A stretch of DNA of 64,000 bases from Guillardia theta CCMP2712 (lineage: Eukaryota > Protista > Cryptophyta), in NCBI RefSeq assembly GCF_000315625.1, contig NW_005434629.1, forward strand, positions 332,409 to 396,408, written 5' to 3'. The translations under genes were made by a program, and so were the position numbers. The notes beneath the pieces were generated by a model. It ran no database searches, was not told the origin of the DNA, and saw nothing but the letters and a program-made list of their open reading frames with translations. Numbering within the stretch: the stretch's first letter is position 1; each line of letters starts with the position of its first letter. Positions 1 to 64,000 of the stretch are shown here, piece after piece.

Positions 1-829
1 GGCGGCAGAGTACCTCGCACAGATCAAGCTTGATCCGGAACGAGAGGCAGAACTAAGAGAAGGTTTCAACCTGCTCGATCGCGATCGTTCGGGAAGAATC
101 TCGATGGAGAATCTGACAGAATCGATGAGAGCGCTGGGACATTACAAGGGAGAAGCTGAGATCAAGGACATGCTCAATCGCTTCGACATCTTCCAGACAG
201 GAGACATCTCTTTCGAAGAATACTGCATCGTGATGAGTAGTCACGATGCTTTCCTACACGCTGGTTGGGCACCTCAATCAGACAACTCAGTCCCTCCGAG
301 CCCGGAGCTTGTTGGTCGAACCTCGGTAAATCATCTTCGCCGTAAACTTGCAGCTGCTGACAGCGATTTGTAGCTTGATGGCCGTTACTTCGACGATTAC
401 AAGGAAATCTTCATGTGATCTTTTAAGCTTGTTGATGGAAGATTTGCTGACATTGAACAGGTCGATGGATCTCGACAACTCAGGAGTGATCGATCCTGCC
501 AACATCCGCGAGGTGGAGGGGAAGGGAGACTCATGCTGAGCTAATCTCTCCTGCGCAGGTCCTGAAGAGACTCGGCTCAGAGGTGACAGAGGAAGAGGCA
601 AGGAAGATGATCGAGATCGCTGATATCAAGAATAACGGTGAGATGCTGCTTGTTCTAGTCGTCGCGTCTGATGTCAGCCTCAGGCGTGATCGAATTCGAC
701 GAGTTTGCCGAGATGATGAGCAAAGGACAGTATCTCATGGAGAGTCCTTCCCTTCGCCCGATCGATCGGGTGCCGTCAGATCGAAGTGGAACAGAAAGGA
801 ATGAGATGGCAAAAGACTTTGTGTTGTGA
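1..829 (+). CDS. Calmodulin-like four-EF-hand Ca2+-binding protein (5' end outside window, spliced)
   Basis: Spliced translation gives EF loops DRDRSGRISMENL, DIFQTGDISFEEY, DLDNSGVIDPANI and DIKNNGVIEFDEF. Four short GT-AG introns; stop TGA at 827-829. Confidence 0.85.
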
Positions 830-979
830 ATAGTGTACAAGAGTGAGATGGATCAAGATAGACACGTAGGGATAGAGGGGCGGGAGAAGAGTTAAAGCAA
901 CTGATAGATACAATTCCGTGCTTTCGTTTCACAAATCGAGGCTGAAGTTTTTGAACGAATTTTCCTTCGGGGTTGTAAT

Positions 980-2170
980 TGCTAGCAATTAAAGGTGATT
1001 GAACAAGTGTTCAGGATAGATTTTTTGACATCTCTTGCAAAACCTTGAGCCTTGTCTCCCTGTTTGAAGTCACAACATCTCATGCGAGGCCTAAGATGCA
1101 GTCGCACCTGGGGGCTTTGAAGAACTTGTCGAGGTATCGGTGGAGGGGCCATTTATCGAATTCTTTGTCTCTGTCCTTTCGTCATCGCCGCCGGCTCCTG
1201 CCTCCTGCCTCCTGCCTCCTGCTACCTGTCTCCTCGATGCGGCGGCTCCACGATAGCTACATCCTGCCATGTTTCACGTAAGGCGGGTCTTGACAACAAA
1301 CACCTCCCGCACCCGCGCTTGAGAATTCTTGTAACAGGTGTTTGATGGGCATGCAAAGATCGACTTGGAGAAAGAAAACTGCACGCATGTCGTCACGATC
1401 CGAACCCCCCCGCTCATCCAGAGACCTTGTTCTCATCGAACACAACCTTGGCATCCCTCATGCACCTGGGCAAGTGAGTTGGGCTTGACACCAGGATGAC
1501 CTGCAATGAGATCCGGTGAGTATCAGCGGCTCTCGTCCTCGTGCTCTCAAGACCTTCTGGATCTGCTCGTTGTGCATGATCTGACCGCAGAGTTCCAGCT
1601 CCTGCACCGTGTTCAGCGACCTGGTCTCCGATCGGCAGATCAGCCTCATCGTCTCCTTGAGCCTGCATACCAGGGTGAATCGGATGAGGAGGAGGCGGAG
1701 GATCGAAAAGACCGCGCAAGGTCAGCCTCCTCGAACTCCCTGAAGTTCTTCAACCGCTCGAAGTTGTCGAACATGTACCTCATGGTGTACTCTCCCTCCA
1801 TTACCCCATCGCTGCTCTTTGACCCCCCGGTGCCGAACAGCACCATGTCCGCTCCTTCCCGATGTGCCACAAGCACGGCCTGTGGGATTCGGCCGAGCTC
1901 GTTGGTTTCTTCTCTTCCCCATGCTATCTCCTCCCATCCCTCTGCTTGCAGGTGGCAGCCATGCACTAGCACTCCCGTCCTCTGTCGAATCCCCCAGCAC
2001 CCTCCGCAAGAGGGCAGCTCCTGGCATGCGGGAGGACGGAGATTCTCGCCGCCGGACCAAGGTCGTAGAGGAAGGCTACCAGACTGTACAACGTCTCGTC
2101 CGCCGCTGACAGCATGCGAGCTCTGGACCGCCAGGAGGCAAGACAGCAGCAGCAGGTCGACTGGTCTCAT
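980..2170 (-). CDS. Secreted DUF218/ElyC-SanA-YdcF-like protein (spliced, 3' end approximate)
   Basis: Signal peptide MRPVDLLLLSCLLAVQSSHA. Motifs VLFGTGG...EGEYTMRY, ETRSLNTVQE and VILVSSPTHLPR match the DUF218 pattern (SxNTxEN, LVTSxxHxPR). Later exons read DVAIVEPPHRGD. Confidence 0.65.
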
Positions 2171-2631
2171 CGCCCATGGACGAGACTCTAGTCGAAGGGT
2201 ACCCCCATCCCCGCCATGACCCAGTTAGCAGTCGCCTGGCATGCAGACATGCAGACCCGCATGCAGACTCTGACTGCCGTCTGGATGCTCGGGATGGCAG
2301 AGGCAGCTACCGCAACCTTGCTATCTCGAGTCGAGCCTGTAGCAGCAGCGCAACAACCTGGTCGGGATGATGTCGCTGGTAGACCATGCATCCTTCTCAC
2401 CGACTCAATGTTCGGTTCATCAGTTGTGTGGGGACTCCAAGGCTCACGCTGTATTGAGAGGGCGGGACGTACGAGGTGAGAGATGAGCAACAGTCAAACT
2501 TCAAGAGGATGATTTACATGATATGAAGGAATAAATGACTAAGTTACATAATAAAACGACAGTCCTGAATATCAGCGCCAGGCCCGAATCGTACTCTAAC
2601 ATCATGGTCAGAGGAATTCCATTCTTGGATA

Positions 2632-3117
2632 TCAGCTCTCGTTCAAAGACATGCGGCGGAACTTGAACGTCTGAGAAAACTTCGGGTCTTGAAGTTTTGG
2701 TTTAGCAAACTGCGGTAAAGGCTCCTCCCGTCGCTGGCAAAGGTCGAATAGCGTGGTTTGTGGTTGATCCGAGAGGAGCTCGTGAGGCTCGTCTATCGTC
2801 AGGTCTTCAAAGATGAAGATCAAGGCCTTCTTGCCTATGAGAAGCGCTTGAAACAACAAGTTGTAAAGAAACACCATGACCCGCGAGTTTTGTGATGCTG
2901 TCACGCTGGGATCAATCATCCTTCCTTGCTTACTCCTGCGAGATGTTGCGTCAATGCAGAGCTCCGAGCTTGCTGCAGGAGGAAGGAGGACAGTGGCTGG
3001 TGGGTGTGCGCAAGGCTGATGAAAGCAAGGGCGGCGTTGGCGAGGATGGAGCAGGGGGGACAGTGGGTCGACCAAGATTTTGCAATCGATCGGTATCTTG
3101 TACCAGCCGTATTTCAT
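2632..3117 (-). CDS. Hypothetical small protein (true start may be the internal MIDPSV)
   Basis: Uninterrupted 161-aa ORF with a protein-like C-terminal half; no recognisable domain. Confidence 0.25.
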   Translation of the reverse strand: MKYGWYKIPIDCKILVDPLSPLLHPRQRRPCFHQPCAHPPATVLLPPAASSELCIDATSRRSKQGRMIDPSVTASQNSRVMVFLYNLLFQALLIGKKALIFIFEDLTIDEPHELLSDQPQTTLFDLCQRREEPLPQFAKPKLQDPKFSQTFKFRRMSLNES

Positions 3118-3169
3118 GCCAGAGCGGTATGTGACTTAGTAAACTCTTTACTCAAATATTGTACTGGGT

Positions 3170-4095
3170 CACGAGTCATGGGCCCCCGGACTGACGGTCC
3201 GGCCGCCGTCAGCGTCTGCTCACGTAGCCGCTACATGACACCAACAACTGATCGATCGAAGGAAGAGGGCGTTTGCAGGATAAAAACAATTCCGGACTCA
3301 GCGTGACCGTCACTCGGAACGGAGTCCATGATCGCCAGCCGCCGGCCCGGGGCGCCAGCCGCGCGGCGACAGGCCCCGCCGGCCGGGGCCCGTCGGCCCG
3401 GGGCGGGCCTCCGGAGGCCCCGGAGGCTTGTGCGGGGGCAAGGCTGTTACTACTTGAAACGGTTCGTTGCCCACTGGGCCAGCTGTCGAGTGATCGCGGC
3501 GCCGCCCGGCCGGGCCGCCGGGATGACGAATCCGACTGGGCGCGGCTGCCAGGGCCGGCCGCAGGTCCACTGGCAGTGCGCGGCGGCGGGCCGCCGCGCC
3601 GCCCGCCGGCCCTCAGCGGGCTGAGGCTCCGAGCGACTCCCCGGGGGGAGGCCTCAATGGTCCAGTCCGATCCTGCGCAGGTATCATCATCGGATCCGGG
3701 AAGGTTTACTGAGTTCTCCGCGCGCGGCAGTCACGGTCAGGCCCTTGCCGCGCAGTGCCGCCGCCCCGGCTCGGAGTCGCCGGAGCCCGGACTCGAGACT
3801 CAGGGAGCCTCAGCCCCACCCGGGGGGGGGTGACTCTGTGACTGCCTACCGTCACTATTAACCGGCGTGTTACGTTCAGTTGTAGCCCCCCCCGCCCGGC
3901 CCACCTGAGTCCGGGAACTTCGGAAACTTTTTCACTGGTGGCTGACTCGGATACTCTTGACTCTCGGCGGGCGCCGCAGTCAGGCTGTCTGTATCCGGTA
4001 TCCGGGCGGCGGCGGCCGGCGGCAGTTCGGCGGCCGCGGCCTGACTCTGACTCAGTGACCGTCCGACTCAGTGATCGGACCGTCTCAGTTTGCTG
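3170..4095. repeat. GC-rich, micro-palindrome-rich intergenic block
   Basis: Dense CCGG, GGCC, GCCGCGGC, TGACTC and GAGTC words; lies between divergent genes. Similar blocks occur at about 10.6, 15.4, 20.1, 24.4, 27.2, 29.1, 52.1 and 61.9 kb. Confidence 0.55.
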
Positions 4096-4137
4096 GGCTT
4101 GTCGGGGATGAGGGTCTTGCCACCTGATCGCCATAGA

Positions 4138-4181
4138 ATGGAGGCGAACATTGGAGCTCGTGGGGGTCGAGGTATGATGAT

Positions 4182-4245
<64 letters not shown>

Positions 4246-4328
4246 ATGATGATGATGATGATGATGGAGATGATGATGATGATAATGATGATGATGGAGA
4301 ATATGATGTTTGAGGTGATGATGATGGA

Positions 4329-4359
<31 letters not shown>

Positions 4360-4415
4360 ATGATGATGATGATGATGGAGATGATGATGGAGATGATGAT
4401 GGAGATGATGATGGA

Positions 4416-4453
<38 letters not shown>

Positions 4454-7400
4454 CGACGACGACGACGACGATGATGATGGAGATGGAGATGGAGATGATG
4501 ATGGAGATGATGATGGAGATGATGACGGAGATGATGGAGATGGAGATGATGATGGTGGTGGTGATGATGATGATGATGATGATCAGGAGGAGGAGGAGGA
4601 TGGGGGATTTGGTGGTGGTGGAGGAGGAAAAGTGAATGGGAAAGAGGTGATGCGGAGAAGGAAGAAGAAGGTGCAACGGGAGAGAAAGACTTGAGGGTGT
4701 TGGGGGTTTAGTATGGGAAACGGAATGTAGTCGAAATTTTGCTCCATTAACAGTAGAGCGCGGATCCGGAGGTTTATGGTAGGAACTTTACTGACTGCCG
4801 TACTGCTGTCGCAGGGGGGACACGAGGACGGGGAAGGGGAAGAGGGGGTGCTGGGGGATCAGAATCAGCTGCCAGAGGAGGGGTCACGAGCTCGGGCAGT
4901 TACAGTGGGACGGGCAAAGTTGAAGGGGAAGGTGAGAGGATTTCTTCTGTGCCCACGAGATGAGCTTGCCTGACAGTAGCATGCAGGCAGAGATTTGACG
5001 CGAGGAGGAGCTAGAGGAGGAGGAAGGGGCAGGGGGCATGACGGAGGCGGAGCAGGAGGTTGCCTGTTGCCATGGAAGAAGATTTTTCTGACACCATCTT
5101 TCAGGTCGCAGGTCGTTAGAAGTTTGCTGAGTATGAGAGGAATGCGCTGACTTTACATCAGCCGAGGTGAAGAGGAGCAGAAAAGATCCGAGCAATCGGT
5201 GTGTCGTGCTCGCTGAGGAGGGAGGAGCAAGGGGGGCACTCATGGTAGCGCAGGCGATGCCAAGGCAGGATGGAAGGGTCGCGGTCCAGTATCAGGTGAC
5301 GGACCGCGGTGTGGCAGGAAGCAGCAGCTGACATGTGCGGAACAGCACCTTGACCCGAAGATGGACGTGAGCTCGTTGGTGAGCAACAAACTGATGGACA
5401 AGGTGAACGAGACGAGTACATGTTGACCTGACGACTTGAAGACGAAAGTCCCGCTCTCTCCCTCCTCTTGATCCTTGCTCTGCCTCGCTCCCCTTCCCTC
5501 CACCACCACCTCCCACTCCTTCCCCTTTGATTCACCCTTCCCTCCCCGCCTGCCTTCTCCTCCCCATCCGTTGGTAGCTGAGTACTTGTTTTCTCAGCGG
5601 ATAGTCTTCCTCTCGTTCTTGCCCATGGACAATCCTGGTAGCGCTTCATGAATAGCAAGACAACTGTTGAGCATGTTTGTAGGGGGAGCAGGAGACCGCA
5701 ATCAAACAGCTGAAGTTCTCAAGATCCTCAATGAATCGGCAGACGTAAAGAAACTGAGCAGCACAGTTGGTGGTGATAACATCTTCCTTGCAGAGACTTC
5801 TTAGCCTTCACCTGTCTCATTTCTGGGCACACATGATGCACGACAGACAAGTTGAGGTCCCCGCATGCTTCTATCTCGCCCTGCCTTCCTCCTCACAGCC
5901 GCTTCCTCCTCCCGTACCACAGACGTTCCTGGAGTCCTTCCTGCGATACCGACTGAGAAACTTCGACGACTTGTGAGAGTGCGATGTTCTGCATGTTGAT
6001 GGTGAGCATTTTGGCAGCGAGGAGGACCAATTCGAAGGAGTCACCTGTAAGATGCTCGCTGCTATCGGGCGGTTCTCGTTCCCTTCCTCACTCTGCACTC
6101 CTTTGCAGTGGATGCTGTACACGAGCTCGAGGAGAAAGTATTGATGGTGACAGAGCTATTGACTTTGGGAGGAGAGCTTGCTTATACTTCTTGTGCCTGC
6201 TGGCAGATCCTGTTGAGAGCGTCGTCTCCTCTTGGGTTCGGGAGCGAACTTGAGGTGCTGGATGTTTGGCTGCTCTCGTTGCTCTCAGATTATCACTCCC
6301 CTCCTGTTTCTCCCCTCTCTCCTGCTTCCTGTTGTTGCTATGCCTGTATTTTTTCTCTGATCATCGTCTTAGAACGGAAGCTACATTGCTCCTTCGACAC
6401 ACTCGCAGTCAATTCAAAGGAAGTGAGATTTCGTCTTGCATACATTCAGCCTGCTGTCTCGCAACAACCTTGTGAAGTTCTTGTTTCTCACTCGCATGCC
6501 TGCGCCCAGGTTGTTCAACATCCCCAAGATCCTTGACATCAGCTCAGTCTTCAGCTCAGTCGATTACATCTTGACGCAGAAGGTAGGTGAAAGCTTTCAA
6601 GTAGATTGCGAAGCTATGAAGAAGAAGTACAGCAGATTGTTGAGGGAGGAGGGCGCGGAGGGGAGATGTCAAAAAGGAGGATAGTGATAGAGAAGGACAG
6701 AAGATGAACTAGAGAAAAGCTCCTGTGAACATCTCACGTTGCTTTGTGCTGCAGATCATCGAAAACTTGTTCAGTTCACAGCCAGGTGTTTGATTGAACA
6801 TCTTTCTTTGCTTCACTTTTCATCCCCTCTCATTTTTTCCCAGTTTTTCACAAAGATCTTGAAATCAACATCCAGCGGACGGCCGAGGTTCGAGGTTGAC
6901 TGCAGCGCAAGACTTCTTGACGTCATGCCAACAGGCAATCGACAAGAGCATTGTCGACATCGTTGAGATCTTGCAAGCTGAAAGAATTCAGGTTGTTAAG
7001 CTCCTCGCCCTGATGTCTTTCCTCTCTTCGCTGCTCCTGCTCCTGCTCTTGTCCCTGCCCCTTTCCTGGCTCCAATTTCTACTCCTGCTACTGTGCCTAC
7101 TTCCGGCCCTGCGACTTTCTAGCTTTCCCTTCGATCGGATGTGTTGTTCTTGTTTATTCTATTTCTCTTTGCTACAGCAGTTTTTTTATGATGTCTCTAC
7201 ATCCAGGGTGATACTCTCATCGACCAAGTTACGTTCCTGGCTGATTCTGCCCTCACGATCCTAAGTTTCCAAAGGTCAGTACAGCAGTGGTGGAAAGTGT
7301 TTTAGCCCAATTCATATCATTTGGATGCTTTCTTCATGTTAGTCCCTTGCAGTCTGTGGTAGAAATACTACAACCAGAGTCAGTGAGGAGTTCGACCGGT

Positions 7401-10400
7401 GTAGCACTAGTTGCAAGTTGATAAACTCTTGTGTTCCTGTTCTAACTGATCATTTTTCTGTCACTTGATTTGATGGTTTATTCTTGTGTGCAGGTTATTT
7501 GCCCCCGCTGTGCAGTCGGCAATAAAACTCAAACTGCACTTGAATGTTGTAAGTTGCGACATCAACTAGGGCAAACCTTCACTGACGTACAATCAAAACA
7601 AGGCCTTTGCCTACACTCAACTGAACACCTTCTCATCGACTCTCAACAGTCTACATCACATTGTCTCAACAAGACTGTTACAAGTCTGTCATTCACAATC
7701 TTGCTGATCATTTCCACTGACGAGTTGTGCAGAGAGCTAAAGCAGGATTGCTGGATTGTTTGTTCTCCTTCCTCACCGGCGGGACGCTTGACGGTGAGAT
7801 AGAAGTGAGATCTCTGCAGCAGATCGGAAGAGCAACAGAGAGTCAGAATAGAAAGAGTTGCCGTAGGATGGTGTGAGCCAAGGAGACCAGAGATGGGTGC
7901 GCACCACAAGAGGCCAAGGAGGAGGAAGGGGAGGGGTTAGCAGAGCAGAGGCGAGGAGCACAGCACAGCACAGCACAGCACAGCACAGCACAGCACAGCA
8001 CAGCAGAGAAGTGAAGAGGAGATAATCATCTCTTACAGGCGAAAGTTTTGCTCACATTCTCGACGTGTCTCGCGCCAATGACATGCAGAGGGTTGTCAGC
8101 GATGTGAAGCAGGCCTTGCAAGAGAGATCGACAAGTCAGGTTGCCCTCCGCGATCTCAACCGCCGCCATTCTCTCCTCCCTTTGCTCGACCATCTCATTG
8201 CGTCTTCTTCCAACAAGAACAGCATCGTAATCGTTCTCTTCCCATGACATCCTCCCTTGCTGACTTCTCCTCTCCAAGATTCGGATCCTCCAGGATGTCA
8301 AACAGCTTGTCACCCAATCCTTGCAAACCAAGAAATCTGCCGTGCAGAGCACAAACAACAAGCAGGGCAGCGCAACAGAAAATCGGCAGCGCATCGAACA
8401 GGTCATGCAAACAATCCTGGGAAGGGAAACGTGTCATAAACTTGCAGGTCATGGAAATCTTCCCTGACCTTGGGGACTACTTCGTCAATGAAATGCTTCA
8501 AGCCCATCAGAACGATCCTTCTCTCGTGATTCAGGTATGCCCTTCTCCTTCCCCCTGACCCCCCCCCCCCCACCAACGTTTTGTGAGGGGGGGGGGATAT
8601 ACAATGTCCTAAAACGCATAACCCAATCTACAACTTTAGAATCAGTTCACCTCGTCGCGTATCCACACTAAAGTTAAAAATCAGTATGAGGATAACGATA
8701 GAAGTCTCCGATCCTACACAGGGCTTCTTTTCTACCGCCCCAACCACTGGGTCTTCGATCTGTAGCCACCCCTCACGCTCAAGAAGGTGAAGGTACAGCG
8801 GCCAGAGGTTAGGACGGCTAACGATGGAGTAAAAAGACAGGAGGCGTTGGATACACATTCCACTCCAGCGAAAATCAGGCCGCTAGCTAGCAATCGAGGT
8901 GTCGAACCTATCTCAATTTTCAATNNNNNNNNNNNNNNNNNNNNNNNNNNNNNNNNNNNNNNNNNNNNNNNNNNNNNNNNNNNNNNNNNNNNNNNNNNNN
9001 NNNNNNNNNNNNNNNNNNNNNNNNCCCCCTCTCCTTCACTTCCTCTCTCTCCCCTTCTTGGCTCCTCAGGCACCTCTCCCACCTCCCTCTTTCTCCCTCT
9101 CTCCCCATCCCCTCCCCCTGTTTCTCTCTCTCCCCCTGTTTCTCTTTCCCCCCGCACCATATTCCCCCTCCTTTCTCTCTCTTCGTCCTTTCCTCTCCCT
9201 CTCCTCTCCCTCCCCCTGCTGCTACAGCCTCAAGATCTCTTGCAGGCCCTGCTGGAGGACAACGTTCCTCCTTCTCTCGCTCATCTCGACCGATCCTCCA
9301 AGATCGCAGACATGACGCACAAGAAGGTGGAGAAGAAGACGGCGAGGCTCCTCCCTCCTCAGAGTGCGGAGCTGCGGGCAGGGATGGAGGAGATCGACCT
9401 GCTCGCCAGCCAATTCAAGTTTGAGAGGAGCCGAGTGAAGGGAACGAGAGAGGAGGAGAAGCTGAGCGAGGAGGAGGCTGATGCTCTCAGGCAGAAGACA
9501 AAACATCTTATCAAGCTCCAGGTCCGCACTAGTATCCTGTCCTGTCCTGTCCTGTCCTGTCCTGTCCTGTCCTGTCCTGTCCTGTCCTGTCCTGTCCTGT
9601 CCTGTCCTGTCCTGTAGTTTTCTTTCCTCTCCTCTTCTTTCCTTTCTTCGCTATCCTCTGCTCCACTCATTTTCCTCCGCTCATCTTCCTCCTCAGCACC
9701 TGGACGAGCTCAGAGAGGAGATTGCTCTTGCGGAGGCAGCAGTCGCCGCGGGCCGGCAGGATGCTGAGGATCGAGCAGCCAGGGCCCGGGCGAGGCTGGA
9801 GGAGGAGGAGGCAGCGCTATGGAGCCAACGAGAAGACGCGCATCAGTACGAAGACGAGTACGATGACGCGTTCGAGGCGTTCGCGTCCTTGGACATGGGA
9901 GAAGGGCTAGCGGAGACGGAGGGGAGGAGGAGGCAGAGAGACGCGGGCGGAAGGAACAAGGTGAGTCGAGTCAGGCTTGCCCTTTTTCCTGCCTGACTGT
10001 TGTGCAAAAGGAGGAGGAAGGGGAGGAGGAGGAGGAGGAGGAGGAGGAACTATTCATGGGGATCGAGCGTAACGTCAACCGCGAGGTCGCATTCTTCATT
10101 TCACATCCTGTTCTTCCGACTCCCTCCCTTTCACTGACATCGGTCACTGGTACAGGGAGCTGAGGACGAAGACGACGACGAGGAAGCACGAAATGCGGTC
10201 CCAAGGGGCAGGGGCAGGGGCAGAGGACGAGGAGGCGCAGGAAGAGGCGCGGAGGCAGCGTCGGCAGGAGCATCGCAAGAACAGAAAGCCAGCAGGGGAA
10301 GAGGATGGGGAAGGGCTAACGCCCGACTGACGAGGTGAGGGGACAGGGAGAGTGGGGACGTTGGGACTGAGCTTTCGCGGTTGCAGGAGGAAGGAGGAGA

Positions 10401-10477
10401 ACAAGAGCGCGGTATCCAACCATCACCGCAAGGATCGAGCAGCGAGGAAGATGAGGCTCGCTGGCATGCCTGCATAG
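4138..10477 (+). CDS. ASCC2: Activating signal cointegrator 1 complex subunit 2 (CUE-domain protein, multi-exon, spans the gap)
   Basis: Exons encode LLSLHLSHFW..FLESFLRYRLRNFD, LFNIPKILDI, the CUE domain EIFPDLGDYFVNEML..DPSLVIQALLEDNVPPSLAHLDR, YEDEYDD and C-terminal RKENKSAVSNHHRKDRAARKM, all ASCC2 hallmarks. RG-rich N-terminal exons; start is tentative. Confidence 0.85.
4173..4582 (+). repeat. (ATG)n-type microsatellite in putative ASCC2 intron 1
   Basis: Array of ATG/GAG/ACG triplets directly after the GT donor. Confidence 0.95.
7957..8004 (+). repeat. (GCACA)n pentamer microsatellite, intronic
   Basis: Direct tandem repeat. Confidence 0.9.
8559..8924. mobile_element. Probable interspersed-repeat or TE fragment in an ASCC2 intron, truncated by the assembly gap
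   Basis: Starts at a poly-C/poly-G hairpin-like junction. Composition differs from the pyrimidine-rich intron. Carries the AAGTTAAAAATCAGTATGAGGA motif found in other repeats and abuts the N gap. Confidence 0.45.
8925..9024. other. Assembly gap (100 N)
   Basis: Run of n. Confidence 1.
9536..9615 (+). repeat. (CCTGT)n microsatellite, intronic
   Basis: Direct tandem repeat. Confidence 0.95.
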
Positions 10478-11959
10478 AACCTGCTGCTGCTATTTTTCTT
10501 GTTCCTCATGATCAGCCGATGATCCAACTGAGTTGCCGTACCGCTTGCCTCACTCAATCCCATCAAGTTGAACTGGCAACCGGGTTGGCAACCGTGATCG
10601 GACCCGGGCCTCAGGCACGGGTCCGGGCCGCGAGATCCGGCAGACTGAGGCGAGTCACTGAGCCCGGCGGCCTCTGATCGGACGCCTGAAAGACTCGGCC
10701 CGGAACTTCCGCCCGGGGATTTGCGTTACTTCAGTTATTCCCACTGGACGTAGAAAATGGCGGCGTTGAGGAAGGGAAGGGAAGAAGGGGAAGAGGGATA
10801 GAGGAGCGAGGAAGAAGAAACAGAAACAAGCATGCAAGGATTATACGCTATGAGTCTGTGTGAGACCGACGAGATAGATTAGTATAAATCTGTGAAGAAA
10901 AGATTGAGAACACAAATAGGTTCAAACTGAACACAAACCGGCTTATCAAACATGTCCGTCCCATGCAATCCTGATGCCATGAACTGTCTTTTCCTCGCAA
11001 TCAATCACTTGCTTGTGTGATATATTGAGTTCACAGTCGCTCTTCTGCTTTGCGTTCCTTATACACCTGTTGTTCATTGGTTTGTCCATGTTGTAGCCAC
11101 TTTGTGCAAGCAATGCACTTTACCTGACTGTGTCCTGCAGTTGCTGCTTTTTCAAGATGTCGCATGTTTCTGATCTCCGCCCAATGCCTGGTCCCGATTC
11201 TGCCTTCATATCGAAACCGACCAAGTTTGAAGGCATCAAGGTCTAAGAAAAATCTCTTGCTCACCACGTTCTCACCGATTGCTCAGGTTGAGGCGCCAAA
11301 GGTGTCGCACTCTGGCAAAGTCGACATGACAGAAGATGACGGTGACATTTGGCTCAAGGGAGCTTGCATCGCGCAAGTGAAGTGACTCCTGCCTCTTTGC
11401 AGAGAATTTAAAACGTCTGCTTCAGAAGACTCGATGTGTAAACTGCACCAAGATGTTTGTGGTAGATGACAACAACGACGAAGCTTGTCATTACCATCCA
11501 GGTGGCCTTTGCTCTTGATCGGCTCACAGGCAATTAGGCTGAACGTTCCATGAAGGTCCAACTCAAACCGCTCTCCGCAACCAGAACCATCTCGATCGCA
11601 TTATCTTCCACTGCTGTGGTGGAGAACAGGTTGGTTTCTCGCCGGTTCTCTACGAATGCCCTCCTTGCAAAGTAGGGAGACACGTGTCGGCCGAGGAAAA
11701 GGAAGATCAACAGAAAGCTGGAGCGAAAAAGGTGAACAAATGTCTTGTGTTTTCTCACTATGTTGAGCATACCTTTTCAGTGACGAATCCGGGAGAGCAT
11801 TATCAGGGTCAGAGAATTCAAAGCTTTAATTTTAATTTGCTTGTATGATCATCTTACTTGTTTCGTTGTTGAGAAGTGCCACACTCTGAAGCTTAGTGTA
11901 CAGAAGATAAATGTGTGAAAACAATGAGAAGCAATAGAGAGTGCCTAAATGTGACTCTG

Positions 11960-13128
11960 TTATGCTGATCCCGAAAAGATGAACGCAGTTCTCTTCCCAT
12001 GCTTGAAGCTTTCATACGTTGTCCTGCCCCATGCATGCTCGTGCAGGAAGTCTCCTTCTCTCACTCCCTCCAGCCACGTTCCCTTCAAGTACTCTCGGCT
12101 TCCGTCTTCTAAATAGAGCAAGTCATATGGCCCAAAGCACATGCACAAAAGAAAATCACAAATCGCAAAAGAAACAAGATTTATAAAAGAAGGGCCAGGA
12201 GCTACCGTAGTTGAGGTGCGCGATTCCAGGGCCATGGCGAACTCCTTGCTTCCACTATCAACGGATGTCATGAAATCTGCACAAGTAAGGCAATGCAGCG
12301 GAAAGACTGAAGAAACATGAGGTGGAGACGAGAGATCGTTACCTTTCCAACAAAGGTCTCCCTCATGGATGGGGAGCCATGCTTGCCAACCTCACTGTAC
12401 GTTCCATCTCCATGGAACTTGCCATCCCTGAAATCACCTTCATAGCAACTGCCGTCCGCAAAGAAGTAAACACCTGTTCCGTGAAACTTCCCATGATGAA
12501 ACTCTCCCTCATATCGAACCCCATTAGATGCATCAAGGGTTCCCCGCCCATGCTGAGTACCTCCCTTGAATTCCCCGCTGTACACAAACTCCACCCCAAC
12601 ATCCGTGAACGTCAACTGCCCATGGCCATCCATCTTGTTGTTCACGAAGTTCCCAACAAAGTTACAACCACTCTTCCCAGCATACTTGTAGACACCATGT
12701 CCCTCTCTTCTGCCCTCTTGGAACTGTCCCTCGTACTCATCGCCGCATCTGTGCCGGTACCTCCCCACACCATGAGGTTTGCCAAGTACAAAATTCCCTT
12801 CAAACTCGTCCCCATCGTGAAACTTTTGTGTTCCTTTCCCATCTTTCATCCCATTCCTCCACTCCCCCTTGTACGATCCGCCATCGCTGTATGTTCTCCT
12901 TCCTGACCCGTTGACGACCCCGTTGTCGAACTCTCCCTCGTATTCACCGAACGGTGAAGCATGCTTGCCCACTCCCTCTCGCCTTCCTTCAACCATGCTG
13001 CCATCGTATACCGAGTTGCCCATCAGAGGCAGGACAAACTTTCCTCCTCCTCCCACGCCTCCCCTGCTCCTCCCCGCGTCCCCATTCCTCATGCACAGTC
13101 CTCGAAGCACGGGGCCGCGGTGCGCCAT
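11960..13128 (-). CDS. MORN-repeat protein (may have upstream exons to about 14.2 kb)
   Basis: More than ten YxGxF/WxxGxxHGxG repeats, e.g. YEGEFDNGVVNGSG, YKGEWRNGMKDGKG, YEGEFHHGKFHGTG. Confidence 0.9.
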
Positions 13129-14388
13129 CGTTCAAAAATAATTCAAAACTTTCGTCAGACTCGCCTCAGATCATCTTCCTACCAATCTGAAGGGCAGTGA
13201 TACAAACATGGCCCAAGAAGGTCGCTGCATTGTCCTCACGTTCCACCCCCGCCTCAGAGGTACCGAACTTGTGCAGAGATACGGGAAGGGGAATTCGAGT
13301 GTCATCATGGCCAAGAGGTCAGGAGCCAGTCGTCGCACAAGAGCTGGTGGGACCAAAGGTGCTTGTCTCCCCTTCTCTCCCACCTGGAAGACGCAGTCCG
13401 AGTCTCTCCTCGTCTTCAGACCAGGCTTCAGGATCAGCTCGAGATTGAGGAAGAGGATCCTGCGTCTGGACCAGGATGGATAGGGCAGGTGGGATAGCAC
13501 ATGAGAGCGACAGGGCAGCCGCCATAGACAAGATTGATAGCGAATTCGACAGTCAAGCATCTGAATTCAGACTCAGATAGCTGACAGTACTCAGACATTC
13601 AATCTGGTTCCTCTCTGAAGCAAGGGATCGAGACAATTGATTTCCGTACTCGGGGAGGGGATGCAGAAGTAAATCGTCAACGAGGCAGAGCAATCACGTG
13701 GTCAGAGCATTATCTTCCGATATGTGCAAGCTATAGCCATGCTCGTTGATTCCGAACCCCAATCTATGATTGTTTTGCTGGTGAAAAGGCATGACCGCAA
13801 ACGCATGGTTTCGAATTCCCTTCTCGCCCCTCACATTCCCTACACATAGACGAATAGACCATTCTTGTTGTAGTCAGGGAGCGAGATATGATATCTTGGA
13901 AATCTTGAACTTGTGCAAGATGAGATGCCGTCATTGTTTCCCAGAGTTCGCACGCCTGCATGTCAATTTGGGTTGAATCTAGAGGAGAAGACAAGGACAA
14001 AGGTCGAGACGAACTCTGAGACATTCAAGGGACTAAGAATGCATGGGCTCGAACAATCATCATGGAATGCTGGGGTCCAGTTACTGTTTTCGAGCAACAA
14101 AAATACATCACACAACCGTCATCCTGAAGGTGAGAGCCTGGTCTTCGTAGATTCATTGGGAAGCAGCGAGAAATTAACATTTGCCCATCAAACTGGTACA
14201 GAAGAGATATCAATGACCTCTTGCAATGGAAGATTCAAGCCACGGATGAGTCATCAGCTCTTGTATAATTGGCCTTGAGACTTTTGATCTTTAATCTCAA
14301 GCAAAAGTTTTAAAGTATTGAGCTTTACTTGTAACGCAACCGAAAATCCTCTCTTCCGATTTCGATACAATCTTGACAGCATGCACCC

Positions 14389-15099
14389 TCACAGCCTGAT
14401 TTCCTCCCCTGTCGCCCCTACCACCACCGGTCGATCCTCCTGACTCAGCAGCTCAATGCAGTGCGCTAGCGCCCTCAGCTGCCTCCTCCGGTACTCCGAG
14501 GGCGAGAGAGTGTCGGCAGAGAGATGGCAGGGCTTGAGGTCAGAGGATGCGGCAGCCTTGAGGGGAGGCGACGTGACGGGGAGCAGGCCAAGGCAGTCTG
14601 AGAGGAGATCGGCTTCGTCATCGCCGCAGGAGCTTGCGGAGAGGGAGTCGGAGGTGGGCGAGGAGGGGCAGTCGCCGTGGAACTCACAGGGTGAGTCGAT
14701 AAGGGTGAAGGGATGGCAGTAGTGCATGTTGGTAGTAGCGTCAGACGAAGAGAACGAGAAGGAAGCAGGTTGGGAGTAGGAGTAGGAGTAGGAGCAGGGG
14801 TAGGAGCAGGGGTAGGAGCAGGAGCAGGAGTAGGAGTAAGAGTAAGAGTAGGAGTAGGAGTAGGAGTAGCAGTAAGAGTAGCAGTAGCAGTAGCAGTAGC
14901 AGTAGTAGCAGTAGTAGCAGCAGTAGCAGTAGCAGTAGTAGTAGCAGCAGCAGTAGTAGTAGCAGTAGCAGTAGTAGCAGTAGCAGTAGTAGCAGTAGCA
15001 GTAGCAGTAGCAGTAGCAGCAGTAGGAGCAGGGGGACGTAGCGAAGGATCGACGGCGCTCGGCGACAAAGGCAGGGAGCAACTCGACAACTGGACTCAT
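14389..15099 (-). CDS. Small protein of the 'RQL.AL.H.IELLS...GEEIRL' family, copy 1, with an in-frame Cys/Tyr microsatellite
   Basis: Open frame; the C-terminal ~85 aa are nearly identical to those of 15958-16314. Confidence 0.55.
   Translation of the reverse strand: MSPVVELLPAFVAERRRSFATSPCSYCCYCYCYCYCYYCYCYYCYCYYYCCCYYYCYCYCCYYCYYCYCYCYCYSYCYSYSYSYSYSYSYSCSCSYPCSYPCSYSYSYSQPASFSFSSSDATTNMHYCHPFTLIDSPCEFHGDCPSSPTSDSLSASSCGDDEADLLSDCLGLLPVTSPPLKAAASSDLKPCHLSADTLSPSEYRRRQLRALAHCIELLSQEDRPVVVGATGEEIRL
14772..15032. repeat. (GTAGCA/GTAGGA)n microsatellite
   Basis: Direct tandem repeat inside ORF 14389-15099. Confidence 0.9.
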
Positions 15100-15957
15100 C
15101 AACAAGTCGGGAGAGAAGGTCGCAGTTCTCGTTTTACTACAGGTACGTCGGAGAATTCCGAAGTTCCGGGAAGTGACTCAATGAGGCCCCCGAATCATGG
15201 TCATGGCCCCTTGCCAGTTAAATGTTTTAGTTAACGCCGGGATAGCGCCAGTTAAACGTTTTTGAGGATTTTAACTCTGGCAGTACCTGATTGTCCTCGT
15301 GACTGATTTTTAACTTAACTTTCGAGTAAAAGTTGAAGAACTTTGAGTAACTTTCATAAAGGGAGGCTAGGTGAGACGGAGTCGAGGCCGCTCACTGCGG
15401 CGAGGCCGCTGGGCCGCCGCCGGCCCGTCACGTGACAGCCAGTGCTGAGTGGGCCCGGGGCGCCGCGGCGGCCGGAATCTCACTGTCAGTCAGATTACCG
15501 AGTCACACTGTGCCAGTTTACTGGGCAAATCCTTCAGTGTCATGATGCACCGCGGAATGTTCCGAGCCCGGAAAGCAAACCGATTTCCGCTTCAACAAAC
15601 CGAATTGAAACCAGGTCTTTTCGATCTGATGACATAATCTGCGAAACGTCACTGTCAGGCTCAGAGGGCTGTAACTGAGTTTACCCTCATCCCCTTACTA
15701 CACTATTGCCAAGAATCGGAACTTTATGACCCCTTCATGGCCCAAAGATACATAGCTCAAAAGGGGGGGTAGGGTTCACAAGAATAGAAACGCCTTCTTC
15801 TTGGCGGGTAGTAAAGAAAGGAACAAACAGGCCGGACCCTACCCACCTGAGGGCCTCCATTCCAGTGGGCAATCCACCCGTACCCGTGGATGGCCCCCAT
15901 TCCTGTGTCAAGATAAGCCCCACCGCAGGCAAAGTACTTTCATCCACCTTCCCTTCC

Positions 15958-16314
15958 ATGGTCTCCGACCGTCGTCGATCCTTCCCTTTCTCCTCATCCG
16001 ATCATTGTCAGTTCTGTCTCGATCAGCCCTCCTTCTCTTCCCTCTCCTTCTCCGACTCCCTCTCCGAAAGCTCCTGCGGCGATGACGAAGCCGATCTCCT
16101 CTCAGACTGCCTTGGCCTGCTCCCCGTCAGGTCGCCTCCCCTCAAGGCTGAAGCATCCTCTGACCTCAAGCCCCGCCATCTCTCTGCCGACACTCTCTCG
16201 CCCTCGGAGTACCGGAGGAGGCAGCTGAGGGCGCTAGCGCACTGCATTGAGCTGCTGAGTCAGGAGGATCGACCGGTGGTGGTAGGGGCGACAGGGGAGG
16301 AAGTCAGGCTGTGA
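15958..16314 (+). CDS. Small protein of the same family, copy 2 (118 aa)
   Basis: MVSDRRRSF...RRRQLRALAHCIELLSQEDRPVVVGATGEEVRL*; an inverted near-duplicate of about 14380-14650. Confidence 0.6.
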   Translation: MVSDRRRSFPFSSSDHCQFCLDQPSFSSLSFSDSLSESSCGDDEADLLSDCLGLLPVRSPPLKAEASSDLKPRHLSADTLSPSEYRRRQLRALAHCIELLSQEDRPVVVGATGEEVRL

Positions 16315-16521
16315 GGGTGCATGCCGTGGCATGAGGGAGAAGAGAAGAAGAATGTATACTAGTATGAGCACACGATGAATGATCACGACATGCGCAAGAG
16401 ACCGAAGGAGGTGGTGTAGTGTAGCCACAGTAAAATGTTGTTGAAAGTAAAGGTGCTCCAAAAACAAATCCAATGTTGTCTTGCCGCCCTCCCCACAAGC
16501 TGAGCGAGATCCTGGAGGCTC

Positions 16522-16842
16522 CTAGGCAGAGAAATCGGAAGAGGACGTGTCGGTGATTGAGTCCGAGTAGATCATCTGACTGAGGCTCGAGCTGTCATCA
16601 CCGTCGCTGAGATCGATGCGAGCGGACGTCCTGGAGAAGAAAAGCGTCAGGGCCATGAGATCTCGCCTGTGTTCGCAGACTGACCTCATGCCCCTTTTGG
16701 CCTCTCGAGCTGCCTTTCTTTTCAGGTACTCAGGGTTCTCACCGACACCTTTCGAGATGTGGTCACTCGTTGAAAGCACTTTCGTCATCATCATCGTTAA
16801 CATCCTCGTTAACATCATCCTCATCGTCATCCTCAACATTAT

Positions 16843-16891
<49 letters not shown>

Positions 16892-19743
16892 AGCAGTGAA
16901 TTTCCGCCAATATCAACGTCATCCTTATCATCACAGTTACCGTATAGGGGGCATTTCTTGCACCCTCTTGAAGGGCAGTTATTGCATCGCATTTCTCCAG
17001 AGCGCATGATCGAAGCTTTTGATTCCGCTGCAAGAACACCATCACACCTTTATCGCCATCTCCTTCGCTCATTGTTGTCAACCTGCCCCTTCCTTTCTTG
17101 AGAAGTAGCCTCCTGTCGTCTGATACTCGATGAAGTTTCCTCCCACCAGCCTTGCAGCCGGATTGATCACCTGAGAAATCGCTCGTCAAGATGGGCAAGA
17201 TGGGGGGGGAGGGTGAGAGGTAGGGATTTGAAGAGATGTGAAAATAGCAGGAAAGGTACAGAAAGGAGGAGACTAGAAATCAACATTGAAGGATAGAAAA
17301 TGGAAAAGACAGCGATGTAGAAGAATTCTTTGCACAGGCACAAAGGGAGAGAAGAATAGCAAGTGTGACTTACAGTATACTTCCTCTCGGTCTCTAGCGC
17401 AACCAGGTCATCCCACGACACGTACCAAATGCTGAATGCGGCAGTTGAGAGGATGAAGGGACCCAAGGGAAGAGACAAGGAAACTAATAGTGATCACGAA
17501 CAAGCTCACCAGTCTACAGGGCAAGTTGCCACTGCCTCCGCAATCGTATCCTCGCTGTCTCCTCCCTTGTGTTCATCAGTCAGAAGCTTTCCGGAAAGAG
17601 CACAAGAACGAGCAAACGGGAAGGAGGGATGATGAGTAGAGATGAGAGTAGAAGAGAAGAAGGCATAGCACTGAAAGAAAGCTTGCCTGTCTGAAAGCTC
17701 TGGCTCTGCCATACATCTGCTCCATGAAGAAAGTACTCCTTGCAACCTGCAAGACCCTCATTCGTCGCTCTCGACCGCTGCGTCATCCGGTGACTCACGG
17801 TGGCACAGTTGGTACACCCGATGCAAGTCGCCTCGTCAACGTATACAAATCTGTCAAGAGCTGCACCAGCACCAACACATCAACTTTCATGCATGTGCTC
17901 AAACACAGCGACAACCAGGATATCCATCCTCGTCAAACTGCACAGTTGTGTGCGAGTCTCTCTCTCCATCCGCATTGTCTGAGAAGACGTCCAATTTCTT
18001 ATCTGCAGAGTACATCAAAAAGTCGTTTTGTCCTCTTGCAGGCCGGCTGCTTTCACTGCCAACAAGACTCTACCTGCCGTCTTCTTCAACAGCTTGCTAG
18101 TCTCCTTCTCAGAATCCAAGAATGCCCTGCACCACCGTGTTATACACTCTTCACGACTCACGTCCCACTGCAACACCTCTCCGAGATCCCAAGAAAGTCA
18201 GCAGGTCTGTCCCATGTGGTTTCCTGTGTCTTCTTGTTCCAATAATAGACTCTCTTGGTCGTCTCGTCCACCACCATCTCCCACTTGCTGTCTCCAACCG
18301 GCTGAGGCGCCACCTCTCCTTCCTCCTCACTCGTCTCGCTCTGCGGGCAGAGCTCAGTCGCAGACTACCAGCGTGCTCCTGCCTTCACCGAGTCCGTCGT
18401 AATCTTCGACAGCAGCGAGATCTCCTCCTCGTCATCCAGAGACCTCGTCAAAGTGGTGGTGCTGTAGGCACTGACCCTGCTCCTCCTCAGGACGACACGA
18501 GAGCACAGCAAGGCATCGGCACACCTGCTCTCCGAGCTCTGCGACTCGTCTACAACAAGTTCATCCAGGAGAGTGAGCCCGTCTCCTGCCTTCTTCATCT
18601 GCAACGGCACGCTCAACACTACATCGCCTGCCTCCCCCCCTGCCCCCCCCTCTCTTGTCTCCCTCCCTCTCTACCCCTCCCCCCTCCCCCTCCCCCTCCC
18701 CCACTGCCGCCTACCCGACATGGCTGACTCACCTGGACAGACAACCTCACGGAGCCTGTGAGAGGCTTCAAACAGGCCGAGAGCTCCTTCCCGTTGACCG
18801 AGAAGAACACTCCATCTCCATCGATGGACACAGTGAGCTCATCGCCGGCCCTCAGCGGCGCCTCCCCTTCATGCACCAACTGCAATCCTGTCAATCCTCC
18901 AGTTCAACTGCCCCCCCCCCTCCGACCAGGTACCTCTCCTCCGTTGTACAAGTTTCCATTGTGAGTGATGTAGAACGCTTCGTTGAAGTGCTCGGGGTCT
19001 CGCCAGCTGGAGTCAAGGTCCACTTTCAACGATGTCAGCCCAACGCTCATCGTGCCCTGCAGCTCCGCTATCCTCAGCTTCCACTGCACGTATCCTCCCG
19101 GGCCGTACGCGTTGAGACCCCTCGCACTCTTGAGTGTCTCGGACGCCCCGTCTGTCACCCAGACTGTCTTTCCCTGGGTTGCGAGCCCAGAGTGTAAGAA
19201 TGGCCAACGTTTGACATCATCGGAGTTCTCCTCCAAGTCAAGTGATGACATGAGCCTGGCGTTCGATCTGCTCATGATGTTCTGCATCTTGTCAGCAATG
19301 CTCCTATACATATCTGCTCCTGTCGTGTTCCCCATGGACTCTTCTTCCTCCGCCATTTTGAGGAAAACCTGCATGTCATCCTTTCGGAAGGACACCATCC
19401 CGCTGGTTCCCTTTCCTCCTTCATCTTCGGGTCGTGAGGATACAGATCGCTCGGACTCAGCCTGTCTGTCCGTCATTTTGAGTTGGATACCAGTCCTGGA
19501 CACGCCTCTCCCGCACTGCACATGACGAGCTGCCAGCCTTTCCCGCCTTGCTGTATTTATGACCCATCTCTCACTGCGGGAGAGGAGGGAGGAGGGGGAT
19601 CTTGGGTGATTGAGCATGGATGGAGAATAAGAGGCAGGAAATGGAGAGCAGAAGAACATGGAAGCGTCCAGAGCTCGAGGAGGAGCCACCAGGCTCGAGC
19701 ACATCGCAACCTGCAACGCGACTGCGCACCACCGCGCTAGCAT
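16522..19743 (-). CDS. Putative plastid-targeted SPRY + WW + 4Fe-4S/3Fe-4S ferredoxin (Fed7/DnaJ-Fer type) fusion protein, multi-exon
   Basis: Signal peptide plus S/R-rich transit-like region ending QLKM. SPRY: QWKLRI..MSVGL..FYITHNGNLY..AGDELTVSID. WW: WEMVVDETTKRVYYWNKKTQETTWDRP. Ferredoxin: FVYVDEATCIGCTNCATVARSTFFMEQMYGRARAFRQGGDSEDTIAEAVATCPVDCIWYV. Then CNNCPSRGCKKCPLYG. Confidence 0.75.
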
Positions 19744-20269
19744 TATTGTTGTTGTGGTACCTGTTAGCAAGCTACGAGGGAAGGGGTTCACGAAGGAGGG
19801 GTACCTCACACCACAAAGAGAAATTCACCGGTGAACAAAATAGTCAAATACACCGGTACACGATATGATGGGTCATGAAACTTTGTGGGGGTGGGTAGGG
19901 TAGCGAGTGTGAGTAATGGGTAGACCCCCAAGGGGGCAGAGATTCACTAGCGACCCTCGTAAGCGTCGACACTCTATGTCACTATTGCTGCCCTCCGAGG
20001 ACCCTAGTATCTCCTACATAAAACTACTAAATGTTAAGTTAAAAATAAGTACTAGGACTAACTGAACTAATAATAATTCTCTGAACCGTACCGGTGTTCT
20101 CTCACTGACAAGCCTCCGGCCCGGGCCCAGGGGCCGCGCCACGCCGGGCCAGTATAAGGTCCTCGGGACGGAGATGTTCTCCGGTCACTACAGGGCAGAA
20201 GGGTGGAGTCTGTGACCAGTCGGCCCCCTTTACAGCTGACATCATTGAGTGGTACTACTCGAACTGTAC

Positions 20270-20520
20270 TCGTCGTGTCCCCTCAGATCACGTGGACAAT
20301 GGGTAAGAAGTCATTCTCGATCCTTCTATGTATCGTGATTCTTTCCCCGTGGTTTCCTGAACGTCGGTGGGGTGTCGTAAAAGGATCCCAGTTACAACAG
20401 AACGTCGTGGTTTTAGAACGTTATCGAACGGCTGGGACCTTTCGACTCCTTGATATGCACCCCTTGGAGTCCTTGGATTTACAACACCTGTAGTAAAAGC
20501 CTAACGCCTTGCAGCTTTTA
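20270..20520 (-). repeat. Probable interspersed repeat fragment
   Basis: Intergenic, no gene model. Contains TTTTACTACAGGT on the minus strand, which also occurs on the plus strand at about 15132. Copy number cannot be tested here. Confidence 0.3.
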
Positions 20521-20787
20521 CCACTTCCCTCCTCACATTAACTGCGTCTCGATGGCATCCGTGGGCCATCTGACTCTGGATGTAAAATAGTTTTAGAGTT
20601 CCCCCTTACAGACAATCCCCTGTGGTAAACTTGGGGTGTGTGATTGTATTCCCCTGTTCTCCTCAGTTTCGTTCACCCTCCTCCTCATCTTACCTTGACC
20701 CACGTTCTTTCCGTCACTGCAGCACACAGAGCTCCTCTTCCCTCCTTCCCAGAGAATCCTTCTTACCTCTTACACCTAAAATCAACT

Positions 20788-21126
20788 ATGCAAAGATTGC
20801 AATCCTCCGACATCACCTTGTCCGCCGACCCTCTCGATGACAGAATGGAAACCGATCTCTCCGAGTTTGAGGAATTCGTGAGAACAGCAAGCGGTGCTCT
20901 TGCCGCTGCTGCCTCTAGGGGAGACTACGAGATGAAAGATGAACCAGAGCTGAAGAGAAAACTTCCGAGCTGCAACCAAGTCTTGAGCGAAGAGGCCAGG
21001 AACGAGAAATATGGCTGCCCTGCCCGAGCAAGGCAGATCGAGGCTCTGAAGCACTCTATCGAGCTTCTCAGCAGAACAAATCGACCTACTCTCATTACTG
21101 CCCTTGGAGACGAAATCAGATTGTAA
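20788..21126 (+). CDS. Small protein of the same family, diverged copy 3 (112 aa)
   Basis: C-terminus RARQIEALKHSIELLSRTNRPTLITALGDEIRL* aligns with copies 1 and 2. AT-rich 3' region with AATAAA follows. Confidence 0.65.
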   Translation: MQRLQSSDITLSADPLDDRMETDLSEFEEFVRTASGALAAAASRGDYEMKDEPELKRKLPSCNQVLSEEARNEKYGCPARARQIEALKHSIELLSRTNRPTLITALGDEIRL

Positions 21127-21445
21127 ACGTCTTGTGCTTTTATTTGTTTTAGAAACTGTATTTTAGGATCAATAAAGTGTTGTACTCGAAAATGGTTTTT
21201 TTAGTGTCTTGCTGCCTTTACAATGATTACAACGAACAAGCCTTCAGCATCACAAATGAACTTGAACATAGCAACGATGCACAGCATTGTACTGGGTCAA
21301 TGTGCTTGAATGGCATCTAGTACGGATTTCGTACGTCGGAGCACGGCACTGCAAGGAGGTTCTTACATGAATGTGAGCATGGAATGGAGTGGAATCGAGT
21401 TGGGGTTGACATGGGTCAATTAATATCACAAGGAAAGACGAGAAG

Positions 21446-23898
21446 CTAAAACTGTGTTGTGCCGGCGACAGAAATCTTCCTTCCGTTCAAGTTTCTCAGC
21501 GTCCTCGCGTTGTTGCTCACGTGCACGTCTTGGATCATTTTCAAGTCCTCCTGCGGTGAAGGCAATCAGGCACTTGGCAGTGAAGAGTCGTGGCAGACTC
21601 ACCGATTTTATGGGAAGAACAGTCTTCATCACCAGCCACGTCACCTTTGACTTGCAGGGAGGGGTGGTCATTGATCCCTGGTAGATCAATCAGCTTGTGC
21701 TCGCATACTCTCCAGGCTTTCTCTCTTCAACGCTTTCACAGCAGTCTGCTCACCTCATAGATGTAGTAGGTGCTGAGCAGCGAATGGATGTTGACAGTGA
21801 TGTCTCGAAAACGCAGGTCCGGTATCAAGTTCCGCCCATAGCCCTTTGCTGACGATGCCACGCTGGCGATCCTTGAGACCTGAGAAAACCTCAAGGGTCA
21901 GCATTCCAGAAGGAAAGTCGTGAAACTGTCTGACCCATTGGGGCGTCGAGTCGCCAGTGTCAAAGAGGACAGCGTAATGCAGCCGAGAAAACTCGTTGTT
22001 GTTTGGCGTCAGGCACTGGCCATTCCCATTGGTAACGCATCCTGTCCTCTCCATCAAGAACTGAACTTCCATGGCCTTCCTCGAGCCCTCGATCGCATGC
22101 TCCGATGGCGTGTGAAAAGTGATCTCTCGCAAGGTGTAGATTGAGTTCTCGTAGGTCATCGTTGGTTCTCCAGGAATCTGAAGCGTAAGAGTGTACGCAT
22201 TGTTTTGACTGCAGAAAAGTGCAAGTCAGAAAAGAAAAAAAACGAGAACAAACATGCACAAGAGAGATAACGAGAAAATGACATGCAGCAAGTGACAACA
22301 GCAACGATGAGTATGCAGAACAGCAGAGTGACTTACTTGTTGCAAGGCAAGCAGTCGCAATCTTTTAGTAGGACCTTCATGGGGTCCGTGTTGCTCTTCC
22401 CGAGTTCGAAGATCAGAGGCCTCAGCCCAACAGGTTCGACACAAGCCTTCCCCCAGTTTACATTCGCCATGCACTCATTGGTGTAGAGGTCCACGGGACT
22501 CTGATTGTTCGAGTCTGCAATGCAAACATCTCGAGATTTCTGATCAGGCAACTTCTCGCAATCCTCCGCTCCGTTCCCGCATGACGCATACTCCTTCAAA
22601 CTCGGCCACCACTCCTCCCCTCGAGGACCATGGTAGGTCCAGTGGTCGGGAGCTTCGGGGCGCAAGGATGTCAGCACTCGCTGTCCGAGCATGAAGTAGG
22701 GGCGAACGTTGGCGCCCTGACGCATCTTGAAGCCTTGTATCGCTGAGGTTGACAGCGTGATCACTGATTTTGAGATCATCCACTGCACTCCAAGATAGCA
22801 GGGAGGGTACGTCTGCGAGCCCACGTAGGAGTAATACTCATTGAGGAGGGGGCTCAGGGCTTCGTTGAGCTCGCTGAAGTCAAGGCCCTTGGCCAGCTCC
22901 TTCGGCGTGATGCTCACGTCCTTCAAAGTCCCAAGAAGCTTCACGATCCAGTCAGGATTGACTACCGAATCACCTCCATCCTTGAAGAGGATGGCCATCG
23001 CGAGCTTCGGCGTGCAAGGAATGTGATCGGAGATCTCATCGGCAAGGCAATGCATGAACTGCATTTCCATGTCGAGCGCAGTGCTGTCGATGAGGTGCTC
23101 AGACGGAGTATGGAAGATGATGCGATCCAACTTCATCCTCTTGTGCTCTGAGGACTCGGGAACATATGGGCCCTCTGAGCACACCACATCGCAAACCTTG
23201 CACTCCTGCGTGCAATGCTGAACTTCAAGGTAGAAGGAGCGATCGAAGGCCTCAGTGATCGTTGCCTTGGGGTTCTCCCACGTAGGTCCAGATCCAAGAG
23301 GGAACGATGGACCATAACAGGTTGGGACGGCGTTCATGGTGACGATGTCGATGGGTGAGCTCATCTTCCCTGTCAAGTCTGGGTCGCAAAGCTTGTAATT
23401 TTTGTTCAAGCTCGACCAAACATCTGGATTTGAGTCTGCACGCAGAGTTACAAGCATGTTTGAGCAATGCTAGAATTCACACCTGCATCTTCGTAGCTCC
23501 ATGGGACCGGCTTCTCATTGGGAATCCTCTTGTAGTTCCTCAGCCAATTCTCGTAGCGGTTGTGTAGCGCCGAATCGTCATTGAGCGGATCAGGAACCCC
23601 ATTCACCGTGACGTAGGCATCGAGATTGTCGCTGTAGGGCTCGTACCCATCCTCGAGCCAGTCCTCCATGGCGAGCTGCTGCGGCTCTGAAGGACTCTTG
23701 ACCAGCAGCTCTGCATCCACTTGATTCCACTTGCTGTCCTCAACTGCCTGGTGAGGGACAACCTCCACCTTAGGTTCACTGCTGATGTGGTCAGCGTCAC
23801 CGAGCAACACCTGGGCAAAGCATGTTGCACCTGCTCACAGCCGAACAGATGGCAGCGAAGGAGATGAGAGCCAGACAACCAACGAGGCACCTCCGCAT
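21446..23898 (-). CDS. Secreted tandem two-domain alpha-carbonic anhydrase-related protein (probably acatalytic)
   Basis: Signal MRRCLVGCLALISFAAICSA. Domain 1: WSY..SSPIDI..FHTPSEH..YYSYVGSQTYPPC..VQW. Domain 2: WTYHG..NQSPVDL..FHTPSEH..YQGSMTTPPC..VTW..NNART. Confidence 0.85.
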
Positions 23899-24349
23899 CC
23901 TTGCACCAGCCGCGGCTGCCAATCACGAGACTCAGCGATCGAGATCAACAGATGGATCATGGCAGTTTGAGCCTTGAGGACACGAGCAGGTCTAGCTAGT
24001 TCTAATCTTTTCCATGCCTAGGGATCTCTCAATCTTCCTGGAGATCCACATTTGATACCAACTCCAGCTTTCAAGTCCTTTTATCTTCCATTTGACTCAA
24101 CAGCAAAATCCGATGAAAGCAACAAGCAGTCAGATGACTACTCGGGAACTACATGCTTTATGTGATCTCTTGTAGATACTCAACTTCCTCCTCGTGCTCC
24201 TTCCCCTCCCCTCCCCCCCCTCCTCGGCGCTCCTCCCCTCCCAACTCTCCTTCCTTCTACTGCATCTCCGCGAAGAGGCACCAGCCAACCCTATCCATAC
24301 CACCCCTTCTGGTATGTTCAAAGTACCGGTACTATACATTCTGGCAGTG

Positions 24350-24960
24350 CTCGACGCCGGATCGGACTGTCTCCGGTTGGGCCCGGCCGGCAATTGGCCG
24401 CGGCCGCTCGGGCCGACTCCGCCCGGCCGGGAGCGCCTACGGTGGGCCGCGCCCGGGCCCGGTCCAAGGTCCGTGACCTCAGCGCCTCAGTGTGACGCCG
24501 TCACAGTGACTCTGAGGTCAGACTGACTCGGCCCGGCGCGGTCCGTCGCCGGACCGTGCCACCGTCACGGTGCGTACGGACGGTCCGATCCGATCACGTA
24601 CACTCCGAGTACCGTACACTGCGTACGGACGGTCAGGCTCCGAGGCTCAGCGCCGCCGCGTGCCGCGACGGCCGGGCTCCCCCCGGCGCGGCTCGGCTCG
24701 GAACTTAAGTTACCGTACGGTTCCGCCGGAGTCAACGGTTCGACCCGCGACGCCGGGCCGCCGGGGCCGGGCCCCCGGGCGCCGGGCCGTCCGACGGCCC
24801 GTCGGTGACCCGCCGGGAGTATCTACTGCGACTCAGTGGCTCATGAAAGCTGCCGATCGCCGGACGCCCGGCCGGCCCGGTGATACGACGGCACGGTTGC
24901 CGCCGACTGAACCTCACGGTGACCTTGAACGCCGTAGTACCGTAAGTTGGCCGCAAGCGG
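24350..24960. repeat. GC-rich micro-palindrome block
   Basis: GGCCCGGGCC, CCGTACGG, GTCACAGTGAC and CGGACGGTCCG-type short palindromes. Confidence 0.55.
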
Positions 24961-24964
24961 CCAT

Positions 24965-26424
24965 TTATGGACAAATTCTAGCAAAGTTGCAGGTCCTTTC
25001 ATGGCTCAACACAGCTTCGTATGGGCCTGCGTCACAAAAGTCATCAGAGGCGTTCACCGTACGGTTGTATCGCCAGCATTTTGACTGCGGCACCTTACCA
25101 GAAAATCCACATTGGCCTTGACAAAAGAAATGTTTATGGGCAGAGAGCTCGTGGTCAAAGACAAGCTGGTATGTCCCACCAAATCCGCATCCAAAGGAAC
25201 AGAAGTAATGATCACTGAAGCCCTGGCCGCTGGCTGGTGGTGTGTTGGCTGCAGTCTGTAGCAAGCTTTCGGGAACAGCTCCTAGATCAAGTGATGGAAA
25301 CCCTAACGAGCAACTGCTTTCATGCTTAGACACTGCGCTGTAGGACCCATGAAATCCACATCCAAACGAGCACAGAAAAGAAGCATCGCTGGCATAACCA
25401 GTTAGCTCAAAAGTTTGAATACAGAATTGAGAACAACCCAGTGTCAGATTTTTCTTTCTGTTTTGGGGAAGATTCTTTGGGAACCTCAGGCGTCACAGCG
25501 CTTTTCTGTTCGGATGCTGCAGCCTGATCGCAACACCTCTGTCAGGGATTGTGTAACAGATTGCAAATTGAGCAATCAGCAAACCTGTCGAGGTAGATCA
25601 GGTTCAGCTTTCACGTCATAAGAATTGATCTCTTGAACTGCAAATCCCATCAATCGAGTCTTTGAGGCAGAAGAACAAGCATATTGCACTCACTTGTCTT
25701 CCACAAGAAGTCGTCAGCAGGCAAAGGATGGTTGCCGTTGGTCGTTTCGGATGCTTGAGGATCCTTGTGCGTTTCCTTAGGATTCATATCCTTCGGTGCT
25801 GGCTCTTTGGAACTGCCTGCATCCTTTTCCGACCTGATCCACAATAGCATCTTCAAGGCTTTTCTTTCGTCAACCAGGCCAAGCTTCAATGCAGGAATGT
25901 CCTCCAGTGATACGTGCTCGTAAAGATCCTCTACGCACAGAATCTTGTTCTGTCTAAAGATCTTGAAAGCTGAGTCTGAGAGCCTCCATTCATGCATCAG
26001 TTTGGTCAATTCTTCATCCTGTCACAACAATCACAACTGTATATGAGCGAAGGTGAAAATTCACCAACACATCGATGTCTTCGTTTTGGGCTGCTCTGCT
26101 TGAGTCAAGTAATGACTCGTCCATGCCATAGTTCTGAACAGTCCACCCAGGGGCACGGGTTGCGTTGGGATTAGCTCTAACTAATATGAGAGATTGGTCA
26201 GCTAGATTTCCCTGCTGTCTGAATGGCAGAAATGAATTCCCTGGATTTGCATAAGCCTCTACGATGCCCGGTTTTCCGTTGCTGCTGAATTGAATAATTG
26301 CTTCGAGTTCTTGTTTTGTGAGGCGATGAATGTTGTTTGAGTCAGAAAATTGAAGCTGGTTGCCATCAAATGCCAACGCACTCTTCATGGCTTTGTTCTT
26401 AAGTGAAACCCTGCGATTGAGCAT
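24965..26424 (-). CDS. SAM-like domain plus repeated C-x3-CGFxGxYxxVxxHExxC Zn-finger-like motifs (spliced)
   Basis: LMHEWRLSDSAFKIFRQNKILCVEDL..EDIPALKLGLVDERKALKML is SAM-like. Repeats: FLCSFGCGFHGSYSAVSKHESSC, YFCSFGCGFGGTYQLVFDHE, FFCQGQCGFSG|PYEAVLSHERTC. Confidence 0.6.
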
Positions 26425-27223
26425 CAGCTAATCCTCAGATTGAATTCAATCAAGCATTAACATCACGAATTGACTTGTACAATGCTAACAGTAACCTCTG
26501 TGGACTGCTTTTCTACGAACAAACGTTCAACAACACTGTCAGCAAACATGATCATATATCCCCATGACGTTATCATCGAACTTCCGAATCTCTAGGCCAG
26601 GCGCCATAAATGCTGACAAACCCTAAGCAATTTTAGTGCTCGAGTCTCGTTCAGTTCCCGGCCACTCAGCGACTCAGTCAGATGTCACTGTCACTGAACT
26701 CGGAATCATTGACTCAGTGACTTGTAACTCTACTCTGCCATCTCTGCCTCTCAGCCCGTCTGCCTCAGGCATACTGCCGCGCTCATACTCAGGCTCTCTA
26801 GTTTCATACGCCACAATGCCATCAGTGAAGTTGAAACAATTTGACGAGTCCTCCTACCTCGGCGACTCGCTGGACCCCTCCTTTTCTCCAAGTCAACTAC
26901 CAAACTTGCTCCCACCCCTCCTACCCCCCACCCCATCCACTAAATTGAAACTTGAACCAGGACCTCACTACATCCGAGACCCCCTATTCTGACCGCCATC
27001 ACCCCCTGTTTTGCTCTACAGATGTACCCCTCTTTGTACTTCTAACGGATACTTGCACCACCCCCTTTCCTACCGTACCGTAGGCTGCTGCAGTGCTGAC
27101 CCTTGCGCTCTCAAGGGTTTCAGTTTTCTCGGCGCCGGTAGTCAAATCCCGTTGAGTCAGAGTTTAACTCAAAGTTAAGTTAAAGTTCAATAGGGTCGGC
27201 CCGGCTACGTAGGAGTCCGAGGT

Positions 27224-27445
27224 AAGGTATCAGTTAAGTTTGGGGGACAGCAGTCGGCAGGATTCATGATTGGGTTTGGTTCTCGCTGTCTTTTCTCTTC
27301 TCGCCGTTTGGCCTGGCAGGCTGTGCGACAGTGTCAGGGTCAAGCAAAAGGAGTCCCGTGGCAGCACTGAGCTCCGGCCCGGGCCCGGCAGCGTCCCGGT
27401 CCGTTTACTCAAAGTTAAGTTTAAAAATCAGTACGAGACACTCAA
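27224..27445 (+). repeat. Interspersed repeat, copy A, followed by an inverted terminal motif
   Basis: AAGGTATCAGTTAAGTTTGGGGGACAGCAGTCGGCAG...GGTTTGGTTCTCGCTGTCTTTTCTC...GTGCGACAGTGTCAGGGTCAAGC is shared with 29390-29590 and 62528-62712. Confidence 0.85.
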
Positions 27446-27486
27446 ACGGGTGCAAGTGGGGATGAGGGTACAGCTGCAGCGGCAGC

Positions 27487-28885
27487 ATGTCGCTGTCGAA
27501 TGCAGATTTCGCGCAGTTGTATGCGTCAAGCCGAAGAGACGAGTACGATGGTGAGTGTGTTATGAGAGTGAATGTAGCTGTTGCAAACAAGACTTGCCTG
27601 GCTGCATTCAGAAGGGGGGGAATGTTTTGATGACGAGGAAGATTGTGCGGGGGAGAGGGTGTGGGGAGGGAATGATATCACAAAGAAGTTTTCAACAAGA
27701 TTTGAACGATGCAGCAGACATTCCACGGAAGCGAGGTGGAGGTGATTCATCTTCACACAAGGCGAAGAAGCATAAACCTCGTCCCTACAACCCCAAAAAG
27801 TGAAGTGCAAGGCTCGGATGTGTAATTCACTGAACAGTGTATGCTAGGCAAATGGAGCGGGACGAAGAGAAAGTGGATAGTCAATATCGAGACAGGGCGA
27901 AAGAGAGGCGCATGGGGATCAGTTCAGAGTTCATGATCTCGGAAGATGCCGTCAAAGATCTCACAGTGGAAGAGAGCAAATATCTTGGAGGTGACATGGA
28001 GCATACTCATTTGGTGAAGGGACTCGATTTTGCCCTCCTCGCAAAGATGAGGAGCGAGATGCAAACTGCAGAAGAGGATGAGGAAGCAAAACGAGAAGAA
28101 ATGGAGGCCAATGCCCAGAAAGTTGAAGTTACCACGGGGCTAGGGAAAGCGATGAAACGATTTCTTATTTCAGAATCGGCGGTGCATTATCTATTCTTGC
28201 AAGTCAACATCTGATTACTTGTCCAGGTGAAGGCCAGGACTAAAGTTGATATCTTTCTTCCTGGAAGAACTACATTCGTATATGACTTAGATGATACGTT
28301 TGGGTCGGAGATTCCAACCACCATTTCGAGGTTTGCTTTGATATCCGCCATTTCACCAGACCGAGAAAATATGCAGATTCTGAATGTCATGCGTAGGTCT
28401 TTGGAGGATTCCAAGTTTGCTAGGAGGGATACCAGAACCATGCTTATCAACAAGACCATCATGAACGGAATATCTACAATCATGGGATACATCAGACAGG
28501 TTGTTGCACGTAGCAAATCTTGTTCCAACAAGCTGATGAACTTGAAGGGGAACAAACCTGTATCTAGAAAGATCAAGAAAAAGGAAAAGGATTCGGTTAG
28601 ATATTTTTATCATCAGTGCTTGTATAAGGATGCTGACTTGTAGCAGCAGGAAGATCAACCCGTTTCAATGCTCACCTCACAACCTGGTGAGAAAGCTCTC
28701 GCCCATTCTTGTGCTCGTGCAATGGTTTCTAATCGATCATTACAGTGGCAAAGCCGATCGTTCCTGATGAAGACATCTTCGATGATGCTGGTGAGCAAGA
28801 ACCAACTGATGGTGGAAGTCGCCATTGACTTATGCAAACAGGGGAGTACGACCTTACCATGAGAGCTGCAGAGAAAATTAATTAG
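27487..28885 (+). CDS. IK: RED/IK family spliceosomal protein (RED_N domain)
   Basis: MSLSNADF..., YRDRAKERR, EESKYLGGDMEHTHLVKGLDFALL, FLPGRTTFVYDL..EIPTTI, DEDIFDDAGEY. Confidence 0.9.
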
Positions 28886-29139
28886 CTGAACTTTTGTGGG
28901 TCACCTATCAACGCGAAATAGGTTTGACTTCATAAAGTGTATCTATCCGGTGAAGTGTATCTAATCAACGGTACGGACGACGTTGATCAGAACGGTGAGG
29001 GCCGAGGAGTCCTATTTGATGCCGCAATCACCGATCAAGTTGGCAAGCGGCCCGGCCCGGCCAATTGCCGGTGGCAAAGCCTTAAATACAAAAAAATTCA
29101 AAACGGCAGTGACCCAGGCCCCACGGACTACCGTACTAG

Positions 29140-29590
29140 TCTGGATGGTCTCTCGGGGCCTCGCAAGACGTCTCACAGAGTCAGGTGATCCGACTTGCAA
29201 ACTTTCAACGCATCCGGTCCATTATCTTTCGTCAGCTCAAGGCCTCCCTGTCCTTCGCTGCCATCATCGGGAGTCGCGGGTGCATTCCGGTATGCGTCTC
29301 ATTCCTTCGGCGGCGGCCACAGCGCATGATCATCGGATATCGCTGGCCCGCCATGGCGCGGCCCGGGGGAATTGTCCTGCGCGCCGCGTAAGGTACTGTA
29401 TCAGTTAAGTTTAGCCGGGGACCGTACAGCTGAGTGGGCACTGCAGGATTAGCCGGGTTTGGTTCTCGCTGTCTTTTCTCTTCTCGCCGTTTGGCTGTGC
29501 GACAGTGTCAGGGTCAAGCCTCCTCGACTCTCCTGCTTGTCCTCGTACCGTACCGTAGTGATCTTCACTGTCAACTGAGTAAAAGAAAAG
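29140..29590 (+). repeat. Interspersed repeat, copy B
   Basis: Aligns over about 450 bp to 62258-62712 (GTGATCCGACTTGCAAAC..CTTTCGTCAGCTCAAGGCCTCCCTGTCCT..TGCGTCTCATTCCTTCGG..). Confidence 0.85.
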
Positions 29591-30024
29591 AAGTCCAGTA
29601 CGACGGTACCGGGTACCCTCACTGCGGCCGGTAAGCGCTACGGCGTAGTACAAAGTACACCGACGGTGGTACCGCCGGTGCCAAGTTGAAAATTCACTTT
29701 TGAATTTGAAGTTGAGGGGAGTTGCGCCCGGCCCATTGGCTGACTCGGCCCGTGACAGGCCCTCCATGGCAGCCGTAAATGTATCTTCAAACTTTTTCAA
29801 TCCTAACCCCTAATTTTGAAACTTGAAAAAGGAATGATATCTACCAAGGTGTAATTTTTCAGATATCGGCCATAAACTTCACCCAAAGAGCAGCAAAAAT
29901 TTATCTGGTAGTAGTGATGGAGCAAGGTGATTTTCCGAGAAAGACAATGATAAGAAGAAGGTCGCTTGTGTGAGCAGAGAAGGGATCCAACGAAAAAGAA
30001 CCTGCAGTGCGAACAATTCGTTGG

Positions 30025-33000
30025 ATGCGAGAGCCATCAATACGAGCATGCACTGGCCCGCTGTCAGTGCTCGTTAGCATCGTTATCTGTTTTATCAATG
30101 CAGAAAGACAGCCTGCTTGGCACGGACCCGATGCTAGTTTGTCTTTCATTAACTTCGAAGAACATGTCCAATTGAGAAGCAGTCGTATAGTCTCTGTGTG
30201 TGATCTTGCGATCAGCTTTGGAGGGTTGTCGCATGAAGGCAAGGATTGCAGATGTAACTCTGCGTAACACCACTAACAACGGTTTCAGGACGAACAAACC
30301 GTCTGATTGCGTTGGATATATCTAATAAACAAGCAGTGCATCTAAATTCAAGTGGAGCCCTTCCCAGCCCACGATCTAGTCATGCAATGTCAACTGTGAA
30401 CAACACTGTCGTCCTGCATGGTGGCATCACGAATAAAGGTCGTGGGCATTACTTTCTTTGAGCCCATTCTGTCATCCTTTCTCACTGGTTCCTTGTTCGC
30501 AGGATATACAAGTGAGATGTACCTGCTAGATGTCACGTCGATGCGATGGATAAGCAAATCTCCACCAGGGACATACGGGCACTCGCTCATCACCGCCTCG
30601 AACAAGATCATCTTATTCGGAGGGGCAACGGATTCAGGTCTTCTGCTGTGACTTGCTGTGACCTTGTCACCTTGAGGGCTCAGGATTTTCAAACCAGCTC
30701 TATGTGTTTGACTCCAAGTATAATACATGGGCGCTTGTAACTGATGGCGGAACAATGGTGCCTCCTGCCCGCTACTATCACGCGGTAGCAAGTAGAGATA
30801 AGACCATGTTTCTTTTCGGGGGGATGAACGACGAAGGTGAGCTATGCACTCAACCGCCATGCTCTGCGATTGAATATTCGTGCAGCATACCTCGACGATC
30901 TTTACGCTCTAGATACGGAAGAGTACGTCTGGACTTTGATAGAGGCAAACGGTGAAAGACCCAACGGACGAGGAAGTCATGCCATGGTGTTTGTTGATCA
31001 GCTTCTATTCATGTTTGGTGGCTACTCTTACCGTAATTTCTCTCTTTCGCTGCTCGGCTCACGCTCATGCTCGTGCTCATACATTCTTTAAGGTTTGAGC
31101 AACGAGCTCTTCGTCCTCAACACCTCCTCCTTGACATGGTCCCAGCCCCTCGCTTCCGGTCAGCCACCCTCGCCAAGGATGCATCACTCCATGGTGTGTG
31201 AGGGGAAGAACATCTACATCTACGGGGGGGAGACGGAGAGCGGTAAGGAGAAAGGGAGAAGGAGGATCGAGGGAGGAGGTGGGGGAAGTGAAATCACTTG
31301 TGTGTTTTGCGTCGCAGAATATTCAGACGAACTTTTCGTCTTGGACACGGGAACTTTACATTGGCGATTGTTGTATCCTCCAGGTCGAATCAGAAGCTCT
31401 ATGTCATCGTTTGGGAGTTTGATCGTCATGTTTGGAGGATATGCTAGCAATCAGAGTAAGCACTGCAGCTGTGTGTCCGAATAGTCCTTCAAATTTAATT
31501 CCTATTCCTTGTTCCAGAGTTGTCATCTGATCTTTTTGTTCTGGACGCGCATAGTATGCAGTGGAACTCTCCTCCAATGTCCGGCCCCTTGCCGTCAGCT
31601 CGTTGGGGCCACAAGACCGTAGTGGTAGAGGATCGTCTCTTTCTCTTCGGAGGAGATACTGACACCGGTTTGTACTTGCTGCTTGATACTTGACACGCTC
31701 ATAGTGCTGTAGTGTACTCTGATGAGCTCTATGAGCTCAACCTTGTTTCTATGACATGGTCTCTCAAAGAAAAGAAAGACCCCACGCCGAGTGCAAGATG
31801 GGGTCACGCGATGGTAGCGGCAAGAGATGGCGTTTTTCTATTTGGTGGCAAAGCAGCGAATGGTAATCCTTGCTTGTGCTTAATTTTACCAGTGACAGCA
31901 AATAGGTTATCAGAATGATCTTTATCTTCTTGATGTCTCATCTTGTACCTGGAAACTTCTTGAGACCAACGGAACGAAACCATGGCCTCGCTGGACTCCC
32001 GCCATGGCGACTCATTCCGGCTCAATCTTGCTCTTTGGCGGATACGGCATCCATGGTTACTCGAATGAGCTTTATTTGCTCGACACAGAGCAAATGAGCT
32101 GGAGGGTAGCTCAAGTCAGTGGGTCGATCCCATCTCCTCGATCTGAGTCAGCCATGGCTGTGATAAATGACATGCTCTACGTCATCGGAGGTGTCGATGT
32201 CGAAGGTCTGAGACACTGTGTCCTCAGCCAACACAGCTGATGGTGTGTGGCAGGCGCGCTGAACGACATGTTCGTGCTGGATCTCACTGACAGCATCTGG
32301 AAGCAAGAGCAGCCAGTGAAAAGTTGGTCCAGGGCATGGGGACAGGCGTCCTCCACAATCAACAAGACAATCTTCGTGTACGGTGGCTACACCGGATCCG
32401 GTGATATGTTTCCGGTGATGTTCTGATTTTGTGATACCTTTGCTGTAGATTTTCTGTCTGATCTCATCATCTATGATGTGTCAACCATGCAAGATGATGT
32501 GTTAGCAAGCCCCACAGGGAGATGTGCTCACTCAGCAACCATGGTGGACAAATCGATGCTTGTGTTCGGCGGCTATGGAAACACAGGTTACTACTGCTCT
32601 GACGCGGTTCTTTTATGATCCGATGTAATGCAGGATCGTCACTAGACATGTACAAGTTACAACTATCCAATCTGCGATGGTCCCTCGAGGATGGTGGGGG
32701 ATACGCTCCTCTGGTGAAGTCCTACGGACAAGGTATGGCAGCGGTTGAAAGCGATGTTTACACCTTTGGAGGATACACAAATCGAGGTAATGGTTGATGA
32801 ATTCAGCCCCCGAAAAGTGGTTCAAACAGAACTTGATTCTTTTGCTGTGTATTGTAGGATACTCTGCAGAATTTTTCAAGTTTGATCTTGTCAAGGGCGC
32901 ATGGGAATTTGTTTGGCCTCGATCTCGAGCAGGTCATTCAAGCGTTACGATTAACTCAGAGCAGATCGCTTTGTTTGGAGGCTACAGCGGATACGGTGAG

Positions 33001-36000
33001 GAGCAAGGGATGAAAGCGGAGGGAATACAGCTGACATGCTTGTACTTGAAGGGTTCCTTGATGAGCTCGTCCTCTTCAACATCTCAAATCTGCAATGGAC
33101 TCTGCCGGAAACGACTGGAACCAAACCTCTGGCACGCTATGGGCATGCAATGACGGCTGTCGGGGATGAAGTCTTTGTTCACGGAGGATATACTTCCAAT
33201 GGTAGACCTGCTTGAGCGACCTCTCTTGACATCTCTCTCACTGCTTTACAGGACTTGCCGCTGATCTCCACACCTTTAACACAAAATCCGCAACCTGGTC
33301 GTACGTCTCCACAGCAAATTTTCCACCTGCGAGATATGCTCATGGAATAGCAGCAGTCGGCAATCACTTGTACCTTTTTGGGGGACTCTCTTACAGTGGT
33401 GAGTAATCTGTGTTCTTGGACATGGCAATCTTCTCGATCACACCTCTCTCTCGCCCTGTTCATGCATCAATCATGTTTGTTACACAGAACGTCACATTCA
33501 CCATTTCCATTGTACTGCAGGTTTCTCGACAGACCTCTACGTTCTTGACCTGAGTTCCATGCAATGGGAACGACACATAAAGAGGACAAACCCTCGGTAT
33601 GACGTTGGAATGACCGCGGTCAATCGGCTCTTGGTGTTCGTAGGAGGATATTTTGATCAAGGTATTCGAAGTGAGGAAACGTCATCTGCAGGAGCTAAAG
33701 TACTTGACAGATCCCCAGCCCATGTTTGCAATCTTCAACAGCAGCTCAATGTCTTGGATCAATCTCTCTATTCAGAAGAAACCGATCGGACGTCGAGCAA
33801 CAGCGTCCTTTGCCTCTAGTAACAAGCTCTATGTCCATGGGGGACAAAGCATCAAAGGTTGTTGTCAGCTTCGAGTGACGGTTCAATGAAATGCTGTCGA
33901 AGGATATTCCGCTGAGCTGATGGCCTTTGACAAGAACTCCATGACATGGACATACCTCACCCCACAGAGTCGATCTGCTGCTGCAATGTGTGCTGTTGGC
34001 GATCTCCTCTACATCCACGGGGGTGATACCGATACCGGTGACGAGTCACGAGTCGAAAGTGCTTGTTATTCATCTCTCCCTCAGGTCTTAATGACGAGCT
34101 CTTCGTCCTCAACACCTCCTCCTTGACATGGTCCCAGCCCCTCGCTTCTGGTCAGCCACCCTCGCCAAGGATGCATCACTCCATGGTATGTGAGGGGAAG
34201 AACATCTACATCTACGGGGGGGAGACGGAGAGCGGTAAGGAGAAAGGGAGAAGGAGGATCGAATTGACCAGGGAGTATTTGGCAGAATATTCCGACGAGC
34301 TTTTCCTGCTGAACATAAATACAGCAATTTGGGTCAAAGTGACGCAGGTGGGAGAAAAGCCTTCAGCGAGATCAGGTCAAGCTATGGTCGAGCACGACGG
34401 TCTTGTGTATGTACATGGAGGGCTCACGGCAGATGGTGATGGAGAAATAAGTTCATGTTTCGAGGCTTGACATAGAGCTTTAAGGACTCTCTTCCGAACT
34501 CTTCGCGCTGGACATTGCCAACATGCGATGGAGCAAATTACAGGGCAATGACACGATGCCATCAGCTAGGAGGGGACACAGCCTGGTGTCTGTCGGAGAA
34601 AGCCTCTTCTTGTTTGGCGGAAAGCTTGCTGCAGGTAGACTGATAAGGAAACAAGCAGTTACTGAAGGGTCCTACAGGTTCTTCTAATGAAGTCTTCCTA
34701 TATGATTCTTCCTCCAACTCTTGGACCTTGCTGCAGCCATCTGCTGCCTCTGAGCCTTCTGCTCGATATGCTCACGCCATGTCAGCTGAACGAGAACTGG
34801 TGTACATGTTGGGGGGGATGACGGAGACAGGTACTGCAAGTCTAGCCCTGAAGCTGCGTCACTGTGATCCGATCCTGTTCTAGGGATTTCTGATGAGTTC
34901 TGGTTGTTCAACATGAGCTCAAACACATGGGAGAGAAAAGTGCTGACTTCTGCATTCTCTTCAAAGTATGCTTCAACCATTGCCCTTGTGAATAACCGCC
35001 TCTTCTCATTCGGCGGTGAAACATCCAATGGTAAGTGAATCATCTACCCATCAGCTGATGTTGAGGCCCTGATTGTTTCTCGCAGGGGTTGTGGATGATC
35101 TGGACGTGATCAGCACGCAATCGTTGGATCTTCTTCACAATCCAGACAAGCCTGACGCTCGTGTTGGTCACTCGATCGTTCTGGTCGGAGGCTCCGCGTA
35201 TCTCTTCGGGGGTTACACAAACGATGGTAAGGAAAACTGATCAGCTCATTCCTTGCAAATTGATAGTCTTGCGTGCAAGGGTTCTCCGGGGATCTCTTCA
35301 GCTATGACATCCTCTCATCCAAATGGTCGAGGTTGTTGACGACAGGAAGTGCTCCCGGTGCTCGAGAATTTCATGCTATGGCCGCTGGTGGGACGGACAT
35401 TTTCGTGTTCGGTGGCGTCTGTGACTCAGGTCGTCTTATCGCTTCCTCGCCAATCTGAGCCTGAAGCTGCAGGATACTTGAATGACTTGTTTGTCCTCGA
35501 CACGAACTCCATGCGATGGTCAGCCCCCGCCCTCTCTGGGTCTCCTCCGCCTCCTTGCATCGGAAGTTCGATGGCTGCGTATGCTGGCGGCATATTCCTG
35601 TTGGGGGGATATGGCTATAACGGTATGACAAAAAGATGCGCCAAGGAGTGATGACTCGCGTGCAGGATATTACGATCAGTTGTATAGGCTGGACGTGGAG
35701 ACGTCGAGCTGGGGTATAGCTGAAGTTACAGGTTCCCAACCATCGCCTCGTGCAAATCAGGGGCTGATAGTGAGAGACGACAAACTTTACTTGTTCGGAG
35801 GAGACTGCTTCTTAGGTGCGATTCCGATTGCAGCGAATGTTGCCATCAGAGTGGATGGATGTTCTGAATGTCTGTGTAGTGATGAGTTGTCCAATTGTGT
35901 TCATGCATCGAGCTTGACATGTGAAAGCGACAATGAGAACAAGGATCAAACAATTTGATCGGTAACTCTTACGACAGCATGGTCAAACGAATTTCACATC

Positions 36001-39000
36001 TTGGATCTTTCCTCTCTTCACTGGACAAACTTGTCTTTCACAGGCAAAGTCCCGAATCCTCGATGGGGAACTGCGTTCGCCCTGGTCGAGAATGATGTCA
36101 TCATGTATGGAGGAAGCAACAGCACAGGTGAGAATGACTGCAGCAAACGGAGGTGACTTTTATCGCAGACATGCATGCAGCAGACTTCTTTGAAGATGTT
36201 TTTATTCTCTCTCTCTCAAACGAGATCGATGTGCATCAAACTCTAACGAACGAATTGTCTCTTCAACTTGCTGACAGGTTCTGAACATCTGTTTCTTTCT
36301 CGAATTTTAATATCATGCTCTCAACATTTATTTCTTTGTGTCAACATTCATTTCAGGTTCTCAACTTTCGTTTCTTCGCATCTGGTTCTCATGGATCGAG
36401 ATCTTGTTTTGTGCTCAGCGAACCATCCGTGCATTTACAAGTTGCAGAACATGAAAGTTATGTGGCAAGCAGGAAGTGTGTTGTGTGGAGAAGGGTGCAG
36501 ACTGGCAATCGCAGGCTCACAAATCTCATGTGATAGCAGCCGACTTGTGTCTGTGATGTTTGACATGCAAGGAGCCAAGCTCTCCATCACCAACAGCTCC
36601 TTTAGCAATTGCTTTTGCTCATCTGATGGATGCTCTCTGCTCCTGCAGGGTGGTAGCAGCGCTAAGCTCGTCAACACAACCTTCGCACACCTCAAGAATG
36701 ACCTTGGAGGTGCAGCAGTGACGGTCAGCGCAAGTGACTTGGATGCATATGGCTGCCAGTTCAAGGAGTGCGAATCACGATGGGGAGGAGCGATCTTTTC
36801 TTTCTTCTCCTCGACCGAGAACGTGAAGCTCTCCTGGTCGAGCTCCAAGTCTGTCTGGCGGTCGCATGTGACTGTCGGCCGGTCTCTCTTTCAGAGATGC
36901 GCTGGTGAGCAGGGAGGAAGCGTCTTCTCGGCTGACAGCGTCCTCGCTCTCTCCGACGTCATATTCGAAAGCAACTCCGCTGCCTATGGGGGAGCTCTCT
37001 ACATGGCCGACGCATCTGCTCTCACACTGCATGGTGATGTCACCTTTAACAACAACTCTGCATCTGTGAGTGGAGGAGCCATCTACTTCGACAAGGACTT
37101 GGAGGCAGCTCATGGTGATCTAACCAGCAGATGCACCAACGACAATCGCGCGCTGTCATGGGGATCGTGCGTTGGCACTTCGTATCATCGACTGTCCCTG
37201 GACGTTATGCAGGTCAGGGTGTTCCCTGGCATAGCAGCAAGGATTATTGTGAAGAAATTGGACCTCTTTGATCAAGTGATCACAACAGGGAATGAACTTC
37301 TCCAACTGCTCTCCGTCAAAAACGGAAGTCTCGACATCGACACGTCAATTATGATCGTCGGAAACAGTGTTGCAAGGCTCAACCAGGGAGTTGCGGAGTT
37401 TCTGGTTTCCTTCAAACCAACCTTTACGAAGATGGACGTTCGAAGGAAGCAAACCAAGATTGACTCTCATCCGCTGATCTATGTAGAGGGCATCGACTTG
37501 CAGTCCTCGGCTACCATGAGCAGTGACCTTCATACTCTAGTTTTGCAATCTGACAGCGATGTTTGCCCAACAGGATACATCCTGTCTCTCAGCTCAGAAC
37601 TCCCTTCGATAGGAGGATGCGTAATCTGCGGGAGAGGAAGCTACTCGGTCGACCCCTTCGCCGGGGGACCAGCTTGTTTTCCATGCCCAGCAGGAGGAGT
37701 GTGCGATCATGGAGGCAGCAATGTGTCGTTCCCCGTCGGCCATTGGATGCTCGAGAGCGGCGAGTATCGAGTCCAGTCTTGCCCTCCAGGTCACTCTCTG
37801 GTTCGAGAGGAAGCAAAAGCTGCGCGAGACGACTGTCCCACGTGCCCCTATGGCTCCTATTCTATCGCTTCTCAGCACATCAGCAACGCCACTGGATGTC
37901 TCCGCTGTCCTACGACAGTGACGTGCATGGGCGGAATGAACATTAGGGCGAGGAAGGGCTTCTACGTCATCAGCTCTGCCTACGTGAGGACCGCCCTTCG
38001 TCGGTCCCCAGGACAGGAGCTGCTCGTCTTCCGCTGCGCAACTTCCGCGTGCTTGGAGGGCAACCAGTGCTTGCAGGGCTACATGGGCCCTGCCTGCGGG
38101 TTCTGCAACTCGACGGAGGATGAGAAGGGGCGGCAATGGATGCGCGTGGGGAACGAGTGCGTGCTCTGCTCTGAGAACGAGTCCCTGGTGCCCTTCCTGA
38201 CGGTTTTGCTCTCCTTGGCTGCTCTCGTGTGGATCGGAGTCTTCTGGTTTCCGATCTGGGAGTCCATGAGCTTTTGGTCAAGGGGAGTAAAGTGGCTGCA
38301 ACTGACATCGGAGCATGTTGGGGGGATGCTCGTGTCGACGCTAGAAAGAGCGTCTCTGTCTAAGGCTGCGGTACAAGACTTGAAGAGTTTGCTGACAACC
38401 TCAGTCAAGATTGTCATCGGTTTCTACCAGGTCACCCTGACATTTGTGAGGAACTTCAATGTCAGCTGGCCTACTCGGCTCACAGACGTGATCAGTAGCG
38501 TCAGTTTTCTGTCGCTGGATTTCTTTTCTCTCCCTGCCACAGACTGCTTGTGTTCATCCTTATCGTGGATGCAGAAGCTGTACGTCGTCACTCTCATCCC
38601 GCTCGTGGTCGTGGGCCTCATCGTCTTGCCAGGGCTGGTGGCCATGCGAATGGACGTCAAAGTGAGGAGAGTGGTGACGAGACGAGTCATGTTCTGGTTG
38701 CTCTTCTTCCTCTTCACTGCCTACCCCTTCGTCTCTTCCACCATCCTGCAAACCTTCAGCTGCATGGACCTCGGCCCCGTCGGCAACTTCCTCCGAGCTG
38801 ATTTCACTGTGACGTGCCCGTTGGAGACGCGAGGAAGGGAGTTCAAATGGGCGATTATATTCACCTTCATATACCCACTGGGAGTTCCTCTCTTCATCCT
38901 CGCCGTGCTCTTCTACTACCAGGTACCCCAGCTTGCTCGGAGGAAGGTCTTGGTTGCCAAGTTACAGGCTGTCGTAGAGAAGCTGAGCTGTGACTGCAAC

Positions 39001-40056
39001 GAGAGGGACTGCGACGGCAGTCATTTGCAGGACATGCTCTCTCAAGTTTACAGCTGCTCGCTTCTCGCTGATCCGTTGCTCCTTCTTAGCCAGAAGGACA
39101 TGCAGACGTTGTGCTCCTTCCTTCAGAGGCGCTCAACGCAACAAGGCTCCAGCATCAACATGGCGATCGAGCGGCACAACCAGCAATCGCTGGACTTCAT
39201 GAAGCTCATCGATGCAGCACTGGATCAAGGCGACCTCTCGCTACCGAAGCTGAGGTGGGAAAGTGACTCGCAGACCCGCTGGAGAGAAGTGGAGGAGACG
39301 GCGATCGAGCATGCAGGGTTCCTTTTCGACTCGTACCGGGTAGAGGTATGGTACTTCGAGAGCATCGAGATGGTCAGAAAGCTCGTTATGACTTCCCTCA
39401 TCGTCTTCATCTTCCAAGGAAGCTATCTTCAAGTCGCCTTCGCTGCCTTCTTCACTTTCCTCGCTCTCATCCTCCACTTCCTCTGCCAGCCTTTGACACG
39501 ACCCTGTCTGGACCAGCAGCAAGGCTTGTCGCTCACCATTCAGTTTGTGACACTTTTTTATGGCCTCACTCTCATCCTCGAAGACGAGGACGTCAAGTCC
39601 CCGGCAGACGCGACCTACAAGGCTCTCTTGGAATACTGTATGATCGGTCTGAACAGCTTCATCGCCTTCTACATCATCGTCAAGTTCCTCCTGGTTCAGA
39701 TGTTCCGGTCAGCCCGAGAGATGTTGATCAGTTCAGGTTGCAACAAGTGCTCCAAAAGAGACATTCGCGTCGAACATCATCCGTCTCTGTCATATTCCAA
39801 CTTTTCCTACATGAGGAATGAAGCTAAGGAGGCCCCCCCTGTCTCTCCGAAGGAAGACGAGACAGCAACTTCTGAGCAGGCTGCGTCACCTGCGGCAATG
39901 GAGGAAGGAGGAGGATGCAGAGCTATCAGCGTGGAGACGGAGAGACCTGAACCTCAACCGTGCGCTGCTGATTCTCAACAGATGATCGACAAGATCGAGG
40001 TGGAAGATTCCTTTCATTCTGCAGACTGCTTCCATGCTGCAGGAATTCGACTTTGA
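30025..40056 (+). CDS. Giant surface receptor: signal peptide, ~30 kelch repeats, parallel beta-helix (GGAI) repeats, GCC2/3-type Cys-rich repeats and a CRMP/TRP-like multipass membrane domain; about 31 exons
   Basis: Signal LSVLVSIVICFINA. Repeated PSPRxxHAM...YxFGG..NELFVLD...W kelch units. Last exon 36357-40056 has GGAA/GGAIF/GGALY/GGAIY repeats, CPTGY..CGRGSY..CFPCPAGGVC repeats, and the TM-block motifs KIVIGFYQV, YPFVSSTILQTFSC, FLRADFTVTC, YPLGVP and GFLFDSY..WYFESIEMVRKL. Confidence 0.85.
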
Positions 40057-40512
40057 GGTGAACTGCTTGCCTGGCAGCTCTTCAAGGGACTAGAATTTGT
40101 GTGTAGATATCCTCCCATCAAAGCTTGCGCAGTAAGCCTAACTAACTGATTCGTGTGATCTTGTTCGACTGGTAGCATGCCATCAAGATAAACTCATGAT
40201 TGAATCACATGAATGAAGTGCCACAGGCAACGAGGAAATCAGAAAAGCCTGACATATGTAATTGAGCCCGCCTCAACAAAGTTGACAGCCGTTGGCCAAG
40301 ATGTCAATGTCCTGGTGCAGTGAAACTGAGAGCGTGAAGGGGGAGGGGAGGAGGCAGATGGTTGCTCGAGGATCAGCTCTTGTCCTCGATGCTTTCTTGA
40401 CGTTGTGAGATAACATCATCTTCTGAGCCCATGAAGGACTAAGTTCCACTGATATCACCCCGTTGCTGTCATCGCTTGCTGTCAGTGTGCTGGTGGGGTG
40501 TAGGTTTGCATC

Positions 40513-43500
40513 ATGTTAGCAAAAAGCTCTTCGAGCCTCGGCAACACCTTCATGCCGCCCATGGTAATGATACTGTGAGGATGCATCGCAAGAACACCAG
40601 ATGACATGTGTTTCTTGCTTTCTTTCCTTCCCTTCGATCTTCTGTTCCATTCTTTCCCTCATTTCTCTCTCCCCTTCTCTTCCCTCCCCTTCCCTTCTCG
40701 ATTCTCTCGCAACAGAAAGGATACCTCTACAAGCTACAAGACGAGTTCCATGGGACGCGAGGGTCGGCTCTGGGACGGCTGAGGAAAGGGAAGGAAGAAG
40801 GATCTTCTCCTCTACTCCCTCCTCTTGTCACATCCGAGGCTGAGAGACCCGTTGGGTCCGTTGCAAAGTAGGAGAGAGCCGGAGAGCCTGACGCGTCCCC
40901 TTACGTTGCGACAACAGGAAGGCGAGCACAGCACTGCTGCGACAAGACTCGAGAAGTGAAGAGAACGAGGAATGCCATGACTTTATAGGCAGCAAGGTGA
41001 AGGACTGGAGCCAACGCGTGTACGAGTTTGACTTTCGATCCTGCGAGCTGAGGTGAGAAAACGAGGAAGCTTGCTCTAGAGAGCTTGCTCTAGAGAGCTT
41101 GCTCTAGAGAGCTTGCTCTAGGGAGGTTGGTCTGCTCGCTCACGAACATGTAGGTACATCTCCAACCATCCCAACAGGCCTCTCGCTCCCGATTACAAAG
41201 GCGACCCATCAAGACGATCGCTCGGCTTCGGTGATGTCAACCCTCAACACCTGTGTAGAGTTTGACTCGATCGGTCAAAGTTGACTCAGACACGGTCATA
41301 ATCCCCGGAAAGTCCATCGAGACTCAAGATTGCTTGCCCAACTCGCACGTTCCTCTGCTGCTGTGGACCTTCGAGATCACTTTCTACGTCATCGTCCGTC
41401 GTTCCTGCCCCCGTCGAGCTGATCTGACTGTCTTCCTTGCAGTCCGGCGCGCAAGCAGGAGAGAGGACGCTGGTGTTGGCAGCGGTTGACTTGAAGGAAC
41501 GAGACATCTGGATCGAGTCAATGACTGGCTGCATCAGGAAGAAACAGGTCGGCTAGCTTGTTCCTCTCAATCCCTCCCTCAGTTCTCTCCTCCTCTGGAT
41601 TTGATGGGCTGCGTCAAAACAGGAGCTGGACGTCAGCTACAGCAACTTCCGCATGAGAATCAAGGAGACGGAGGAGAAGACGCAAATGCTGCAGGTCGAT
41701 CGCCACCCGTAGAGTTCGATCTCAACATGTCCAACAGGACGAAGTAAGAGAAGGCAAGCGAGCGATCAGCGTCAACAGCCTTGCGCACAGACAGGCAAGA
41801 CTGAACAATGGCAAGGCGATCAAAGACGTCATCAGCGTCTTCAAGAAGCTGTCCTCTGTGTTTGTGGTTGAGTCCGACTCGTCAGTCGGGGGAGGGATTT
41901 CTCACGTCGTGGTCAACCTCCTTGAGATTGACTTGCTGTCCGAAGCTCTGGCGGTATGAACCTCCCTGCTGCTCCCTCCTTATCGCCCTCGACTCATCTT
42001 CTGCTGTTTCTGCTCCCTTGGCTTTCAGCTCCTTGGACTTCACGTCACCCAGGAATACGCGCAGAAGAAGCTCGTGCAGGCAAGCGGATGGAATAATTCC
42101 CTTGTCCTCATCCAATCAGATTTTCTCGTCCTCTTCTCCCTCATCCTCCACTCACCTTCCCTTCTTGCTCCTAAGTCCTAGCAACCGATCTCTTTTCCTC
42201 CTCTGCCTTCTCTGGTCACAATCTGGAATCATCGCTGCCTCAGGTGCAAGATCGAGTCTTTGGTGAGCGCTGGAGATTTTCACGGCCCGAGGCTCTCGGG
42301 AATGAGAAGAGAGTAGACATCGTTTCTTTCGAGGGTAAACTTCTCCTCCTCCTCCCTGCTCCCTCCTCTCATATTTGTTTCATCGGTCCTTTTCCATACA
42401 CTCAATCTGGGCAGCTCTTATGATGAATGCCGTTCCTCTCCTGCTTCTCCTGCCCAGCTCCTTTTTGATCTTCATCTCCCCTTGGTCTCCATCACAAGGC
42501 TGAAGAATCTTCTTCTTCGCAGAGCTCTTCAAGGCCATCTTTGCAGCGAAGCAGAAGAAAGATTCGAGTTTCATCAGAGACATGCTACTGGACCTGATCT
42601 TAGCTTCTCACGACACCTTCCTTGTCAACCTGACGGCAAAGGTGTTGAATTTTCCTCTCTTTGCCCCTCCTTCCTGATGAGTGCTTCAGGAGGCCGAGGA
42701 TCTTGTACAAGAGGATATCAGGTTAGAAGAGATGAACACATCTTGACTCCAACCTCACACCCTGTATCACACCAGCAATCAGATCGAAGCCTCGACGATC
42801 CAAGTCTCATGACATCAGCACCAATGACCGAGCTGAAGTGATGACGCAGAAAACGCACGTCAAGGATCCTGTTGCAAGCGCAAGAGAAGCTTTCGACGCT
42901 TTTGACAAGGACAACTCGGGTATTGCAGCATCTCCCCTTATCCTCCCTCTCCCAGCCATTCTCGTCCTCCTCCACCATCCCTTCCGCAGCCACCAACTAC
43001 GCTCATCCTCCTCCTCCCACCTGTTCTTGTCCTGCTTCATCATCTGTATGTTCAGCATCTTCCCGGTCGCAAGTCTCCTCATCATCTCCTGTGGTTGCGT
43101 ATTCTCTTGAATCAGTTCTGACTGCCCGCAGGCTTCCTTGACATGAAGGAAATTCATGCAGCTATCAAAACATTTCTCCCTTCTGTCACAGACAAAGAAA
43201 TCCTCAGGATGTCAAGAGCTGCAGACGCGGACGGGAGCGGTCATGTCAGTATCATCTTTGATCCTGAGAGCGGCGGGTCAAGTTGAGATTTTGATTCAAG
43301 GTGACCTTTGAGGAATTTCTTGACGTGCTGGGAGTGAAGAACAAAGAAACTGTGACATCTCCTACTCGGCGCAACTCAATGACGTCAATGCAACCGTGAG
43401 TGTAATGATTGACGATCAGAATCGATCTCTTGATTGTTTTGCCTCAAGATGTTTCATCATCGAGCTCAAGAGAGGAGATGATGTCATGAAATCTTTATCC

Positions 43501-44500
43501 ATGGATTGCGCCTTCATCCTCATCGTCGACGGCGAGGTGAATTTTGAATTCGTGGGTGTTATTCTCACAGCTTGCCTCGTAGATCGGAATCTTTGTGAAG
43601 TTTGAGGAGAGAGGAGTTATCTCCAGCAAGGAAGTGATTTGCTTAGCCAGGGTGATCGTCTTCTCCTCTCCTCTTCCCTCTCCTTCTCCTCCACTACCAC
43701 CTGCTCCCCTTCCTCCCTCCTCCCTCCCTCCCTCCCTCCTCCTCCTTCCCTTCCCTCCCTATCACTTCGATACAGTTCTCATCGTCTCTCATCACGGCAC
43801 TAGGGAGATACTCATCTGCTGAAGGGCATCGCCAACGTCCCGTCGCTTGCCCGGCAGGAGCTGACGATCACCTACACTCCGCTGGTCTGCTGCTCCTCTA
43901 CACGAATCTCTCCTTCTCCTTCTCCTTCTCCTTCTCCTTCTCCTTCTCCTTTTCCTTCTCCTTCTCCTCTCTACCTCCTCGTCTTCCTGTCCTCCTCGTC
44001 CTTTTCTCCAGCTCACATCAACGACCAATCTCAGGTGGTGAAGTCAGGGAAGGCAACAATCGCAGGCAATGGGGTCTTTGTTGTGTTCTTGGTCATGACA
44101 TCTTCGACAGTCTTCACCTTGCACGCCGTGGAGAAAGTGATATCAGCAAGAACATTCCTCAAGAGGTATGCCCATGTCACAGAGCTCCTTTCTTCTAACC
44201 TCTACCCGGGTAGAGCGCTTCAGTTCCGCATCGAGGAGCAGGTCACGCTCTGTCGGGTCATGGAAGAGAGTGATGACGTAGCAAACAGGAGGAATGGGCC
44301 TCCAACGCTGCCCAGGAAGACACGTCCTCCATGATCGTCAACGTTCAGCCAGACAACGTAAACACGACCTGAGCTCGTCATCGCAAGGGACTCACTTGGA
44401 CTTGTCAGAGGATGGCGCTGGTCTCGCCCCTTGTCCCCGACTCCATCAACACGACCGCGTTCCAGCACATGTGGAACAACGCGAGACAAGGTGAAGGGAA
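40513..44500 (+). CDS. PH-domain + EF-hand pair + probable degenerate cNMP-binding-like regions (multi-exon, ends approximate)
   Basis: PH: KGYLYKL..WSQRVYEFD..RTLVLAAVDLKERDIWIESM. EF: EAFDAFDKDNSGFLDMKEI and ADADGSGHVTFEEFL. cNMP-like: IELKRGDDVM...FILIVDG. Confidence 0.65.
41068..41121. repeat. 14-bp minisatellite (AGCTTGCTCTAGAG), about 4 copies, intronic
   Basis: Direct tandem repeat with an internal CTCTAGAG palindrome. Confidence 0.85.
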
Positions 44501-44884
44501 GGAGCAGAGAGATGTTAGATGATGCAGTCTCGCAGGGAAGGTGAAGTTGTACAGCAAAGCAGCTGACCTGCCAAGACTGCACAAGGCCAAAGACAAAGTG
44601 AGCTGAGCTGAGAACATTCGCCTCTCTTAGTCTGCTCCTGCAGTCCAAGCGCTCCTACCAGTGGATGGGGACGCGGGATGGATGCGTGCAGGTCAGCTGC
44701 CGCGTCCTCGTCTTGTTTGTGACTTGAGCAGGTCCCACGGTCAAGCATGACCAGCCCAGAGGGCTCAAGTGAGGGAGAAGGAGAGTGAGAGGTACCAGCA
44801 GCTGCCTTTCCTCTTGCTGCGGCTCAGGACTGGATGGCAGGAGCAGCATGTTCGAGGAAGGGACGGGGAGGACGGAGCTTGTGT

Positions 44885-46082
44885 CTAGTTGTTCATTATC
44901 TGATCTCTCCAACTCGGCTGGTTGCAATTGTCGGAGTAACAACCCATGATGTCTGTGGCTCCTACACTCTTCAAGTACCTGTCGATCCCTCCGAACGAGA
45001 AGAAGTTTGAACTCTGCGCGCACATCTTCTTCCTGCATCCCCCAGCAACTGTCTTGCAAGGACAGCCGGTCACAAGCGCCTTGTGCTGGCACTTTGTGGT
45101 GCACTTGCAGGTCCCGTCCGCACAACTAGTTCACCTCGTCACTGGTCTCACGCTCAACCTCCTTCTCCTACCAGCTGCTGTCTTGCCCACTCTCGATGGG
45201 CTGATCCAGCGCGGCGGAGGAGCAAGACGTCGGATCTCCTCCACATCCAGGAAGCACAAAGCTGATGCAGGCTGAGCAGACAGACGCAAGTCAGCGAGTC
45301 ATCCAGCAGACCATCAGTCAGCTCACCATCTTCTCCGTATTGGCAAAATGTTGACTCCTCGGTAACTCCGGTTGCCGTAGACTTGGTAACGATGCACTTC
45401 AAAGGTGCTTTGCACTGCGAACTTTCCTGAAAGGAACAAGTTATGCTACTCTCTGATCTGCTAGGAGAGTTCTTGCAAGCAAGTCAACAGCTTACGTATC
45501 CGCAGTCACAGCAATCCAAGTCCGACGCACATGTTTGAACAGGCGGCCGGCAGCATTGCTCGGCAACGAACGGTCGAGGTGAGTATTGGACAGAAGGCAA
45601 ACTAAATTTTGCAAGAAATCATTGTCGATTCACACAAAGAAAGAGGTCATTTACCTGCACCTACTGTTTTCATTGCTGTAAGAAGGATAGCATATGTCTG
45701 TCTTGTTGGCTTGCAAAAGGTTATACGCGCTTGCAATCTCAGATGTCAAAGAGGTGATTGAGTTCTGCGATTCTCCACATAACCGAGTGGTGTAGCTACC
45801 TTGACATGTTCCCGACGGGACTACGATTGTGGTTGTATAACATTTCATCAGCGAGGTCGTTCGCAACCAGCAAGACCCGTCATATGACCGTATACTGCAC
45901 AGACAACCACCCGTCTGGCCTAGGATGCAAGGCATGCTCGTGCTGGTGCACTTTGGGAGTGACTTTGCAACGATGATGACCAAGAGAGCGCATACGAAGA
46001 CAAAGATAGAGATCCAAGCGAAGAAGAGCACGCCTTTTCTTGATCTCAAGCTTTGGATTGCTTGAAACAGTCGTTGAAACAT
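44885..46082 (-). CDS. N-anchored Cys-rich extracellular protein ending in a three-finger (Ly6/uPAR)-like signature (spliced)
   Basis: TM VLFFAWISIFVFVCALLVIIV and many Cys. Final module LKCIV..FCQYGEDGACISFV..GGCRKKMC..GCYSDNCN. Confidence 0.6.
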
Positions 46083-47229
46083 GTCGGACAACCGTGTTCA
46101 GCTCACAACATTCAAATCCACAAGAATCCTGTTCCTCGGACCTCCCTCAAGCCCGTCAACGCATGAGCGCGCTCGTCCATGAATCTCGCATTCCGCTTTC
46201 ACGTCGCACAGAAATTTCAATTTCCAGCTTGTAAAAGAAATTTGTACTGCAGAGATTTGAGGAGGCCTTCACTCTTGGATGGAAATCTATTCTCTCTTTT
46301 CCTCACTCCGTCATCTTCTGATCTTCTTGCTTTTCCTTCTGCTTTTCAGCTTGTCTTGAATTTTCTTCCTGGCTAATGTAACCTCACCCCTTGTTAATAT
46401 TGCATGTCCTCTTCTCCTCTTCTCCTCCTTCTCTTCTCTTCTTCTCTTCTTCTCTTCTTCTCTTCTTCTCTTCTTCTCTTCTTCTCTTCTTCTCTTCTTC
46501 TCTTCTTCTCTTCTTCTCGTCTTCTCCCTCTTCGTCGTTTGTTGGCGTCACTTCATTCTCATCGTCACCGTACCCCTCCCACTACCCCAGGTCTGCCCCT
46601 ATACTACCCACCACCATCTCCCTATGTAGAGCCCGATGACCCAACCTTCATACCTTGCAGAAGTCTCAATTCGGTCTCAATCAATAAGGCAGAGGGTCCT
46701 GCCTTGCCTTTAGTAGCAAGGGAAGGGAAGAAGAGTTGATAGAAACCGCCATGGTCGGAGGGTACAGCGAAGGAGGAGAGACAAGGAAAGCAGAGCGACA
46801 GTTGCTGTAGCGCATGAGGCAAGGGAATGAGAAGAAGCGTGAAGGAGAAATGAGGCGAAGTGGAAGGAAAGGAGAGAAGAAAACAATCAGGGACACTTTT
46901 AGAGAATGTAGTCAACAAACCGCGCTGCTACTGAGCATTCTGTTCCATAAGGCATACACTACTCAGATGCTTGTGCATCTGGAAGAGAGTGAGTGGAGAG
47001 TAGTTCAAAGAAAGCATTGGAGGGAATCAGACCAGGCAGGGCATTCAGATTCTCATACCAGAGTATCAACATGAAGTTTCTGTTTGCATTTCAAAACAAC
47101 TACATGAACAATATGAATTCGACTGTTGGCAAACAGAATATTGAGGGTTTGTGCAGGCATGTGAAAGTGTGACAATGTTTGCAGATTGAGACTGTCATTG
47201 AATGAGAGACTAATTGATACAATAAAAGT

Positions 47230-49479
47230 ATGGCGGGTGAAGACACCAAGTACAAGAAGGCTGTTGCCACAGCTGCCTTTGAAAAGATGTCAAAACGTCA
47301 GCAACGCGCTCTGTTCGCTGCTGCAGGTTTGAAAGCGGGAGCAAACGTTTCCCTCGCGTATGCCATTGACAAGTTTAGAAGGGACAAGATCCGAGAGATT
47401 GTTTTTTATTTGTTTTTTCTCGTCATCTTCACCACGAGTGCTTTGATACAGAGAAATGTTACAGACTCTCATTACTACATGCAAACAGTCAAAGACGCGA
47501 TTTTGAATGAGAATTTTCCCGATGTCACTTGGTTTAAAACTTTTAATGATGTTGCCATCGATGCAGATTTCTGGGATTACATGACAACGGTTATTCCTCA
47601 GTATCTATACAAAGACAAATGGTACAACGGTCAACAGTACACTTCTGCAGAGATGAACTATGTTCTACATGTCAATAGATTAGTGCAAGCTCCACGAATA
47701 CGACAACTGCGTGTGAATTCGCAAATCTGTCCGGTTCCTCCTCGACTTGCAAATGTGATCAAGACTTGCTATCCGGCTTTCAGTACATCAGCAGAAAATC
47801 GAACAAGCATTCCCGGATGGCCCCCTGGAACTTTAGTCACGTACAAGACTGCAAGCCAACTTGCAACGAGCGAGTATCGGAATGGACTTCTTCCTTACAC
47901 CGGCGGCGGGTTTGCAATAGACCTTCCTCTGTACTTTAACAAAACTCAAGCTCTCGATTTTTTCAATTACTTGAAGAGTGTGAAGTGGAGCGATCTTCAT
48001 ACAAGGGCAATCTTCTTCACCTTCGCCTTGTACAACCCGGTCAACGGTCTCTACCTCTCCGTGCTCCTTCTCTTTGAATTCCTGCCGTTCGGAGAAGTTC
48101 GCCCTTCCTCTCAGTTCCGTGTCATTAGGATGGGTCTGAGCACTGCCAACGACTACGCCACAGTTCTGCTCGATGCCATGGTTTATCTCATGGTGTTTTC
48201 CTACATCCTGCAGGACGTGAGGAAGATAGCAGCCATGGGGAGGGTATACTGGACTCACTTCTGGCACTGGTTCAACTGGGTCAACTACACCATCTTCATG
48301 GTGTCGCTCTACTTCAAGATCAGCTTCTACATGGCGAGCTTGAGGTACGTCAGCGGTAACGGAAATTCCGACATGCAGACCGCAACCATGGACTTCGAAG
48401 CTATCGGGTGGACCTACTATCAGATGGTTAACTTCCAGGCCTTCAACAACATCTTCGTGTGGTTGCGCGCCTTCACCTATATCAAATACTTGACGACGGA
48501 TATCGCCAACCTGTCCTACACTCTCACCAATGCAGCTAAAGATTGCGGTCTGTTTCTCCTGATCTTTGCCATGGTGATATTTGCCTATGCCCAAGCATTC
48601 CACATTGCTTTTGGAACAGATATAGGGACTTACCAAACTCTCTTGGAATCAATTTTCGGCCTGTTCAAAACGTTGTTGGGAGATTTCAACTTCAACGCAA
48701 TCAAGTCCAGCAATGCGTACCTGGGGCCCCTACTCTTTATCACATTTGAGGTCGTGTGCTATTTCATATTCTTGAACATGTTCTTGGCAATCCTCAACAA
48801 GTCATATTCTGATGTGATAGACAAGGGTGTAGATGATCCTATGACTGTAGAGTTTCGAAATACGCTAGCAGCAAACTTTAGGAGATTCATTGACAGACTC
48901 AACTTGTGGAAATCCGAGGATGGTTCCCGCAATCAGCAGGAAGATGGAGACGAAGATGAAGAGGAAGTGAAGAAAATTGAGAAGAAGAAGACAGCGCTGG
49001 ATGGTGAAGCACTGGGAATGATGTTGAACACCATACAAGAGTTATCAACAACCGTTCGAGGCATCAATGAGAAGATCGAGAACGTGAGCAAAGTACAATC
49101 TTTGAGTGGAGCTGGCAGGTTGCAGGTGCTCAATAGAGCCTCAGTTGCGGGCTCCCTCGACAACCGAGACCTTGATGGAAGCAACTCTCAGAACTCTCCG
49201 ATCAGTCCTACTGACAAGCAACTGTCTGCAGTTCAACCGGATATCAATCGAAATGGTCAGAAAGTGAGGTCGACCTCCAAACTGCACGATGACAACCTTA
49301 CTGAAGAACTTCTGGAATCGGATGCAGCTGGTGCAGACAACAGAACAATCCAAGAGAAACAAACTGAAAGCGCGCAAGGAAATGTTTCAGGCATCAAGCA
49401 ATACAAGAGGCCAACTCTCCCAACTTTAGAAAGCAAGACAAGGCCAGATGATGAAGAAGACGCGACACCAAGGCTATGA
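47230..49479 (+). CDS. PKD2: Polycystin-2 (TRPP) family cation channel, intronless, 749 aa
   Basis: TM1, then TOP domain (FWDYM, NRLVQAPRIRQLRV..C..CYP, YTGGGF, WSDLHTRAIF..YN..FEFLPFG), then TM2-6 with pore LLGDFNF, LGPLLFITF..FIFLNMFLAILNKSY, and a C-terminal coiled coil. Confidence 0.92.
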   Translation: MAGEDTKYKKAVATAAFEKMSKRQQRALFAAAGLKAGANVSLAYAIDKFRRDKIREIVFYLFFLVIFTTSALIQRNVTDSHYYMQTVKDAILNENFPDVTWFKTFNDVAIDADFWDYMTTVIPQYLYKDKWYNGQQYTSAEMNYVLHVNRLVQAPRIRQLRVNSQICPVPPRLANVIKTCYPAFSTSAENRTSIPGWPPGTLVTYKTASQLATSEYRNGLLPYTGGGFAIDLPLYFNKTQALDFFNYLKSVKWSDLHTRAIFFTFALYNPVNGLYLSVLLLFEFLPFGEVRPSSQFRVIRMGLSTANDYATVLLDAMVYLMVFSYILQDVRKIAAMGRVYWTHFWHWFNWVNYTIFMVSLYFKISFYMASLRYVSGNGNSDMQTATMDFEAIGWTYYQMVNFQAFNNIFVWLRAFTYIKYLTTDIANLSYTLTNAAKDCGLFLLIFAMVIFAYAQAFHIAFGTDIGTYQTLLESIFGLFKTLLGDFNFNAIKSSNAYLGPLLFITFEVVCYFIFLNMFLAILNKSYSDVIDKGVDDPMTVEFRNTLAANFRRFIDRLNLWKSEDGSRNQQEDGDEDEEEVKKIEKKKTALDGEALGMMLNTIQELSTTVRGINEKIENVSKVQSLSGAGRLQVLNRASVAGSLDNRDLDGSNSQNSPISPTDKQLSAVQPDINRNGQKVRSTSKLHDDNLTEELLESDAAGADNRTIQEKQTESAQGNVSGIKQYKRPTLPTLESKTRPDDEEDATPRL

Positions 49480-49572
49480 TGGGAGTATGAAACACGGCAA
49501 GAATGACAGTTATCATCGAAGGATGTAGGAGACGTACGATATTTACAGATTACTTACAAAAGAATAAACTTC

Positions 49573-50712
49573 CTAGTATGGAAAGTAAGGAATGGATAGG
49601 TGAGAAGGCTTTTCAGAGGAAGCATCATACAGCGAACACTCGTGGTGCCCTGCATTCCTGACGCGAACTATCAATCTTCCGTTAACAAAACTTTTCAAAC
49701 TTGTGTCCTCTGAGGAGAACTCTGCGATCCACTGATAATGTTCCCCATGTGCAGAGCTGATTGCCTGAGCTGCTAGCGTGAGAACTTTGTCTATGAGCCC
49801 TCTGCCGTCGAAATCAAACAAAACCTCTACGACTACTGCGGTTTGAATATCAGCAGTCAACCTCAACCCTACCACCAAGGATCGAGACTTGACGTTGCGA
49901 ACAGCTGTAAGACTTTCAGACGCTAGCTCAATGGTCTGATTGGAGCGAATTGAAATCCTCCTCTCCGTTCCCCCGTCCTCACAAACCCGAAAACCATTCT
50001 GAGAGAAGAATCCTTCATTGGTGATCCCATCCTTGTTTGGCTTGATTCCGAGGAAGAAGAAGTTGAGAGGAGGCGGATTGAGGTATACAAAGCAGTGGAA
50101 CCAGCAAGTCTGGTACGGATATGCTTCATGTATCTTCGTCTCATGGTAGGACGACAAGGCCCACTCGAGATGATGTTTGAGGACTTCGTCTGTGAGGTTG
50201 GGCCCCACTTGAAGGTTATGCGGTCCCCCAGGCATGATTCCCGAGCAATCATGGTTGGCTCCCCAACTGGAGCACAACCATTCGAGAATGCGCATCTGAC
50301 TCGTGCTATTCGTGTGCCGGGCGACAAGGCATTGAACATCGGCTGTGAGCCACGAGCTCCTACCATTTGCCTCCTCACTCGCCGCTCGCATTCTAAGAGC
50401 GGATTGAGTCCGTTCATACTCCCAAGCTAGCTCTTCTTCGACGCTTCTCCAGCTCTCCTCCAGATGTCGATCCCTCCCCTCATCTCTCAAGACCTCTGCA
50501 GCCGCGACGTCATTGCCAGGGGGCGCAGGGCGTTCAACGGCGACTCCTGGTCTGTTGATCATCTTGGCGAGCTGAGAGTTAAGGTGCTGCTCCATGTCGA
50601 CGAGGAAGGGAGGAGAGCCATCGCTACCCTGCCTCCTCTCATCTGCTGTGGTGAAGGCGGCAACCATCATCATCCACATCAACAGCCTTCCCGCCCATCG
50701 TCTCCCCTCCAT
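49573..50712 (-). CDS. Hypothetical secreted protein, intronless
   Basis: Long ORF with signal-like MEGRRWAGRLLMWMMMVAAFTTA; no recognised domain. Confidence 0.6.
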   Translation of the reverse strand: MEGRRWAGRLLMWMMMVAAFTTADERRQGSDGSPPFLVDMEQHLNSQLAKMINRPGVAVERPAPPGNDVAAAEVLRDEGRDRHLEESWRSVEEELAWEYERTQSALRMRAASEEANGRSSWLTADVQCLVARHTNSTSQMRILEWLCSSWGANHDCSGIMPGGPHNLQVGPNLTDEVLKHHLEWALSSYHETKIHEAYPYQTCWFHCFVYLNPPPLNFFFLGIKPNKDGITNEGFFSQNGFRVCEDGGTERRISIRSNQTIELASESLTAVRNVKSRSLVVGLRLTADIQTAVVVEVLFDFDGRGLIDKVLTLAAQAISSAHGEHYQWIAEFSSEDTSLKSFVNGRLIVRVRNAGHHECSLYDASSEKPSHLSIPYFPY

Positions 50713-50888
50713 GGCGCGGCGGCTTTCCGATTCTAATCGCTCACTGATCAGGGACCCCCTCTCGCTCCTGCTTGCACGGGGGTGGGCCTGGGGTGCCACC
50801 GTACTACGGTAGGGTTACTGCCACAAGGTTCCGAGTCTCTGGTGGCTGTCGGTCCGGCCCTACGGCCCGTTTGGGTCACCCGTGACCC

Positions 50889-51827
50889 TCACCTGGTGAC
50901 CGGCCGCAGAGCACCACCCGGGGGTTTTACCTCTACGATGTTATGCAGTGCTGCGGAGATGCCAGTGCGTTTCTTGAACAACTTCTGAATGTCTTCAGCT
51001 GTCATACGTCGATGAACCCTGCCTCCAGTGTCCCTCCTGGAGCCCTCGGCTATAATAGTACGGAAAGGTTTGGAATTAACTAGATAACTGGCTCCAGCAT
51101 TTCCCACCGAAGAGCACAATGTGCTATGGTATAGGGTGCTATCCTCCATATTGATGGTAAACTTATCCTTTTTGTGTTGTTTGCCCCTCTTGACGATGAC
51201 TGTGTACCTGAGAGAATGCAATGAGAGGGAACGTCATGAAAGCGACAAGAATGATACTCACGGGCATGTAGAGCAGGAGCAGCGCATGATATAACCGGTC
51301 ATGCCATGGAGTTTTTTGCAAGGAATACTCTTGATTTGCTTGTTGTAAACCTTCAAATTGATATGTTTAAGGAATCGTGTACATTCAAGTCGTTTGGAGA
51401 ACTGCATTCCGCGCAACGTCATGACATGGTCAGATGGAGGTTCCTTGTTGTAAGATTCTGAATCAGATGAGGACATATACTCGTCTTCACTAGTCCAAAA
51501 GCAGGAGGGCTCGTCCTTCATTGATATGGATTCGGAGTTGTGGCTTGCACAACTTTCATCTTCAGGCAAGGATCTGTCCGCTCCGTGAGGAAGCAACGGA
51601 TCTGAAGGGACATTCCCTGTGTGAGGAAGGGGAGGTGATGATAATGAAGAGGTCGGGGCATCGAAGATGAGGGTATAAAGTCGCTCGATACTCTCGATCA
51701 AGGACAATTGTTCGGGGGGTTTCATACCCAAACAACGAAATCCACGTTCAACAATGACAATGTACGACGCATTGGTAGGGAGTTCGAGCTCCAGCTCTTG
51801 CTGCAAAGCACGTAGCTTGGCACTCAT
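50889..51827 (-). mobile_element. MULE/FAR1-like WRKY-GCM1 Zn-finger DNA-binding gene with no transposase catalytic domain (remnant or domesticated)
   Basis: GMQFSKRLEC...YIMRCSCSTCP|YTVIVK...FTIN...HSTLC follows the MuDR DBD pattern. One GT-AG intron; no DDE domain follows. Confidence 0.5.
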
Positions 51828-52263
51828 GCTGAGCCTCCTGGCCTGTGTCGAGCCTTCCCCTGCTATCCGCAATCGCCCAAAATCTTTGATTTTTGTTGAT
51901 TCACCGACCTAAATCTTTAGAAAAGGCAAAACCGTAAACCTACCTTAGAATTTTTGCTGAAAATCTTTCCCCGCTTCTAAACTTTAATTGCCCGGTGAAT
52001 TGAACCTTGACAAATGGAAACCTGATTTTAAGGCTAGTAACTTCCTAACTCAAACTGATCTTTCGTTTCCGCCCCACCTCCAGACCTACATGTCCGGTTT
52101 CACTGAGCCAGTCATTGAATGCGGCGGGCCCCACCTTCCGGCGGAACTGGACGGGCCTGGTACGGTAACCGTAAACCGCCGGGGCCAGCCCGGTTATTTG
52201 ACAAGGGACATAACGGTTCTACTGCTTTGAGATCCGATCAACGGAAATTCAGCCTGTGCGGCC

Positions 52264-58639
<6,376 letters not shown>

Positions 58640-58851
58640 AGGAGGGAGACGGAGATTGAGGCTCGAGGGACGAGAAGAGGAGGGGAGGAGACGCAAGGAA
58701 GGTGAGAGGAGGGAGGAAAAGCAAGGACATGTAATTTATACAAATGAATGAATGAATAACATATTTCAGGATGATAGCAGGGTCGTCTTCTGCAAAACTT
58801 CCTGTCAGAATTCGCTCCTCCGCGTCCCCTTACTCCCTCCCCCGCTCCTCC

Positions 58852-61490
58852 TCACCCGGTCAAATTTGGGATCCTGCCGATGATAAGACGCCAAGCGCTG
58901 GATCGAAACTTTTTCCACATCGACAGGAAGATGCTGAGAGCTCGTGAGAGGGTCGACGAAGCAACAGGGAATGAGATTGAGACACGTAGAGCGAAAGAGG
59001 AGAGGGGGGAACCGAGGAGGGGAAGGATGAAAAGAGGAGGAGGAGGAGGAGGAGGAGGGAGAGAGAAAGAGAGAGAGAAAGAGAGCGAGCGAGAGGGAGG
59101 GAGGAGGGAGGGAGGAGGGAGGAAGGAAAGGAGAGGAGGAGGAGGAGGAGCGGGGTAGAGGAGTACGACGAAAGTTTGGTCTACCTCGGCCACATTGACT
59201 AAGGTGAGCAGCCATCTGTAGATCACATCCACCACGAGGAGCGAGTAGAAGGCACACATGCTGGCCAGCACAAGCTCGATGGGCATCTTCTGGACCACCG
59301 ACACGAGCTGCGAGCTGATGAGCAGGGAGGGAAGAGCAGCAAAGAACAGGAGAGAGGAAACAGGCGTAGGGGAGGGAGGGAGGGAGGGAGGGAGGGAGGG
59401 AGGGAGGGAGGGAGGGAGGGTGAGAGGGGTCTAGATTAGGACGAACGGCAGGAGGAAGACCTGCTGTGTCTCGAGGGCAGCGAGGAGACGATTTCCATCC
59501 TCTGTGCGGAGGAAGATGAAGATGGGGAAGAGAGCGTCGAGGAAAGAGCACGCGAGGTCCCTATAGGGCTTCGGGACGTGATCCTCCACCTGCTGCTTGA
59601 GAGCAGCGACGAGGCGGCGATATGCTGCCTGAAGGAGTGGAAGTAAGGAGGATGGGAGGCAGAGCAGGGAAGGATGAGAGGTAGAAAGGGGAGGAGCGGA
59701 GGGAGAGGGAGTGAGGGAGTGGGGGAGGAGGAGGATACAATGAAAAAGCAAGGAGGGGAGAAAAAAAAGGCAAACCTGGAGTGGCGAGAGCTTGTGGAGG
59801 ATTGCAGGCATGATTTGAGAACGGGGGAGGAGAGAACGGAAGTAGGAGAGGCTCTCCTGCACAGCAAGCCATTGAGCCCAGGCTGTCGCGGTGAAGTGGA
59901 TGTGGACGGAGGAAACGGAGCAAGAAAGGAGAGACGGAGGGGATAAAGGATGGAAAGCAGTGGAACGGAGGGAGGAGAACAGGGTGAAAGGAAGGGATCG
60001 CAGCAGCAAGGGATGGAAGGAGAGCAAAGGTAAGAAGGCGCGGGGTGAAGCAGAGCTGGGTAGGGGTTGACTCACGTTCATGGCGGAGTGAGCACGTAAC
60101 AGAAGCAGAGGGGGCTTGGCGATCTGGAGTGAGGAAGGGAGACAGGGAAGTGAAAGGGCGGGAAGGAGGGAGGAGAATGAAAGAGGGTAAGGGTGAAGAA
60201 GGAGTCGACCAATCGTAGAAGAGGAGATGATGTCAGCAAGGAAATTCAAGGGGAGAAGAGAGGAGGAGGCATTTCACCTTCTCCTCCCCAGCGGCAACGG
60301 GCACATCAACCATGCGAGATAGCTGGATCGAGGTCAGCCCTGAGAAACACAGCATGGTGGGGAGAGCAGAAGGGGAGACAGGAGTGATACTTCATTCTCG
60401 CTTTGGACCGTAGCTGACTTGAGATGCATGTCCATGGACTGCGATGACACGTTTCATTCCTCATCCAAGCTCAGTTCAGCGTCAAGGCACCTCGATCTGG
60501 TCTCGCAGCTCCATAAACTGCACCCTGTCCTCTCCCTCCAGCACTTGAATCGCCTCCTTGCACAGGAGCTCGTCCTCCTCTTGGGTTTGAGCAACTCGTG
60601 GAGCATCGACCTGGAAATCGATCAGGGAGAGAGCGGAAGGAAAGGAGAGGAGGGAAAAGGGAGAGGGGAGAGAGGAGGCGACAGGTAGAGGGAGAAGCGG
60701 GAGAGGATTCAAGAAAAGGACAGGAAGGGGAGGAGGGAAAGCATCAGTGTCAGCAAGGTGAACTGTCAGGCACAGGTATAATTTACGGACAACAAAGAAC
60801 TCACCTCGATCACATTGTTCCCATTAGTCCCAACCGTGTCATCCACAATGTCATACTGGCCGGACAGCTTCCAAGTCCCGTCAATCAAGAATTTGAACTC
60901 GTGCTTCCCTGCTCGCTCCGTCAGACCCTCTCGTCCTCCAAGGAGCTTCTCATCCTTACCAGGGGGCAGATTGATGCACGTCTGCCAGCTCGTTGCACTC
61001 ATCCTCTTGAGAGTGTATAACAGCACCCACTGACCCCAGCTCCCGACCATGGCCACCTCCTCTCGCTCCTCCTCGTCCTGCCATGTGAATGTTGTGGGAA
61101 CGAGAGTGAGGCCATTGAGACGAGCCAGCAGCCTCTCCTTCAGCCCTTCATACGCGGAGCGATGCATCGGCTGCGTTCGTCCCAGCTCAAGGAACTTCTT
61201 GCTCTTGACCAGCGTTCGTTCACCCGGTCCACTGCATTGCAGCTCCATGGCAGACGTCTCCAGCGCCCCAGCAGGAGGCGCAAGGGCGCAAAGCAGCAAG
61301 CCTGGGAGGAGGAGAGGAGGAGGAGGAGAAGGAGGGAGGATGTTCGCATCTTGACGAACGTGTCTGGTTTGTCTTCTGTTCAAGTTGTCCACGAGCTAGC
61401 ACAAGAGAGCCTGTGAAGGCTTCACCTTCGACGTCTCCGTACAACACAACAGATGTCCCAACGGCAAAAAAGAGATGTCCCAACAAGATC
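58852..61490 (-). CDS. CBM48 (AMPK-beta-type glycogen/starch-binding) domain protein with a C-terminal hydrophobic segment (multi-exon, start uncertain)
   Basis: PTTFTW..EVAMVGSWGQW..LKR..WQTCINLPPG|KHEFKFLIDGTWK..GTNGNNVIEV. Confidence 0.75.
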
Positions 61491-61839
61491 GGAAATAAGA
61501 CTTCTTGACAAACACACTACAAACTAATCATGATGTAGCAAACAATCAAATGATACGTTTGCAGTAGAGAGCAAAGTTAACTACAGGAGTTCAGATTATG
61601 ACACCCTAACCCATCCATCTTCCTTGCGTGGCATGCTGCCTCATCGCCAGTTATCCCTTCACCTTCATGCTGGATCATCTTTTCCACCATCTGTTCCCTC
61701 CACTATGCTCTGTCCTCCTCGCCTCGCCTCGCCTCGCCTCGTCTCCTCTTGTCCTCGCCTTACCTCATTCCACCATGATGCTTTCAAAAATCATGATCAT
61801 AATAACGGTGCAATTATTATTGGTAGCACTAACTGTCAG

Positions 61840-62765
61840 CCCGGCGCGGCCGGGCCCCGTGGCCCCGGGCCCGGCGGGGCGGCCGCCGCGGGCCGGGTGG
61901 CACCGTTGAGGCCCGGCACTGGGCCGTGGTGGCACCGTGCCAGTTCACGCGGCAGTACGGTCACTGAGTCCCGGCAGTGCAAGCTGAAGTTCGCTGGGGC
62001 CGGGCGGTGTGGCATATTGGGGAACTTGCCGCACCGCGGCAGCCAGTGCAGTGCCAGTCCGAGGGACCCGCATCAGTGCCTCCTGGCCGCTGAGGCTCAG
62101 TTCCGTGCCTCAGGGCCGCGCCTCTACTCGGCGGCTGGTCAAGGAACGGCGATGCGTTGCGCTTTCTGTGCCACGGTGGCCGGCTGGCCGCGGATCCGAT
62201 CGGATCGCCGCCGGCGAACTTGTGACAAGGAACTTCGGAAACGGCAGCGGCGGCTGGCCCGATGGTCTCTCCGCCTCGCAAGACGTCCGATGGTCTCAGG
62301 TGATCCGACTTGCAAACGCATCCGGCCCAGGATCTTTCGTCAGCTCAAGGCCTCCCTGTCCTAGCGGCTGCCACTGACTCGGGCAGTGGTCATCGCGGGT
62401 CACCGGGTGCATCCCGGTACAGTGCGTCTCATTCCTTCGGGGGCCGGGCCACCGCCGCACATCGCTGGCATGGCCCGGCGCGGGGGACTCCGGGACTCGC
62501 TTGGAGTCCTGCGCGCCCGGTTAAGTGAAGGTATCAGTTAAGTTTGGGGGACAGCAGTCGGCAGCCTGGATTGGGTTTGGTTCTCGCTGTCTTTTCTCTC
62601 AGAGTCTCGCCGTTTGGCCTGGCAGTGTGCGACACTGTCAGGGCCCTGTCAAGCCTCCTCGACTCTCCTGATTGTCCTCGTACTGATTTTTAACTTAACT
62701 TTGAGTAAAAAGGTCTAGGGTCAAAGGCCGTGTCCGATTGTCCTCGTACGGATTATTAACTTAGA
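61840..62765 (+). repeat. GC-rich block containing interspersed repeat copy C, the most complete copy
   Basis: 62258-62712 aligns to copies A and B and ends GATTGTCCTCGTACTGATTTTTAACTTAACTTTGAGTAAAA. A partial second terminal motif lies at about 62736-62762. Confidence 0.85.
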
Positions 62766-63132
62766 GCCCGGGTGCCACGGTAAGATGTAGTCCGGACAGA
62801 TATATACACTAAGTTTTGTAGTTTTTTGAGAGATTTAATGCTTTTCACATAAACTTCTTCCGAATATGACCCCTACCCCACCACAAGACGAGTTTCGGAC
62901 CTACCCTACCATCCCACCCTACCCCCAAACGCTTACACACCCGCCTCAGAGGCCTAAGACTCAAAAACACTTAGCCAAATTTCTCAAATCTCAGTGCCAT
63001 TACTAGTGAGGTTGTTACTAGCTAACCCAGCACTGTCTCACAAGGTTTCAAGAGGATTCAACAAATCAACTTGTGTACTATGATATTACAAGTTAAGTTA
63101 TCGTCTGTCTGGCTCGAGAAGGACAAGCCCTT

Positions 63133-64000
63133 TTAAGCAATGAAGTATTCATGATCTTGACATCCTTCGAACAACCAACTCTTGTCATCTGCTTTCTTCT
63201 TTCGCATTTTCTTGACATACGTTGACCATGCTAGCTGCCCACTTCTGTCACATGATCTCCCTCCCCCTTCTCCCTGATTCAGCCACGAGATGAAATTCTC
63301 CACGTATTGATCGTATATTTTCTTTCCTTCATATATCGAAGATTCTGACCGACTATCTATGAAAGAATTCAGTTCCATCACTTGCATCTCAACATTCTCT
63401 TCTTGTGAGATTTGCCTCATACTTCTCCGGATGAACTGATGAAAGCACTTCATGAGATAAGCCATGTCTGTAAAACGTTTGCTTGATGGTCTCTCAAATT
63501 TTGATCCATTCAGTTTCTTCAAAGCAGGTATCCCTTTGGCATAGTTGCCAAAGTGATACAGCTCCCATGCACTTTTGAAGCTCTTGGCTGCTTGAGAAAT
63601 TCGAATGGTTTTCAGATTCGCCTGTTGTATTGATGTATTACGGTCAACTGACGGATCGCCATTGACACATTCTGTATCCACACTCATTGTCCCCCTGTTC
63701 ACGTCTCCGAGGTTACGCGCCTGCTCATGGTATTGAATGACATGTCGCCTTCCCTCGAGCAACTGCTTCAGCATGACTGTAATTGCGTCATGGTTGTCCG
63801 AAACATTCCGTTTCACTTCATCTAATTGCAAAATCACCTCCAGCAAACTTTGGTTGGACTGTTCGTGATGAATTGCTTGCTGGCTTTGATCCTCTGCAGT
63901 TTCACGCACTCGATCAGCAACTACCTTCATGCCATTACACATTGAAGCAATTTTGCCATCTATCTCTTTCAGTTTTCCTTCCAAACATTCCATTCGGACA
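63133..64000 (-). CDS. C-terminal part of a coiled-coil + GCR1_C-like protein, as in Crypton tyrosine-recombinase transposons (frame runs off the window)
   Basis: ISQAAKSFKSAWELYHFGNYAKGIPALKKL resembles the GCR1_C motif (S/T-V-x2-LW-x-EW-x2-G...P-x-L-x2-L). AT-rich and intronless. Confidence 0.5.
   Translation of the reverse strand, partial: VRMECLEGKLKEIDGKIASMCNGMKVVADRVRETAEDQSQQAIHHEQSNQSLLEVILQLDEVKRNVSDNHDAITVMLKQLLEGRRHVIQYHEQARNLGDVNRGTMSVDTECVNGDPSVDRNTSIQQANLKTIRISQAAKSFKSAWELYHFGNYAKGIPALKKLNGSKFERPSSKRFTDMAYLMKCFHQFIRRSMRQISQEENVEMQVMELNSFIDSRSESSIYEGKKIYDQYVENFISWLNQGEGGGRSCDRSGQLAWSTYVKKMRKKKADDKSWLFEGCQDHEYFIA

What the first reader, a model, noticed from the sequence alone, without database searches (positions are those of the whole stretch)
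30025..36277. One-exon-per-blade kelch cassette array on a giant membrane receptor: possible combinatorial receptor system
Seen: introns fall at the same point of nearly every kelch repeat, a few codons after the GG motif, and all those I phased are phase 1. Measured exons are multiples of 3: 30289-30438 (150), 30503-30637 (135), 30684-30836 (153), 30886-31032 (147), 31093-31242 (150). There are about 29 such exons and about 30 blades, enough for five 6-bladed propellers; one exon (about 31906-32206) holds two blades. The rest of the protein is a single 3.7-kb exon. Inference: any blade exon can be skipped, duplicated or swapped without a frameshift. That gives a variable extracellular recognition module on a constant stalk and TM base, like Dscam, VLR or exon-shuffling LRR/TPR immune genes, but built from secreted kelch blades in an alga.
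Basis: partly seen in the sequence, partly recalled or inferred. Interest (0 to 1): 0.85.

Follow-up and report, generated by a model that had tools for sequence, protein, structure and literature searches.

The report
Kelch receptor gene, one exon per blade
A cryptophyte alga gene for a giant membrane protein really does encode 30 kelch blades in 28 same-phase, frame-neutral exons, but transcripts show every exon joined in order, so this looks like a relic of ancient exon duplication and not a combinatorial receptor system.

Summary
One + strand gene (30025-40056) has 31 exons and encodes 2760 aa. Exons 2-29 are all multiples of 3 (135-153 nt; exon 10 is 300 nt and holds two units). All are bounded by phase-1 introns at the same point after the GG motif. 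The last exon is 3700 nt.

Transcript contigs from three studies reproduce my introns exactly. They join the kelch array to the 3.7-kb exon. They break only at one duplicated exon.

The combinatorial reading is not supported:
- Only the all-inclusive exon path is assembled.
- The repeat units are old (about 28% aa and 43% nt identity).
- No spare, reversed or decayed blade exons lie in the introns or elsewhere in the 64 kb.
- No conserved or complementary intron elements exist.

One exception is a 169-nt tract, from exon 6 into its intron. It is 167/169 identical to exon 20, which points to a recent intragenic conversion.

The C-terminal part is a PMP-type beta-helix, a Cys-rich stalk and an 8-9-TM module. 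Homologues of that module match Pfam TRP (PF06011). This base is widespread in protists with varied ectodomains.

Verdict: a neat new example of a known kind, exon-per-repeat arrays made by tandem exon duplication.

The parts
30025..40056 (+). Whole gene: 31 exons, CDS 8283 nt, 2760 aa, no internal stop
   Evidence: Model built. 15 of 15 listed RNA joints agree. MMETSP peptide P0192 is an exact substring, residues 1744-2760.
30025..30238 (+). Exon 1: start codon, hydrophobic signal-like segment (residues 6-24) and the first partial blade, ending ...ISFGGLSHE. It is followed by an inferred GC-AG intron at 30239-30288.
   Evidence: The junction is inferred from frame and motif only.
30289..36127 (+). 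Array of 28 symmetric phase-1 exons (E2-E29), 135-153 nt each, one kelch repeat unit per exon; 29 units in all
   Evidence: Pfam kelch families. RNA joints.
31906..32205 (+). Exon 10, 300 nt: two repeat units with no intron between them, read as a precise intron loss
   Evidence: A single contig piece covers 31905-32203.
31102..31270 (+). Conversion or duplication tract, copy 1: exon 6 from its 10th base, plus 28 nt of intron 6
   Evidence: 167/169 identical to 34094-34262 and both differences are synonymous. Transcript contigs break here.
34094..34262 (+). Conversion or duplication tract, copy 2: exon 20 plus 28 nt of its downstream intron
   Evidence: Contig arithmetic puts both copies in their own exon context, E5-E6-E7 and E19-E20-E21.
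36169..36277 (+). Exon 30, 109 nt: last partial blade strand plus linker; changes phase from 1 to 2
   Evidence: RNA joints at 36128-36168 and 36278-36356.
36357..40056 (+). Exon 31, 3700 nt: the whole non-kelch part of the protein
36526..37152 (+). Right-handed beta-helix region with GGA(I/L)-type PMP repeats
   Evidence: Chlam_PMP E=7.5e-9. Aligns to beta-helix proteins. Beta_helix in P0043.
37150..38184 (+). Conserved stalk domain and Cys-rich ephrin-receptor-like region
   Evidence: 28-35% identity to P0001 and P0003 over this part. Weak Ephrin_rec_like hit. 31 Cys in residues 1529-2130.
38185..39696 (+). Multi-pass membrane module, about 8-9 hydrophobic segments with a loop of about 160 aa
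   Evidence: Hydropathy. 12 of 30 homologous TM regions match PF06011 TRP and 12 of 30 carry EF-hands. Atlas features 0.94-0.95. No direct Pfam hit for the window protein itself.

Best explanation
This is one constitutively spliced gene of a cryptophyte alga. It encodes a giant surface protein made of these parts, in order:
- a signal peptide;
- 30 kelch blades, probably five six-bladed beta-propellers;
- a PMP-type beta-helix;
- a conserved stalk;
- a Cys-rich region;
- an 8-9-TM module related to the Pfam TRP (PF06011) channel-like family.

The one-exon-per-repeat, all-phase-1 layout is a historical footprint. An ancestral unit of exon plus intron was multiplied in tandem at the DNA level, so every copy inherited the same intron position and phase. 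The copies then diverged to about 28% identity while the introns stayed. One intron was later lost (exon 10). One short intragenic gene conversion recently overwrote one exon with another, 14 exons away.

Shown here: the gene structure, the transcript continuity, the divergence of the units, the conversion tract and the domain content.

Inferred: the duplication history, the number of propellers, the extracellular topology and a receptor/adhesion-plus-channel role.
For: - Exon and phase regularity.
- RNA contigs of three studies reproduce the introns and include every exon in order, linking the kelch array to the 3.7-kb exon.
- Units are 28% aa and 43% nt identical, with no recent copies except E6/E20.
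- The E6/E20 tract includes 28 nt of intron, so it is a DNA-level event and not RNA-mediated.
- There are no other blade-like sequences in the introns, on the minus strand or elsewhere in the window.
- There are no conserved intron elements.
- The same stalk and TM base occurs in many protist proteins with other N-terminal modules: about 5-12 kelch blades, CUB, ephrin-receptor-like repeats, or a kinase in place of the TM module.
- TM-module homologues match PF06011 and carry EF-hands.
- Published precedents show that exon-per-repeat arrays arise by clonal exon duplication (PMC6564038). They also show that such a layout can exist without any sign of shuffling, as in the Ectocarpus type II LRR-kinase exons (PMC3341825).
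Against: - Contigs drop rare variants and only 12 raw RNA reads were laid, so low-level exon skipping is untested.
- The E6/E20 event shows that exon-level exchange is still possible.
- No orthologous genomic locus could be obtained, so conservation of exon number and order between species is untested.
- The period-6 signal expected from whole-propeller duplication is weak (p about 0.05).
Confidence: 0.75

Rival explanations
1. Combinatorial alternative splicing: blade exons are skipped or chosen in many combinations to give a repertoire of ectodomains on a constant base.
For: All 28 exons are symmetric and phase 1, so every skip is in frame. Raw-read depth was too low to see rare isoforms.
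Against: - Contigs from three studies show only the full path. They run unbroken across 10-13 junctions and fragment only at the E6/E20 repeat. Total joints were 27, against 28 constitutive introns expected in the stretch.
- There are no clusters of similar alternative exons and no intronic selector or docking complementarity.
- Removing one unit would leave 29 blades and break a closed propeller. This last point is an inference from known 6-7-blade kelch propellers.
Confidence: 0.06
2. [quoted passage not shown] Blade exons would be exchanged within and between paralogues to diversify binding surfaces.
For: One recent exon-plus-intron copy lies 14 exons away (167/169 nt). Unchecked first-reader notes of this scan describe other exon-intron cassette arrays and kelch receptors in the same genome.
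Against: - Only 1 of 406 unit pairs is recent. All the others are at most about 58% nt identical.
- There are no decayed or reverse-strand blade exons in the introns, which is a hallmark in Ectocarpus.
- Exon lengths vary from 135 to 153 nt, unlike the clonal fixed lengths of 72 or 90 bp.
- No homologue above 50% identity turned up for the C-terminal module. The best hits are Hanusia proteins at 45-50%.
Confidence: 0.12
3. Parallel intron gain: introns were inserted independently at the same proto-splice site (xxG|G) of an already repeated, intron-less kelch array.
For: The junction is G|G in most units (Gly codon in 18 of 29), which resembles a proto-splice site. The introns share no sequence.
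Against: It needs about 28 independent insertions at exactly the same codon position. Old duplicated introns are also expected to have lost similarity. The E6/E20 tract shows that exon and intron are copied together here.
Confidence: 0.05

Closest known systems
[quoted passage not shown] 2019, PMC6564038)
   Same: There is one repeat unit per exon and an extreme single-phase bias, so the array reads as an interlocked in-frame unit. The genes are predicted membrane or sensor proteins of a protist. The explanation given is clonal exon duplication.
   Different: There, thousands of genes hold tens of thousands of exons of identical length, with young copies still similar at the DNA level. Here there is one gene with 28 exons of 135-153 nt, phase 1 and kelch instead of LRR. 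The units are diverged to saturation, apart from one pair.
[quoted passage not shown] 2012, PMC3341825)
   Same: An alga with one repeat per exon, frame-neutral exons and a proposed recognition role. That paper also describes type II LRR-kinase exons with the same layout but no trace of shuffling, which is the situation found here.
   Different: The hallmarks of active shuffling there are absent here. Those hallmarks are inactivated or reverse-strand repeat exons inside introns, and recent paralogues differing in exon number. The proteins there are cytoplasmic. This one has an extracellular kelch array.
Dscam1 mutually exclusive exon clusters and lamprey VLR cassette assembly
   Same: Only the idea of a variable ectodomain on a constant base.
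   Different: There are no alternative exon clusters, no docking or selector RNA pairing and no flanking donor cassettes in the 64 kb. Transcripts carry all exons.
Protist membrane proteins with a PMP beta-helix or ephrin-receptor-like ectodomain on a Pfam TRP (PF06011)-type multi-pass module
   Same: They share the stalk, the Cys-rich region and the TM module. There are 6321 relatives at E<=0.001, and the nearest are in the cryptophytes Hanusia, Proteomonas and Cryptomonas. 12 of 30 TM regions match PF06011.
   Different: Relatives seen here carry about 5-12 detected kelch blades, or other N-terminal domains. This protein has 30 blades. Its own TM region does not reach any Pfam threshold.

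Membership tests
Kelch-repeat beta-propeller proteins | Repeated motif of about 44-56 aa with hydrophobic strand-GG, Y/F...D, W and R/K positions, matching the Pfam kelch models | tested here: met
   E10 matches Kelch_KLHDC2_KLHL20_DRC7 at E=2.3e-26 and Kelch_1/2/3/4/6 above their cut-offs. E20 also matches. 29 units are aligned.
Kelch-repeat beta-propeller proteins | Blades close into propellers of 6 (or 7) blades | not testable with these tools
30 = 5 x 6, and a weak period-6 similarity (p about 0.05), are only suggestive.
Exon-per-repeat arrays made by tandem exon duplication | Introns at the same position and phase in successive repeats, with exon lengths that are multiples of 3 | tested here: met
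   28 of 28 exons are symmetric and 29 of 30 introns are phase 1. RNA confirms the joints.
Dynamic exon-shuffling receptor genes (Ectocarpus type) | Inactivated or reverse-strand repeat exons within the introns of the repeat domain | tested here: not met
   The profile search of six frames of the window finds 29 hits, all in the coding exons. The intron translations give no hit better than E=0.58.
Dynamic exon-shuffling receptor genes (Ectocarpus or Tetrahymena type) | Many repeat exons still similar at nucleotide level within and between paralogues | tested here: not met
   Mean nt identity is 43%. Only E6/E20 are close (95% over the unit; 167/169 in the tract). Paralogues could not be examined.
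Dynamic exon-shuffling receptor genes | Paralogues or strains differ in exon number and order | not testable with these tools
   No genomic locus of an orthologue or paralogue with kelch exons could be fetched. RNA from two organism labels is identical to the window.
Dscam-like mutually exclusive or combinatorial splicing | Multiple mRNA isoforms differing in which repeat exons are included | tested here: not met
   Only the all-inclusive path appears in contigs of three studies. Power is limited for rare isoforms.
Dscam-like mutually exclusive splicing | Conserved intronic docking and selector complementarity | tested here: not met
   Inverted repeats of 17-24 nt at 75-89% are not placed in comparable introns. 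Direct repeats are coding motifs only.
VLR-like cassette assembly | Incomplete germline gene flanked by donor cassettes | tested here: not met
   The gene is complete and transcribed as it stands in the genome. There are no extra blade sequences in the 64 kb.
Pfam TRP (PF06011) channel-like membrane proteins | Multi-pass domain matching PF06011 | tested here: inconclusive
   The window TM region has no Pfam hit even at E<=10. 12 of 30 aligned homologues match, best at 8.9e-9. Atlas feature neighbours include PF06011 clusters at 0.94.

The most novel reading that the evidence does not exclude
Blade exons may be exchangeable units over evolutionary, not somatic, time. Intragenic conversion, such as the E6/E20 event that put a blade into a non-equivalent propeller position (15 units apart, not a multiple of 6), would recurrently rewrite single blades of a 30-blade ectodomain. 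Strains or populations of this cryptophyte would then differ in blade content of a receptor-channel. This would be a germline, exon-wise diversification route for kelch propellers.
Probability: 0.15. Interest if true: 0.55.

Novelty: new member of a known kind. Interest (0 to 1): 0.3.

Why it matters
It is an unusually clean example of how a very long repeat protein is built from one exon-intron unit: 28 consecutive frame-neutral, same-phase exons for kelch blades. It comes with transcript proof, one precise intron loss and one datable exon conversion.

It also gives a full-length model of a 2760-aa member of a large, uncharacterised protist family that joins varied ectodomains to a TRP(PF06011)-like membrane module.

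It does not, on present evidence, reveal a new diversity-generating receptor system. Exon symmetry alone should not be read as one.

Tried and rejected
1. A gene finder that only maximised open reading frame read through many introns and was discarded. I replaced it with motif-guided splice sites, which I then checked against RNA.
2. I looked for blade remnants in the two long introns (122 and 162 nt). An apparent 'SDEL...SSLT' stretch in intron 35816-35977 gets no profile support.
3. The search for higher-order periodicity gave only a weak mod-6 signal.
4. Word-indexed protein searches with the C-terminal exon were swamped by PMP-repeat proteins and missed even Hanusia P0043. The second one, restricted to the TM part, found only P0043.
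5. Attempts to fetch genomic loci of relatives failed or returned no DNA: P0043, P0192, P0157, P0046, P0127, P0183 and the window's own ORF.
The scan with a 3-sequence alignment gave 20 distant TM-module relatives (21-32% identity in the best segment) and none had kelch blades.
7. I did not predict the structure of the propeller array. The spliced protein has no reference, and I did not type long sequences.
Full report
**What is there**

The region lies in eukaryotic DNA with about 50% G+C and very short introns. A first model that only maximised ORF length read through introns. I therefore placed splice sites by the kelch motif and tested them against RNA.

The resulting model is a + strand gene from ATG 30025 to the stop at 40054-40056. 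It has 31 exons, a CDS of 8283 nt and a product of 2760 aa without an internal stop.
- Exons 2-29 are 135-153 nt (exon 10 is 300 nt), every one is divisible by 3, and every one enters and leaves in phase 1.
- Exon 30 (109 nt) shifts to phase 2.
- Exon 31 is 3700 nt.
- The 30 introns are 41-162 nt (median 49.5). The split codon is Gly in 18 of 29 phase-1 junctions.
- The first intron (30239-30288) must be GC-AG to keep the frame and the motif. This is inferred and not covered by RNA.

**RNA check**

I laid one raw RNA run and transcript contigs from three other runs (three further studies) on 30500-36499.
- All 15 listed joints are GT..AG and coincide with my introns. These include the 162-nt intron at 35816-35977 and the last two introns, 36128-36168 and 36278-36356.
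- The tool counted 27 joints in all, against 28 model introns in the stretch. There is therefore no excess of alternative joints.
- Contigs of 2096 nt and of 5680 or 5833 nt run uninterrupted over 13 and 10 junctions.
- The long contig continues through exon 31, so the kelch array and the 3.7-kb exon are one transcript.
- Contig lengths fit the exon sums exactly. The 2096-nt contig equals 22 nt of exon 6, plus E7-E19, plus 40 nt of exon 20. The assemblies therefore break only at the E6/E20 repeat, as a 31-mer graph must.
- The raw RNA run gave only 12 reads, so rare isoforms are untested.
- An MMETSP peptide (P0192, 1017 aa) is an exact substring of my model.

**The repeat units**

Pfam assigns the exons to kelch families. 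A profile of the 29 units finds exactly 29 hits in the six-frame translation of all 64 kb. All are on the + strand and all lie inside the exons. Exon 1 contributes the end of a unit and exon 30 the start of one, which gives 30 blades.

The intron lies 4-6 residues after the GG. In Pfam terms this is the middle of the kelch motif. Kelch_6 positions 1-43 span the fused boundary inside exon 10, and Kelch_1 positions 1-21 stop at the exon end. So an exon has the period of a blade but is offset by half a motif.

The units are old. Mean identity is about 28% aa and 43% nt, there is no strong lag periodicity, and the period-6 signal is weak (p about 0.05).

**The one recent event**

Positions 31102-31270 and 34094-34262 are 167/169 identical. 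Both differences are synonymous. The tract starts 9 nt inside the exon and runs 28 nt into the downstream intron, after which the introns are unrelated. This is a short DNA-level conversion or copy between exon 6 and exon 20. Both copies are transcribed in their own context. Another first-reader note of this scan (s1-430640) reported the same pair.

**Tests of a cassette or combinatorial system**

- The introns contain no decayed or reversed blade exons. The best profile E-value on intron translations is 0.58.
- There are no shared intronic elements and no positioned complementarity.
- There are no extra blades in the flanks.
- In Ectocarpus, active shuffling is recognised by intronic inactivated or reverse-strand repeat exons and by recent paralogues that differ in exon number. 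Ectocarpus LRR-kinases have the same exon-per-repeat layout with no trace of shuffling (PMC3341825).
- Tetrahymena LRR genes show that single-phase exon arrays arise by clonal exon duplication (PMC6564038).
- The layout here fits that origin, but it is old and quiescent.

**The rest of the protein and its relatives**

Exon 31 encodes the following parts:
- a PMP-repeat beta-helix (Chlam_PMP E=7.5e-9);
- a conserved stalk and a Cys-rich region, 28-35% identical to other proteins;
- about 8-9 hydrophobic segments.

An exhaustive profile search found 6321 relatives (142 at E<=1e-30). The nearest are Hanusia phi proteins at 45-50% identity. Other cryptophytes, Proteomonas and Cryptomonas paramecium, follow. 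This is why I call the source a cryptophyte. Guillardia is a guess that I did not verify.

Relatives combine the same base with other N-terminal modules. These are 5-11 detected kelch blades, CUB or ephrin-receptor-like repeats. One, Cryptomonas paramecium P0157, has a protein kinase where the others have the TM module.

Of 30 aligned TM regions, 12 match Pfam TRP PF06011 (best 8.9e-9) and 12 carry EF-hands. Atlas features agree. The window protein itself reaches no Pfam threshold there.

**Verdict**

The Dscam/VLR-like reading is not supported by any test I could run, and the only RNA available contradicts it.

The best explanation is constitutive expression of a giant kelch ectodomain on a TRP-like membrane base. 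Its exon symmetry is inherited from tandem duplication of an exon-intron unit. One intron was lost and one recent exon conversion occurred. The finding is a new member of a known kind.

Noticed in passing
window 47230-49476 (+): A 749-aa single ORF about 7 kb downstream encodes a polycystin-type cation channel (PKD_channel E=3.8e-31, Polycystin_dom 2e-27). This is a second, unrelated channel type next to the kelch/TRP-like gene.
   Followed up: no
window 31243-31317 and 34235-34285: The introns after exon 6 (75 nt) and exon 20 (51 nt) are multiples of 3 and have no stop in frame. Their retention would insert 25 or 17 residues (GKEKGRRRIE...) without breaking the frame. The other six introns whose length is a multiple of 3 each carry an in-frame stop.
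   Followed up: partly
window 30239-30288: The first intron of the gene appears to use a GC donor (AAG|GCAAGG). The nearby GT donor would create a TGA across the junction.
   Followed up: partly
window 22336-23457 (-), 12271-13128 (-), 63136-63993 (-): Neighbouring ORFs match eukaryotic-type carbonic anhydrase (1.8e-19), MORN repeats (1.7e-41) and, weakly, an Argonaute N-terminal domain (2.2e-4).
   Followed up: no
P0157 / P0239 (Cryptomonas paramecium transcriptome proteins): Relatives join 11 or more kelch blades and the same stalk to a protein kinase domain instead of the multi-pass module. The kelch-stalk ectodomain is therefore reused on different signalling bases in cryptophytes.
   Followed up: partly
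protein collection, cluster of P0060: The 90% cluster holding this gene's C-terminus is represented by a 138-aa fragment (P0060), with the 1017-aa P0192 hidden as a member. Length-filtered searches therefore miss the gene's own products.
   Followed up: yes
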